DNA of 64,000 nucleotides, from positions 21,717-85,716 of the forward strand of contig CALVEB010000004.1 of the NCBI GenBank assembly GCA_944326465.1. Direction: 5' to 3'. Below are positions 1 to 64,000 of this stretch, piece by piece. The notes beneath the pieces were generated by a model. The model worked only from the letters and a program-made list of their open reading frames with translations. It searched no databases and had not been told where the DNA came from. Every line of letters begins with the position of its first letter. Positions within the stretch are counted from its first letter, which is position 1. A program made the translations under genes and the position numbers. This DNA is from Candidatus Gastranaerophilales bacterium. Lineage in GTDB: Bacteria; Cyanobacteriota; Vampirovibrionia; Gastranaerophilales; Gastranaerophilaceae.

Positions 1-193
1 ACATTAGGGAATGCCTTGTATCTTTAACGATTTTTGACAGTCCATCAATATTTTTTTTAGAAAGTCCGTCATGTAAAACATGGATATCATATTCTGTATC
101 TTTGGCGGCATTATCAATTAAACTCTGTATACTTATTGCAGCGGCAAGTATTATTCTGTTATCAAAAGTGAAAACAACAGGAATTTTAGCCAT
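1..193 (-). CDS. Glycosyltransferase family 8-like protein; only the N-terminal 64 codons are present because the gene runs off the left edge
   Basis: Not in the ORF track because no stop lies in the window. Reverse translation from ATG 193 gives MAKIPVVFTFDNRIILAAAISIQSLIDNAAKDTEYDIHVLHDGLSKKNIDGL, a typical GT8/LPS-glycosyltransferase N-terminus. The start overlaps the stop of ORF 186..1286 by 8 nt. Confidence 0.6.
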   Translation of the reverse strand, partial: MAKIPVVFTFDNRIILAAAISIQSLIDNAAKDTEYDIHVLHDGLSKKNIDGLSKIVKDTRHSLM

Positions 194-1286
194 TAATTAA
201 TCTCCTCAAATTTTCAAGGGATGTCTCATACAGATTGTCTGCAACCTTTTTAAGGCTTTTTTGCATTTCTGTATATTTATCAGAGGTCATCTTAATGCCT
301 TTTTCCATTGCCATATAATAATCTTCATCTTTATCATAAAGAATTGAATTAGTATCATCAAATTCGTTTATCGGCCCGAAACTCCGTAAAATAATACAAG
401 GCTTGCAAAAGCCGTAAACCAGTTGGAAATTGCCGCTGGTACCGGATTCGTTATATCTCACGTGGTTTTCAAGCCGCGTATCATAAGATGTCAAAAGGAA
501 ATCAGCTTTTTCAATTTCATCATACATTTTATCAAACGGCAGCCGGCCCTTTATATCAAAATACCGGTGTAATTCTTTTGGCAAACCTTTTAAAGAACCT
601 TTACCTACAACTGTAACTTTAAAATTCCGGTAGCCAAGTTCATGAAGTCTTGCAACCGCATTTATTATAAATTCACTGTTTTTCTTTTTCAGAGAAACCG
701 CACCGACTGTGATAAAATTCGTTACATCTTCATTTTTAGGTGTAATTTTGACATCACCAAAATAATGCGGGTTAACAACAATGCCTTGAGCGCCTTTATA
801 ATTCAATTTTCTTAAAATAATCAAATCGTCTCGCCATGTACCGGCATCTACCGCGTATTTTGCTTCGTGTTCCACAAAAAATAATTTCTTTTTATCTACA
901 TCCGTTGCAAAATGCGAATAACATTCATCAAAATGAATATCATCACACAACTTCCCCACCGTTGTGACCATTAGTCCAGCTGCTTCTGACAGATTAGAAG
1001 TCTTAAAATATTTATGGATAGCTTTTTGAGACATTTTATTGAGAGATATATTTGGATGTTGAAATCGTGAAAACAACCCTTCTTTTATTCTGTCCGGCGT
1101 AACCAGCACTGAGACATGATAGCCTAAATCCAGAAGGTATTTTGCATATCCCGGGACAACTTCCGAATGAGATTTGCTGCAAGGTTCCCAGACAAAAAAA
1201 GTATTGTCTTTGATTACCGGTTTAGATGCAGGAAAAATTAAATCCATAATCTTTTTCGTTAGTTGTGATATACCTTTTGACATCAA
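186..1286 (-). CDS. Putative GT-B-like glycosyltransferase of the polysaccharide cluster; paralog of the C-terminal half of 2779..4542
   Basis: 366-aa ORF. Shared blocks with 2779..4542: GYAKYLLDLGYHVSV/GYAKYFMDLGYNVDV, an identical NPHYFGDVKITPKN, and GTSGNFQLVYGFCKPCII/GTSGAFQLIYGFAKPCII. Confidence 0.55.
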   Translation of the reverse strand: MMSKGISQLTKKIMDLIFPASKPVIKDNTFFVWEPCSKSHSEVVPGYAKYLLDLGYHVSVLVTPDRIKEGLFSRFQHPNISLNKMSQKAIHKYFKTSNLSEAAGLMVTTVGKLCDDIHFDECYSHFATDVDKKKLFFVEHEAKYAVDAGTWRDDLIILRKLNYKGAQGIVVNPHYFGDVKITPKNEDVTNFITVGAVSLKKKNSEFIINAVARLHELGYRNFKVTVVGKGSLKGLPKELHRYFDIKGRLPFDKMYDEIEKADFLLTSYDTRLENHVRYNESGTSGNFQLVYGFCKPCIILRSFGPINEFDDTNSILYDKDEDYYMAMEKGIKMTSDKYTEMQKSLKKVADNLYETSLENLRRLING

Positions 1287-1387
1287 TAACCACCTTTACT
1301 ATCCTTTTACTATACTAACACAAATAATATTGAATGTTCCTTTATTTATAGAAATATTAATTTCTATCAAAAATTTAAAATAAAGAC

Positions 1388-1416
1388 TTGACAAACTGTA
1401 TGTTGTAGCATACAAT
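1388..1416 (+). promoter_or_regulatory. Sigma-70-type promoter for the orphan antidote gene
   Basis: TTGACA (1388-1393), 17-nt spacer, TACAAT (1411-1416). The spacer contains TGTTGTA, as does the promoter at 9992. Confidence 0.5.
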
Positions 1417-1438
1417 ATATAAAATTAGGGGATAAAAT

Positions 1439-1762
1439 ATGAAAATTAAAAAAGAAATTTTAGACAGATGTATAACGTTTGAAGATCATATTATGCAGGA
1501 ATTACAGGATAGCGAGATGCAGAAGGAATATCTGCGACTGAATATTGAAGAATATGTAAAAGATGGGGATTCTAAACTATTTTTCAAAGCACTTGGAAGG
1601 GTTGTCAAAGTACGGACAACAGTCAGCCAGCTTGCAAAAGATTTAGATATGAATCGTTCAAATCTTTCAAATATTTTGAAAGGTAAAGTGCAGCCAAGTT
1701 TTTATACAACAATGAAAATACTCAGAGGTTTGGGCGCTGAAATAGAGGTGAAATTCGCATAA
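1439..1762 (+). CDS. Addiction-module antidote protein (HI1420/HigA-like HTH family), with no toxin partner
   Basis: 107 aa. Paralogous to 10337..10660: EYLRLNIEEYVKDGDSKLFFKALGRVVKVR aligns with MYLDAAIQDFITEGDYDLFFQSLEQVVKAR. It has a C-terminal HTH and an RBS AGGGGA upstream. Confidence 0.75.
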   Translation: MKIKKEILDRCITFEDHIMQELQDSEMQKEYLRLNIEEYVKDGDSKLFFKALGRVVKVRTTVSQLAKDLDMNRSNLSNILKGKVQPSFYTTMKILRGLGAEIEVKFA

Positions 1763-1775
1763 ATATATCACTATT

Positions 1776-2789
1776 TTATATAATGTTAATTTTGGACTTT
1801 ATGTAATAAATCAATCTGTTTGTCATAACTTTATCATAAGATGGTTTCAAATCTTCTGTTATTAATTTGCAAACATAATCTTTATCATACTGTTTTATTA
1901 ATTTTTTAAATTCGTTTTGTATCTTTTTGCGGAAAAGTATTCTTAATGATTTATTCCTTTTAATATTAGAATAGTAATTTAAAAAAGTATTAATTTTCCA
2001 TTTCAGGAATTGTTTTTCCACCTCAGCGTATAAACCATTTGAACGTAAAAATTTTTCTACACTAACTGCAACAGGTATTATATCCAGACATTCAATATTA
2101 TTTTTGAAGCGTTCAGTAACACTCGTTGGGTGAAACATTGTGTAATTATATAAACAATCCGTACTATAGGATATTTTATCCGCAAGTAAAAAACATTTTA
2201 TATGGAAAATAACATCTTCAATTGTTAATTCTTCATCAAATTTGATATTCTTACTTTTTAAAAATGAAGTTTTATAAATTTTATTCCACGGGAAAAAATT
2301 ATGGAAGATGTAATCTTTTATATCTTTATAAGAAAAAACTGTATTCTGATTGACTTTATCCTCTAGCTCATATATTTTCATAAAGTCCTTATTTGTCACA
2401 ACGAAATTGTGAATTGTATCATAGATATTTGCATCAAAGAACAGAAAATCTGCATCATGATAAGTAATTTTGTCTAAAAGCTTCTGACAGGCAGATAACG
2501 GCAAACTGTCATCAGAATCAACAAAAAGAATATATTCACCCAGCGCTGCATCTATTCCTTTGTTACGTGCTGTTCCCTGACCGGAATTCTGTTGTGTAAT
2601 TATTTTTATACGCGAATCTTTTTGCGCATATTCTTTAAGAATTTGTGCTGATGTATCTGTTGAACCATCATCAATACAAATAATTTCAAGATTTTTGTAT
2701 GTTTGATTAATTATACTGTCGAGACAACGGCTGAGATATTTTTCTACATTATAAACAGGTATGATCACGGATATTTTTTTATTCTCCAT
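1776..2789 (-). CDS. Glycosyltransferase family 2
   Basis: N-terminus ISVIIPVYNVEKYLSRCLDSIINQTYKNLEIICIDDGSTD plus a DSDD motif, which is the classic GT2 signature. Confidence 0.9.
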   Translation of the reverse strand: MENKKISVIIPVYNVEKYLSRCLDSIINQTYKNLEIICIDDGSTDTSAQILKEYAQKDSRIKIITQQNSGQGTARNKGIDAALGEYILFVDSDDSLPLSACQKLLDKITYHDADFLFFDANIYDTIHNFVVTNKDFMKIYELEDKVNQNTVFSYKDIKDYIFHNFFPWNKIYKTSFLKSKNIKFDEELTIEDVIFHIKCFLLADKISYSTDCLYNYTMFHPTSVTERFKNNIECLDIIPVAVSVEKFLRSNGLYAEVEKQFLKWKINTFLNYYSNIKRNKSLRILFRKKIQNEFKKLIKQYDKDYVCKLITEDLKPSYDKVMTNRLIYYIKSKINII

Positions 2790-4542
2790 TTAGCAGCCCT
2801 TTCAAATTATCTAAAGATTTTCGATATAAATCTTGTGCATATTGCAATAACATCTTTTGTTTAATCTGATATTCTTCTACCGGCATATTTATTGCAGTAA
2901 TCATTGCCTGCATTAATTCGTTATTCCTATCATATAAAATACTGTTGTCATCTGTAAATCCGTGGATTTTGGCAAATTTCTTACATATTATACAAGGTTT
3001 TGCAAAACCGTAAATTAGCTGAAACGCACCTGATGTACCGGTGGTTATATATCTTTCATGGTCAGGATTTTCCGGATCAAGAAGCTGTAAAAAGAAATCA
3101 GCATTTTCCATTGCGTCAAACATATTTTCAAAATCAAGCCTGCCCTTAAAATCAATATACCTGCTTACATTTTCCGGCATATAAGAAAGATGTCCTTGAG
3201 ACCCGATTACAGTTACCTTGAAATTTGTGATGCCTTTTGTGATTAATTTTTGTACTGTATTAATGAGTAGAACATGATTTTTACGTTGTTTTTGGATATT
3301 GCCTATTACTATAAAATCGGTTATTGAAACATTTTTGGGTGTAATTTTTACATCTCCGAAATAGTGTGGATTAACAACCGCAGGTTTAGGGCTCATATTA
3401 ACCGGCAAATCTGCGAGAATAATATTTTTACTTTTTCCCAATGTTAATTCATCAATGTATTCAGGCTGATGAACTATGCTGACAAAATCTTTTTGCGGCT
3501 TTTGAATTTTACCCGTATATTTAAAGCAGCTTGAAACATTGTCCTGAAGGCAATTGACAGTGAGTTCAGAATTAAACACGATATAGTTATAAGATGATAG
3601 TTTTTTATTTTTCAGAAGATATTTTATTTCAAGTTTATTCAACTGATAGGTATGTAAGTGTTCTGATTTAAAACGTACAAACGGATCTTTCATTGAATAA
3701 GCAGGAGGGAAAACAACATCCACATTATATCCAAGATCCATAAAATATTTTGCGTATCCGGATAATGTTTCATAATGGTGCTCGTTGAGTTCTACTATAA
3801 GTACAGCTTTTCTTTTATAATTTTGTTTAAAAAATTTATTTATATTTTGTATATTTTTTAAACTTAAATATTCAAATCTGTATTTTCTCCAGAAAAAAGT
3901 CAAAGTCTTATAATTTTTTTCATTTGAAAAAGAAAATATTTTTTTGAGTAAAAATTTCCAATCTAAAGTAACTCGAAATTTTATAAAACCTAAATTGATT
4001 AAAATATTTTTCTTTTTAAAAACAGATGTATAATTTCCGGTAGAATTGAACGCATAAGAATTATCTGCCAGATTATTTTCAATCATTTGTTTAACGACTG
4101 ATTTATAAGTTTGAGCAGATGTAAATCTTAAAACAGTACGCACAGGATGCCGGTGTAAAATTTGTGTGTTATCAATAAATTCTATAAACTCATTTGTTTC
4201 ATTGATATACCAGATTAACGGTACTTTATTCTTTAAATGGTCTACAAAGCGATAAGCCGTGGTATTATTAGCTATGACAAGATTGAAACATTTAGCATAT
4301 TCAATTATTTTATCAAAATGTTTGTCGTAATCATTGTTTAAGATTTTAATGTCAAGTCTGTCAATATGTAAATGATCTTTTACAGGAAAGTCATTTACAG
4401 AAACTACTGTGCATGAATATTTTATTTCAGAAATTGCTTTAATTAGATGCAGAAGATTTGTTTCTCCTTTATCAGGCAAGAGATTATCTGTAAAAACAAG
4501 GATTTTATCTTTTTGCACATCATTGTATTTATATTGCTGCAT
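2779..4542 (-). CDS. Two-domain putative glycosyltransferase; the C-terminal half is paralogous to 186..1286
   Basis: 587-aa ORF. Overlaps the downstream GT2 start by 11 nt. Conserved blocks are listed under 186..1286. Confidence 0.55.
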   Translation of the reverse strand: MQQYKYNDVQKDKILVFTDNLLPDKGETNLLHLIKAISEIKYSCTVVSVNDFPVKDHLHIDRLDIKILNNDYDKHFDKIIEYAKCFNLVIANNTTAYRFVDHLKNKVPLIWYINETNEFIEFIDNTQILHRHPVRTVLRFTSAQTYKSVVKQMIENNLADNSYAFNSTGNYTSVFKKKNILINLGFIKFRVTLDWKFLLKKIFSFSNEKNYKTLTFFWRKYRFEYLSLKNIQNINKFFKQNYKRKAVLIVELNEHHYETLSGYAKYFMDLGYNVDVVFPPAYSMKDPFVRFKSEHLHTYQLNKLEIKYLLKNKKLSSYNYIVFNSELTVNCLQDNVSSCFKYTGKIQKPQKDFVSIVHQPEYIDELTLGKSKNIILADLPVNMSPKPAVVNPHYFGDVKITPKNVSITDFIVIGNIQKQRKNHVLLINTVQKLITKGITNFKVTVIGSQGHLSYMPENVSRYIDFKGRLDFENMFDAMENADFFLQLLDPENPDHERYITTGTSGAFQLIYGFAKPCIICKKFAKIHGFTDDNSILYDRNNELMQAMITAINMPVEEYQIKQKMLLQYAQDLYRKSLDNLKGLLNGE

Positions 4543-4573
4543 AATATACCTGATTCTAATTTAACAGTTAATA

Positions 4574-5776
4574 TTATACTTTAAATAGAATTTTTTTAAC
4601 AATTTTGCGCAGCGGATTTTTTATTTGCGGCGGCAGTATTCTGTATATAAACATAACAGGTTTCGGGTATTTGCCTGCAATAAGATATTTTTTATTTAAT
4701 TGTTTTAGGGTCTTTTTATCTTGTGATATTTCTTTTAAATACGCATTTCTTTTAGGATGCGATATTGAAGAAGAAATAATATTCTGATTATGCTTAATCG
4801 CAGCTTCTACAGGTACTTCTTTAACTAAACGCGCTTCTTTTTTGATAACTTTATTAAAATATTTCTCACCTTTAGCAGTATTCAAAAGTACTATAGATGT
4901 TCCCTTCCGGTCATTCAAGGAAGTATCAAATTCATCAACACCCCAGAAATCGCCAAGAGTTATATCTGCAACACGCGGCAGTTTATTAAATTTACAATCA
5001 ACACAACAGTCATTAATACTCATATTTGCGAGAAAAGCCTGCATATATGTATCTTCAAGTCCGGACGACGAATGCGTGGAAGCTTTAGTGTTAAGAGTTA
5101 TAATCGGTTCGGGATGCCAACCATTGATTTTATCTCGCATATTTATGCTAACAAGTTCACTTCCAAAATCATTCATACATTCTTGTTTGTACATTTCAAA
5201 AACTTTCCGCGACGGCACACCGTGACAAATTATTTCAAGAGTAAGCAGATTTTCGTAATCTTTGCCTAAGAAAAATTTTAAACCGGCTATCTGGCACGGG
5301 GTACCGGAATAAAGCACATTCCGTCCTTGTTGAAGTGCGGATTTTGCTTCTTGATATGTATTTTTAGTATCACTCTGTACATATTTAGAAATTTGCATTG
5401 GTAAAGTTTCTTCAACATTTTGTGCCATAGTGTGACAGACTTTCAGTTCCTTATCATATACCGCGCCAAACACTACGCCGTTGTTATTCACAATATAACG
5501 CGCAAGTGCCGGAAACGCGCCGCCGGATGAAGAATTAAGTCTTATTTGTTCATCATTATTTATAAAAGCATAAACCTTGGGTGATAAAGTATTATCAGAC
5601 ACATAGTGCTGAACCGGACAATTTTTTTCACATAATCCACAATTTGTACATTTATTTTTATCAATTTCAGGTTTCAAAAAACCTTTTTTATCTTCAATCA
5701 TTTTTATAGCGGAATTTGGACAGATATTTGCACAGGCTCCGCATCCGGTGCAGATTTTGAAATTGAGTTTATCCAT
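4574..5776 (-). CDS. Coenzyme F420 hydrogenase/dehydrogenase beta-subunit-like Fe-S protein (2x[4Fe-4S] ferredoxin N-terminal domain)
   Basis: CTGCGACANICP and CTNCGLCEKNCP ferredoxin motifs at the N-terminus. This family is commonly found next to polysaccharide pyruvyl transferases. Confidence 0.75.
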   Translation of the reverse strand: MDKLNFKICTGCGACANICPNSAIKMIEDKKGFLKPEIDKNKCTNCGLCEKNCPVQHYVSDNTLSPKVYAFINNDEQIRLNSSSGGAFPALARYIVNNNGVVFGAVYDKELKVCHTMAQNVEETLPMQISKYVQSDTKNTYQEAKSALQQGRNVLYSGTPCQIAGLKFFLGKDYENLLTLEIICHGVPSRKVFEMYKQECMNDFGSELVSINMRDKINGWHPEPIITLNTKASTHSSSGLEDTYMQAFLANMSINDCCVDCKFNKLPRVADITLGDFWGVDEFDTSLNDRKGTSIVLLNTAKGEKYFNKVIKKEARLVKEVPVEAAIKHNQNIISSSISHPKRNAYLKEISQDKKTLKQLNKKYLIAGKYPKPVMFIYRILPPQIKNPLRKIVKKILFKV

Positions 5777-6980
5777 TAAATTTTATCCTTATATAAGTCG
5801 CAAAATCTTGAATAACTTTAGGAAGATATTCTGATATAGGAACCCATATATACCATAACATCTTTTTAATTTGATATTTTAATGTTGCCTGTTTTTGTAA
5901 TTTTTTAACGAGAAATTCCAGATATTTAATTCTACAATTAACTTTTTGGTCAGTCACTTTTACAGGCGCATCAAGAGCTTTTTTAAGAAAATTCAACCCC
6001 TTTTGCGCTTCACGCTCAATTATCCGGTCAACATTTTCATAGTCACAGCTAAATAAACAGTCTTTTTGTAAAATTTCACTGTAAGAATTAATACATCTAT
6101 TTTCGATGCTCAGTAAAGATAAAATCGACTCAAATCTTGTATAAGCCATACCGCTATTTGCAAGGCATACAATAAAAGGCTTGTTAAACATTATAGCAAA
6201 GCTGGCGCCGTGAAAAGAATCTGTAACGAGAAATTTACAATTTTTTATTGCAGCCAGCCAGTTTTCTACAGATGTATTTGAGTTTGCAAGTTCAACAATT
6301 TTGGTGTTGTATTGTTTTTCTAAATATTTGCGTGAACTATAATATTCTTTATTCGGGTCAAGTACATAAGATACAATTTTGTTTGAATAATCAATTGTTG
6401 CATTAGTGATTAATTTATCATAATAAGATTTATCTAAAATAAAAACAGGATCAATAATCCACTCAGCTTCAATCCCCATTATATCACGGCAAATATCGAC
6501 TCCGACATTTTCTCTTACAGATACACTGTCAAATGATTGCAGTGAGTCTTTCATATTTTGGATTGTTTCGGGAGTATTTTCCTCTAAGAATTTTTCTTTA
6601 TCCACTCCAAAACTTGCTGAAAAAGCTATTTTTTTGCTGTCAGGTTTTACAAAATCAAGCAGATATTCTTTTAACTTGTGTCCTGTATAAATTGGTCTGA
6701 AAACCTGATCAGAGCCGACAATAAATTTATCAGTTTCGTTGTTTAATGAATTGACATCATTTATAAAATTCGGCGATGTATTTAAATATTTATTCCAGAA
6801 TTTAATTGAACAATTTTTGCTTTTAGATTTTTTCTTTGTCACTTGAAAAGCATTATTTACCAGTTCCGGATTGTAGTTAAGATTTTTTAAAATTTCTTGC
6901 AATGCGTAAGCTGTTAAATTTGCGCCATAATTATTTGTCGTGTGCCACAGATTAAATATAAATACTTTATTCTCTTCCAT
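5769..6980 (-). CDS. Polysaccharide pyruvyl transferase family protein
   Basis: 403 aa. N-terminus IFNLWHTTNNYGANLTAYALQ and a C-terminal TDSFHG motif are typical of WcaK/CsaB-like pyruvyl transferases. Overlaps the start of the Fe-S partner gene. Confidence 0.7.
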   Translation of the reverse strand: MEENKVFIFNLWHTTNNYGANLTAYALQEILKNLNYNPELVNNAFQVTKKKSKSKNCSIKFWNKYLNTSPNFINDVNSLNNETDKFIVGSDQVFRPIYTGHKLKEYLLDFVKPDSKKIAFSASFGVDKEKFLEENTPETIQNMKDSLQSFDSVSVRENVGVDICRDIMGIEAEWIIDPVFILDKSYYDKLITNATIDYSNKIVSYVLDPNKEYYSSRKYLEKQYNTKIVELANSNTSVENWLAAIKNCKFLVTDSFHGASFAIMFNKPFIVCLANSGMAYTRFESILSLLSIENRCINSYSEILQKDCLFSCDYENVDRIIEREAQKGLNFLKKALDAPVKVTDQKVNCRIKYLEFLVKKLQKQATLKYQIKKMLWYIWVPISEYLPKVIQDFATYIRIKFNG

Positions 6981-7002
6981 AAACTATCCTATTCATTTGT
7001 AA

Positions 7003-7389
7003 TTATGAATGAAACTCTCTTATGTAGGCTTTAAATTGTAAAAGTTCCTGAAAATATTCGCCTGAAATATTCATTAAAATTGAATTAACTTTGTCTAAAT
7101 TATATTCATGAGATATTGAATTACGTGCATTAAGCATGTCTATCCATAATTGCCCGTTAGAAATTACCTCAAAAGAAAAAGCTTCTTTTATTACTTCTTT
7201 GGGTAAATATACCTTAACGCCATTCTCGTCAAGATAATCTTTTAATACTTTCCAGGCAAGCTCAAAAGACTGTATTAAAGCCATATGTGTTAATATATTC
7301 ATACAGTTATTTTTATAAGCATTAACAGCCTCCGATAAAATTTCAAAAGCTCTGTTAAAACTCTCTATTCTTTCTTGTAGTCTTGTCAT
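7003..7389 (-). CDS. HEPN-domain protein, HI0074 family (nucleotidyltransferase substrate-binding protein); orphan
   Basis: MTRLQERIESFNRAFEILSEAV...LIQSFELAWKVLKDYL...ARNSISHEYN (RX4H HEPN motif). Start trimmed to ATG 7389, which has an AGAGG RBS. No MNT partner is adjacent. Confidence 0.75.
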   Translation of the reverse strand: MTRLQERIESFNRAFEILSEAVNAYKNNCMNILTHMALIQSFELAWKVLKDYLDENGVKVYLPKEVIKEAFSFEVISNGQLWIDMLNARNSISHEYNLDKVNSILMNISGEYFQELLQFKAYIREFHS

Positions 7390-7520
7390 CACCGACCTCT
7401 TTGTTTGTACAAAAATAGAATAACACAAAATAAGCATATTTTTAAAGTTAATGCAAAATGATTTGAACATAATACAAACACAATCGTTATATAAATGTGG
7501 AAAACAAAAGGAGAATATTT

Positions 7521-7817
7521 ATGAAAAAATTTGTTATTGGATTGTTTATGCTGGGAATTGTTAGTAATATTGCATTGCCGGTTTGTGCTGAATGTAACTG
7601 TACGGCCAAAGACATACTGTATAATTTAAAACATTCATATAGTTCAGATTTAAATGATATCTTTGAAACCATGCTTAACGGCGCATCATTTGGAGCACAG
7701 GACGCATTTGCAGGTTTAATATATGATGTAAAAGACGAAACAGAATTTAAAAATGCATTAAAATATTATATAAACAATAACTGTAGCGTCTCTGGCAATC
7801 AAATAATATGCCGATAA
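7521..7817 (+). CDS. Small secreted Cys-containing hypothetical protein
   Basis: Signal peptide MKKFVIGLFMLGIVSNIALPVCAE; RBS AAGGAG upstream of ATG 7521. Confidence 0.55.
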   Translation: MKKFVIGLFMLGIVSNIALPVCAECNCTAKDILYNLKHSYSSDLNDIFETMLNGASFGAQDAFAGLIYDVKDETEFKNALKYYINNNCSVSGNQIICR

Positions 7818-7820
7818 TAT

Positions 7821-8843
7821 TTATTCACTATTAGGCTTTATACATACAGCAAGGTTTGTGAGAAATATTCTGCTGCTTAATAGCGGATATGAAGAAAACA
7901 CTGAGTAATGGTAAGCATAGCTAAATCCCTCAGACTCTTCTTCTCGCGACCAGATTGAAAAGCTAACATCAGAATAAGGTGATTTGCTAACAAATGGTAT
8001 AATTTCCTTTTTGTTTAATTTATCAGGATTTTTATAGAAATATTTTACCAATAATTCTAATTGTTCTAATGTTGGCATTTTATTACTACCACCGCATGCT
8101 CTTACTGCTCCAGCCCATAAATCTGGCTGTAATCCACATTTTTTAATGCCAAATTGATTGTTTTCAATTGCTTGTTGGCATTCTTGAACGGTCATTGGAC
8201 TATATTCTTTTTGCGGTTCTAATATTTGAGTTATACAAATATTAGAAGCTAATTCCGGTATTAAGCATTTTGTTATACCATTTAGTTCATTAACATTAAT
8301 TTGTCTTATATCTTTACCATATACATTAGGTCCGCCATTTCCTGAAACATCATAAATAATGGATATACTTTCTCCTATAGGTGTAATTCTACTATTATAT
8401 CTTCCAATTGGAGCATTTGGGTTATACGCGATAATAGCATTTACTCCATTATCAAATTGGACTGCGACAGTTTCTGTATTCCAGTCTGGATTACCTAATT
8501 GGGTTGATGTTTTTATTTGAAATGCGTCTATTACAGGCTTTTTATCGTCCCATAAAATACTTTTGGCAAAACATTTTTCTATTTGAGTGTTTTTACAGAC
8601 ATTACTAATTTTTATATAATTTTTAAATTCATTTATAAAATCTATAGTAGATTTATATCCGGATAAATTATTATCTTGATGCATTTTCATTATTGAAAAA
8701 TGTAATTGTTCTTCAAATCCTTTAGATTTTAAATTCCAGTTCTCTTCTTGTTTTGCCTGTATAAAATTTAAAAAGACAATTATAACAATAACTACAACTA
8801 TAAAGATAATAAAATATTTAATTAAAATTGATAATTTATTCAT
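7821..8843 (-). CDS. Membrane-anchored protein (P1) with the pilin-family core and a DUF1566-like C-terminal module
   Basis: N-terminal TM segment MNKLSILIKYFIIFIVVVIVIIVF. YDVSGNGGPNVYGKDI aligns with VDVNGKKGPNRVGKDI in P2/P4. DLWAGAVRACGGSNKMPTLEQLELL aligns with NYWAGAIKACKDKDMELPTRAQLAQL. RBS GAGGAG upstream of ATG 8843. Confidence 0.65.
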   Translation of the reverse strand: MNKLSILIKYFIIFIVVVIVIIVFLNFIQAKQEENWNLKSKGFEEQLHFSIMKMHQDNNLSGYKSTIDFINEFKNYIKISNVCKNTQIEKCFAKSILWDDKKPVIDAFQIKTSTQLGNPDWNTETVAVQFDNGVNAIIAYNPNAPIGRYNSRITPIGESISIIYDVSGNGGPNVYGKDIRQINVNELNGITKCLIPELASNICITQILEPQKEYSPMTVQECQQAIENNQFGIKKCGLQPDLWAGAVRACGGSNKMPTLEQLELLVKYFYKNPDKLNKKEIIPFVSKSPYSDVSFSIWSREEESEGFSYAYHYSVFSSYPLLSSRIFLTNLAVCIKPNSE

Positions 8844-8857
8844 GACTCTCCTCTTTG

Positions 8858-9130
8858 TCAAAAAAGGAATGGTGCTTGTCGTATTTTTTGATTAAGGCGC
8901 TCTCTTTCCAAGTTATTATAAAACTGGCGCTGTTGATCCAATTGTTTCTGTTGCATGATTCGTTGTTGATTAATTGCCTGTTGTTGTAATTGAATTTGTT
9001 TTTCTTGCAATTCATTTTGCCTACACATTTGGTATTCAATTGAGTTAGGTGGTTGATAACAGAATCCAAAGCTTACCTGTGGAATAATTAAATTAATCAA
9101 AATTATTAAGACTAAACTTTTGTAATGCAT
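8858..9130 (-). CDS. Small secreted Gln-rich hypothetical protein
   Basis: Signal peptide MHYKSLVLIILINLIIPQVSFG followed by a Q-rich coiled segment. It lies immediately upstream of 7821..8843 in the same operon. Confidence 0.5.
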   Translation of the reverse strand: MHYKSLVLIILINLIIPQVSFGFCYQPPNSIEYQMCRQNELQEKQIQLQQQAINQQRIMQQKQLDQQRQFYNNLERERLNQKIRQAPFLF

Positions 9131-9140
9131 AAATACCTCA

Positions 9141-9416
9141 TTAATTTACAGCTAATACATATATTATTTGTTTTCTATTATTTGTTGAAATTTCCCCTTT
9201 ATGTTTGTTTGTAATATCTAAGTCTAACTGAAAATTATCTTTTACTAATTTTCCTAATTCAGTAACTATTTTATTTAAAATATCTTCTTCAACATCTTCA
9301 GACATACAGAGACCTATTAATTGTCCATTTAATGATATGGAAATGGGTTGTCCATAATTATGACTTAAAATTTGTTCAATCTTAAAAATGTTTTCAATTT
9401 CTTTAAAATTTGGCAT
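9141..9416 (-). CDS. Hypothetical protein (first gene of the P1 operon)
   Basis: ORF with an AAGGAG RBS before ATG 9416 (MPNFKEIENIF...). Confidence 0.5.
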   Translation of the reverse strand: MPNFKEIENIFKIEQILSHNYGQPISISLNGQLIGLCMSEDVEEDILNKIVTELGKLVKDNFQLDLDITNKHKGEISTNNRKQIIYVLAVN

Positions 9417-9454
9417 ATTTTTCTCCTTTAATTTGACCACATAATATTTTTACC

Positions 9455-9488
9455 ATGTTTAACATTAATTGTCAACATGTTTAACATT
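9455..9488. promoter_or_regulatory. Two copies of the palindromic operator-like site ATGTTTAACATT, 22 bp apart
   Basis: Copies at 9455-9466 and 9477-9488, in the divergent region between the XRE gene (9537) and the P1 operon (9416). Confidence 0.45.
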
Positions 9489-9536
9489 GTAGAACAACAA
9501 AAAATATCAAATTAAAATATACAAAAAGGTTTTTTA

Positions 9537-9866
9537 ATGGGAAAAAATTATATACAAACAAATTTAGGGCAAAAAATAAAGAAATTGAGAAAATTGAAAG
9601 GATACAGTCAAGAGGTATTTGCTGAAAAAATTGGGATTGCTACAAATTCATTGAGTAGTATTGAAACAGGTAATTCTTTTATGACATCAAATACCCTTGA
9701 TAAAATTACTAAAGAGCTAGAAATTTCATTAAATGAACTTTTTGACTTTGATGATTGCCAATCAAATAAAGATATGTACACTTTTATAATTAATAAATTG
9801 AATTATTTGAAAAATAATGAAGAAAAAATAACGTTAATTTATAAAATAGTTAAAGCGATATTTTAA
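9537..9866 (+). CDS. XRE-family HTH transcriptional regulator
   Basis: LGQKIKKLRKLKGYSQEVFAEKIGIATNSLSSIETG. Paralog of 45481..45804, including the C-terminal extension. Confidence 0.85.
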   Translation: MGKNYIQTNLGQKIKKLRKLKGYSQEVFAEKIGIATNSLSSIETGNSFMTSNTLDKITKELEISLNELFDFDDCQSNKDMYTFIINKLNYLKNNEEKITLIYKIVKAIF

Positions 9867-9991
9867 AATTGAGAATTATTTATAACTTTTTAAGTTATCG
9901 ACTGTATTATAAGGCGTCAGATAAGACTGTTTAAGAACTATATTTTCTATAATTGATACATTTACTAATACCAAGATTATAATTGTGACAG

Positions 9992-10020
9992 TTGACTTGT
10001 TGTATCTTTTTCGATACAAT
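9992..10020 (+). promoter_or_regulatory. Sigma-70-type promoter of the toxin-antidote operon; geometry implies a leaderless mRNA
   Basis: TTGACT (9992-9997), 17-nt spacer, TACAAT (10015-10020). ATG 10027 lies 7 nt after the -10 element and has no SD sequence. Confidence 0.5.
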
Positions 10021-10026
10021 ATAACT

Positions 10027-10344
10027 ATGAAAGAAATTATTTATTATAAGACTTATGATAATAAATGCCCTTATCTTGAATGGTATAATTCATTAGATAA
10101 AAGTGTCAGGTTAATAATTGACAGAAGAATAGACCGCGTAAGATTAGGGAATTTAGGCAAACATAAAAAATTTGATAATTTGACAGAAATAAAATTTATT
10201 TAAGGTGCAGGTTATCGAATTTATGCATACGAATATGATAATGTAGTAATTATATTTTTATCAGCAGGAGATAAGTCAAAACAATCAAAAGACATTGAAC
10301 TTGCGAAGAAATATTTACAAGAATTTAAAGAAAGGTATGAATAA
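10027..10344 (+). pseudogene. Addiction-module killer protein (HI1419/RelE-ParE-like) interrupted by an in-frame TAA at 10201-10203
   Basis: MKEIIYYKTYDNKCPYLEWYNSL...LTEIKFI*GAGYRIYAYEYDNVVIIFLSAGDKSKQSKDIELAKKYLQEFKERYE. The same frame continues on both sides of the stop, and the family motif G-x-GYRIY lies directly after it. Confidence 0.75.
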
Positions 10345-10660
10345 AATGGATATAGAAAAAATCAAATCAGAAAATATAACTCACGAAGAACACATGAATA
10401 ATGTTTTGCAAGATATAGAATATCAAAAAATGTATTTAGATGCAGCTATACAAGATTTTATCACTGAAGGTGATTATGATTTATTTTTTCAGTCTTTAGA
10501 ACAAGTTGTTAAGGCACGCATGAGTATAAGTGAATTTTCACAAAAAACAGGAATAACAAGAGCCGCATTATACGAAATGTTCAAGGGTGAACGTGTGCCG
10601 AGATTAGATACAATCGGCAAATTATTAAAAGAACTCGGATTTTCTTTACATGTTGCCTGA
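10337..10660 (+). CDS. Addiction-module antidote protein (HI1420/HigA-like HTH)
   Basis: MNKMDIEKIKSENITHEEHMNNVLQD...SISEFSQKTGITRAALYEMFKGERVPRLDTIGKLLKELGFSLHVA. ATG 10337 overlaps the toxin stop (ATGAATAA). Confidence 0.8.
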   Translation: MNKMDIEKIKSENITHEEHMNNVLQDIEYQKMYLDAAIQDFITEGDYDLFFQSLEQVVKARMSISEFSQKTGITRAALYEMFKGERVPRLDTIGKLLKELGFSLHVA

Positions 10661-10814
10661 TTACAGTTTCATACCCTTAGAAAGTCTATATTAGATTGTG
10701 ACTGTAAAAAAACACATAGACACTTTGTGTTGGGTAGAAACCCCAACGTACAACTATTTTGTGGAAAAATTGAGGTAGTTATACTCCAAAACTTCAGGCT
10801 ACCATTTAATTATT

Positions 10815-10850
10815 GTCGGATTAGTAAATCCGACCTACGTTACTTTTTTT
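10815..10850 (+). terminator. Hairpin plus T-run downstream of the toxin-antitoxin operon
   Basis: GTCGGATT-agta-AATCCGAC (10815-10834), followed by a T-run a few nt later. Confidence 0.4.
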
Positions 10851-10880
10851 ATTTATACAAATAAAGAGGCACATAATGTT

Positions 10881-11102
10881 TTGAAAGAAATTACATCAGC
10901 TTGTAAAAATACACGAGTTTCTGAATTTTGCGAAAAATATACTGATCCTAAAATGATAGCAATTGCAATGAATGCAAAGATAGGAGTGGCATTAGATAAA
11001 GGACTTGAAAAGCAATATAATAATGCAATTACATATGAAATTAAAAATTTATCTGAATTAGGTGAGATTGCACAAAAAATAAGAAAGGCAGACAAGAAGT
11101 AG
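10881..11102 (+). CDS. Hypothetical small protein (TTG start); uncertain
   Basis: 73-aa ORF with an AAAGAGG RBS about 11 nt upstream, followed by the hairpin GTTGGGC-tttca-GCCCAAC. I recognise no homology. Confidence 0.3.
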   Translation: MKEITSACKNTRVSEFCEKYTDPKMIAIAMNAKIGVALDKGLEKQYNNAITYEIKNLSELGEIAQKIRKADKK

Positions 11103-11167
11103 GTTGGGCTTTCAGCCCAACAATAAATTGGAGCAATAAAAAACTCCCCGTAGGGAGTCGATATTAA

Positions 11168-11244
11168 TGGGGCGTCTGATGGGATTCGAACCCATGCATA
11201 TCGGAACCACAATCCGAGGTCTTAACCGCTTGACGACAGACGCC
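11168..11244 (-). tRNA. tRNA-His (anticodon GUG), with G-1 and an encoded CCA
   Basis: The reverse complement GGCGTCTGTCGTCAAGCGGTTAAGACCTCGGATTGTGGTTCCGATATGCATGGGTTCGAATCCCATCAGACGCCCCA folds as a cloverleaf. The acceptor stem is GCGTCTG/CAGACGC, the anticodon stem is TCGGA/TCCGA with loop TTGTGGT, and the T-arm is ATGGG-TTCGAAT-CCCAT. The extra 5' G pairs with discriminator C, which is the tRNA-His hallmark. Confidence 0.9.
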
Positions 11245-11337
11245 ACTAGCTACATATTCATATTATCATAAAAAAATTTTTTGTCCATATCTCTTATAAA
11301 AAAATTCCGCCCTTTCGGACGGAATTTTTATTTATAT

Positions 11338-12087
11338 TTAACTTATCCTCTGAAACATATACCCGATACCGCGTGCCGTTAATATCAATTCCGGATTCGC
11401 AGGATCTGTCTCAAGTTTTGAACGTAATCTTGATATATGTACGTCAACAACCCTTGTATCTATTCGGTGATCAGGCGGATATGCCCATACATGCTGCAAT
11501 ATTTCGTTTCGAGAAAATGCCTGACCTGAATTGTTTACAAGCAATTCCAACAAACTGAATTCCATGCCTGTCAAACGTATCCTTTCATTCTTTCTGAATA
11601 CCTGACGACGCGCTGTATCTATCTTAATATTTCCGGTAGTTATTACGTTTTTGGTAACCTTTCCGGCAGGCGCAACCGTTTCTCTATTATTCGTACGTCT
11701 TAACACAGCTTTTACACGAGCTTCCAGTTCCTTAGGTGAAAATGGTTTGATAACATAATCATCTGCACCTAATTCTAATCCTGTTATACGTTCTGACACG
11801 TCGCCCAACGCTGTTAAAATAATTATAGGCACGTCTGATGTACGTCTTATTTCTCTTGTTACTCCGTATCCGTCCATCTTAGGCATCATTACGTCAAGAA
11901 CAACCAGATCAGGATTGTATTTGTTGAACGCATTTACAGCTTCTTCACCATCGGCTGCTGTATAAACATCGTAACCCGCCATCTTTAATCGTGTTTCGAG
12001 TATTCTTCTGATACTTGCTTCGTCGTCCGCTAATAATATGCGTTGACGATCTTCTGTTTCGTTGGCAATTTCAGTGTTTTCTGTCAT
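11338..12087 (-). CDS. OmpR-family response regulator (RpaB/Ycf27-like); orphan
   Basis: RILLADDEASIRRILETRLKMAGYDVYTAADGEEA...DLVVLDVMMPKMDGYGV...KPFSPKELEARVKAVLRR plus a winged-helix C-terminus. Start trimmed to ATG 12087. No kinase gene is adjacent. Confidence 0.9.
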   Translation of the reverse strand: MTENTEIANETEDRQRILLADDEASIRRILETRLKMAGYDVYTAADGEEAVNAFNKYNPDLVVLDVMMPKMDGYGVTREIRRTSDVPIIILTALGDVSERITGLELGADDYVIKPFSPKELEARVKAVLRRTNNRETVAPAGKVTKNVITTGNIKIDTARRQVFRKNERIRLTGMEFSLLELLVNNSGQAFSRNEILQHVWAYPPDHRIDTRVVDVHISRLRSKLETDPANPELILTARGIGYMFQRIS

Positions 12088-12267
12088 AGTTTTTTCCTTT
12101 AAATAAAATTCTTGCACCACCAAATACTTCAAAAAGCAATTATTACAAAATATTTATTTATTTTAAATTATTTGAATAATTATAACGATATATTAACCTA
12201 ATTTCGTAAAAAATGCAAGCACTTTTTTAAAAAAAATAGAAATTTTTATTAATTGTTTTTTTAAACT

Positions 12268-13005
12268 TTACGCAAATTGCGCAGCTATAATCTTTTTAAA
12301 TTTTTCCAAATCTTCTGCCGTGTCAATTCCAACCGGTGTAAAGTCTACTACAGATGTTTTTATACGCATCCCGTTTTGCAATGCCCGCAACTGTTCCAAA
12401 CTTTCTGACAATTCAAGCATTGATTGAGACAATTCTGTCATTTTAAGTAATGCAGCACGTTTATACCCGTAAATTCCCAGATGACCGTAGAATTTAGCAT
12501 GCCCCTCGTTGCGCTCAAAAGGTATTTTGGAACGTGAAAAATACAATGCATAACCATTGTTATCAATTACACATTTTACCTGATTAGGATTTTCTATTTC
12601 TTTTTTGTCTGTTAAAATCCTGATTAAGGTTGATATATCCGCGCTTTCATCATCTCTTACATTTTTGATAACCTCATCAATGCTTTCAGATTTAATCAGC
12701 GGCTCATCTCCCTGAAGATTTACTATATAATCTATTTCCGGGTGACGTTTTACAACTTCTGCAATGCGGTCGCTGCCGCTGTTATGGTGCTCGGAAGTCA
12801 TTTCGGCCTCTGCTCCGAACATAAGCGCTGTATTATAAATTTCTTCGCTATCAGTCGCAATTATAACTCTATCTGCCAGATTAGCCTTGACTGCTTTTTC
12901 AAAAACCCATTGAATAATAGGTTTTCCGTTAACTTCAATCAAAGGTTTTCCTTTTAATCTGCTGGATCCGTATCTTGCAGGTATTATAATTGCTGTTTGC
13001 CCCAT
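12268..13005 (-). CDS. kdsB: 3-deoxy-manno-octulosonate cytidylyltransferase (CMP-KDO synthetase)
   Basis: AIIIPARYGSSRLKGKPL...VNLQGDEPLI...LEQLRALQNG are family motifs. Confidence 0.9.
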   Translation of the reverse strand: MGQTAIIIPARYGSSRLKGKPLIEVNGKPIIQWVFEKAVKANLADRVIIATDSEEIYNTALMFGAEAEMTSEHHNSGSDRIAEVVKRHPEIDYIVNLQGDEPLIKSESIDEVIKNVRDDESADISTLIRILTDKKEIENPNQVKCVIDNNGYALYFSRSKIPFERNEGHAKFYGHLGIYGYKRAALLKMTELSQSMLELSESLEQLRALQNGMRIKTSVVDFTPVGIDTAEDLEKFKKIIAAQFA

Positions 13006-13014
13006 ATTTCTCTC

Positions 13015-13914
13015 CTAACTTTTTCTTACTATCAATGCAACCCACTGGTTTTGATGCATTTCTTCAACTAATTCCAACCCGTGTTTTTGTACAGCCTCTA
13101 ACACAACTTTCTTTTTTTCATCAAGTATGCCGCTTAAAACCATATATGCCCCATCTTTCATAATGTTTTTCAAATCACCCATGATATTAGCCAGAACATT
13201 ATGAAGAATATTTGCCAGTACAAAATCATATTTATCAGTAAGTTTATCTGCCGTATTTAATTCAAATACGCACTGAACATTATTTTTCACCGCATTTTCT
13301 TTAGCAACATCAATAACGGTTTCATCATTGTCGCAGCCGTAAACTGTTGCGGCTCCGAATTTTTTAGCACAAATTGCTAAAATTCCTGATCCTGTACCGA
13401 TATCTGCCACATTTGCATTCTTCTGCATATATTTTTCAATAGCTTTCATACAAAGCTGTGTTGTTGAGTGTGTTCCTGTTCCAAAAGCACATCCCGGCTC
13501 CATTCTTATGACAATTTCATCAGACACCGGACAGTATTCAAGCCAGTCCGGCACAACAACAATACGGTCAGAAACGCGTGTAATATCCCACTTTTCTTTC
13601 CATTTTTTTGACCAATCCTGATTTTGGCATGCGATAACTTTGCATTCAAAGCTGCCTATTTCAGATTCTGATAATCCGCGTTCCTGTAATATATTTTTCA
13701 TGCCTGTAACAATATCGGAAAGCGCTTCCGGCGATTTTTCGTCCCTGATAAATACCCGCAAAGTTCCTTCGGTTGTTGATATCATTTCCAGATCTTTATA
13801 AGTTTCTTCTGCAAGTACTACGCCTTCGCAGTCAAAAGTTTCAAAGCACATTTCGGAAACAACATCTTCAATTTCCGGATTAATCTTTATTTGTAACTCA
13901 AAATAGTCAGTCAT
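13015..13914 (-). CDS. prmA: Ribosomal protein L11 methyltransferase
   Basis: PGCAFGTGTHSTTQLCMKAIEKY...VADIGTGSGILAICAKKFGA...GCDNDETVIDVAKENA. Confidence 0.9.
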   Translation of the reverse strand: MTDYFELQIKINPEIEDVVSEMCFETFDCEGVVLAEETYKDLEMISTTEGTLRVFIRDEKSPEALSDIVTGMKNILQERGLSESEIGSFECKVIACQNQDWSKKWKEKWDITRVSDRIVVVPDWLEYCPVSDEIVIRMEPGCAFGTGTHSTTQLCMKAIEKYMQKNANVADIGTGSGILAICAKKFGAATVYGCDNDETVIDVAKENAVKNNVQCVFELNTADKLTDKYDFVLANILHNVLANIMGDLKNIMKDGAYMVLSGILDEKKKVVLEAVQKHGLELVEEMHQNQWVALIVRKS

Positions 13915-14867
13915 TATTCTAAAAACGCACCCATTTTTCTGAATTTTTCATAACGTTTATTCTTTAATTCTTCCACAGAATATTTGGATAATTCTTCCAA
14001 ACTGTTAAGAATAGTCTTTTTCATTTCTGCAGAAATCGCGTCATAATCCACGTGCGCCCCGCCTAAAGGTTCTTTTATTTCTCCGTCTATTATATCAAAT
14101 TTCATCAAATCCGGAGCGGTAATTTTTAACGCATCTGCTGCATCACTTGCGCGGGAAGCATCACGCCATAAAATTGACGCACAGCCTTCCGGTGAAATAA
14201 CAGTGTAATAAGCATGCTCAAGCAGAAAAACTCTGTCTGCAACAGCAAGCCCTAAAGCACCGCCGGAACAGCCTTCACCTGATACAATAGCTATAACAGG
14301 CACTTTCAATTTTGCCATATCGCGAAGGTTAACAGCAATAGCACGTCCCTGATTAGTTTCTTCAGCGCTTATTCCCGGATATGCCCCGGGCGTGTCAATA
14401 ATTGTGATAACAGGGATATTAAATTTGCTGGCATGTTTGAATAATCTTAATGCTTTTCTATACCCTTGCGGCTGCGGCATCCCGAAATTATATTCCAGAT
14501 TTTCTTTGGTAGATTTACCTTTCATTGTCCCGATAATCATGACGGGTTTTCCGTCGATTTTAGCGAGCCCGCCTATTATTGCGCGGTCATCCATGCCGTC
14601 ACGGTCACCGTGTAATTCTATAAAATCCGTACAAATTCGGTTTACATAATCCAGAAAATTCGGGCGTTCAGGATGTCTTGCTATCTGTAACTTTTGAGAT
14701 GGCTTCAGATTTGCATACAACTCTTTTTTGTAATCATCTGCCTGTTTTTCAAAAGTTTCTATTTCTTTGTTTAGATCCATGCCGGATTCCAGACTTATTT
14801 TTTTCAATTCTTCTATTTTCTCCTGAATTTCCGCAATTGGTTTTTCAAAATCCAAAACTGCTGTCAT
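13914..14867 (-). CDS. accA: Acetyl-CoA carboxylase carboxyltransferase alpha subunit
   Basis: 317 aa. QIARHPERPNFLDY...IDTPGAYPG..AEE.GQ..AIA are family motifs. Confidence 0.95.
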   Translation of the reverse strand: MTAVLDFEKPIAEIQEKIEELKKISLESGMDLNKEIETFEKQADDYKKELYANLKPSQKLQIARHPERPNFLDYVNRICTDFIELHGDRDGMDDRAIIGGLAKIDGKPVMIIGTMKGKSTKENLEYNFGMPQPQGYRKALRLFKHASKFNIPVITIIDTPGAYPGISAEETNQGRAIAVNLRDMAKLKVPVIAIVSGEGCSGGALGLAVADRVFLLEHAYYTVISPEGCASILWRDASRASDAADALKITAPDLMKFDIIDGEIKEPLGGAHVDYDAISAEMKKTILNSLEELSKYSVEELKNKRYEKFRKMGAFLE

Positions 14868-14895
14868 TATTATCTACCTCATTAAATATATCTTT

Positions 14896-15759
14896 TTATT
14901 CGTGCATAGAAAGTATGTTACCAAGAACTTTACGTAAATCTTTACGTGCAGAGACAACATCGACCTGACCGTATTTCATCAGATATTCTGCTGTCTGGAA
15001 GTCAGACGGGAGTTTTTGTCTTATAGTCTGCTCAATAACGCGTCTGCCTGCAAATCCTATTCTTGCACCTTGTTCTGCAACTATAATATCTCCGAGCATG
15101 CCAAAGCTTGCCGTAACACCGCCAAATGTAGGTTCTGTCAGTAAGTTGATGTATAAAAGGCCTTCATCATCAAGTCTTGAACATGCACAGGATGTTTTTG
15201 CCATTTGCATAAGGCTTAATGCACTTTCCTGCATTCTTGCGCCGCCGGAAGATGTGACCACAAGAACAGGAAGTCTTAATTCTATTGCTTTTTCTATTAT
15301 TCTGGTAACTTTTTCTCCGACAACGCTGCCCATAGATCCGCCCATAAAGTCAAAATCCATAACGGCTGCTGCAACTTTATGACCTTCAATTGCGCCGATG
15401 CCGGTTATTACTGCGTCATTAAGACCTGTTTTGCCCTGAGCACGTTCCAGACGTTCTTTGTAAGATTCTGTATCGACAAATTCAAGCGGGTCTGTTGGTT
15501 TTATTTCAGAGAACAATTCTTCAAAAGAGCCTTCGTCAAATAATTGCGATATGCGCTTTCTTGCGTTTATTCTAAAATGGTAGTCGCAAACAGGGCAAAC
15601 CATCATATTATCTTCCAGATCCTTTTTCAAAAGCTGCGCATCGCAATGTACACATTTTGTCCATAAATCAGGATCCATATCTACTTCAACACGTGCTTCC
15701 ATTGCGCGGCGTTGAATTTGTGCCTCCTTACGTTTTTCGAACCAATCTTGAATTGTCAT
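14896..15759 (-). CDS. accD: Acetyl-CoA carboxylase carboxyltransferase beta subunit
   Basis: N-terminal Zn ribbon CVHCDAQL...CPVCDYH followed by a carboxyltransferase domain with MDFDFMGGSMGSVVGEK. Confidence 0.95.
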   Translation of the reverse strand: MTIQDWFEKRKEAQIQRRAMEARVEVDMDPDLWTKCVHCDAQLLKKDLEDNMMVCPVCDYHFRINARKRISQLFDEGSFEELFSEIKPTDPLEFVDTESYKERLERAQGKTGLNDAVITGIGAIEGHKVAAAVMDFDFMGGSMGSVVGEKVTRIIEKAIELRLPVLVVTSSGGARMQESALSLMQMAKTSCACSRLDDEGLLYINLLTEPTFGGVTASFGMLGDIIVAEQGARIGFAGRRVIEQTIRQKLPSDFQTAEYLMKYGQVDVVSARKDLRKVLGNILSMHE

Positions 15760-15835
15760 AATTTTATATCCCTATTATAAAAATCATTTATTATACAACA
15801 GTATTATAGCGCAAAAATAAAAGTTGGCAATAATC

Positions 15836-16642
15836 CTATTCATTTTTAGGCGGGTTAACAAAGAATTTACGCATATCTTCGGAGATTTTTACGTTTTGTA
15901 AAGCCATGTGATATTTTCTGATAAGAGCTATCCTATCCTGTTCTTCGAGCAGATCTCTGGTCTGGACATTAACGCTGTTTTTGACTTTTTCAAATTCAGT
16001 CGGAGATTTTTTGTTCATTATTTTACTTATAACTTCATCGAGATCGCTGCCTCCGACATTGTATTTTGAGGCAATTTCGGATACTGTCGCCCCCTGAGGC
16101 AGACTGTACAGCCATTTGAGGGTTAATTTGTCGCCTTTTGAGATATGAATAACCCCTTTCTGGTGCGGTGTATACATAATATCAGCTTTATTATGACTGT
16201 GCCCTAAGCCTATAGCATGGCCTATTTCGTGTAAAATAGTATGATAAACTTCGTTTTCGTCCATATAATCGCTGTGTACAAGCCCCTCTGTAAGTCCGAT
16301 GGAAACTTCCGCGCCGTATAATCTGTTTGAGGCATCATAGCTGAAATAGCAATAACCGAGAGCTTTTCTTTCCACTCTTTTCCAATCAATATTAACACTG
16401 CTTTCCAGAAGAGTCTGTACTATTTGAAATTTTACTTTGCCCTCTGAAGCACGCTGCCATTCATCAAGCGCGCGTCTGACCATTTGATTATATCTATAGT
16501 CCTGTCCCTGTTTTGAATAGAATTTCATAGGCGCAATATAGACTTTTAGCGGCATAAATGTCCAGCGCATCAGGCGTCCGTTTTTTAATGATTCATTGAG
16601 ATACGTGTGCTTTTGCATATTTTTATTGTATAATAAAAACAT
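15836..16642 (-). CDS. Matrixin-like zinc metalloprotease
   Basis: HEIGHAIGLGHS zincin motif with a downstream Met-turn (IMY). The exact start is uncertain. Confidence 0.7.
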   Translation of the reverse strand: MFLLYNKNMQKHTYLNESLKNGRLMRWTFMPLKVYIAPMKFYSKQGQDYRYNQMVRRALDEWQRASEGKVKFQIVQTLLESSVNIDWKRVERKALGYCYFSYDASNRLYGAEVSIGLTEGLVHSDYMDENEVYHTILHEIGHAIGLGHSHNKADIMYTPHQKGVIHISKGDKLTLKWLYSLPQGATVSEIASKYNVGGSDLDEVISKIMNKKSPTEFEKVKNSVNVQTRDLLEEQDRIALIRKYHMALQNVKISEDMRKFFVNPPKNE

Positions 16643-16688
16643 AAGAATTTCTATATGTTAAGCATGACCGACCAGGAGGATATTGAAA

Positions 16689-17021
16689 ATGAATATTATG
16701 CAAATGATGAAACAGGCTCAAAACCTGCAAAAAAAATTAAAAGATACACAGGCAGAACTTGCAAACATTGAAATCACCGGAGAAGCTGCCGGCGGTGCCG
16801 TAAAAGTTATTTGCGACGGACAGGGCAAATTTAAATCAATAAAATTATCTCCGGAAGCAATTAATTCAGAAAATCCGTCTTCTGTTGATTCTGATTCTAT
16901 TGAAATGCTTGAGGATATCATTACATCAGCAATCCAACAGGCAAGCGAAAAAGCTACAAAACAAATGGAAGAAAAGATGAAAGCTGTAACAGGCGGACTT
17001 AATATTCCGGGATTATTCTAA
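16689..17021 (+). CDS. ybaB: Nucleoid-associated protein YbaB/EbfC
   Basis: MNIMQMMKQAQNLQKKLKDTQAELANIEITGEAAGGAVKVICDGQ. A GGAGG RBS precedes ATG 16689. It lies upstream of recR, which is the canonical arrangement. Confidence 0.9.
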   Translation: MNIMQMMKQAQNLQKKLKDTQAELANIEITGEAAGGAVKVICDGQGKFKSIKLSPEAINSENPSSVDSDSIEMLEDIITSAIQQASEKATKQMEEKMKAVTGGLNIPGLF

Positions 17022-17617
17022 TGATTTATCCAAAATCAATAGCTACATTAATAGAGCATTTTCAGAAATTCCCGTCAGTGGGGCCTAAATCTGCTCAACG
17101 TATGGCATTTTATCTTTTAAGGATGCCAATGAGTGAAGTACAAAAATTTGCTCAGAGTATTGTTGAAGCTAAGCAGAATACAAGAACCTGCGAAATATGT
17201 TTCAATTTGTCGTCAACCAGTCCGTGTGAAATTTGTCAATCAACAAGACGTGACAGAAGCACAATTTGTGTTGTTGCAGAAACCAAGGATTTAATCGCTA
17301 TTGAGAAAACCAATGAATACAAAGGATTATACCATGTACTGCAAGGTGTAATATCTCCTATGGATGGTATCGGAGCGGATGATATAAGAATAAAAGAATT
17401 ATTGAACCGTTTGACAAATGAAGATATAAAAGAAATAATTCTGGCACTAAGCCCTTCTGTAGAAGGCGAAGCCACAAGTTTATATTTAACAAAGTTAATA
17501 AAACCATTCGGAATTAAGATATCACGTATAGCCTTTGGATTACCTGTCGGGGCTGATCTTGAATATGCCGATGAAATAACTATAGCGCGTGCGATTGAAG
17601 GGCGGCGTGAACTCTAG
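17021..17617 (+). CDS. recR: Recombination protein RecR
   Basis: IEHFQKFPSVGPKSAQRMAFYLL, the C4 zinc finger CEICFNLS..CEIC, and a Toprim domain. Confidence 0.95.
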   Translation: MIYPKSIATLIEHFQKFPSVGPKSAQRMAFYLLRMPMSEVQKFAQSIVEAKQNTRTCEICFNLSSTSPCEICQSTRRDRSTICVVAETKDLIAIEKTNEYKGLYHVLQGVISPMDGIGADDIRIKELLNRLTNEDIKEIILALSPSVEGEATSLYLTKLIKPFGIKISRIAFGLPVGADLEYADEITIARAIEGRREL

Positions 17618-17648
17618 TTGTTTTGCTTGCAAACAAAAGTTTGCAGGT

Positions 17649-18821
17649 CTAAATCTCCGGATTACATCGTATTGATTTAAGCAATTCAATCATATAATTG
17701 GCAGAAACTCCGTATTGTCTTATATATTCTTTTCCGTTACGCCCTGTTACGTTAGCAACAGGGAAAAGTTTGTCAATAAACTTGATAAAATCCGTAAATT
17801 TCTTTTCATCAGTATCCAGTTCTGTTTTTACAGCAGCCGAAAATGATTTTTTATCAATAGTCTTAATAGCTTTTATAAGTTTCTTTTGCATTTGCGGCGT
17901 CAGTAAGTCGTAATATTCTCTAAAAAGTGTAAAGTCGGTTATTACAGCGACCATATCCAGATATGAATTCTGGTGCTGTGGTTTGTTTTTAGCAAAGTAA
18001 TCTATTACATTTAATCTGTTATTTTTATAATCAACCATCAAATTATTAGGATTTATAGAATCTATTTTAAAACCAGTCATAACGCTTGCCGGTGTTTTGC
18101 CTGCATTGTCAAGAATCTTTATTTGAAGAGCCAGATTATCAAAGGTTGATTGCGGCATATTCGCTATTTTTGTAACCTGATTGTAATAACGCAGGCTCTG
18201 CTGCTCGCTGACAGGCACGCCTTTTTTTATACCCGGATCCCATATTGTGGAAGACCAATTTTTTATAGAATGAGGTTCTCCGAAAACTTTTTTTAACAGC
18301 ATTATTCTAAAGTTTTGCGGATGTATCCATACAGGCTGACCTAAATTTACATTATCAGGAAACATATTTATCGGGAGTGTATCTGGATCAATATATGCCT
18401 GTGGTTTCAAAATTTTAAGTACATAGTTATCTAATACCGGTATATTGTATACAACAGAATTAGCCCCTGTGCCGCTAACATTTTCCGCCGGCGGATTATT
18501 TAAAAATTCTAAAAATCGTTCGTATTTATGATTGTAAGAAAGTTCTCCTTGTATGTTTTCCGGTAATGATTTTGCCAGCAGGGTATCCGGCAGCGGCGTA
18601 AATATATTTTTAGCAGCTTTTAAATTTTTCCTGTGTATTAAATATATTCCTGCACCGATTAGCGAAAGACCGGAGATAGCAATACCTGTTGTTTTATATA
18701 CATTTAACCGTTGCTCCGGACGCGAAACAGAAGTCTTTTCTTGATTATCGACTTTCTTAGCTGACTGCATTTGTACAGGTCTGCTGATAAAATTTATACC
18801 TCCTGCGGCGCTGATTCTCAT
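17649..18821 (-). CDS. Membrane-anchored atypical protein-kinase-like protein
   Basis: One TM segment (TTGIAISGLSLIGAGIYLI). GTGANSVVYNIPVLDNYVLKILK resembles a Gly-loop plus the VxK lysine. KIDSINPNNLMVD resembles the catalytic D..P.N loop. VIDYF resembles DFG. Confidence 0.5.
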   Translation of the reverse strand: MRISAAGGINFISRPVQMQSAKKVDNQEKTSVSRPEQRLNVYKTTGIAISGLSLIGAGIYLIHRKNLKAAKNIFTPLPDTLLAKSLPENIQGELSYNHKYERFLEFLNNPPAENVSGTGANSVVYNIPVLDNYVLKILKPQAYIDPDTLPINMFPDNVNLGQPVWIHPQNFRIMLLKKVFGEPHSIKNWSSTIWDPGIKKGVPVSEQQSLRYYNQVTKIANMPQSTFDNLALQIKILDNAGKTPASVMTGFKIDSINPNNLMVDYKNNRLNVIDYFAKNKPQHQNSYLDMVAVITDFTLFREYYDLLTPQMQKKLIKAIKTIDKKSFSAAVKTELDTDEKKFTDFIKFIDKLFPVANVTGRNGKEYIRQYGVSANYMIELLKSIRCNPEI

Positions 18822-18924
18822 TTTAACTCCTAATCATTATAATGCTGAAAACTACAAATATATTATTATTAAAATATACTAAAAAATCAAGCGTTAATAT
18901 CCGGAGTTAACGACAATCTATGTT

Positions 18925-19578
18925 CTAATAGCCAAACTGTTCACGGGAATTCAGATATTCTTTGATTGAATTCAATGATGCCTGAACAATACGTGTAACT
19001 CTTGAAGAAGAGAGACCCACCTGTTTTGCAATATCTTTAACCTGCATATTACGATAAAATCTATATTCTACAACCGTTCTTTCTTTAGGCGGCAATTTCG
19101 TAATGGCTTCCCTTATCATTCGGCCTAATTCTGTAATCTCTGCATTTTCATCCGGCATGGCATGTGTGTCTTTTATAAAATCAAACGGAGAATCATTATC
19201 GCTTGCAGCCGCAGCAAGACCGTCTATAGAAAGAATTGTTTCATAGACAGCTTCTCTGACTTTTGTTTTTTCATCGACTTCTGTTTCTTCTTCATTTTCA
19301 ACTTCGTCGTTTTTATGTTTAAGAGAGTACCATTTGTATCTTATTCTTAATTCGTTTCTGATAGCCCATCTGACAGCAGTTGCAATATATGCCGCGTTAT
19401 ATTTTTCAAGCTGTTCGGGCGATTTATTCTGAACAAGAGCCTGTATCGCAAGGATCCCGATTGATACAAGTTCTTCGTAATCAACCATATGCGAAGGTAT
19501 ACGCCTGTATTCCACACGCGCAACTTTTTGTACTATATCTATATATTCTTGTAATTTATTTTTGTCTTGCATAATCAT
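18925..19578 (-). CDS. fliA: Sigma-28-type (FliA/WhiG-like) RNA polymerase sigma factor
   Basis: 217 aa. Sigma-70 regions 2 and 4 (YEELVSIGILAIQALV...; VKDIAKQVGLSSSRVTRIVQASL). It lies directly downstream of flhB. Confidence 0.75.
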   Translation of the reverse strand: MIMQDKNKLQEYIDIVQKVARVEYRRIPSHMVDYEELVSIGILAIQALVQNKSPEQLEKYNAAYIATAVRWAIRNELRIRYKWYSLKHKNDEVENEEETEVDEKTKVREAVYETILSIDGLAAAASDNDSPFDFIKDTHAMPDENAEITELGRMIREAITKLPPKERTVVEYRFYRNMQVKDIAKQVGLSSSRVTRIVQASLNSIKEYLNSREQFGY

Positions 19579-19603
19579 GATTACTATAATAATATCATAA
19601 GTT

Positions 19604-20680
19604 CTACTTTATTCTACCTTTATTTGTAGTATTTTTCAAGTTATAAACAAAAAGCAGAATTTCTGCAACTGCTTTATAAAGCTCAGGCGGAATCATCTGA
19701 TTCAAGTCAACCATTTTAAAAAGCGCCCTCGCAACCGGCGGGTTTTCAATAACAGGTATTGCATGTTCATTTGCTATTTTAATAATTTTTTTAGCGATTA
19801 ACTCTGTACCTTTTGCAATAAGCATAGGAGAAGCCATTTCTTCAGCCTTGTATTTTAAAGCGCAGGCGATATGCGTCGGATTGGTAACAACAAAGTCAGC
19901 TTCCGGAACAGCATCCATCATACCTCTTTGCAGCATTTGCATCCTTCGTTGCCGCAGGGCAGCTTTTACATTCGGATCGCCTTCTGTGTTTTTGTATTCA
20001 TCTTTTATTTCTTTAAATGACATTTTCTGGTCTTTTAAAAACTTCCATTTTGTAACCCCGTAGTCAGCAGCAGCTATTACAAGAAAGGCTATACAGGCCT
20101 GAAAAATAAAATCAGTAATAAGTTTTCCGAACTCTATCATTACGGCAAAATTGTTATCAACAGCAGCCAGCATTAAGATGCTTTCTATGTGCTTTGTATA
20201 TACACTCCAGCCTATATACCCCAGAAGAACAACTTTAACAATATTTTTCATCAATTCAAAAATAGTTTTTATAGACATAATATTTTTAAAATATTTAGTA
20301 GGGTTAAGTTTATCGAGTTTCGGCATTAACGGCGCAGTCGCAACAAGCGGTCCCACCTGAATAAAGTCAGCCATAATAGCCACAAACCATGCCAGAAACA
20401 ATATAGGCCCTATGATTAAAAAAGTAGTCTTGAGTGTAATCGTAAGAATATAACTCATTCCTATCTCTGAAAGATGCGCGTTCGGTATTTGCTCGTACAG
20501 CAGTGTGTAAAGTTGAACTATCTGATCCCAGACAAAAGGCGCAAGTCCGACAATTGCAGAAAAAAGTATAAGTAAAGAAAGGGCTGTTGAAAAATCTTTT
20601 GATTTTACAACCTGACCTTCTTTTCTCGCTTGTTCCAATTTACGCGGCGTGGCGTCAAATTGCTTGTCTTCATCACCCAT
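19604..20680 (-). CDS. flhB: Flagellar type III export protein FlhB
   Basis: ATPRKLEQARKEGQVVKSKDF N-terminus, four TM segments, and the NPTH autocleavage site (VVTNPTHIACALKY). Confidence 0.9.
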   Translation of the reverse strand: MGDEDKQFDATPRKLEQARKEGQVVKSKDFSTALSLLILFSAIVGLAPFVWDQIVQLYTLLYEQIPNAHLSEIGMSYILTITLKTTFLIIGPILFLAWFVAIMADFIQVGPLVATAPLMPKLDKLNPTKYFKNIMSIKTIFELMKNIVKVVLLGYIGWSVYTKHIESILMLAAVDNNFAVMIEFGKLITDFIFQACIAFLVIAAADYGVTKWKFLKDQKMSFKEIKDEYKNTEGDPNVKAALRQRRMQMLQRGMMDAVPEADFVVTNPTHIACALKYKAEEMASPMLIAKGTELIAKKIIKIANEHAIPVIENPPVARALFKMVDLNQMIPPELYKAVAEILLFVYNLKNTTNKGRIK

Positions 20681-20725
20681 AAGCTTGTACTACCTTTTCC
20701 CAGTATTATATCATAAAAGCAACGG

Positions 20726-21499
20726 TTATTCTTTCTGATAAGCCCACGCTGAATGATTATGTATGCTTTCAAAAGCCTCGCATTCTACTTCAAACTCTTT
20801 CACAACTGGATTTTTACGCAATTTTACAACAACATCACGCAATACATCCTCTACGAATTTAGGGTTTGCGTATGCTTTTTCAGTGACAAATTTTTCGTCC
20901 TCACGTTTTAAAAGCGGATATACTTCGCAAGACGCACATTCTTCAATCATTTTGATTAAGTCTTCAAGCCAGATATGTTCGTTTTCGTCATAAGATACTT
21001 TTACGCTGATAAATGCACGTTGATTGTGCGCACCGTTATCAGAAATTTCTTTTGAACAAGGACATAATGTAGTTACCGGCACAACCACTCCGAGTATAAA
21101 TTTATATTCAGAGTTCTCAATCCGCCCTTCAAATGTGCATTCATAACTCATAGGAGCAATATATCCTGTTACCGGTGATTTTTTATCTATAAAATATTTG
21201 AATTTGAATTGTAATTCGCCGCTTTGCGCATTCAAGTTTTTTATAATTTTTTCAAGACAGCCTTTTATATCCACTCCAAGCAGATTTTTGTGCTGCCATT
21301 CGGTTAAAACTTCTACAAAACGCGACATGTGAGTACCTTTATAATCCCGCGGCAATGAAACACTTACCCGCGCTTTTGCGCATACAATCTGGTTCGAACT
21401 GTTTTTTCGCTGAATTATCAACGGTAATTCAAGGTGTTTTATACCGACTTTTTGGATATCCACTTCCCGCGTATCTTTTTGATTTTGAATGTCTTTCAT
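20726..21499 (-). CDS. folE2: GTP cyclohydrolase I type 2 (FolE2/GCYH-IB)
   Basis: QKVGIKHLELPL...KGTHMSRFVEVL...TLCPCSKEIS are family motifs. Confidence 0.85.
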   Translation of the reverse strand: MKDIQNQKDTREVDIQKVGIKHLELPLIIQRKNSSNQIVCAKARVSVSLPRDYKGTHMSRFVEVLTEWQHKNLLGVDIKGCLEKIIKNLNAQSGELQFKFKYFIDKKSPVTGYIAPMSYECTFEGRIENSEYKFILGVVVPVTTLCPCSKEISDNGAHNQRAFISVKVSYDENEHIWLEDLIKMIEECASCEVYPLLKREDEKFVTEKAYANPKFVEDVLRDVVVKLRKNPVVKEFEVECEAFESIHNHSAWAYQKE

Positions 21500-21645
21500 T
21501 ATTTGAAAACTCTTTCTTAATATTTCTTAATAAATAGACTCATTTTTAGCAATTTTTTCATGCCCGCTGCCTTTATATAAATATAAAGCTCTCTCTTCTT
21601 ATTTAAACGGATAGGCCTTGAATACCAAGGTCTTTTTTTTTGCCT

Positions 21646-22125
21646 TTATTTTGTAACGCAGCTTTCAGATGCGTCAAGTTTTTTTCTGATATCTAAATAT
21701 CTGTTTAATTCTGTTCTTAATTTTTTCAAATCCGTATAAATACCGTTTGTTATATGAACTCTGTTTTCATATTTCGGATCAAAGATATACAGCGTAGGCA
21801 GACTTGTTACAGCACAATCTTCTGCAAGCGCAAGATTTTCTTGCGCTTCGCCGTTAAGCATAACAAAATTATAATCATCTTTGTATAATTTGCTTATGAT
21901 TTTGAATTTTGGCATAAATTTTTTGCAGTACCCGCACCAGTCTGTGTAAAATAAAACAACAGCCGGTTTGTCAGAACGCATTGCCTCCGGATATGTAATC
22001 CCTATTTTGTATTCAGAAGGTGTCATTGTCGCCGGATTTAGCGCGCCGCTTGCAAATGTAAATCCAATTGTTGCAAATATTATTGCAAGTACTGTTCCTA
22101 ACGTAATCAATATTTTCTTTTTCAT
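21646..22125 (-). CDS. Thioredoxin-fold protein with a signal anchor
   Basis: MKKKILITLGTVLAIIFATIGF followed by VVLFYTDWCGYCKKFMP (CxxC thioredoxin motif). RBS GGAAGGAG. Confidence 0.8.
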   Translation of the reverse strand: MKKKILITLGTVLAIIFATIGFTFASGALNPATMTPSEYKIGITYPEAMRSDKPAVVLFYTDWCGYCKKFMPKFKIISKLYKDDYNFVMLNGEAQENLALAEDCAVTSLPTLYIFDPKYENRVHITNGIYTDLKKLRTELNRYLDIRKKLDASESCVTK

Positions 22126-22305
22126 TTTAGCATTCTCCTTCCTACAATATATCATAAAAATATTGCAGCGTCATCAGTTTAAATACTTCTAAATACAGAG
22201 CAATTTGTTTTTTGCATATTACTTCTTAATGCAGCAATATGTGAGTTTTACGCTTATCTGTTTTATATAAATTTTTCGAATTTGAAATAAAACTTAATAA
22301 AAGGG

Positions 22306-22334
22306 TTGACAAAATATATATTATAGTATATACT
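22306..22334 (+). promoter_or_regulatory. Sigma-70-type promoter of the rpoD-like gene
   Basis: TTGACA (22306-22311), 17-nt spacer, TATACT (22329-22334). Confidence 0.45.
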
Positions 22335-22421
22335 AAGTATATACAGAATAGTCCGAAGTATATACTTGTCCCTAAAAAATCGTGTACATCTCAAATCCAA
22401 AGAAGAGAAGGAGTTAAGTCT

Positions 22422-23333
22422 ATGAGTAAGAATGCCCCAGTAAGAATGAAAAAAGTTGAATCATCCAACCCGGCGAAATTTGAAGTATTAGAAGCATCAA
22501 CAAGTAGTGAATTAGCGGAATACATCCGTGAAATTTCCAATTATCCGCAATTAAGTCCGGCAGAAGAAAGAGAAATTGCAAAGCGTGCTAAAGAAGGTGA
22601 TGCAGAAGCTAAAAAGCAGCTCATACAATCAAATTTAAAATTAGTTATTATTATTGCCAAAAAAGCAATACACATGTCAAAGCTGCCTATGGTTGACTTA
22701 ATTCAGGAAGGCAACCTCGGATTAATGATAGCAGCGGAAAAATTTAATTACAAATTAGGCTACAAATTTGCGACTTATGCAAGCTGGTGGATTAAGCAAT
22801 CAATGTTTAAAGCAATTTCAGAGCAATCTCATTGTATGAAAATACCTGTTTATATACAGGAAACACTTTCCAAATTTTCAAAAGTAAAATCCACAATGGA
22901 AAAAGAATACAATTGTCAGGTTAAAACGCAGGATGTAGCTAAGCGTATGAATATTGAACCGGATAAAATAGAAACATTTTTATCAGCATACACAAAAACA
23001 ATTTCACTGGAAAGCGGTTTTGAGAATAGTGATGGCAAAGATATGAGTTTTGCCGATATTATAGAAGATGAAAGCGCCTCAGTAGTTGAAGCTGTTGAAT
23101 TTGAAGGCTTACGCCGTGACATTTTGAATGTCGTATCAACTTTAAAAGAGCGTGAACAGGAAGTTGTAAAAATGCGTTACGGGCTTGAGGATTCAACAAG
23201 AAGGACACTGGAAGAAATCGGGAATATTTATGGTGTGACAAAGGAATGTATCCGCCAGACCGAATTGCGTGCCCTGAAGAAGATGAGAATGTCTACACTG
23301 GGGCAAGAAGTTCTGGCCTGCTATATAGACTAG
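22422..23333 (+). CDS. RpoD-family (group 1/2-like) sigma-70 factor
   Basis: 303 aa. LIQSNLKLVIIIAKK, FATYASWWIKQSMFKAISEQSHCMKIPVY, and region 4.2 RRTLEEIGNIYGVTKECIRQTELRALKKM. Confidence 0.9.
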   Translation: MSKNAPVRMKKVESSNPAKFEVLEASTSSELAEYIREISNYPQLSPAEEREIAKRAKEGDAEAKKQLIQSNLKLVIIIAKKAIHMSKLPMVDLIQEGNLGLMIAAEKFNYKLGYKFATYASWWIKQSMFKAISEQSHCMKIPVYIQETLSKFSKVKSTMEKEYNCQVKTQDVAKRMNIEPDKIETFLSAYTKTISLESGFENSDGKDMSFADIIEDESASVVEAVEFEGLRRDILNVVSTLKEREQEVVKMRYGLEDSTRRTLEEIGNIYGVTKECIRQTELRALKKMRMSTLGQEVLACYID

Positions 23334-23339
23334 AACAAA

Positions 23340-23373
23340 GGCGGGCGCGGACTCCTTCGCCCGCTGATTTTTT
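23340..23373 (+). terminator. Rho-independent terminator
   Basis: GCGGGCG-cggactcctt-CGCCCGC followed by a T-run at 23368-23373. Confidence 0.75.
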
Positions 23374-23507
23374 ATGTATTAACCGGTAGTAAAAAGACCT
23401 TTACATAAAAGGTAAAGTGTTATTTAATTCCTTTATATTAAGAATGAAATATTATTAAGAACATTTTTGTGAATTATTCTGTGCAAAATAGAGAAAGGAG
23501 AAAATCA

Positions 23508-23663
23508 ATGGAAGAATTGACAGATAAGGAATTAAATGTACTAAAATATTTAAAACAGGGATTAGCGGTGAACGATATAGCGGAACGTTGTGAAATTAGT
23601 CGTCATACGGTAACTGCCATAATATTGCATTTACATCGAAAGGGTGCTGTAAACAATACTTAA
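23508..23663 (+). CDS. Small LuxR/GerE-type HTH protein
   Basis: MEELTDKELNVLKYLKQGLAVNDIAERCEISRHTVTAIILHLHRKG. RBS AAGGAG before ATG 23508. Confidence 0.65.
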   Translation: MEELTDKELNVLKYLKQGLAVNDIAERCEISRHTVTAIILHLHRKGAVNNT

Positions 23664-23689
23664 CAACTGCTGCATATAATTCTGTGTCC

Positions 23690-23925
23690 ACCCTCTCCAA
23701 GGGGCGAGGGGCGGACGTAGTCCGCTCTTATACACTAGACACCCGCTAGAGGCACACAAAGTGTGCTCCTACACACTGGACACCCGCAAAAGTTAACGGG
23801 CATCCAGTATATAAAAGTGGACTGTGTCCACTCGCAAGGCGCCGACTCCCGCAAATCGTAGCAAAACTGCTGCGGTATGACGGATAAAAAACATGCAACG
23901 TGGAAAATCTCACAAGCATGTTTTT
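23690..23925 (+). repeat. Array of GC-rich modules: a variable perfect hairpin plus a conserved tail
   Basis: GCGGAC-gta-GTCCGC followed by tcttatacactagacacccgc. GGCACAC-aaa-GTGTGC followed by tcctacacactggacacccgc. GTGGAC-tgt-GTCCAC followed by tcgcaaggcgccgactcccgc. Two more hairpins share the loop cgtggRRaatctcaca (23891-23921 and 23979-24010). Confidence 0.7.
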
Positions 23926-23926
23926 A

Positions 23927-23963
23927 GGGGAATAAGGGATTAAGGAAATAAGGGAATAAGTTC
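23927..23963 (+). repeat. Octamer tandem repeat with TAA every 8 nt
   Basis: GGGGAATAAGGGATTAAGGAAATAAGGGAATAAGTTC, with TAA at 23933, 23941, 23949 and 23957. Confidence 0.8.
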
Positions 23964-24034
23964 TTTACAAAAAATAAGGCAACGTGGGGAATCTCACATT
24001 GCCCTATTTTGAAATCCTCTTAATCACTTAGTCA

Positions 24035-24151
24035 CTGTCTTGGATTTGCTCCACGCTCACGGAGACTCGCCTAAGGAGCGTTGCTCCAGTCGGCTCGTTC
24101 CGTTCGCTATCCGGACTCGCTACGCTCCGTCCGTCCGCAAATCCGCTAATC
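24035..24151 (+). repeat. 117-nt GC-rich core repeat, copy A (intergenic)
   Basis: 115 of 117 nt are identical to 46215..46331 by direct comparison. The ends are complementary (GGATTTGC...GCAAATCC) and there is an internal hairpin GGAGC-gtt-GCTCC. Confidence 0.9.
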
Positions 24152-24184
24152 ACTTAATCACTTCGAACTAAGAGGCCAAGCCTC

Positions 24185-25336
24185 TTAGTTCGACACACAT
24201 ATAGCGCGGCGGTTGCTGTTGTTCTTGAAGTACCAGATATTGTCATTGCCGGTCGTGTCGGAAGTGTCGAAGTACCGGTAGTACGCGGTAAGCGCATTGC
24301 GCTCCTCACTGGACCAGTAGTGGTAGCCAAGAGTAAGGGGAGGATTATCTTTGTATTCGTCCTTTACTTTAAGACCTAATTTGTCTTCGTTTGCTCCTAT
24401 TGTTACTTCATTGCCGTTGCTGTCTACATATAAATTACTTGCCAGTTGCGCAAGTTGTGCTCTCGTAGGAAGTTCCATGTCTTTATCTTTACATGCTTTT
24501 ATCGCTCCTGCCCAATAATTGGTTGAGCATCCACTGCTTGTATAGTTCTTATCATATTCACTTGTGCCATCACATGTGTCGATAGGGGTGTTTGCGGCAA
24601 AATCTGTGCTAAAGCACATGTCGCCTATAGGGTTATCGCAAGTAGAAAACGCTACACCTGATGATAATTCAATATCTTTTCCAACTCTATTAGGGCCTTT
24701 CTTTCCGTTTACATCTACCATATATGCCATGCAGCTTACCTGACTTCCTGTATCTTCTATTGGATCAGCGTAAGGGCATTCCGGCTGATATGCCATAATG
24801 ACTGTTGTCCCGTCTGCTACTACAAAGCTCATGGTATTTGTATTAGTTTGCCATTCCTTTAATCCCATGCTGCTTGCAGAAGTGAGACCGTTTGTTTCAA
24901 TTTCTTCTAACGCATCGTTCTTACCTGTTGTGACAACTTTAGGTGAATAACATTTGTTGATGTCATCCTTGTCACAGGTTTTGATTACTTTCATGTAGTT
25001 TTTGAAAGTGTTCATGAAATCCTCTGTAGTATCGTGTCCTGTCATTACACCGTCTACGTTCATACGGCGTACGGTTTCAGTGAGTTTCTTTTCCCACAGG
25101 TCTTTTGCTGTAGACCATGCTTTTTCATTGTGGTTCTGGATGAGACCAGGAAGGGTTAACGCGGCAACGATGCCGATAACCGCGAGGGTTATTAGGACTT
25201 CAGCCAAAGTGAATGCTGCTTTAGCGTGCGCCTGAGTGTAAGAGCGGGCTTGTCCACCTTTAGCGGTTGCCCGAGCGTAAGAGCACACTTGTGTGCCTTC
25301 TGCTAACGTAAATGCGTAATTTTCTGTTCTAGTCAT
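24185..25336 (-). CDS. Type IV pilin-like protein P2 (prepilin-type N-terminus, DUF1566-like C-terminus) with a 99-nt in-frame repeat insertion in the leader
   Basis: MTRTENYAFTLAEG-[insert]-AAFTLAEVLITLAVIGIVAALTLPGLIQNHNEK...VDVNGKKGPNRVGKDI...NYWAGAIKACKDKDMELPTRAQLAQLASNLY. RBS AAGGAGG. Confidence 0.7.
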   Translation of the reverse strand: MTRTENYAFTLAEGTQVCSYARATAKGGQARSYTQAHAKAAFTLAEVLITLAVIGIVAALTLPGLIQNHNEKAWSTAKDLWEKKLTETVRRMNVDGVMTGHDTTEDFMNTFKNYMKVIKTCDKDDINKCYSPKVVTTGKNDALEEIETNGLTSASSMGLKEWQTNTNTMSFVVADGTTVIMAYQPECPYADPIEDTGSQVSCMAYMVDVNGKKGPNRVGKDIELSSGVAFSTCDNPIGDMCFSTDFAANTPIDTCDGTSEYDKNYTSSGCSTNYWAGAIKACKDKDMELPTRAQLAQLASNLYVDSNGNEVTIGANEDKLGLKVKDEYKDNPPLTLGYHYWSSEERNALTAYYRYFDTSDTTGNDNIWYFKNNSNRRAICVSN

Positions 25337-25354
25337 ATTCCCTCCTTAATTCAT

Positions 25355-25418
25355 GTTATAACATTATTATAACCTATTTACAAAAATTACTGTCATAATA
25401 GTTATAACATTGTTACAA
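25355..25418. promoter_or_regulatory. Two operator-like sites GTTATAACATT(A/G)TTA(T/C)AA, 46 bp apart
   Basis: Sites at 25355-25373 (inverted repeat GTTATAA/TTATAAC) and 25401-25418, between P2 and the divergent AbrB-like gene. Confidence 0.4.
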
Positions 25419-25438
25419 TGTTTAACCATGAAGGCTAT

Positions 25439-25588
25439 ATGATAAGAAAAATAATACAGATAGGAAACAGTTGGGGCGTTATAATTCCGCTGCCAATACT
25501 GGAACTGATTAAAATAAACCCAATAAAAGACAGAGTTGAATTTAGCGTTGAAAAAGATTGTATAATCATTAAAAAAGTTAAAGAATAA
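25439..25588 (+). CDS. AbrB/MazE/SpoVT-family small DNA-binding protein (49 aa)
   Basis: Below the ORF-track size cutoff. MIRKIIQIGNSWGVIIPLPILELIKINPIKDRVEFSVEKDCIIIKKVKE contains the IGNSxGVxIP swapped-hairpin motif. Confidence 0.6.
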   Translation: MIRKIIQIGNSWGVIIPLPILELIKINPIKDRVEFSVEKDCIIIKKVKE

Positions 25589-25608
25589 TTTTTATATGAA
25601 CAATTATT

Positions 25609-26721
25609 TTAGATATCAATATCTTTCCGGTAATATTTATGTTCCATCCGGATTTTTTCAGCATAATTTTTCAGCGCCGGAAACGGATTTTCTGAATTAG
25701 TACAAATTGAGAGCACACGCCCGCCATTTGAATATAATTTTCCATCTTTTGTCTCAACTCCGGCAAAATAAACATCAATATCCATATCTTCCGGCAATGT
25801 AATTTCATCACCTTTAACCGGCTCTTCAGGATAACCTTCTGACGCAATTGTTAAACACGCGCCAACGCCATCGTGATATTCCGGCTCTGCCCCATTCAGC
25901 AAGATATCAAGAAAATCATTTTTGAGATTAGTTAAAATCGCCTGACACTCTGGATCGCCAAGCCGCACATTATATTCTAAAACATACCAGTCCCCGCGCG
26001 TCCAGATTAATCCCGAATAAATAAAACCGTTAAAATCCGCGCCTTCAGCCAAAAGTGCTTTTTCAAGTTTTTCTAAATATATTTGTAATTTAATTTGCTG
26101 CTCATCCGTCAGATTAACCGGTGTATAAGCCCCCATACCGCCGGTATTCGGAGCATCTTTGGCTGCAGAAAGCCGCTTGAAATCTCTTGCCGGTCTGAAA
26201 TTTATCAGTCTGCCGTTATAAAGATATGACATAACAGAAATCTCTTCCCCTTCAAGATATTCCTCTATAAAATACCTCATACCTGTGAATTTTCTGGCAA
26301 AGGCATTTTTTTCATCATTGTTATATAGAACTTTTACACCTTTACCCTTGCATAGTCCGTCAAATTTTAAAACCTGCGGAAAGTCATTTGATTCTATAGG
26401 AAGTAGTTTTGCGCATTTTATGCCATGATTTACAATAAATTTTTTAGCTGTCAGTTTAGAACTTTCGAGTTGTGAGAATTTCTTATCAACCCCGATGCAT
26501 TTAATCCCGCGTGCTGTAAATTCATCAACAAGTCCGTCACAAATCGGTTGTTCGGGGCCAAATATTACTATATCCACCAATCGTGTATCAGGTATTTGTA
26601 AAAACTTGCGGCAATCATCTTCAGAGATTAATTCTACTGATTTACATAACAAAGATTTTTCACAGGCTGTTTTTATTGCCTGTTCTCTTGCTCCGTTACC
26701 TACAACCCATATATATGACAT
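25609..26721 (-). CDS. purD: Phosphoribosylamine-glycine ligase
   Basis: IWVVGNGAREQAI N-terminus and ATP-grasp blocks (NTGGMGAYTP, VLEYNVRLGDPE). Confidence 0.9.
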   Translation of the reverse strand: MSYIWVVGNGAREQAIKTACEKSLLCKSVELISEDDCRKFLQIPDTRLVDIVIFGPEQPICDGLVDEFTARGIKCIGVDKKFSQLESSKLTAKKFIVNHGIKCAKLLPIESNDFPQVLKFDGLCKGKGVKVLYNNDEKNAFARKFTGMRYFIEEYLEGEEISVMSYLYNGRLINFRPARDFKRLSAAKDAPNTGGMGAYTPVNLTDEQQIKLQIYLEKLEKALLAEGADFNGFIYSGLIWTRGDWYVLEYNVRLGDPECQAILTNLKNDFLDILLNGAEPEYHDGVGACLTIASEGYPEEPVKGDEITLPEDMDIDVYFAGVETKDGKLYSNGGRVLSICTNSENPFPALKNYAEKIRMEHKYYRKDIDI

Positions 26722-26748
26722 TTATACCTCCTATAATGATTTATTATA

Positions 26749-26820
26749 GTCGAACAAGTGTCGTTTTTCAACGATAGTGTGAGCAGGGCGCAAGCGTGTT
26801 GAAAAGGATACTTATTCGAC
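26749..26820. repeat. Long imperfect hairpin inside the purN-purD intergenic region
   Basis: GTCGAACAAGTGTCGTTTTTCAAC ... GTTGAAAAGGATACTTATTCGAC, with a GC-rich loop gtgtgagcagggcgcaagc. Confidence 0.6.
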
Positions 26821-26836
26821 AAATCCATTTTAACAA

Positions 26837-27427
26837 CTAATGACAACCGCTGCAATTTCCGGAGCACCCGCCGAGTAAATCAGAAAAATCAAACACTTCA
26901 TCTTTCAAAAGTTTTTCTATTACAATCGGATAAAGTTTGTGTTCAAGGTTATGAATTTCAGCTTCAAATTCATCGAAATGCATCAAATTTCCGATTAAAA
27001 CAGGGTATTGCGCAATAATTTTTCCGCCGTCGAGATCACTTGTAACATGATGTATAGTCACACCGCTTACCTTAACTCCTGCATCAAATGCTCTGTGTAT
27101 TGCATCTTTTCCCTTAAATGCAGGAAGCAAGGATGGGTGAATATTTATAAATTTGCCTAAATTAAGGACATCCTCCGGCAAAATTCTCATATAACCTGCA
27201 AGCACTATCAAATCAAAATTATTTACTGCAAAATAGGAACCGTTTTGTTCAAATGGCAGGTATTTGTATTTAACACCCAGATTTTTAGCGCGGGTTAATA
27301 TATATGCATTAACATCATCCGTAAGGCAGGTTATATCGACTTCCATTTCAGGTTTTTGCGCAAAATATTTTACTATTGCCTCAAAATTAGACCCGTTACC
27401 GGAGCCCATAATTGCTATCTTTTTCAT
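26837..27427 (-). CDS. purN: Phosphoribosylglycinamide formyltransferase with a Cys-rich C-terminal tail
   Basis: KIAIMGSGNGSNFEAI, HPSLLPAFKG, and the tail GGCSGNCSGCH. Confidence 0.9.
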   Translation of the reverse strand: MKKIAIMGSGNGSNFEAIVKYFAQKPEMEVDITCLTDDVNAYILTRAKNLGVKYKYLPFEQNGSYFAVNNFDLIVLAGYMRILPEDVLNLGKFINIHPSLLPAFKGKDAIHRAFDAGVKVSGVTIHHVTSDLDGGKIIAQYPVLIGNLMHFDEFEAEIHNLEHKLYPIVIEKLLKDEVFDFSDLLGGCSGNCSGCH

Positions 27428-28323
27428 TATATTATCCTCCCTAATTCAAATGCATTTTCGCAAATTTTATATATATCTTTTTGATTTTCAGGCGCGCATA
27501 TAATACAAAAACCGACTCCGCAATTAAACACATTATAAATTTCATCGCCGACAAGTTCGTGTAAACGTTGGAAAATCGGCTGTTGCGGAATATTTTGTTT
27601 AAAAAGTTCGAGTCTCTTAACCTCCACTATTCGTGACAGGTTTTCAATTAGTCCTCCGCCTGTAATATTTGCTCCTGCTTTGATTAAATTCGCATCCCAC
27701 AATTTACGGATAGTATTGTAATAAATATATGTCGGAACAAGGCAGGTTTCAAAATCTTTATCAGACAATTGACCGTCATTATATAATTTTCTGACAAGTG
27801 AAAATCCGTTTGCATGTACTCCGCTTGACGGAAGTCCGATGATAATATCACCGGTTTCAATTTTTTGTAATTCTCCGCCTCCGGCGCCAATTGCAAATCC
27901 TGCAATATCAATTACGCCGTCACGCATAATATCCGGCATTTCAGAGGTTTCGCCGCCTAACAGCCTGCAATTACATTTTTCCAAAACCTTTTTAAGTTCA
28001 ATAATTATTGAGGATATGGCGTCGCTGTCAAGTTTATTTACAGCAATGTAATCTGAAAAACCAAGAGCAACAACATCACGGGTTGCCATGTCATTAAGAT
28101 TAGCCGCAGCGACTTCCTGTGCAATATCGGCATATCGTTTGCGTTTGTATAGCGGGATAATTTTTGTACCGATACCGTCGCAGCAGTTATAAATTTTTAT
28201 TCCGTTATAATCAACAGAGCCGACAAATTCACTAATGTTTTTGTCTTTAATCTCTTTTGACAGAATATTATTTAATCTCTCTGCTTCCTTCAGGTCAACG
28301 CCTGACTGTTTATATGCGTCCAT
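27427..28323 (-). CDS. purM: Phosphoribosylformylglycinamidine cyclo-ligase (AIR synthetase)
   Basis: YKQSGVDLKEAE, CCDGIGTK, GGETSEMP. Confidence 0.9.
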   Translation of the reverse strand: MDAYKQSGVDLKEAERLNNILSKEIKDKNISEFVGSVDYNGIKIYNCCDGIGTKIIPLYKRKRYADIAQEVAAANLNDMATRDVVALGFSDYIAVNKLDSDAISSIIIELKKVLEKCNCRLLGGETSEMPDIMRDGVIDIAGFAIGAGGGELQKIETGDIIIGLPSSGVHANGFSLVRKLYNDGQLSDKDFETCLVPTYIYYNTIRKLWDANLIKAGANITGGGLIENLSRIVEVKRLELFKQNIPQQPIFQRLHELVGDEIYNVFNCGVGFCIICAPENQKDIYKICENAFELGRII

Positions 28324-28406
28324 AACCTGATTTTATAAAAAACGCGGTCAAATGGCAACATTAATATTGTGTAAAATTATATTATAAGATTAGCAATTTA
28401 TAAATT

Positions 28407-28482
28407 AATAAAATAAATTGTGTCAGGAAAACACGCTTTCGCTCTGCTTACGCTATCGTTTCCCGACACAACTTATTTTATT
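28407..28482. repeat. Long inverted repeat (about 26 bp per arm) between oadB and purM
   Basis: AATAAAATAAATTGTGTCAGGAAAAC ... CGTTTCCCGACACAACTTATTTTATT. Confidence 0.6.
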
Positions 28483-28540
28483 ATAGTATTCCTCAAAATA
28501 AAAAGAGGACGCGGTTCAAGAACTACGCCCCTTTTTTAAG

Positions 28541-29716
28541 CTAATTGCACAGTGCAAGCAGAATACCTGCTGCAACGGCTGAGCCGATTACACCTGCAAC
28601 GTTAGGCCCCATAGCGTGCATCAACAGATAATTCTGGCTGTTTGCTTCCAAACCGACTTTGTTAGAAACACGCGCGGCCATCGGGACGGCAGATACACCG
28701 GCTGACCCGATAAGCGGATTGATTTTTTCTTTAGAGAATAAATTCATAACTTTAGCAAAAATAACTCCGCCTGCTGTTGCAAATGAAAATGCAAGTACAC
28801 CTAATATCAAAATGAATAATGTCTGAGTTGTCAAAAACTGGCTTGCAGATAATTTTGAACCTACAGACAAACCTAAGAATATTGTTACTATATTAATTAG
28901 TGCGTTCTGCATTGTATCGGAAAGTCTTTCAACAACACCGCATTCTTTACATAAGTTACCGAAAGTCAATGCGCCGACTAACGGGCATGCATCCGGCAGG
29001 AATATAATGCAAAGCCCCAGAACAACAAGAGGGAAAACGATTTTTTCACGTTTAGAAACTTCTCTCAATTGTTTCATTTCAATTTTACGTTCTTCTTCTG
29101 TTGTCAAAGCTTTCATAATAGGCGGCTGGATTACAGGAACAAGCGCCATATAAGAATATGCGGCAACAGCAATAGCGCCTAATAGTTCAGGAGCAAGCTT
29201 AGAAGTTACATAAATTGATGTCGGGCCGTCCGCACCGCCGATAATCCCGATAGCGCCGGATTGCGGAAGTGTAAATCCAAAGACACACAACGCAAGCAGT
29301 AATGCGCCAAAAATACCGAATTGTGCGGCTCCGCCTAAGAGAGCTGTTTTAGGGTTTGCAATCAACGGACCGAAATCTGTCATTGCACCGACACCCATAA
29401 ATATAATTAACGGGAATAATCCCTGATGTATACCTGCTTCATAGATAATGCCTAAAAAGCCGTTCGGTTCGGCAATTCCGGCAACCGGAATGTTTGATAA
29501 CAAACCGCCGAACGCAATAGGTACTAATAAAAGCGGTTCAAATTCTTTTTTGATACCAAGCCATAATAAGAACAAACATAATACAATCATAATCGGTGAG
29601 CCGAATTGATGAAGAAATTGTTCAAATCCGCTTGTAATGGTCGGGTCAGCAGGTTGTATGAAGTTTGCAATACCTGTTGACTGCCATAATTTATATAAAC
29701 TGTCTGCTATATTCAT
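28541..29716 (-). CDS. oadB: Sodium-translocating decarboxylase (oxaloacetate decarboxylase) beta subunit
   Basis: 391-aa polytopic membrane protein of the OadB/GcdB family ([10 protein letters not shown]..., [16 protein letters not shown]). Confidence 0.9.
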
Positions 29717-29760
29717 CTTTTATTCCTTTTCTAATGTTTCCTTCAAAACAGAGGTAAAAC

Positions 29761-31545
29761 CTAACCAATAGTTACCAGTACTTCACCTGTTTTGACTTTA
29801 TTACCAACTTCAATTTCTACTGACTGTACAGTACCGGAAACCGGTGATTTAATTTCTGTTTCCATTTTCATTGCTTCAATAACTGTTATTACATCACCTT
29901 CATAAATTGTATCGCCTGTAGAAACAAGTACTTTTAATACAGTACCCGGAAGCGCTGCCTTAACCGGAGTGCCTTCACCTGCAGGAACTGCTGTTGCGTC
30001 AATTCCAGCTTTTACTTTTACGTCATACAATTTACCGTTAACTGTTGCTTTGTCGCCTTCAATTGTAACAGCATATTTTTTACCGTTAACTGAAACTGTA
30101 TAACCGCCTGTTGAATCAATTTTAGGTTCTGTTTCACCTTTTTCACATTTTCTGACACCGATTGTACCCTTGCCCTGCAAGAACAAGATTCCTTTTTCTT
30201 TACATGCAGCAGAAATAAAGATATTTTCATCAGTAATCGGCAGACCTGCTTCTTCAAGTCTTTTCTTAGCCGGTTCAATACCTTTTTCAGGATCCTTATC
30301 GTTTAAGTCAACAACTGTTTCTGTTGTAGGTTCTAAACAGAGTTGTTCAGCGGCAATTTTGATAACTTCCGCATCCGGCTCACAAGGAGTTTTACCAAAG
30401 TATCCGAGAACCATTTTACCGTAACCTTCTGCAATCTTTTTCCAGTTGCCGAACATGACATTATTAAATGCTTGCTGGAAGTAGAATTGTGAAACAGGGG
30501 TTACAGATGTTCCGAAACCGCCCTTCATAACAACTTCCTTCATTGCAGCAACAACTTCAGGGAATTTATCCATTAAGTTGTTGTCGCGAAGCATCTGGGT
30601 GTTTGCGGTTAATGCTCCGCCAGGAAGAGGTGATTGAATAATCATCGGATTAACAGCAAGTGCCTCAGGCGGTAAGAAGTAATCTTTCATGCATTCTTTG
30701 AAGATCTCTTCTGTTTCAAGAATTTTTTCAACATCAATTCCTAAATCATAATCTGTTCCTTTAACAGCATGCCACATAGAAACGATATCAGGCTGCGCAG
30801 TGCCTCCGGATACAGGTTTCATAGATAAATCAATACCATCAGCGCCGCCGTCTAAAGCTGCAATGTAGCAGGCAAGTCCTGTTCCTGCTGTTTCGTGAGA
30901 GTGGAAGCGGATATGTGCATCTTCACCCAAAATTTCTCTTGTACGTTTAATTGTTTCGTATACTTTTCTCGGGCTTGAAGTACCTGATGCATCTTTGAAT
31001 GCAAGACTGTCAAACGGAATGCCTGCATCTAAGATATTTCTCAGTACTCTTTCATAAAAATCAACATCATGCGCGCCGGTGCAGCCATAAGGAAGTTCCA
31101 TCATTGTGATTGTAACTTCATGTTTAAGACCGTTATCTCTGATGCATTGCGCTGAATAAATTAAGTTGTGTACATCGTTAAGTGCATCAAAATTTCTGAC
31201 GGTTGTAACACCGTGTTTTTTAAACATTTTTGCATGCAGGTTGATGATATCTCGCGGTTGAGAATCCAAACCTACAACATTGACACCTCTTGCAAGACTT
31301 TGAAGATTTATATCAGGCCCTACAGCGGCTCTTATTTTATCCATTGTTTCAAACGCATTTTCATTACAGTAGAAAATCGGTGATTGAAATCTTGCCCCGC
31401 CTGCAACTTCAAAATGTTTAAGACCGGCATTAACAGCAGCCTGCAGAGCAGGAATAAAATCTTCTACAAATACTCTTGCGCCATACACAGACTGAAAACC
31501 GTCCCTGAAAGAAGTATCCATTACCTTAATGAGTTTTTTCGCCAT
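29761..31545 (-). CDS. oadA: Oxaloacetate decarboxylase alpha subunit (carboxyltransferase plus biotinyl carrier domain)
   Basis: DTSFRDGFQS TIM-barrel carboxyltransferase domain and a C-terminal biotinylation motif EAMKMETEI. Confidence 0.9.
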   Translation of the reverse strand: MAKKLIKVMDTSFRDGFQSVYGARVFVEDFIPALQAAVNAGLKHFEVAGGARFQSPIFYCNENAFETMDKIRAAVGPDINLQSLARGVNVVGLDSQPRDIINLHAKMFKKHGVTTVRNFDALNDVHNLIYSAQCIRDNGLKHEVTITMMELPYGCTGAHDVDFYERVLRNILDAGIPFDSLAFKDASGTSSPRKVYETIKRTREILGEDAHIRFHSHETAGTGLACYIAALDGGADGIDLSMKPVSGGTAQPDIVSMWHAVKGTDYDLGIDVEKILETEEIFKECMKDYFLPPEALAVNPMIIQSPLPGGALTANTQMLRDNNLMDKFPEVVAAMKEVVMKGGFGTSVTPVSQFYFQQAFNNVMFGNWKKIAEGYGKMVLGYFGKTPCEPDAEVIKIAAEQLCLEPTTETVVDLNDKDPEKGIEPAKKRLEEAGLPITDENIFISAACKEKGILFLQGKGTIGVRKCEKGETEPKIDSTGGYTVSVNGKKYAVTIEGDKATVNGKLYDVKVKAGIDATAVPAGEGTPVKAALPGTVLKVLVSTGDTIYEGDVITVIEAMKMETEIKSPVSGTVQSVEIEVGNKVKTGEVLVTIG

Positions 31546-31584
31546 AATTTTTATATCCTTTCATCTTTTTATAATTTAATCTGA

Positions 31585-31818
31585 TTATTTTTTAGCCATA
31601 ACAGCGGCTATAGCAACAGCAATCGCTTCATCTTCACGTACTGCTGCAGAACGGGTGTTTTCAACAACTACAACCTTTTCCGGATAAATTTTGTTCAAAT
31701 ATGCTACAACATAAGACATTACATGCATAGCGCCTATCATTAACCACAAAAAAGCCAGAACAAACCCCATGCCTATAACCATTAAAGTCATTCCGACCGT
31801 CAATAATTCTAAATTCAT
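31585..31818 (-). CDS. oadG: Oxaloacetate decarboxylase gamma subunit
   Basis: 77 aa with a single N-terminal TM segment (LTVGMTLMVIGMGFVLAFLWLMI), located upstream of oadA and oadB. Confidence 0.8.
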   Translation of the reverse strand: MNLELLTVGMTLMVIGMGFVLAFLWLMIGAMHVMSYVVAYLNKIYPEKVVVVENTRSAAVREDEAIAVAIAAVMAKK

Positions 31819-32531
31819 AAAATATCTCCTATAGTCAATACTAAATCCTTGTTATCTTTTTCCAGTACAAGCTCGCCTTTATCTGTTATGGATTTTGCCA
31901 TGCCTGACTTTTTCTCATTAAGTATTTGCACGCAAATCTCCTTTTCCAGAAAGCCGGCATGATTTATATAATATTCTTTTATATAACTAAATCCTTCTTT
32001 TAAAAAGAGTTCATAATTTTCGAAAAAATCGTTTACGAGCATGTCTTTAAATTCTTTCAAATTAATACTTTTACCGGTTTGCAAATTAAGAGATGTGACA
32101 GGTCTGTCTATTTTTTCAAGTTCTTTTTCATCAGCGTTAAGATTTACGCCTATTCCGAGAACAAGACCCTTAAAAGCATTTCCCTGCATCACTGTTTCTG
32201 ATAAAATCCCTGCTATTTTTTTGCCGTCAACAAGCACATCATTCGGCCACTTAATTTGCGGCTGCAAATCGTATTTTTCAAGGATTTTACACAGTATTAC
32301 AGATAAGTATTGTGTTAAATTAGAATAAACTTCCTGAAAAGTTTGCGACGGTTTTAAGACAAATGTTAAAAATAAATTATCACCGCCTAAATCAACCCAG
32401 CACCTTTGCAAACGGCCGCGTCCTGCAGTTTGACGGGCTGCCTGCACAATCGTTCTGTCTTTTAACTTTTCAATATTAGATTTTGCGTATCGATTGGTTG
32501 AATCAATCTCTTCCAGAAAAATATTATTCAT
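31815..32531 (-). CDS. birA: Biotin-[acetyl-CoA-carboxylase] ligase (class I; no HTH domain)
   Basis: MNNIFLEEIDSTNRYAK...QTAGRGRLQRCW...KWPNDVLVDGKKIAGIL. Start trimmed to ATG 32531. Confidence 0.9.
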   Translation of the reverse strand: MNNIFLEEIDSTNRYAKSNIEKLKDRTIVQAARQTAGRGRLQRCWVDLGGDNLFLTFVLKPSQTFQEVYSNLTQYLSVILCKILEKYDLQPQIKWPNDVLVDGKKIAGILSETVMQGNAFKGLVLGIGVNLNADEKELEKIDRPVTSLNLQTGKSINLKEFKDMLVNDFFENYELFLKEGFSYIKEYYINHAGFLEKEICVQILNEKKSGMAKSITDKGELVLEKDNKDLVLTIGDIL

Positions 32532-32627
32532 TTGCCCTCTTTTACTATTTAATATTAACGTAAACAAAAAAAATTTGCGATTTTTATTTTTATGTATTAG
32601 AATAAGTTTTGTAAGGGAGAGAAAATT

Positions 32628-33311
32628 ATGGAACACTGGTTATATAATATGTCAATTGGCAGTCATACATTGACTTTTAACCTTGATACTATATTTACCA
32701 TGTGGTTTGCAATGATTGTACTTTTAATCTTTGCAATTGCAGCAACGAGAAAGCTTTCACTGGTTCCAAATAAATTGCAGGCATTTTGTGAAAGTATTAT
32801 GCATTTTTTCTGGAATGTCATGGGCTCAATGAATACAGCAAGACAACATGTTCCTTTAATTGCATCATTATTTCTGTTTATTTTATTCGCAAATTTAATG
32901 GGGCAGCTTCCTTTGAGAATCATCCATATTAAGTCAGGCGAACTTGCCTCTCCGACAAACGATGTTAATCTGACAGCCGCAATGGCAATTATTGTATTAA
33001 TATATTATGTAACAGCAGGAATCATGAAAAAAGGAGGCAAATTCTTTTTACATGAATTCAGTTTTACCGGAATAGTCATGGCACTTGTTGAATTGTTAGA
33101 AATGGTAACAAGACCTTTAAGTCTTGCTATCCGACTTTTTGCAAATATATTTGCCGGAGAAATACTTGTTACGATTGCATTAGGAGCATGTGCATATTTT
33201 GCGCCGCTTCCGATAATGCTTTTTGAAATACTGGTTGCATTCATTCAGGCAACAGTATTTATGATGCTGACAATAGCTTATGTATCGTCTGCAACAGGTG
33301 AAGAACACTAA
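32628..33311 (+). CDS. atpB: F0F1 ATP synthase subunit a
   Basis: LAIRLFANIFAGE motif, five to six TM segments, first gene of the atp operon. Confidence 0.9.
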   Translation: MEHWLYNMSIGSHTLTFNLDTIFTMWFAMIVLLIFAIAATRKLSLVPNKLQAFCESIMHFFWNVMGSMNTARQHVPLIASLFLFILFANLMGQLPLRIIHIKSGELASPTNDVNLTAAMAIIVLIYYVTAGIMKKGGKFFLHEFSFTGIVMALVELLEMVTRPLSLAIRLFANIFAGEILVTIALGACAYFAPLPIMLFEILVAFIQATVFMMLTIAYVSSATGEEH

Positions 33312-33346
33312 TAAAAACATATATGTAAAAGTAAAGGAGAAAAATT

Positions 33347-33568
33347 ATGGAACAATTAGCTCAATTAGGTGCAGGTATTGCAATCGGTTTCGGTGCAGTT
33401 GGTGCTGGACTTGGTATTGGTTTTGCAACAAAAGGTTTGATGGATGCTGTTTCAAGACAACCGGAAGTTGCCGGTAAAGCATTCGGGTTCTTCCTTCTTG
33501 GTGCTGCTTTATCTGAAGCATGTGCTTTGTACGCATTCGTTATCGCGTTCTTATTATTGAACAAGTAA
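33347..33568 (+). CDS. atpE: F0F1 ATP synthase subunit c
   Basis: 73-aa hairpin proteolipid with the RQPE loop and the carboxylate in LSEACALY. Confidence 0.9.
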   Translation: MEQLAQLGAGIAIGFGAVGAGLGIGFATKGLMDAVSRQPEVAGKAFGFFLLGAALSEACALYAFVIAFLLLNK

Positions 33569-33583
33569 TAATTGGAGTATGTC

Positions 33584-34003
33584 ATGGAATTTAATGCAAC
33601 ATTCATAGTTTCAGTAATAAGTTTTATAATATTTACACTCTTGATGAATGAAATCCTTTATAAACCGGTTTCAAAAATCATAGAAGAGCGTGAACATTTG
33701 ATCAACGACAATTATGAAAATGCAAAAGCTTCTAAAGATCATGCAGGTGCTATTTACGCTGACAGAGATGAAAAATTATCAAAAACTGCAGCAGATAATA
33801 AAAAACTTACAGCAGAAAGTCTGACTAAAGCGAATGCTGATGCTAAAATTAAAACAACTGAAGCAAAACAAAATTCCATAGCGCAAATAAACGCGGCAAA
33901 ATCTGATATTCAGAACAAAAGTGATGCTCTCAATAATGAAGTAAAAGGTCGAATTGATGAGCTTGCAGATAATATTTCAGCTAAAATTCTCGGAGAAGTC
34001 TGA
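33584..34003 (+). CDS. F0F1 ATP synthase subunit b'
   Basis: An N-terminal TM segment followed by a long charged helix. It is the first of two consecutive b-type genes. GGAG lies 7 nt before ATG 33584. Confidence 0.75.
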   Translation: MEFNATFIVSVISFIIFTLLMNEILYKPVSKIIEEREHLINDNYENAKASKDHAGAIYADRDEKLSKTAADNKKLTAESLTKANADAKIKTTEAKQNSIAQINAAKSDIQNKSDALNNEVKGRIDELADNISAKILGEV

Positions 34004-34499
34004 TGGAAATTTGGAATTTAATTCTTGAATCAAATACATTCAACTTTATTATACTGGTTGGTATTATTGCGTTTTTAATGCACAAGATGAAGTTCGGTTC
34101 TGTTTTAGAAAATCTTAAAGAAAATATTGTAAACAGAATAGAACTTTCAAAAAGCGAACGTGAAAAAGCTGACAAAGAATTAGCAAAAGCAAAAGATGCG
34201 GTTGCGAATCTGGATAATGAAATTAAAGAAAGTATTGAATTGACAAGAAAAAATATAGACGCTGCTGTTAAAAGCACTCTTGAAACAGCAGAGCGGCAGG
34301 CGGAAAATATTCTCGGAAATGTTAAAACCGTCATAGAAAATGAAGAAAAACAGGTTTCTTCAAGAATTTTAAAACTGACAGAAACACAGGCTGTTCAATC
34401 TGCAAAAGAAAAAATTATTGCAAAATTGAACGCTAATCCGGAACTTCATAACAAATACATTGATGAAGCTATACAAGATATTGAAAAGGCGGCATTATA

Positions 34500-34500
<1 letters not shown>
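34003..34500 (+). CDS. atpF: F0F1 ATP synthase subunit b
   Basis: An N-terminal TM segment followed by a long charged helix. Its start overlaps the stop of b' (TGATG). Confidence 0.8.
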
Positions 34501-36540
<2,040 letters not shown>

Positions 36541-36697
36541 AAGCTACTGTAGAGTTAGGCTTTCCATATAAACTATATATATGGTGGCTTGATATAGTTA
36601 CTGTAGGGTGGGCAAAGCGTATGCTAACCATACCGCGCAGGAATAAAACTGTTTGAGGTAAAGCGTGCCCACCAAATAGGATAAACAAGGAAGAAAA
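36541..36697 (+). repeat. 157-nt repeat/hairpin-bearing spacer between atpA and atpG
   Basis: Direct repeats TACTGTAG(A/G)GT. Stem GGTGGGCA...TGCCCACC encloses a segment flanked by a duplicated AAGCG. The leading TAGGGTGGGCAAAG resembles the module AGGGTGGACAAAG at 45979. Confidence 0.5.
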
Positions 36698-37624
36698 ATG
36701 ACAAACCTTAAAGATATTAAAAACCGGATACAGAGTGTTGAAAGCACAAAAAAAATAACAAGAGCAATGAAAATGGTTGCAGCTGCAAAAGTTAAAAAAG
36801 CAGAATCAACCGTTAAAGCTTCACGTCCGTTTACAACTGAATTAAATACAATGTTTGCTAAATTGCTTAATTCAGTCGGCAGTTATAGCGCAACATCTCT
36901 CAAAATTAAGCAGGCAATAGATAATTATCCTGCATTGCTCAGCACAAGAGAGATCAAATCTGTTGCGCTGCTGGTTATTACATCAAATAAAGGTCTGGCA
37001 GGGGCTTATAACGCAAACGTCGTCAGAAAAACTATCAATACAATTACTGAATACAATAAAAAAGGTGTAAAAACTTATTTGTTTGTAGTCGGTCAAAAGG
37101 GTATTTCAGCGCTCAAACGTAAATGCAAAGAATTAGGCTGTGATATAGAAAAGAATTATCTCAGTATCGCTAATAATCCGACATCAGAAGGCGCTTATAT
37201 GGTAGCCGAAGATCTTGCGGATTATTATGTTGAAGGAAAAGTAGATAAAATAGAAGTTATTACAACTCGATTTAAAAATATGATGAGCTACTTTGTGGAA
37301 AACTGGGAGGTTTTACCGCTGGATAGAACATCAGAAAAAGCAGATAAAGACAGTGTTGTAGAACCTTTAATGGAATTTGAACCCGATATGCATCATATTC
37401 TGCAAAAAGTAGTTCCGATGTATGTAACGAATATAATTTATCAGTCACTGCTTGAGGCACAGGCAAGCGAACTTGCATCCCGTATGACTGCAATGTCCGC
37501 AGCAACAACAAATGCCGAAAAAATGATAAGCGAACTGTCTATTGAATATAACAAAACCCGTCAGTTTGCAATTACTCAGGAAATTATTGAGGTTGTTTCA
37601 GGCGCAAATGCCCAGATCGGCTAA
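36698..37624 (+). CDS. atpG: F0F1 ATP synthase subunit gamma
   Basis: LKDIKNRIQSVESTKKITRAMKMVAAAK N-terminus and ITQEIIEVVSGA C-terminus. Confidence 0.95.
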   Translation: MTNLKDIKNRIQSVESTKKITRAMKMVAAAKVKKAESTVKASRPFTTELNTMFAKLLNSVGSYSATSLKIKQAIDNYPALLSTREIKSVALLVITSNKGLAGAYNANVVRKTINTITEYNKKGVKTYLFVVGQKGISALKRKCKELGCDIEKNYLSIANNPTSEGAYMVAEDLADYYVEGKVDKIEVITTRFKNMMSYFVENWEVLPLDRTSEKADKDSVVEPLMEFEPDMHHILQKVVPMYVTNIIYQSLLEAQASELASRMTAMSAATTNAEKMISELSIEYNKTRQFAITQEIIEVVSGANAQIG

Positions 37625-37651
37625 TTTAATATAGCAAATTAATAAGCAGTT

Positions 37652-37882
37652 TTAATCCTGATTGTGCAATGGTAAAAGACAGTTAAGATCAACTCCGAGA
37701 GCCAGCGCGATATTCGCAACAACAAGGATTGTCGGACAAACTTTTTCGTTTTCAATCCTGTATAAATGCTGCGGAGTAATATCAGCTTTTTCAGCAAGAT
37801 ATTCCTGTGAAAAATTTTTTCTTGCCCGTTCAACCCGTATGTTTTCTGCCAGAATTTTTACTGCATCTTCTTTCGTTAACAT
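37652..37882 (-). CDS. XRE-family HTH transcriptional regulator (76 aa)
   Basis: LAENIRVERARKNFSQEYLAEKADITPQHLYRIENEK. Divergent from pilin-like gene P3. Confidence 0.85.
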   Translation of the reverse strand: MLTKEDAVKILAENIRVERARKNFSQEYLAEKADITPQHLYRIENEKVCPTILVVANIALALGVDLNCLLPLHNQD

Positions 37883-37900
37883 AATATTATGTTAACACTC

Positions 37901-37928
37901 TTGACACAAATTTTTTAGAACATATAAT
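37901..37928 (+). promoter_or_regulatory. Sigma-70-type promoter of P3
   Basis: TTGACA (37901-37906), 16-nt spacer, TATAAT (37923-37928). The palindrome AACATATATGTT lies just downstream. Confidence 0.5.
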
Positions 37929-37989
37929 TTAATTTATGAACATATATGTTTATAAAACAAATTATAATTATGTAATTCAGGAGGGAAAT

Positions 37990-38661
37990 ATGAAAAAAGG
38001 AAACGCTTTTACTCTTGCAGAAGTTTTAATAACTATGGCAATTATAGGTGTCGTTGCAGCATTAACCATTCCGAACATTGTTCAAAACTACAAGAAAAAG
38101 GTTGCAACTGTAAGATTAAAAAAGTTTGTGTCTTCAATGCATCAAGCAATAGCACTTTCAGAACTTGAAAATGGCTCAATTACAAGCTGGAATGTAGCTG
38201 CATATATACCACCTACAGGCGATCCAAACAGTGATGAATACAAAGATGCATACAGACAGAACGCCAATAATGCACTTGCTTTTTTTAATCAATATCTTGC
38301 AAAATATATTAATCATACAAAAATCGAGGAGGCAAAAGACTACAAATCACTGGTATATTTTGCTGATGGTTCATGCATGTGGCTTTATAACGGAGGGCTT
38401 ATAGATATCAAATATGCAATTAATTGCAGCAGCGGACAGGATAAAAATGGTGTTGATGATTTTGCCTTCATCATTAATCATAAAGGCAATGACATTTATT
38501 TGGGGAACAAAAAGTTTAACGGTTATTACATTTCTCCAATAGACAGCTTAACTCGTGAGCAGGCAATTGCTAACTGTAAAAATAATGCATATAATTGTAC
38601 AGCACTTTTAGAAAAATTTGACAACTGGGAGTTCAAAGACGATTATCCCTACAAATTTTAA
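37990..38661 (+). CDS. Type IV pilin-like protein P3 (uninterrupted prepilin leader)
   Basis: MKKGNA|FTLAEVLITMAIIGVVAALTIPNIVQNYKKK. RBS AGGAGGG before ATG 37990. Confidence 0.8.
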   Translation: MKKGNAFTLAEVLITMAIIGVVAALTIPNIVQNYKKKVATVRLKKFVSSMHQAIALSELENGSITSWNVAAYIPPTGDPNSDEYKDAYRQNANNALAFFNQYLAKYINHTKIEEAKDYKSLVYFADGSCMWLYNGGLIDIKYAINCSSGQDKNGVDDFAFIINHKGNDIYLGNKKFNGYYISPIDSLTREQAIANCKNNAYNCTALLEKFDNWEFKDDYPYKF

Positions 38662-38737
38662 CCGCATGCCGAAATAATTGCCATTGACACAGCACAGTAA
38701 ATCACAAGCCATTGATATCTATCAGCTTAAGGCCGCG

Positions 38738-40474
38738 TTATGCTGCGCGGTTACCGTAAAAGTTAACCATTTTGCTTTTCAGAAATTCGTTGTTAGCCTG
38801 ACTGGTTTCAATAGGAGCAGTTGGTTGTTCTGTCATTTTTTTAGCGTTGTTGCGTTCTTCACGCTTGTTTGTCATATAGATATTCAGTCTTGGAATACCT
38901 ATACCGAGTACCAGTGCAGAGTAAGCATAACCGATTAGCTGCGCAAGGTTAAGAACATTCAGTTTGCCCCTTGTAACTTTGTCTGCTTCAGGAAGTAATT
39001 TCATCATTTTAGAGAAACTTAAAGCCTTACCGTGTTCACCAAGTGTTGAAACTTCTGCTTTTCTCAAGCCTTCAATTAATACTTCATCTTTTGTCTTTAA
39101 TGAAGAATTAATAAAGCGCTTGAATACATTTGTGCTTTTTTCCGCTGTATTTAATAAAGATTTAGACTTGTCAAGCGCCATAACTGCACCTTTGGTAACA
39201 AGGCTGCCGATAATCAGCAGGTTAAGGAATCCTAAAGTATCCTTGATAGCGGATTCTCTGAGTTCGTCCTTGTCACGTGCCGCAAAAAGTCTTGACATAA
39301 TCGTCATACCATAAACGAATTTTAACTGGTTAATTGTCGGCGTCATTCCTTTAAATTGAAGTTTTGACAGGAATTTAGACGGTTTAGTTGTGATTGTAGC
39401 AAGAGCGCCGATTCCGAGAGCCAGCCCTGTCACTACTTTCATTAATGCGAATGATTTAGAATCATCTTTCTGGCGGCCTTCAACTCCGACAAAACCATCA
39501 CTGCCTGTACGCTTTTTAGTCAAATATCTGTTGACCGGTTGTACAGACATACCGAATAACGCCGCAAATCCTAAACCGAGTGCGGAACGTTTGAGGTTAA
39601 GGGATTTAAGACCTTTTACAAATTTGTTATTAGTATGGATGTCAGTATTGATAAATTCTTCTATAACATTATCCTGAACAAATGTTTTTGAAATATTCAA
39701 AATGTTTTCAACAGTTGTTCTTAAAGTCGTAGTTGATGTTCTTACTCCGTTGTCAAGCTTAGCTGTTTCTTTGCCGCCTGTTGCTTCTGAAATCACATTG
39801 ACTATACGTTCAAGTCGTTCATTGAAAAGCTTTTTCATAAACTTTTTGTAGTAATTTTTTTGATTCTTAAAAATTTCAGCATCTTCCATGTTGTGAACGA
39901 TATCGTCAATTAACATATTTTTTGCGTCATCAGAGATGGTTTTATACCCGTTGTTGAAGGTAGAAATTCTGCTCAAAATATTGTTTGCAAAATCTTTTTT
40001 AATTTCTTTCGGCAGCACTGAATATTGTCCTGTAGAATCTTTTGTAAGTGCTCCGCCATTTGCAAGATAATTTTTCAATGAAGTATGCCATTCTGATGCC
40101 ATAATATCAATAGCATTGTTGTCAGCATAAATTCTGTGAGCCTTTATACCATACTTATTGTTAAATGCAGCAGCTAAAGCCATGCCTGCAACGGTTCCGT
40201 AGACACCAACCATAGAATGGTTGAAGGTACCGCAAGATTCACGGATAAAAGTTTCAGTTCCGGCCTGCGGTCCGCGTTTACGCATATCAGTCCAGGTTCT
40301 CGGGATAACCATAGAGCCTAAGTCAACAGCATTAGCGCCCCATGCCTGATTGGTTTCGAAAAATCTCAGACCGCCTGTCACAATGTCCATTGCGCCGGTA
40401 AATCGAGGCTGTTCATCATTGTTGTTATTATTTAGTTTTTGTTCAAATTTTGGGGTAATATATTGTACTTTCAT
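38738..40474 (-). CDS. Large uncharacterised membrane protein, paralog B
   Basis: 578 aa with an AAGGAG RBS. Shares VIPRT, FIRESCG, VQPVNRYLTKKRTGSDG and LQFKGMTP...ARDKDELRESAIKDTLGFLNLLIIGSLVTKG with 40486..42189. Confidence 0.7.
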   Translation of the reverse strand: MKVQYITPKFEQKLNNNNNDEQPRFTGAMDIVTGGLRFFETNQAWGANAVDLGSMVIPRTWTDMRKRGPQAGTETFIRESCGTFNHSMVGVYGTVAGMALAAAFNNKYGIKAHRIYADNNAIDIMASEWHTSLKNYLANGGALTKDSTGQYSVLPKEIKKDFANNILSRISTFNNGYKTISDDAKNMLIDDIVHNMEDAEIFKNQKNYYKKFMKKLFNERLERIVNVISEATGGKETAKLDNGVRTSTTTLRTTVENILNISKTFVQDNVIEEFINTDIHTNNKFVKGLKSLNLKRSALGLGFAALFGMSVQPVNRYLTKKRTGSDGFVGVEGRQKDDSKSFALMKVVTGLALGIGALATITTKPSKFLSKLQFKGMTPTINQLKFVYGMTIMSRLFAARDKDELRESAIKDTLGFLNLLIIGSLVTKGAVMALDKSKSLLNTAEKSTNVFKRFINSSLKTKDEVLIEGLRKAEVSTLGEHGKALSFSKMMKLLPEADKVTRGKLNVLNLAQLIGYAYSALVLGIGIPRLNIYMTNKREERNNAKKMTEQPTAPIETSQANNEFLKSKMVNFYGNRAA

Positions 40475-40485
40475 TATGTTTCTCC

Positions 40486-42189
40486 TTACGAATTAAATAT
40501 TGCCCGAAACGCGGGATTGTGCTTGATAGATGCTTTTACGATGTCCGATGACAACGTAGAGCCCGCGGCGGCGCCGGTCGCTGCTCCGGCTTTAGTATTC
40601 GCAAGTTCTTTTGCTTTGCGTTCTTGTTCTTTTTTGTTTGTAACTGTTCTGTTATATAACGGGATAAATACACCCAGTGCAATAAGTGAGAATGCAAGGT
40701 TACCTATCTGACAGATTGTACGTAACCGCTTGTCTTTTACAGTTGAAAGTTCATCAGTCGATTTGAGTGCGGTATGTTTTGTCCAGTGCCAGAATTTTTC
40801 AAGCGGATTTGCATTACGTTTCAAAGGTTTTAGTGTATTTATTAATTTTGCATCAGGATCTTTGTGTTCAATGTATGTTGCAATACCTTTAGCCGCAAAA
40901 TCACCTAAGAAATAGAAGCTCAGGAATGTTGCAATATCTCGGATTGTTGCTTCACGAAGATCATTAGCATCTTCTGATGCGCCCATACGGCTTGCAAATG
41001 TTGCGGTTGAAATTATTCGCGCCTGATCCATAGACGGGAATTTGCCTTTGAATTGCAGCATATTAAGTGTAGGAAGTTTCATCATAGAAAGCAGTCCGAC
41101 ACCAATCATAGAGCCGACAGAAATTATTTTTTGTTTAAATAATTGTGCTTTTTCTTCTTTAGTCGGTTCTTTATATTCCTTGCCGTTATAAATCGGCGCA
41201 CCTTTTTGTCCTGCTGATTTGTGGGTAAGCCATCTGTTAATAGGCTGCATTGATATAGCCAGCGGCAGTATTACAGCTAAACCGCCCAAACTTTTCCAGT
41301 TAACAAATTTGCTTGCTTTTTTAGCGTAAGTTTCTAACTGCGATGCGTCTGTTATATTTTCCTTTGCAACCCCTCTCAGGAATTTAACCATGTTTGAATA
41401 AATACTTTCGAGGTTGGTTGAATGGAATTTGTTTTCGCCTTTGAATTTTAAGTTTTCAGTAATATGAGTTTTAGCCGCAATTATATTAAATGCCTCTTTT
41501 GACAATTTAGAGCCATTGTGTTCATCATGTACAGCTTTTACAAGTTTTTCAAATATTTTGTCATCTTCTGAGGTCAGAATTTTGTTGAATGCTTTTTCAC
41601 TCTTGCCGTCAATACCTGATATATCGTAGGTTAAATTTTTGAAAGCGTTGAATAATTTTTCATCGCCTGACCCTTGAGCATTTTTGTAATAATGCGTAAT
41701 TTTTTCAATAGTGTTTGTATCAGCCCAGTTGCCGGCAAGATTTGATTTGTTAAACGGTTTCATCAGAGCCGGCACAAACTTGTTCAACCCGCTTGCAATA
41801 CCGTAAACGATATAGCCCGGGATAAGGCAGTTTACAATGAGTCCGGAGGATTCACGTCTAAATGCTTCCATACCGGCAAGCAGATTGATTTTATGGTGTT
41901 TGTTTTCTTTGTTTTCATCTTTTTTCGGATTTGTATCTTTTGGTACCGCAAAAGTTTCAACTAATGTACGCGGAATAATTGCTGTTGCTAGATCCAGCAC
42001 GGTTACATTTATCATCGGATGTTTTTCGCATTGCTGTACGAGCTTAATCCCGCCTTCTGCTGCTTTTTTTGCGTATGTGTGTGCCAGACGGCTTGCAGAA
42101 TCCCTGAATCCGCCAAATGATACGTCATTTTTGTCCTGACGCGGGGTATATTTGCTATTTATATCACTTAATTTAATTTCACTAATCAT
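40486..42189 (-). CDS. Large uncharacterised membrane protein, paralog A
   Basis: 567 aa. IIPRT, FRRESSG, MQPINRWLTHKSAGQKG, LQFKGKFP...SEDANDLREATIRDIATFLSFYFLGDFAAKG. It ends 11 nt upstream of paralog B. Confidence 0.7.
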   Translation of the reverse strand: MISEIKLSDINSKYTPRQDKNDVSFGGFRDSASRLAHTYAKKAAEGGIKLVQQCEKHPMINVTVLDLATAIIPRTLVETFAVPKDTNPKKDENKENKHHKINLLAGMEAFRRESSGLIVNCLIPGYIVYGIASGLNKFVPALMKPFNKSNLAGNWADTNTIEKITHYYKNAQGSGDEKLFNAFKNLTYDISGIDGKSEKAFNKILTSEDDKIFEKLVKAVHDEHNGSKLSKEAFNIIAAKTHITENLKFKGENKFHSTNLESIYSNMVKFLRGVAKENITDASQLETYAKKASKFVNWKSLGGLAVILPLAISMQPINRWLTHKSAGQKGAPIYNGKEYKEPTKEEKAQLFKQKIISVGSMIGVGLLSMMKLPTLNMLQFKGKFPSMDQARIISTATFASRMGASEDANDLREATIRDIATFLSFYFLGDFAAKGIATYIEHKDPDAKLINTLKPLKRNANPLEKFWHWTKHTALKSTDELSTVKDKRLRTICQIGNLAFSLIALGVFIPLYNRTVTNKKEQERKAKELANTKAGAATGAAAGSTLSSDIVKASIKHNPAFRAIFNS

Positions 42190-42718
42190 AAATTTATTGT
42201 CTGGTTTCTACCTAATAACTACAAGTATTATAACAAGCACACATTCATTATAAAAGCGGGGCAAAATTAAAATTGCTATTTATACACTTAATGTAAAGTT
42301 TATATTAAGAAGGTATTTTGATTTTTTTTCTAATAATAAAATTTTTTAAAACACTTTATTCATTTTTTGTGCAAAATTTATTTTGTTTATATTAAATATA
42401 CCTTAAATATGCGAATTTTTTAATACTTTTATTGTGTAAATTTTTGTAACAATTTTTCTTGAATGCTGCATTTTGGTTTTAATTTGCCCATATTTTCCGG
42501 CATGCAGGAATTACATATTATGATTAAAACTTTTACACAAAAACTTTTCTCCCTATATGTAATACTTTTTTCTGATAATCATTTTTTCATCGGGCTTTTT
42601 GCTTAGATATAATTAAGCATTTTGCGTACTTTTAAAATAACAGCAGCGTAGAATAGTTTTAACCGATGTTCACCCTTATCATATATTCAGTGCTCTTATA
42701 ATTTCGGGAGGCTTTATT

Positions 42719-43642
42719 ATGAAAAAAGCTTTTATTATATTATGTATTATACTGTCAGTAAATACCGGATATGCAGGTCAGTATACTGCTACACTGGATA
42801 AAATAGAGAATGAGATTTTCGGGTTCCAGTACGGTAATGAATCCGATGAAACCCGATTAAGCCGTATAGAAGAAAGTGTTTACGGGCAAGCCGCAGGCGG
42901 TACCACACAGGACAGAATTGCAAAATTAACAAAAGACCTTTCTGCAAATGAGATAGGAAAAGAAATAGAGCCTAAAGAAGATACTTTTATGGATGAAACA
43001 GGCGATTATGCAGATACACCATCCGTTGCGCAGGGTCCAAACGTAGATTATCCGGCTGTTAATGAATTAGAAATGCAGGTTTTTAAAACTGAATACAAAA
43101 ACAAAAATATAAATGACAGACTTGCGAATCTTGAAAAGCAAACATTTGGCAAGACATTTAATGACGATTTAAGCACGCGTGTAGACAGGCTTAAGGCTGA
43201 AATCAAACCCGCATCATTAATGGATAATCAGATAGCGCAATCTTCAAATAATTTTTATGATGATGACGTTGTTGAATTAGACAAGGATTATCACCTTGAC
43301 AGATATGAACCGCCTTCATTTGATTATGACGCATATAATGCAAGACATTCCTCTCCTGCTCCGGCTCCCAAGCGGACTAACCTTGCAAGCATTGAAAAAT
43401 CAATGTTTAAACAGACCTATAACAGTGATGATATTAATAATCGTCTTTCACGCATTGAATCCGAAATGTTTGGAACAACATTTGCGAACGACACGCAGCG
43501 CGACCGTATAAACAGAATTGCAAGTGCATATACCGCGCAAAAAAGTGCCGGAACATACGATTCAAATAAATTTTCACAAAATATGGCAACGGCAATGCAA
43601 ATAGGCACACTTATATTAATGGTACTGGCCTGTGTTTTATAA
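42719..43642 (+). CDS. Secreted, C-terminally anchored protein with a triplicated L-x-x-(I/L)-E-x-x-x-F-G module
   Basis: Signal peptide MKKAFIILCIILSVNTGYAG and a C-terminal TM segment IGTLILMVLACVL. Motifs: DKIENEIFGF/RLSRIEESVYGQ; VNELEMQVFKT/RLANLEKQTFGK; ASIEKSMFKQ/RLSRIESEMFGT. Confidence 0.7.
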   Translation: MKKAFIILCIILSVNTGYAGQYTATLDKIENEIFGFQYGNESDETRLSRIEESVYGQAAGGTTQDRIAKLTKDLSANEIGKEIEPKEDTFMDETGDYADTPSVAQGPNVDYPAVNELEMQVFKTEYKNKNINDRLANLEKQTFGKTFNDDLSTRVDRLKAEIKPASLMDNQIAQSSNNFYDDDVVELDKDYHLDRYEPPSFDYDAYNARHSSPAPAPKRTNLASIEKSMFKQTYNSDDINNRLSRIESEMFGTTFANDTQRDRINRIASAYTAQKSAGTYDSNKFSQNMATAMQIGTLILMVLACVL

Positions 43643-43695
43643 ACACTAAAAGGTCTCACCTTAAATAATGCGCGGTTAGAATAACACAATACTGG

Positions 43696-44127
43696 TTATT
43701 TGCCTTCAAGAGCGAATGCGCTTATGCCTAATTTGTAGCTGTCAATGCCAAAACCTGCAATCTGACCGATGCAGACAGGAGCAATTAATGACTTATGTCT
43801 AAAGTCTTCGCGTGAATGAATATTGGTCATGTGTACTTCCACGACTTTTGCGTTGGCTGCAGTTATAGCATCCCGTATTGCTATGCTGGTATGCGTATAT
43901 GCGCCTGCATTCAAGACGACGCCATCGTACCGTGTAATACTGGCCTGTATTTTTTCAACAATTTCACCTTCAAGATTACTGTGCCAGCAATCAAGTTCAA
44001 TATTTAATTCCTTTGCAAAACTTTTTAATATATCTTCCATTTCGCTAAGAGTAATATTCCCGTACTTTTCCGGCTCACGAATGCCCAGCATATTCATATT
44101 TACGCCATTGATAACCAGTATTTTCAT
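43696..44127 (-). CDS. aroQ: Type II 3-dehydroquinate dehydratase
   Basis: MKILVINGVNMNMLGIREPEKYG...HSNLEGEIVEKIQ...NAGAYTHTSIAIRDAI. Confidence 0.93.
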   Translation of the reverse strand: MKILVINGVNMNMLGIREPEKYGNITLSEMEDILKSFAKELNIELDCWHSNLEGEIVEKIQASITRYDGVVLNAGAYTHTSIAIRDAITAANAKVVEVHMTNIHSREDFRHKSLIAPVCIGQIAGFGIDSYKLGISAFALEGK

Positions 44128-44202
44128 GCCTTTACCTCCTAACTAATTATAATATAAAATCAAGTAATTGTAAATTTTTATTAATTTTTTGACAATGAAT
44201 GT

Positions 44203-44307
44203 AACAAAATCTTCATGCTTAGTTTATCATGCATGTACAACTATCCCCAAATCTCCTCCCAAGATTATTGTTCAAAGTCATGCTAACTTATAGCGTGGCT
44301 TTTTTTT
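44203..44307 (+). ncRNA. Candidate small RNA (plus-strand orphan terminator preceded by a C/U-rich tract)
   Basis: Stem GTCATGC/GCGTGGC (44277-44299) followed by T8 (44300-44307), with no plus-strand gene upstream. CCCCAAATCTCCTCCC (44245-44260) is complementary to SD-like GGAGG. A weak promoter is TTGTAA-N17-GACAAT (44168-44196). Confidence 0.25.
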
Positions 44308-44357
44308 ATACAAAGGCAGAAGAATATATAAGTATTCAGATATAGCGAGGCGCTGAT

Positions 44358-44609
44358 TTATTCAAAAGTTATCTTTGAAGAAACTTCAGCAACAATGCGT
44401 GCAATATCTGCGCCGCCTATTGCGACCTCAAGTATCAATGGAGAATGGATTAATACCGTTTCTCTATATTCCATCGTATCTATATCAATTATATTAAATT
44501 CAATAAAGTCATCGCCGGCATAAATAAGTTTTCCATACTCTCCCCCGGTTGCCCAACGAATAAACATGTATTGATTTTCATGTTCTTTTAGTTTTTCTAC
44601 TAATCTCAT
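44358..44609 (-). CDS. Hypothetical protein (83 aa)
   Basis: ORF only; no family recognised. Confidence 0.45.
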   Translation of the reverse strand: MRLVEKLKEHENQYMFIRWATGGEYGKLIYAGDDFIEFNIIDIDTMEYRETVLIHSPLILEVAIGGADIARIVAEVSSKITFE

Positions 44610-44681
44610 CTACTAAATACCTACATCCTATATAATTATATTTTATTCATTTTTTATTTAAAGTCAACTTTTTAGAAAAAA

Positions 44682-45329
44682 TTAAATATTGAAACTTTTT
44701 CTTGCGCCTTCTTCGTGATAGAAGCCGCCGCCGCAAATTGTTTCAACCACTTTGAGCACGAATTCACGCGGAGCATCAAGTTGATTGAGGTAAAATTCAC
44801 GATTAGTAAGGTGGCGTATTTTCATTATGGAATTCTGGTTAGTTTCTGCCGGAATGAATAAAGAGGCAACCTCATTATCCAAAAGCCTTACCATTTCTTC
44901 ATCGTGTTCTGTAACACCTTTCATTAATTCATTATAGTTGCCTTTTATAGCCATAATTCTGCCAGAGAAAAGGTGCTGACCGTTTTCTCGATAAAGCGCC
45001 TGCGGCTGAAAATTACACCGTGTTGTAAAACTCATCTTGTGCCATAAAATGTTAATAATCACAACTGATTTTTGCGCGTCAGTATCTACATAAATATTCT
45101 GTGTCGTAACCCCGCGGGAGGAAAAAGCCTCCTTTAAGGTCTCAGAAACCGCCTGAAGATTATCTATCATACGCAAAAAAATCTCATTGGTATTTACTGT
45201 TGCACGCTGATAGTCCAAAAATTGTTTATACATGTGTGCAGAAACAAGCCCTACTCTTTCTTGCAGCAGTGCTGATTTACGTGCTGATGTTTCAGAATTA
45301 TCAAAACTTTCGAAGTTGTTGTTTAACAA
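44682..45329 (-). CDS. Hypothetical protein (215 aa, TTG start)
   Basis: ORF with an AAGGAT RBS; no family recognised. Confidence 0.5.
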   Translation of the reverse strand: MLNNNFESFDNSETSARKSALLQERVGLVSAHMYKQFLDYQRATVNTNEIFLRMIDNLQAVSETLKEAFSSRGVTTQNIYVDTDAQKSVVIINILWHKMSFTTRCNFQPQALYRENGQHLFSGRIMAIKGNYNELMKGVTEHDEEMVRLLDNEVASLFIPAETNQNSIMKIRHLTNREFYLNQLDAPREFVLKVVETICGGGFYHEEGARKSFNI

Positions 45330-45480
45330 TTTAGAAATCCTTATTTGTATACCATATTCTAATAATAAACATGGTGCTATGTAAAGATTATAAAACTTTT
45401 TTTTACAAAACTGAATAGATGTATGGGTGTATTTTTTTAAAATACAAGTTCAAATTTTAAGTCACTTTTTAAATACTAAT

Positions 45481-45804
45481 TTAAAGTAAATCATTTGTAA
45501 TCTTGTATAAAAAGCGTAATTTATTTTGGTCAGTCTCAATTATTTTTATATTTTTCAGTATTTTTTCCAAATACTCCTGATTTGTGAAAAAATCCTGAAA
45601 GTTATATAAATCTTTTTCTTCTACATTCAAAGCGGCCGCTATTTTTTCAAGGTTTTCAGGTGAGGGATAATTCCTGCCGGTTTCTATTTTGCTCAAGCTT
45701 GAGATGTCAAGTCCCAGTATTTCAGAAAAATTTTCCTGCGTAATACCTTGTGATTTTCGAAGTGATTGTATGCGTTTGCCAAGTTTAATTTTTAAGTTAG
45801 TCAA
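45481..45804 (-). CDS. XRE-family HTH transcriptional regulator (TTG start)
   Basis: LGKRIQSLRKSQGITQENFSEILGLDISSLSKIETG. Paralog of 9537..9866. AAGGAG lies 6 nt before the TTG. Divergent from P4. Confidence 0.85.
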   Translation of the reverse strand: MTNLKIKLGKRIQSLRKSQGITQENFSEILGLDISSLSKIETGRNYPSPENLEKIAAALNVEEKDLYNFQDFFTNQEYLEKILKNIKIIETDQNKLRFLYKITNDLL

Positions 45805-45854
45805 AATTTGCTCCTTATTAAGATTTTAAAATATATAAAAATATTTTTAATGTA

Positions 45855-45917
45855 TTGTTAGGCAATTTTATACTTGACAATAATGCTTAATAATCATAAA
45901 ATAGTTTTGTTAAGCAA
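45855..45917 (+). promoter_or_regulatory. P4 promoter flanked by repeated TTGTTA(G/A)GCAA sites
   Basis: TTGACA (45874-45879), 17-nt spacer, TAAAAT (45897-45902). TTGTTAGGCAA lies at 45855-45865 and TTGTTAAGCAA at 45907-45917. Confidence 0.5.
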
Positions 45918-45934
45918 AATAAGGAGTCAAAAAT

Positions 45935-47380
45935 ATGTCTAATAATGCATCTACAAAGTATGCTTTCACTCTCGCGGAAGGCAGGGTGGACAAAGTCCAC
46001 TTTAATACTTGGAAAACTGCTAAAGGTGGACAAATCCAAGACATCGAACGCGAAGGCAGGCTAGCCTGCACCACCACTCAGGCGCCCGCAAAAGCGCAAC
46101 GGTGCCAATACGTCATTGCGAGCGAATGCGAAGCAATCCAGCCTATTGAAAAAGCGGGATTAGAACAACAGAATACGGGACTAATTCATGTAAAGAACTT
46201 ATTCCCTTATTTCCCTGTCTTGGATTTGCTCCACGCTCACGGAGACTCGCCTGAGGAGCGTTGCTCCAGTCGGCTCGTTCCGTTCGCTATCCGGACTCGC
46301 TTCGCTCCGTCCGTCCGCAAATCCGCTAATCCCTTATTCCCTTGTAGTAAACGCGTCGCCTTCACTCTCGCCGAGGTCCTCATCACCCTCGCGGTTATCG
46401 GCATCGTTGCAGCACTCACATTACCGGGGCTCATCCAGAACCACAATGAAAAAGCTTGGTCTACCGCGAAAGACCTCTGGGAAAAGAAACTCACAGAAAC
46501 CGTCCGCAGAATGAATGTCGACGGCGTAATGACCGGTCACGATACAACAGAAGCCTTCATGAACACTTTCAAAAACTATATGAAAGTAATCAAAACCTGT
46601 GATAACTCTGAGCTTAATAAATGTTACAGTCCGGAATTTGTGTTGACCGGTAAAAGAGATAATTTAGAGAAAAAATATATAGAAGATTTCAAAACAGCAG
46701 GTGACTTAGGAATAACAGATTGGAATACTAATACAATATCATTTGTTGTTGCAGATGGTACAACAGTTATTATGGCTTATAATCCAAAGTGTCCTTATGC
46801 AGATCCAGTTGAAGATACTGGCAGTCAAGTATCTTGTATAAGTATGATGATAGATGTAAACGGCAAAAAATCTCCTAACCGCGTTGGTAAAGATATTTTG
46901 CTCTCTAATGCAACCATTTCCACCTGCGATAATCCGATAGGAGATATGTGTTTGAGTACATCTTTAAAAATAGAAAAGATAGATACTTGTGACGGAACAA
47001 GTCCCTATGATTCGTTTTTTTCGTATGATAATGTAGGAAATGCTTGTGAAAATAATTACTGGGCAGGTGCTGTAAAAACTTGTAAAGACAATAACATGGA
47101 ACTGCCGACCGGTGCGCAATTTGCAGAAATAGCAAATAATTTATATGTAGACCGTAATGGTGACCCGATAAAATTAAAAGTAAACGGCAATAAAAGTAAT
47201 ATAAAATTTAAGGATGAATACAAAGACAATCCTCCTATTGCTCTTGGTAATTACTGGGTAAATGACGATCAGGGGTCGTTCGCAAGGATGCATTATTTTG
47301 GAGGAGAGAGTACCAGCGGAAACAGTAGTACTTCTAAACATAACAGTGCAGCCCGCAATGTTCTATGTATTTCAAATTAG
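45935..47380 (+). CDS. Type IV pilin-like protein P4 (DUF1566-like C-terminus) with a 396-nt in-frame repeat insertion splitting the prepilin leader
   Basis: MSNNASTKYAFTLAEG-[132 codons of repeat DNA]-VAFTLAEVLITLAVIGIVAALTLPGLIQNHNEK...IDVNGKKSPNRVGKDI...NYWAGAVKTCKDNNMELPTGAQFAEIANNLY. RBS AAGGAG. Confidence 0.65.
   Translation: MSNNASTKYAFTLAEGRVDKVHFNTWKTAKGGQIQDIEREGRLACTTTQAPAKAQRCQYVIASECEAIQPIEKAGLEQQNTGLIHVKNLFPYFPVLDLLHAHGDSPEERCSSRLVPFAIRTRFAPSVRKSANPLFPCSKRVAFTLAEVLITLAVIGIVAALTLPGLIQNHNEKAWSTAKDLWEKKLTETVRRMNVDGVMTGHDTTEAFMNTFKNYMKVIKTCDNSELNKCYSPEFVLTGKRDNLEKKYIEDFKTAGDLGITDWNTNTISFVVADGTTVIMAYNPKCPYADPVEDTGSQVSCISMMIDVNGKKSPNRVGKDILLSNATISTCDNPIGDMCLSTSLKIEKIDTCDGTSPYDSFFSYDNVGNACENNYWAGAVKTCKDNNMELPTGAQFAEIANNLYVDRNGDPIKLKVNGNKSNIKFKDEYKDNPPIALGNYWVNDDQGSFARMHYFGGESTSGNSSTSKHNSAARNVLCISN
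46215..46331 (+). repeat. 117-nt GC-rich core repeat, copy B (inside the P4 reading frame)
   Basis: 115 of 117 nt are identical to 24035..24151. It is flanked by reverse-orientation octamers (cttattcccttatttccc and aatcccttattccctt). Confidence 0.9.
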
Positions 47381-47407
47381 ATTAAAATAGTTTTAAATAA
47401 TTCGGGC

Positions 47408-47437
47408 TTGACCGGAGTTTTACGCTTGTACTATAAT
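47408..47437 (+). promoter_or_regulatory. Sigma-70-type promoter of radA; geometry implies a leaderless mRNA
   Basis: TTGACC (47408-47413), 18-nt spacer, TATAAT (47432-47437). ATG 47444 lies 7 nt after the -10 element with no SD sequence. Confidence 0.5.
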
Positions 47438-47443
47438 CTACTT

Positions 47444-48817
47444 ATGGCAAAAGTAAGATCTAAATGGATATGCACAGAATGCGGGTATGAATCAGCCGGT
47501 TATCTTGGCAAATGTCCTGAGTGCGGCTCCTGGGGAAGTTTTCAGGAAGAAATTCAATATGCTCAAAAGCCTGTTATTAACAATTCACCCGCTAATGAAT
47601 TTGTTAATACTGAAAAACCCGCTCTATTAAAAGATATTCATATTGGTGAAGAAGTCCGTGTAAGTACTAATATATCAGAATTTGACAGGATTTTAGGCGG
47701 CGGACTTGTGCAGGGCTCTCTTGTTCTTATTGCCGGTGATCCGGGGATTGGAAAATCAACAATACTTTTACAAACCAGCGGAGAACTGTGCAAAAGTAAC
47801 AAAAAAGTTTTATATGTATCTGCTGAAGAAAGTGCCAGCCAGCTTAAATTACGTGCTCAAAGGCTTAACATAGACTCTGATAACCTGTTCGTTTATCCGC
47901 AGACAAGTATGGAAAATATTAAAACAGAGATTGAGGATATTTTACCTGATGTGGTGGTTATTGACAGTATTCAGGCAATTTATTCCCAAGGCGTGGCAAG
48001 TTCTGCGGGCAGCGTTACTCAAATTCGGGAATGCTGTAATCTTTTGATGCATATTGCAAAAACGAAAAATATTACTGTTGTTGTTATAGGCCACGTTACA
48101 AAAGACGGGAACATTGCCGGTCCAAAAGTGCTTGAACACATGGTTGACACAGTAATTTATTTTGAAGGTGACAAATATAAATCCTACAGAATGCTGCGTG
48201 CTATGAAAAACCGTTTTGGAAACACATCAGAAGTAGGCATTTTTGAAATGCATTCCGACGGACTTAGAGAAGTTAAAAATCCTAATGAACTATTTCTAAA
48301 CGAGCGCTCACAGGTTGCAGTACCCGGCAGCGCAATAATTGTCACCAATGAGGGTACGCGGCCTTTACTTGTAGAAGTTCAGGCGCTTGTCGGCACAACG
48401 CCTTACCCGACGCCGCGTCGTGTCACAAACGGGGTCGATACTAGCAGATTACTTCAAATTCTTGCGGTACTTGAAAAAAGAGTAGGTTTAAATCTCTCTA
48501 AACAAGATGTTTATGTAAACGTTATGGGAGGTATTGACGTCGATGAACCGAGTGCGGATCTAGGAATCGCCCTTGCTGTTGCAACCTGCGCACGTGATGT
48601 TGTCGTTGACAGTCAAACTGTTATTATCGGAGAAATCGGTCTATCCGGCGAAATTCATCCGGTCAGTAATATAGAAAAAAGATTGAATGAGGCTGCTGCC
48701 TCAGGCTTTAAAAAAGCTATAATACCTTATGCTAATACAACTGATTTTGATAAAATTCAAATTGTACGCGTAAAACGTCTGATTGATGCAATTACAGCCT
48801 GCGTTACGCCGGTATAA
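47444..48817 (+). CDS. radA: DNA repair protein RadA/Sms
   Basis: Zn ribbon CTECGYES..CPECGSWG, Walker A GDPGIGKST, KNRFG motif, and a Lon-like C-terminal domain. Confidence 0.95.
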   Translation: MAKVRSKWICTECGYESAGYLGKCPECGSWGSFQEEIQYAQKPVINNSPANEFVNTEKPALLKDIHIGEEVRVSTNISEFDRILGGGLVQGSLVLIAGDPGIGKSTILLQTSGELCKSNKKVLYVSAEESASQLKLRAQRLNIDSDNLFVYPQTSMENIKTEIEDILPDVVVIDSIQAIYSQGVASSAGSVTQIRECCNLLMHIAKTKNITVVVIGHVTKDGNIAGPKVLEHMVDTVIYFEGDKYKSYRMLRAMKNRFGNTSEVGIFEMHSDGLREVKNPNELFLNERSQVAVPGSAIIVTNEGTRPLLVEVQALVGTTPYPTPRRVTNGVDTSRLLQILAVLEKRVGLNLSKQDVYVNVMGGIDVDEPSADLGIALAVATCARDVVVDSQTVIIGEIGLSGEIHPVSNIEKRLNEAAASGFKKAIIPYANTTDFDKIQIVRVKRLIDAITACVTPV

Positions 48818-48836
48818 AAGAATAAAAATCTATAGT

Positions 48837-48872
48837 AAAAACGAGATTGACTTAGCGGCCAATCTCGTTTTT
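48837..48872. terminator. Bidirectional rho-independent terminator between radA and rpsA
   Basis: An A-run, then AACGAGATTG-acttagcggc-CAATCTCGTT, then a T-run. Confidence 0.75.
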
Positions 48873-48893
48873 AAGTGATTTCTTATTATTTGG

Positions 48894-50012
48894 TTATTCT
48901 GCTGATTCTGCCTCAGGAGCCGGTTTTACTTCATCAACTTCTTGAGGTGCAGTCTCAGCTTTAATTTCGGGTTCGTTTACTGTTAATGCAATGCGCTTAT
49001 CGGTCGGATTAAATTTCAAGATATAAGTCATTACTTTATCACCGACTTTCAGGATACAAGACTGTTTGTTTTGAAGTTCTTCTACTTCGTTATGCGGAAG
49101 TAAAGCTTCTACACCAGGAAAAACTTCTACAAAAGCGCCAAAGTGCTTAATTCTTGTAATTGTACCTTCAACTTTGTCACCTTCTTTAATCTGTTTTTCA
49201 GCTTCCAGCCACGGATCAGGTTCAAGATTTTTCAAACTCAAAGAAACACGCTGCTTGTCGTGATCAACCGCAATAACCTCAACATCTATTTTATCTCCGA
49301 CTTTTAAAATATCTGTCGGGTGGTCAATCCAGCGCCAGCTTAACTGGGAGAGCGGTAACAAACCGTCAATACCGCCTAAATCAATAAATGCTCCGAAATC
49401 AGTGATTCTTACGACATCACCTTTTACAACCTGCCCCGGTTCTATTTGTGAAAAAACATTTTTTCTTGCTTCTACAGCACTGTCATCATATACTTTTTTA
49501 TTTGAAAGTATAAAGTTGTTTTGCTGTGGATCAAGAGTTAATATTTTTAATTCAATTTTGCTGCCGACTTCTAATTCTGTTTCCTTAGAACGCAGTTGAC
49601 TTGTCGGAACAAAACCTCTTACACCGGATACATCTATTAGCAAACCGCCCTTAACTATTCCGGCAATAGTTCCGAGAATTGTTTCTTCAGCATCTTTTGC
49701 TTTTTCAAGTTCTTTCCAAGCATAAGCCAGATCAACTTTTTTATGCGATAACAGGAATTTACCGTCTTCATCTTCTTCTCTGATAATCAAAAATTCGTAT
49801 TCTTGATCTTTTTTGAGCTTGTCTTCAATATTTTCACCTTTTTCTACAGCTTCACGTTCAGGCACTACAGCTATGGTTTTTGCTCCGATATCTACCATTG
49901 CTCCTGTGCTGTCATAGCCGCAGACAACCCCTTTTACTAAATCTCCTTTTTGGAATTTGTAATCATACTGTTTTAATAATTCTTCAAAATCTAATTCATT
50001 TGTTGATGCCAT
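48894..50012 (-). CDS. rpsA: 30S ribosomal protein S1 (four S1 domains)
   Basis: Repeated S1 OB-fold modules (GDLVKGVV..., GTIAGIVKGGLLIDV, GQVVKGDVVRITDFGAFIDL, GDKVEGTITRIKHFGAFVEV). Confidence 0.9.
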   Translation of the reverse strand: MASTNELDFEELLKQYDYKFQKGDLVKGVVCGYDSTGAMVDIGAKTIAVVPEREAVEKGENIEDKLKKDQEYEFLIIREEDEDGKFLLSHKKVDLAYAWKELEKAKDAEETILGTIAGIVKGGLLIDVSGVRGFVPTSQLRSKETELEVGSKIELKILTLDPQQNNFILSNKKVYDDSAVEARKNVFSQIEPGQVVKGDVVRITDFGAFIDLGGIDGLLPLSQLSWRWIDHPTDILKVGDKIDVEVIAVDHDKQRVSLSLKNLEPDPWLEAEKQIKEGDKVEGTITRIKHFGAFVEVFPGVEALLPHNEVEELQNKQSCILKVGDKVMTYILKFNPTDKRIALTVNEPEIKAETAPQEVDEVKPAPEAESAE

Positions 50013-50116
50013 ATTTTACTCCATTGCCGACTCTGTAACGACATACAATAATAATTTACATTACTATTGTAACATATATCGCAAAATTTGTAAAGTTTTT
50101 GCAAACTAACTTTACA

Positions 50117-50434
50117 TTACTTAATTACACCTTTTGCAGCATTGAAAAAATTAGTAAACATATCAAATCCAGGTTCTGTAATTTTGTTGAGTCTGTCAAG
50201 AATTTTTCCCAGTTCTTGTTTTATAAAGTCAGGGTTGCCGCTTGCTCCGCGTGCTTCAACCATTTTGCCGTCTTTCATAATAAAACAGTCCACTGAATTT
50301 TTATTCCATAAAACTTTTGCATTTGATTGGTCGTTAAGCGGTACATTCATTAATTTTTGTCCGCGTTTGGCCGCCATTTTTGCAAAATCCCAGCCAGCTT
50401 TTTGAATTCCTGTCATTTTATTCTTTCCTTTCAT
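50117..50434 (-). CDS. Hypothetical protein
   Basis: ORF only. The true start is possibly ATG 50416. Confidence 0.4.
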   Translation of the reverse strand: MKGKNKMTGIQKAGWDFAKMAAKRGQKLMNVPLNDQSNAKVLWNKNSVDCFIMKDGKMVEARGASGNPDFIKQELGKILDRLNKITEPGFDMFTNFFNAAKGVIK

Positions 50435-50454
50435 AATTAATTATCCGGTTATAC

Positions 50455-50495
50455 AAAAACAGAACATAGCTTTATTTGCGTCATGTTCTGTTTTT
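50455..50495 (-). terminator. Rho-independent terminator after valS
   Basis: AACAGAACAT...ATGTTCTGTT stem flanked by A and T runs. Confidence 0.7.
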
Positions 50496-50516
50496 AACTT
50501 TATATAACTTAATAAT

Positions 50517-53177
50517 TTAAGCTTTTAAAGATGAAATCAATTCAGAAATAGCTGCTTCCTGTATATTGATTTCAGAAATTCTTGCCTTTGTTTGTTCTAT
50601 CAACTCTTTCGGGGCATTAGCAACAAATTTCGGGTTGTTAATTCTGCCTTCAAGAGATTTCTTTTCAGCCGTAAGTTTATCGAGTTTCTTTTGCTGCCGT
50701 GCAGCTTCTGCATCTAAATCAATCAAATCCGCAAGCGGTACGATGATTTTGGATGCTGAAACAACAGCAGTTGCAGATTTCGGCGGAATTTCTGCAGCGT
50801 AATCCGCATAAGTTATTCCGTCAACTCTTGCAAGCCGCTGTACATAGGCTTCAATAGCTTCAAAAATGGCTTTTTCATCTTTATTAGCTCTTATTTCTAT
50901 ATTAACTTTCAATGAAGGTGAGATATTGAAACTCTGGCGGACATTTCTTAGAGATTTAATTGTTTCAAATACCAGATCCATTTCTTTTGCTTCCTGCGGA
51001 AATGCTAATTTTTCTTCATATTCCGGAAAATCAGCAACAATAATAGCTTTGAATTCTGATTTTTTAGGTATTAACTGCCATATATGCTCTGTAATATGCG
51101 GCATAATCGGATGCAGCATTCTCAAAGCCATATCCAGAACATATCTCAATACGCGTTGCGTATTAAGTTTCAGGCTGCTGTCTTGAAGCTGAATTTTTGC
51201 GATTTCAACATACCAGTCGCAATATGAATTCCAGAAGAAGTCATATAATTCGTGTGCAGTTTCTCCAATGCGGTATTCATTTAAATTATTGTTAATACTT
51301 TTTGCTGTATTATTTAATTTATCTAAAATCCACTTATCTGCAATAGTTAATTTTGAAAAATCAATGTCATTATTGTCAACGCCTTCAAGGTTCATCAATA
51401 CAAATCGTGAGGCATTCCAGATTTTATTTGCGAAGTTGCGGCCGTATTCAAATCTTTCATCGCTGATTTTGATATCCTGACCGCCGTAGGTGCAAAGGGA
51501 TGTCATCGTAAATCTTAAGGCATCACAGCCATATTTGTCGATAATTTTAACCGGATCAATTGTATTGCCTTTAGATTTAGACATTTTCTGACCTTTTTCA
51601 TCGCGGATAAGCCCGTGGATATAAACGGTTGAGAAAGGGGCTTTGCCTGTGAACTCAAGTCCCATTGTAATCATTCTTGCAACCCAGAAGAAAATAATAT
51701 CAAAACCTGTTACAAGAGTGCTGGTCGGATAGAATTTTTTGAAATCATCAGCATCAGTATTTGGCCAGCCCATAGTTGAGAACGGCCATAATCCTGATGA
51801 AAACCAGGTATCAAGAACATCTGTGTCCTGAACATAATTTTCAGGATCAGGATTTTCTTTGGCAACAACCATTTCACCGGTTACTTTGTGGTAGTAAGCC
51901 GGAATTTGGTGTCCCCACCACAATTGACGGGAAATACACCAGTCGCGGATATTTTCCATCCAGCCTAAATAGTTCTTTTCCCAGCGTTCCGGAACAAATT
52001 TAATCCGTCCGTCTTTAACTGCTGCAATAGCTTCTTTTGCAAGCGGTGCCATTTTTACAAACCATTGCTCTGACAAAAGCGGTTCAATAGTAGTGTTGCA
52101 GCGCTGGCATTTGCCGACATTGTGTTCGTGGTCGCGTGTTCTTAGTAAGAAATTGTTATAAGAAAGCATTCCGACTATTTTTTCTCTTGCTTCATAGCGG
52201 TCTAAGCCGTGGAATTCCTGAGGAACTTCGCCGCAAGCTTTCATTTTGCCTTCTGTATCAATTACCCAGATAGGGGTTAAGTTGTGGCGTTTGCCGACTT
52301 CGTAATCATTTGGATCGTGCGCCGGTGTTATTTTAACAGCACCGGTACCAAAGTTCTTATCAACGTATTCATCAGCGATAATAGGTATTTCGCGGCCTGA
52401 AAGCGGGATAATAACAGTTTTGCCAATCAATTCAGAGTATTTATGGTCACTCGGGTGTACTGCAATTGCAACATCACCGAACATTGTTTCCGGCCGTGTT
52501 GTTGCGACAATAATTGCTCCGTGTTCACCTTTTAGCGGGTATGAAATTTCCCACATGTGCCCCTGTTCTGTTTCGTAATCTGTTTCTACATCGGAAATTG
52601 CACTGTTGCATCGCGGACACCAGTTAACAATGTATGCGCCTTTGTATATTAATCCTTTTTCATATAGTCGTACAAAAACTTCTTTTACGGCTTCTGAACA
52701 TCCTTTGTCGAATGTAAATCTTTCTCTTGTGCGGTCAAAAGAAGCCCCTAAACGTTTACACTGGTCAAGAATTGCGGATTTATGTTCATTGGCCCATTTC
52801 CATGTTTCTTCTAGAAATTTTTCGCGGCCTAAATCATAGCGAGAAAGCCCTTGTTCCCGCAATTTCTTTTCAACAACATTTTGTGTTGCAATACCGGCAT
52901 GGTCAGTGCCCGGAACCCACAGGGTTTCATAGCCGGCCATACGGTGATACCGGATAAGTATGTCCTGTAATGTTTCGTCCAGAGCGTGTCCCATGTGAAG
53001 AACGCCTGTTACATTTGGCGGAGGAATGACTATAGAATAAGGCTTTTTCGGGCTTTTAGCGTCTGCTTTAAAGAATTCCCCGTCTTCCCAGAATTTATAT
53101 ATTTTGTCTTCAACTTCTTTTGCATCATAAACTGTAGGTAAATCTTCAATCTTAATGGATGTTTGAGTCATAATCAT
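50517..53177 (-). CDS. valS: Valyl-tRNA synthetase
   Basis: PPPNVTGVLHMGHAL (HIGH motif), KMSKSKGN (KMSKS motif), and a C-terminal coiled coil. The start may be ATG 53171. Confidence 0.97.
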   Translation of the reverse strand: MIMTQTSIKIEDLPTVYDAKEVEDKIYKFWEDGEFFKADAKSPKKPYSIVIPPPNVTGVLHMGHALDETLQDILIRYHRMAGYETLWVPGTDHAGIATQNVVEKKLREQGLSRYDLGREKFLEETWKWANEHKSAILDQCKRLGASFDRTRERFTFDKGCSEAVKEVFVRLYEKGLIYKGAYIVNWCPRCNSAISDVETDYETEQGHMWEISYPLKGEHGAIIVATTRPETMFGDVAIAVHPSDHKYSELIGKTVIIPLSGREIPIIADEYVDKNFGTGAVKITPAHDPNDYEVGKRHNLTPIWVIDTEGKMKACGEVPQEFHGLDRYEAREKIVGMLSYNNFLLRTRDHEHNVGKCQRCNTTIEPLLSEQWFVKMAPLAKEAIAAVKDGRIKFVPERWEKNYLGWMENIRDWCISRQLWWGHQIPAYYHKVTGEMVVAKENPDPENYVQDTDVLDTWFSSGLWPFSTMGWPNTDADDFKKFYPTSTLVTGFDIIFFWVARMITMGLEFTGKAPFSTVYIHGLIRDEKGQKMSKSKGNTIDPVKIIDKYGCDALRFTMTSLCTYGGQDIKISDERFEYGRNFANKIWNASRFVLMNLEGVDNNDIDFSKLTIADKWILDKLNNTAKSINNNLNEYRIGETAHELYDFFWNSYCDWYVEIAKIQLQDSSLKLNTQRVLRYVLDMALRMLHPIMPHITEHIWQLIPKKSEFKAIIVADFPEYEEKLAFPQEAKEMDLVFETIKSLRNVRQSFNISPSLKVNIEIRANKDEKAIFEAIEAYVQRLARVDGITYADYAAEIPPKSATAVVSASKIIVPLADLIDLDAEAARQQKKLDKLTAEKKSLEGRINNPKFVANAPKELIEQTKARISEINIQEAAISELISSLKA

Positions 53178-53289
53178 ATCCTTATAATTTTCTTATAATT
53201 CGTATAACTAAAAGATAACACAAAAACTTCAGACAGTGAAGTGTTAACTTTCTTTATTTTTTATTGACACATTATTTTTTTTGCCTTAG

Positions 53290-53437
53290 TCTGAGGTCAG
53301 AGGAAATGAAGTGGAGATCTTCAACTGTAGCCGCAGCCGTAAAAGTCGGAACACTCGAAGAAAAGCTTTGGTCACGTGCTTTTTGACCATAGACAAAATC
53401 TTTTTTTCAGTGTCCTCTAAGAATAGAGGATTTTTTT
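53290..53437 (+). promoter_or_regulatory. Candidate cis-regulatory RNA or sRNA ending in an SD-sequestering hairpin plus T-run
   Basis: TCCTCT (53413-53418) pairs with AGAGGA (53425-53430). That AGAGGA is the only SD-like sequence, 8 nt before ATG 53439, and it is followed by T7. A second AGAGGA at 53299-53304 could compete for the TCCTCT. Additional hairpin GGTCA...TGACC at 53370-53388. Confidence 0.35.
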
Positions 53438-53438
53438 A

Positions 53439-54137
53439 ATGTCATTTGCAGCAATACAAACGAATAGCGCAAGAGTTGGAACTTGCCCGCACGGATTACC
53501 GCTAGGAGCATGTCCGATTTGTAACGGTATGGGTGGCGGAGGCGGAATGAAGAAGGCTGATTTCTCCGCAAAACCGGGCGAAATGAGCTGGAATGAATGT
53601 GCCGCAATCGGAGCTTTCCTAAAGGCTCAACAAAATGCAAAACTCGCAAGAGAACAAGATGCCATTAATATTGCACAAAATATCAAAGCCTTTCAGCAGA
53701 CAATGACTAATGCGCATCAGCGTTTAACCTCACTTTCGCAGTTTTTTACGGCAAATACGCCTGCAATAATCGCAAAACCCGTTAATTTTGTTCTTAATAC
53801 AATTCTTGCAAATTCTATTAATATATTAAAGAACATGCCGGCTGCAATTACAACGACATTACAAAATATCTCGCAAAAACTCGCTGATATCTCCGATAAA
53901 CTAACTGCTGTATACGGTGAATTAAAAGCCGCTGTGCAGAAAAAAGTATCGGAAACGTTTAACGAACTCAAGAAAAAAGTTAAATCATTATTCGCTATAT
54001 TCAGCCCGCTGGATGCTGATAATGATGACAAGCAGATTGATGAAACTAAAAAAGCCTTTGAATTAAAGACTTTTATACATCATTTGTATAAAAAATTAAC
54101 AGGCGAGCAGAAGGAAGCAACACAAGAAAGTCGTTAA
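53439..54137 (+). CDS. Hypothetical protein with an N-terminal Cys knuckle and a Gly run, followed by helical/coiled regions
   Basis: CPHGLPLGACPICNGMGGGGG followed by low-complexity helical sequence. Its stop codon is the first TAA of an octamer TAA array. Confidence 0.55.
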   Translation: MSFAAIQTNSARVGTCPHGLPLGACPICNGMGGGGGMKKADFSAKPGEMSWNECAAIGAFLKAQQNAKLAREQDAINIAQNIKAFQQTMTNAHQRLTSLSQFFTANTPAIIAKPVNFVLNTILANSINILKNMPAAITTTLQNISQKLADISDKLTAVYGELKAAVQKKVSETFNELKKKVKSLFAIFSPLDADNDDKQIDETKKAFELKTFIHHLYKKLTGEQKEATQESR

Positions 54138-54162
54138 GACGATAAGACGTTAAGACGTTAAG
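54132..54162 (+). repeat. Octamer tandem repeat (TAAGACGx) with TAA every 8 nt
   Basis: TAA at 54135 (the gene's stop codon), 54143, 54151 and 54159. Confidence 0.8.
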
Positions 54163-54214
54163 TTCGTATCAATTAATAAAATTAACGAATTCAAATACAA
54201 AAAGGGATAAAAGG

Positions 54215-55720
54215 ATGAACATAACACCGTTTCATGATAATGAAACAGCAAGACAGCAAAGAAATTTAACAACAACGCAAAAACGCGCTAATTCTAATAC
54301 AAAAGAGGGTGTTCTTGTAAATAATTTTATAAAAGATGCAGATACCTGTGTTAATCTTGATAACACTGTTGATACACTGATTATATCAGATCGTGTCAAG
54401 CTGCCGCAAAAGCTTAATGAAGATAAAATAGTTAAAGATAAAACTCTTCTACCGATAAGCGGCGCGGCGTTAGGTGTAATGGGAGTATTTGCAGGAATCA
54501 CGGCGTTTATCAGTCATAACACAAAAATTGCCACCAATATGGCAAAGAATATGATTAAAGAAAAATGGCTGCCTACTCTGACGCGTAATATATCTATAAA
54601 CGATGAAACATCACAGGCGATATTCCAGATGGTTACAAACCCTAACCGTAAAACGATTATTGCGGGTGTTGGGGTGTTTTCGCTCACGGCGACTGCATTT
54701 ATGGGAAAAACTTTCTTTGACGGGTTCAAAGATATCTGGGTTAAAAAGCGCGAAGCGGATATTCAAAAAAACTTGCAAGAGCAGCTTATTGATGTAGAAA
54801 CCCAGTCCTTTTCAGGCAAAATCCAGATTATAAGAAACACCCTGTCTGACAAAGCAAAAGAGTTAAATAAATATATAGCGGAAGAAGATGAAGCAATCCT
54901 CCCGAATTTTGGTAAATCCACTCAAATTGCGTTTATGGGCGGTAAACAGCAATCGTATAATGAGAAAAAAGCAAGTCCGCTGGCGTTTTTTGCGCTTGGG
55001 GCGGCAACTGTTGCGGGAATTATAGGGCTTTCTTATCTGTCTTTAAAGAATTTAAGTAAAAGTAAAGGGCATTTAAGAGATTATATATCATATACTGAGG
55101 ACATCATCAGTAAAGTTGTCAAAAATTCAACAGAGCAAACAAGAAAGCAGGACAGTGAAAATCTTGCGTTTCTTTTCCAGTCAATAGACGCATCGCCTGA
55201 AACAATTAAGCGGCTTATGGAAGGTATCAAATGGGAAAAGCCGGAATTTGTGAATGATTTTATAAAAAATACTGTATCTAAAATTCAAACATCAGCGGTT
55301 AAGGTGAATTCGCACATTGGCGGTGACGGAACGCCAAAACCTGCGTTTTCATCGTTTGTTGATGATTACAGGGCGTTTTTATACAACTGGCTTTTAGATA
55401 CTGATAATGCGCAATTCCGTCAGCTATTCTTCGGAATGACCGGTGCAGCGGCTGTTTCTTATGGCGGTAAGCTTGTAGGAGATGCTATAAAAGAAGTTCA
55501 GGTCAAGAAAATCAATGCGCAAACCGAGCTTGATTTGCAAAAACGGCTTGTATCAACCGAGTTACGCAACTTTAAATCTAAAAAAGATGCGGCAATTCAG
55601 CCGCTTATGGAGGAATTCTATAAGCAGGTGCAGAACGGCAAGCCTAAAGAGCAGCTTAAAACAATGGCGGACAACATTCTGTTTGAAGTCAAAAACGGCC
55701 CGCCGTTTGTATATTCTTAG
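54215..55720 (+). CDS. Uncharacterised multi-pass membrane protein (501 aa)
   Basis: ORF with several hydrophobic segments (LLPISGAALGVMGVFAGITAFI; IIAGVGVFSLTATAFMG; LAFFALGAATVAGIIGLSYL; LFFGMTGAAAVSYGG). Confidence 0.6.
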   Translation: MNITPFHDNETARQQRNLTTTQKRANSNTKEGVLVNNFIKDADTCVNLDNTVDTLIISDRVKLPQKLNEDKIVKDKTLLPISGAALGVMGVFAGITAFISHNTKIATNMAKNMIKEKWLPTLTRNISINDETSQAIFQMVTNPNRKTIIAGVGVFSLTATAFMGKTFFDGFKDIWVKKREADIQKNLQEQLIDVETQSFSGKIQIIRNTLSDKAKELNKYIAEEDEAILPNFGKSTQIAFMGGKQQSYNEKKASPLAFFALGAATVAGIIGLSYLSLKNLSKSKGHLRDYISYTEDIISKVVKNSTEQTRKQDSENLAFLFQSIDASPETIKRLMEGIKWEKPEFVNDFIKNTVSKIQTSAVKVNSHIGGDGTPKPAFSSFVDDYRAFLYNWLLDTDNAQFRQLFFGMTGAAAVSYGGKLVGDAIKEVQVKKINAQTELDLQKRLVSTELRNFKSKKDAAIQPLMEEFYKQVQNGKPKEQLKTMADNILFEVKNGPPFVYS

Positions 55721-55752
55721 AAGGGAATAAGGGAATAAGGAAATAAGGGAAT
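55720..55752 (+). repeat. Octamer array (GGGAATAA-type); left arm of a 33-bp imperfect inverted repeat
   Basis: GAAGGGAATAAGGGAATAAGGAAATAAGGGAAT, with TAA at 55728, 55736 and 55744. It abuts ATG 55753. Confidence 0.8.
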
Positions 55753-56295
55753 ATGTGTATTCAAGCGATAAATACAACTTATAACAATCAAATCTGTCAA
55801 ATAAGAAATAGTTTCATAAATGAAACGAACTTATTCCCCTATTCACCTATTTCCTTATTCCCTTCTGATTCTTCTTCAGTCAAATATGTTACATCCACTA
55901 CATCAAACTACTGTTCCTTTAACCAGCCTAAAGTGGATTACTTTGTTAAACAAAAGGAACAGGCGCTGCCGTATTTGACAGATATTCTCCAACACTCCAA
56001 TAATGAGGCTCAAATAACAGAAACATTATATATAGTAGACAGAATGATTGAAAACGGCACTAAAGGCGTTGATAAGATGTATCCGACACTTTCCCGCTTT
56101 AATAATACTAATTCACCGTTTATACAGACATTTCTTGCCGGAATATACAGAAAAATACAGGTTCCGGACGCATTTGGCCCTCTGGTTGCCATGTTAATAC
56201 GCAATTCTCTTAACCCTCCGCAAACAAATTTCGATCCGAATGAAGAGGTCGGAGGTGCAATACTGGCCTACCTTTCAGACCGTTTTAGACATTGA
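55753..56295 (+). CDS. Hypothetical protein; the C-terminal half is weakly HEAT-like helical
   Basis: 180-aa ORF. Codons 27-38 are encoded by the reverse octamer array (NLFPYSPISLFP). The start is uncertain. Confidence 0.4.
   Translation: MCIQAINTTYNNQICQIRNSFINETNLFPYSPISLFPSDSSSVKYVTSTTSNYCSFNQPKVDYFVKQKEQALPYLTDILQHSNNEAQITETLYIVDRMIENGTKGVDKMYPTLSRFNNTNSPFIQTFLAGIYRKIQVPDAFGPLVAMLIRNSLNPPQTNFDPNEEVGGAILAYLSDRFRH
55830..55865 (+). repeat. Reverse-orientation octamer array; right arm of the inverted repeat
   Basis: CTTATTCCCCTATTCACCTATTTCCTTATTCCCTTC. Its reverse complement matches 28 of 33 positions of the left arm. Confidence 0.8.
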
Positions 56296-56343
56296 TAAAA
56301 AATATCAATTGTAACAATTTCGTAACATGATTAAAGACATGTT

Positions 56344-56371
56344 TAAAGTTTTCAAAAACATGTGCCGACAT
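56344..56371 (+). promoter_or_regulatory. Sigma-28 (FliA)-type promoter
   Basis: TAAAGTTT (56344-56351), 12-nt spacer, GCCGACAT (56364-56371). The enteric consensus is TAAAGTTT-N11-GCCGATAA and the Bacillus sigma-D consensus is TAAA-N15-GCCGATAT. It lies 43 nt upstream of ATG 56414. Confidence 0.65.

Positions 56372-64000: not shown

Follow-up and report, generated by a model that had tools for sequence, protein, structure and literature searches.

In type IV prepilins, among them those of type IVb with long leaders, a basic leader precedes the F-T-L-x-E motif, after which comes a hydrophobic helix about 20 residues long. Known prepilin leaders are about 6-30 residues long; we know of no precedent for leaders of 100-245 residues, and our literature searches turned up no account of long pilin leaders built from repeats in Melainabacteria. 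The canonical prepilin site has Gly at -1, in the motif as quoted in PMC8578077. As for repeats inside genes, Rickettsia palindromic elements (RPEs) and intragenic REP clusters coding 43-82 aa have been reported (PMC10969869; PMC3733652), the RPEs lying in scattered housekeeping genes and each RPE family coding a conserved peptide. REPs are extragenic by definition, and both REP/REPIN-RAYT systems and MITEs involve clustered GC-rich stem-loops; CGTC-tagged REPs are described, as are RAYT genes flanked by long terminal inverted repeats in some species (PMC3733652). In Neisseria, Opa (CTCTT) and PilC (poly-G) undergo phase variation in the region coding the signal peptide, through repeats with a unit length not divisible by three. 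In the bypass systems of T4 gene 60 and yeast mitochondrial byp, a GC-rich insert with matching flanks lies in AT-rich coding sequence; an open frame is not required of such inserts, and most begin with a stop codon.

Here we compare with these systems the gene P4, found in a stretch of 64,000 nucleotides (the window, meaning the whole stretch of DNA analysed) from a Candidatus Gastranaerophilales MAG, a gut Melainabacterium. P4 is a member of a greatly expanded type IV pilin-like gene family in Candidatus Gastranaerophilales. Its ORF (45935..47380, + strand, 481 aa) runs from MSNNASTKYA-FTLAE through 378 nt of GC-rich repeat DNA to a second A|FTLAE and the pilin helix. Our analysis suggests that the insert is probably translated as a junk pro-region, which would be cut off at the second site.

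Layout of the P4 gene

The features of P4 in window coordinates are as follows.

45874..45902, + strand: sigma-70-like promoter, TTGACA, 17-nt spacer and TAAAAT, the top promoter-like site in 45600-47500 (11/12 positions)
45921..45937, + strand: Shine-Dalgarno AAGGAG (45921-45926) and ATG (45935-45937), read in the sequence and the same in L054 and L055
45935..45964, + strand: native short leader MSNNASTKYA; the empty-site ortholog has MSNNASMKYA|FSLAEILITLAV
45965..45979, + strand: first FTLAE-coding copy, without a hydrophobic helix after it and without a Pfam N_methyl match
45980..46050, + strand: module A1, hairpin GTGGAC-AAA-GTCCAC (45986-46000) and a tail coding TAKGGQ
46051..46095, + strand: module A2, hairpin GCAGGC-TA-GCCTGC, coding GRLACTTTQAPAKA
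46096..46189, + strand: module B, CGTC-tagged palindrome (46111-46139, CGTCATTGCGAGCGAATGCGAAGCAATCC) and spacer
46190..46214, + strand: octamer array C1, left part, GTAAAGAACTTATTCCCTTATTTCC
46215..46326, + strand: MITE-like element D of 112 nt, lying inside the octamer array
46327..46345, + strand: octamer array C1, right part, TAATCCCTTATTCCCTTGT
46346..46360, + strand: context of the cleavage site, S-K-R-V-A, in which Ala stands at -1 and a basic residue is present, from homolog conservation
46361..47380, + strand: mature pilin-like protein, starting FTLAEVLITLAVIGIVAALTLP, from the N_methyl match, dN/dS and AlphaFold2

The two AFTLAE copies are coded at 45962-45979 and 46358-46375, and their start-to-start distance is exactly 396 nt, or 132 codons, just as the first-pass annotation of the window had counted; its reading of the opening, AAGGAG and then MSNNASTKYA|FTLAE, is likewise found in the sequence at 45921-45979. 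Only the second copy is followed by VLITLAVIGIVAALTLP, and Pfam N_methyl matches this copy alone (residues 142-162, 19.6 bits against a cut-off of 21.2), in agreement with the earlier statement that the helix follows the second motif only. Like known prepilins, P4 has a basic leader and then F-T-L-x-E with a helix: FTLAEVLITLAVIGIVAALTLP begins at residue 143, with Phe as residue +1, Glu as residue +5 and then some 20 residues of hydrophobic helix. Unlike them it has Ala, not Gly, at -1, and a leader of 142 residues (up to 245 elsewhere in the family) instead of 6-30. Cleavage is predicted directly before the Phe of the second site. In the AlphaFold2 model (pTM 0.41), a helix is formed by residues 145-161 and the C-terminal domain is confident, while residues 1-143 have pLDDT <50 and secondary structure is absent there; Foldseek of this model against PDB gave no match below E = 1. 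A pilD gene was not found among the scanned ORFs of the window, and pilD is reported in a Gastranaerophilus genome (PMC5877343).

The insert stands out in composition, with a GC of 0.525 in 46001-46400 against about 0.3-0.4 across most of the window. It is not an assembly artefact, since a protein identical to P4 occurs on 10 contigs and the two loci fetched come from different samples. A six-frame check of the 378 nt shows that the ORF frame alone is open, with several stops in each other frame.

It is extremely improbable that the gene is dead, or that the long ORF is an annotation illusion with a start after the repeats or a pseudogene. Many REPs at ORF N-termini are probably extragenic with the true start downstream (PMC3733652), and one module type in this family ends ...GMRAA|F, so that several paralogs have an ATG four codons upstream of F. 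In P4, however, there is no in-frame ATG or GTG from the insert to F143, consistent with the earlier remark that neither ATG nor RBS precedes the second copy; the only candidates are two TTG codons at -47 and -45 codons, both lacking a Shine-Dalgarno. Translation of a pilin cannot begin at F+1 itself, and the sole strong promoter and RBS lie upstream of the insert. Since promoter, RBS and ATG are upstream and no usable start is downstream, ribosomes would read through the insert. In addition, the maintained frame speaks against an untranslated 5' UTR, and decay is contradicted by the comparison with a paralog in the window, P2, whose features are the following.

24185..25336, - strand: paralog P2, same layout with a 99-nt insert, MTRTENYAFTLAEG...AKAA|FTLAEV, from sequence comparison
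23700..24184, unstranded: repeat cluster in the P2 3' flank, with REP-like hairpins, a copy of element D, octamer arrays and two terminator-like hairpins

P2 reaches an N_methyl score of 22.6 bits, over the cut-off of 21.2. In the first 85 mature codons P4 and P2 differ at 6/2/32 sites by codon position with a dN/dS of 0.05, and dN/dS is 0.16 over the entire mature part; that the differences are mostly at third positions had been noted before. Because dN/dS is 0.05-0.16, P4 is, as far as the substitution pattern tells, functional and not decaying.

Origin and composition of the insert

The comparison of related pilin genes for empty sites, which had been proposed earlier, is informative. The syntenic ortholog L054, with about 90% nucleotide identity, shares with P4 the promoter, AAGGAG and MSNNAS(T/M)KYA, and has an empty site without the insert. 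Strain L055, 99% identical and also keeping the promoter, has the mosaic without element D and is thereby shorter by a net 111 nt (37 codons). Because L054 is empty and L055 intermediate, the P4 leader is interrupted by inserted repeat DNA, as was originally proposed.

The repeat content described earlier, with GC hairpins and octamer repeats, is also recovered as octamer arrays and 6-bp GC hairpins, while the core repeat given as 117 nt turns out to be the 112-nt element at 46215-46326. Perfect GC-rich mini-hairpins in the 64-kb window concentrate at these genes, 7 of 12 being in or beside P2 and P4. On the whole, the modules resemble REPs and MITEs, and they fill the 3' flanks of the pilin genes too, where both orientations occur. 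The A1 type is shared with P2 and many homolog leaders; A2 has 45-nt matches (89-91%) in the leaders of L003, L009, L019, L029 and L040; module B, whose CGTC tag is like that of the GTAG/CGTC-tagged REPs, is found again in homolog leaders as the peptide ECEAIQPIEK; and 'FTLAEG + hairpin' recurs as a unit within other leaders. The C1-type array also forms the terminal inverted repeats of a RAYT gene in L062 and of a MITE at 55720-55866.

Element D has terminal inverted repeats of 8 bp (GGATTTGC/GCAAATCC), is small and multi-copy, and shows presence/absence polymorphism between near-identical strains, as do MITEs, with both orientations in non-coding DNA. It differs from MITEs in that a target-site duplication is absent, the empty TTTCC-T-TAATCC standing against the filled TTTCC-[112 nt]-TAATCC. 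In the P2 flank, 24019-24163 matches 46198-46343 at 93% over 146 nt, including a copy of D at 24035-24146 (98%). There are 21 copies in the window and the fetched sequence, of which 8 lie in leaders and 13 in non-coding DNA; all 8 leader copies are forward, against 5 forward and 8 reverse among the non-coding ones, and the orientation of D in leaders is filtered. When metagenomes were scanned for exact occurrences of a 28-nt word of element D, there were no matches.

The 3' flank of the family member P0041 holds a RAYT gene (NF047646; score 128 bits, cut-off 80), through which the modules can be compared more closely with mobile families. As described for other RAYTs, long terminal inverted repeats are found around it: in L062, from a related MAG, the RAYT is bounded by inverted C1-type octamer arrays and a GTAG-tagged hairpin. 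The tie of this RAYT to each module family is putative, and no RAYT gene lies within the window.

The analogy with RPEs drawn by the first-pass annotation is apt: there are multi-copy palindromic repeats inside an ORF, the frame is kept, the gene appears functional and a relative lacks the insertion. The differences are that insertions here stay within the protein segment that would be cut off, that they form nested mosaics of up to 245 codons, and that they occupy about 90% of one gene family. Moreover, each RPE family codes one conserved peptide, whereas neither D nor another module, E, does so, the same module here being used in different frames. Element D is read in two frames in the DNA loci and in the third frame in the proteins P0012, P0016, P0018 and P0037. 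In 28 copies of module E, variability is flat over the codon positions (0.078, 0.056, 0.088), and a compensatory stem change, GGCC..GGCC to GACC..GGTC, alters the peptide. Judged from such patterns, selection is apparently on the open frame only and not on the leader peptide.

Leaders across the pilin family

The long repeat-filled leader is the normal state of the whole family and not unique to P4. Among the 120 best homologs, 108 have a leader of more than 30 aa, with a maximum of 235, and family leaders reach 100-245 residues; about 40 paralogs are present in the genome sampled. Ala, not Gly, is found at -1 in all 120, and in P4 and P2 as well. The long leaders have K or R at -6..-2 in 107 of 108 cases and a median net charge of +3, and no TM-like stretch was found in them. 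Many P4 homologs have a precomputed PF07963 match, and most family proteins have no Pfam match or only a borderline one.

We then consider the GC-rich blocks of at least 90 nt (100-630 nt) in 37 loci, fetched by tblastn and without gene calls, gene callers thereby introducing no bias. In 36 of the 37 the blocks lie wholly within an ORF that starts from a Shine-Dalgarno and ATG in AT-rich DNA, although these 36 loci are not 36 independent trials because paralogs share modules by descent. In 48 leaders (5316 codons), the other forward frames hold 363 and 453 stops and the reverse frames 209-320. In gapped matches, the net length change is a multiple of three in 68% of leader matches against 21% of those in 3' flanks; the net shift per match was used, raw gap counts between leader and flank being noisy with many 1-nt alignment gaps. 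An open frame in 36 of 37 loci with stop-filled other frames favours the first of the two options named in the first-pass annotation, a translated repeat giving a very long leader.

Within the window and some 300 kb of loci that were fetched, the repeats are associated with pilins, and the leader peptide alone as a query returned only short ORFs and truncated leaders and no other protein families with the modules. Simple tolerance would predict fewer inserts than are found, with about 90% of family members carrying them, provided that the ancestor did not already contain repeats and that insertion does not favour this site; neutral tolerance also leaves the tight clustering of repeats around this pilin family unexplained.

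Handling of the insert

The second option, removal of the insert at the DNA or RNA level, is not supported. It would take the form of excision at the 17-19-nt direct repeats, RNA splicing or ribosome bypass before or during translation, giving a short-leader prepilin, and we regard it as very improbable. Direct repeats do stand on both sides of the insert, the hairpin 45986-46000 comes directly after the first copy, and recombination of the repeats would exactly restore MSNNASTKYA|FTLAEV. However, removal would leave no selection for an open frame and is disfavoured for this reason, since 36 of 37 loci keep the frame open while stops abound in the other frames. An upstream FTLAE copy is present in only 35 of the 120 best homologs, the FTLAE codon copies of P2 match at 11/15 nt (14/18 counting the preceding Ala codon), and all 10 contigs carrying the P4 protein have the identical insert-bearing form.

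The same facts bear on the view that the motif copies are a target-site duplication, which was an interpretation and not an observation, since they are 15/18 identical in P4; in other loci the identity is 9-17/18. Of 15 positions in the first copy of P4, 6 do not agree with the empty site of the ortholog L054, and this copy is closer to its own second copy than to that sequence. With the upstream copy missing from most homologs, both the target-site duplication and excision between the FTLAE copies were rejected.

A structured RNA or intron was rejected as well, because whole-insert RNA and per-module DNA folds surpass shuffled sequences only marginally (z-scores -1.9 to 0, the whole insert reaching just -1.86). 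Rfam, run on the whole window at gathering thresholds and on 45700-46600 with E-values up to 10, finds nothing in the insert, neither intron nor ribozyme. Elsewhere in the window Rfam places a tRNA and an AdoCbl riboswitch. As for bypass, P4 resembles T4 gene 60 and byp in its GC-rich insert within AT-rich coding sequence, in the matching flanks and in the hairpin after the first copy; yet the would-be take-off site has no following stop codon, and with an insert that is open and in frame bypass is unnecessary.

We therefore return to a translated and discarded insert, which would proceed as follows. Small GC-rich REP/MITE-like repeats, such as those that REP-associated tyrosine transposases disseminate, would have settled in the 5' end of P4. 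Ribosomes would pass straight along the 378-nt mosaic, giving a 142-residue N-terminal extension that is predicted to be unstructured and mildly basic and to stay cytoplasmic while the hydrophobic helix enters the membrane. Prepilin peptidase would then cleave ...KRVA|FTLAEV... and the whole extension would be discarded. Because everything before the cut is thrown away, the leader sequence would be free to vary, and the sole demand on an insertion would be that the frame is kept without a stop codon. Compatible insertions would survive and pile up nested, and others would switch the gene off and mostly be lost. The duplicated FTLAE would be an old scar, from a motif-carrying module or from recombination with a paralog, with no part in removal of the insert.

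A removable protein part could thus be a safe harbour for selfish repeats inside a gene, and with a trace of selection in the leader that is just 'stay in frame, no stops', the spread of repeats against purifying selection would be directly measurable. If this holds, prepilin peptidases can process pro-regions about ten times longer than any described, with Ala at -1, and both properties would be relevant to spotting pilins in metagenomes. REPs would then not always be extragenic, the P4 modules being predicted to be translated, and the trimming of 'spurious' N-terminal extensions would be wrong here.

Variation between alleles and paralogs

Translation as such leaves room for further roles of the repeats. 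One is phase variation, in which octamer arrays, tandem duplications and homopolymer tracts in the leader slip and turn the pilin ON or OFF atop ordinary translation. Several alleles point in this direction. In L057, an ortholog 98-99% identical to P4, 32 nt of module B are duplicated in tandem, and the leader ORF stops at 85 aa as a result; compared with L062, L061 lacks 35 nt of the octamer array, which shifts its pilin out of frame, the leader being otherwise the same; and L049 has its ATG off frame by 1 nt at a G8 tract. Octamer arrays do slip, since 8-nt indels are frequent in the flank arrays, and a large, surface-exposed family suits combinatorial switching. We nevertheless hold this reading to be improbable. 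With 36 of 37 loci in frame, the family differs from classical phase-variable ones, which have many OFF members per genome; octamer counts are nearly constant across in-frame leaders, and the P4 arrays have just about two or three units on each side of D. The OFF cases stem from single contigs (a short one for L061, a scaffold for L057) and could be pseudogenes or assembly errors. The likeness to Neisseria Opa and PilC lies in a multigene surface family whose leader-coding part holds repeats with units not divisible by three, and in frame-broken alleles at such repeats; the difference is that here most copies are in frame and the repeats are debris of mobile elements and not one dedicated tract, switching being putative.

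Alternatively, the repeats may serve as portable homology, by which RecA-type recombination swaps, deletes or moves pilin segments among the roughly 40 loci, with the FTLAE duplicate as the joint; if true, this would mean surface diversification. In accordance with it, GC-rich blocks lie precisely at both gene ends, spanning -700..+100 and +900..+1700 from the F codon over a background of 3-7%. Identical leaders are found on diverged mature parts, L061 and L062 parting right after FTLAE, and the window and L055 diverge beyond 46950. L058 consists of promoter and leader without a pilin, on 11 contigs, while L056 is a P4-like pilin without a start, preceded by flank-type repeats and a terminator; the nearness of the first FTLAE of P4 to its own second copy fits as well. 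Against this, L056 has a coverage of 3x and may be a chimeric assembly through a repeat. Even where P4 and P2 are conserved, in the 5' part, their dS is near 1, hence there was no recent conversion between them. Every complete copy in the genome with about 40 paralogs has its own Shine-Dalgarno and ATG, so there is no silent-cassette system, and cassettes like Neisseria pilS were rejected for the genome sampled. Taken together, such a use of the repeats seems hardly probable.

A broader reading takes the leader as a co-opted landing pad or control region, the repeats being kept there and in the 3' flanks for the benefit of the pilin family. In this case the repeats may give slippage tracts for ON/OFF switching and/or homology for exchanging, deleting or moving the roughly 40 pilin bodies between expression sites. 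We think it doubtful; were it true, prepilin peptidase would routinely handle pro-regions of 100-245 residues, and a gut Melainabacterium would possess a surface-variation system made from domesticated selfish repeats. In any case, the Gastranaerophilales of human and animal gut have about 40 pilin-like surface proteins ringed by repeats, and the rare frame-broken alleles hint at surface variation in this uncultured lineage.

The P4 leader and its insert

The start of the pilin-like gene P4 is described by the following features of the window.

45874-45902, forward strand: promoter-like site (TTGACA, 17 nt, TAAAAT), the top-scoring such site of the region
45921-45926, forward strand: Shine-Dalgarno sequence AAGGAG, upstream of the P4 ORF
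45935..47380, forward strand: P4 ORF, 481 aa
46215-46326, forward strand: element D, 112 nt, with 8-bp terminal inverted repeats

The product begins MSNNASTKYA-FTLAE, with the first FTLAE at 45965-45979, and then reads G-R-V-D-K-V-H... through a 378-nt insert of 52% GC, compared with about 30-40% in the remaining window, until a second FTLAE at 46361 continues as VLITLAVIGIVAALTLP. The first-pass annotation had described this leader as split in frame by 396 nt of repeat DNA with FTLAE duplicated, and the observation stands on four points: the spacing of the two motif copies at these coordinates is exactly 396 nt; only one of the six frames of the insert, that of the ORF, is free of stops; no in-frame ATG or GTG was found between the insert and the second copy; and Pfam N_methyl matches the second copy only. 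The expression signals of P4 all lie upstream of the insert and no usable start lies downstream. The only in-frame TTG codons upstream of the second copy, at 47 and 45 codons, have no Shine-Dalgarno site before them.

The insert is a real insertion and not an assembly error. Ten contigs carry a protein identical to the P4 product, and the two loci that were retrieved derive from different samples. At L054, a locus with the same neighbours and about 90% DNA identity, the promoter and RBS are the same and MSNNASMKYA joins FSLAEILITLAV directly, leaving the insertion site empty. L055, with 99% DNA identity to the P4 locus, carries the mosaic without 46215-46326, which makes it shorter by a net 111 nt (37 codons). 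An empty site in one relative and the missing element D in the other thus confirm that repeat DNA was inserted into the leader. Element D is nested in an array of CTTATTCC-like octamers and shows no target-site duplication; a 98% copy lies at 24035-24146, in the 3' flank of the paralog P2.

The duplication of FTLAE is also real, but its reading as a fresh target-site duplication did not hold. The copies have diverged (15/18 identical in P4, 9-17/18 within loci), the first P4 copy has 6 mismatches in 15 positions to the empty site of the ortholog and is closer to its own second copy, and an upstream copy is absent from two-thirds of the long leaders. A unit of FTLAEG plus hairpin also recurs inside other leaders, at times twice. 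The most plausible reading of the duplication is an old scar that a motif-carrying module or recombination among paralogs left behind.

Repeat-built leaders in the pilin-like family

On the whole, a repeat-built leader is the rule in the gene family of P4. In P2 (24185..25336, reverse strand) the corresponding stretch reads MTRTENYAFTLAEG, 99 nt, and AKAA|FTLAEV. Among the 120 best database homologs, more than 30 residues precede the true FTLAEV in 108 and more than 100 in 34, with a maximum of 235, while a normal leader (at most 15 residues) is present in just 11; the extensions are mosaics from a limited set of modules. DNA loci were collected from Candidatus Gastranaerophilales MAGs by tblastn with the mature part alone as query, as a guard against gene-caller bias. 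One MAG, BRZ_E__bin153, has about 40 dispersed paralogs, whose CDS are conserved and GC-rich in the first and last ~100 nt, with a variable, AT-rich middle.

Of 37 loci in which FTLAEV is preceded by GC-rich blocks of 90 nt or more (range 100-630 nt), 36 have the whole block inside the ORF; these loci are not independent trials, as the modules of the paralogs are common by descent. The enclosing ORFs start at a Shine-Dalgarno sequence and ATG in AT-rich DNA. The blocks vary greatly in length and in the order of their modules, showing many separate insertions and deletions, all of which kept the frame. In 48 leaders (5316 codons) the other two forward frames contain 363 and 453 stops and the reverse frames 209-320, and gapped matches have a net length change divisible by three in 68% of cases between leaders versus 21% between 3' flanks.

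Nature of the modules

The P4 leader modules are REP/MITE-type repeats, as indicated by a REP-associated tyrosine transposase (RAYT) gene bounded by arrays like the leader's octamer module C1, by the CGTC tag of module B, and by published parallels. Two elements carry such arrays.

L062:2266-2754: RAYT gene (NF047646, 128 bits, NCBIfam cut-off 80), in the 3' flank of the gene that codes for pilin P0041
Window 55720-55866: small element with inverted octamer arrays of the same type, GAAGGGAATAAGGG... and ...CTTATTCCC, at its ends

The inverted arrays around the RAYT gene, at ~2140-2185 and 2793-2825, are the same as C1, and a GTAG-tagged hairpin GTAGGTCGGCTTTACTAAGCCGAC at 2202 has an inverted copy inside the RAYT ORF (2503-2530). 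RAYT genes with long flanking inverted repeats, GTAG- and CGTC-tagged REPs, and REPs or Rickettsia palindromic elements within ORFs have been reported (PMC3733652, PMC10969869). The same modules occupy the 3' flanks of these pilin-like genes in both orientations. GC-rich blocks are confined to -700..+100 and +900..+1700 from the F codon, with a background of 3-7% farther away, and the 64-kb window has 12 perfect GC-rich mini-hairpins, 7 of them within or adjoining P2 and P4. In addition, the element at 55720-55866 provides the ATG and first ~38 codons of ORF 55753..56295 (no Pfam annotation), a second N-terminus in the window built on repeat DNA.

The closest known case is that of palindromic repeats inserted in frame in Rickettsia and other bacteria. 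Compared with these, the location would be new, being a putatively cleaved prepilin leader; so are the scale (inserts in about 90% of the ~40 family genes, mosaics reaching 245 codons) and the reading of a single module in several frames.

Selection on leader and mature part

What is selected in the leader is the open frame together with DNA/RNA hairpins, and not the peptide, as several observations show: the DNA loci use two reading frames of element D, and proteins P0012, P0016, P0018 and P0037 use a third; variability in 28 copies of module E is flat over codon positions (0.078, 0.056, 0.088); and a compensatory stem change in module E, GGCC..GGCC to GACC..GGTC, alters the peptide. Leader copies of D are all forward (8/8), whereas the 13 non-coding copies are 5 forward and 8 reverse; this is expected from a filter against stops, because D is open in two forward frames and at most one reverse. 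Residues 1-143 of P4 have no predicted structure (AlphaFold2, pLDDT <50). The site next to the predicted cut, by contrast, is conserved: residue -1 is Ala in 120/120 homologs, and all but one of the 108 long leaders (107) have K or R within -6..-2. Median net charge of the leaders is +3, and no TM-like stretch was found in them. The mature part of P4 is under purifying selection: dN/dS against P2 is 0.05 over the first 85 mature codons, where differences by codon position are 6/2/32, and 0.16 overall.

Fate of the leader

Known pilin leaders have about 6-30 residues, far fewer than here, and our literature searches found none of comparable length. In the explanation that we hold to be probable as a whole, the insert would be translated as a 142-residue cytoplasmic pro-region, which prepilin peptidase would remove by cutting at ...KRVA|FTLAEV; the leader, because it is thrown away, would be a permissive site for repeats. 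The gene pilD has been reported from a Gastranaerophilus genome (PMC5877343). Counted against this mechanism are the great length of the leaders and residue -1, which is Ala instead of Gly. If the predicted cleavage is true, the peptidase would handle very long pro-regions.

The first-pass annotation also considered removal of the insert at the DNA or RNA level. Excision, splicing or bypass is highly improbable, since the frame is kept open, Rfam has no matches for the insert, its fold is weak and both FTLAE copies have diverged.

Two further processes are compatible with a translated leader. ON/OFF switching of pilins by leader repeats is unlikely, and three loci speak for it. The P4 ortholog L057 (98-99% identity; region 2001-2560) has 32 nt of module B duplicated in tandem, which throws its leader out of frame so that the ORF terminates after 85 aa and the pilin body is left start-less; this may be a natural OFF allele, a pseudogene or an error of scaffolding. 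L061, whose leader is otherwise identical to that of L062, has lost 35 nt from its octamer array, and its frame is broken. At L049:2821-3010, from another genus of Gastranaerophilaceae, the Shine-Dalgarno sequence and ATG are 1 nt out of frame with the pilin at a G8 run, which may reflect phase variation or faulty sequencing.

Recombination at the repeats is likewise doubtful as an added process. Near-identical leaders or 5' parts are joined to diverged bodies (L061 versus L062 past FTLAE; the window versus L055 from 46950), which suggests recombination breakpoints within the gene. L058:2001-2381 (also L059 and L060; 11 contigs) has a promoter, ATG and repeat-built leader with no pilin body, suggestive of a deletion that joined leader repeats to flank repeats; flank-type repeats come next, then an unrelated 954-aa ORF. 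At L056:1240-1660 a start-less P4-like pilin follows a terminator and flank-type repeats, at 3x coverage and possibly a chimera; it is 98% identical to window 46189-46950, element D included. However, all complete paralogs of the sampled genome have their own start and P4 and P2 show no recent gene conversion, both of which argue against a cassette system.

Neighbouring genes

A small XRE-type HTH gene (45481-45804, reverse strand) lies divergently just upstream of the pilin, and likewise at L007, L015, L019, L026, L034, L046, L052, L056, L058 and L062, which suggests regulators paired with pilins. At 23520-23700 (forward strand) a small ORF, LuxR/GerE-type HTH by eye, borders the P2 3'-flank repeat cluster, which holds two terminator-like hairpins. 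Two RNA features were also detected.

53287-53364, forward strand: AdoCbl-II riboswitch, 37.3 bits, barely above the gathering score
11171-11243, reverse strand: tRNA gene

Pfam gave no match for the 578-aa and 567-aa ORFs adjoining the pilin-like gene P3 (37936..38661), nor for a 307-aa ORF. The three ORFs without match are located at 38738-42189 (reverse strand) and 42719-43642 (forward strand), and the 307-aa ORF has a repeated ...RL..LE..FG motif.
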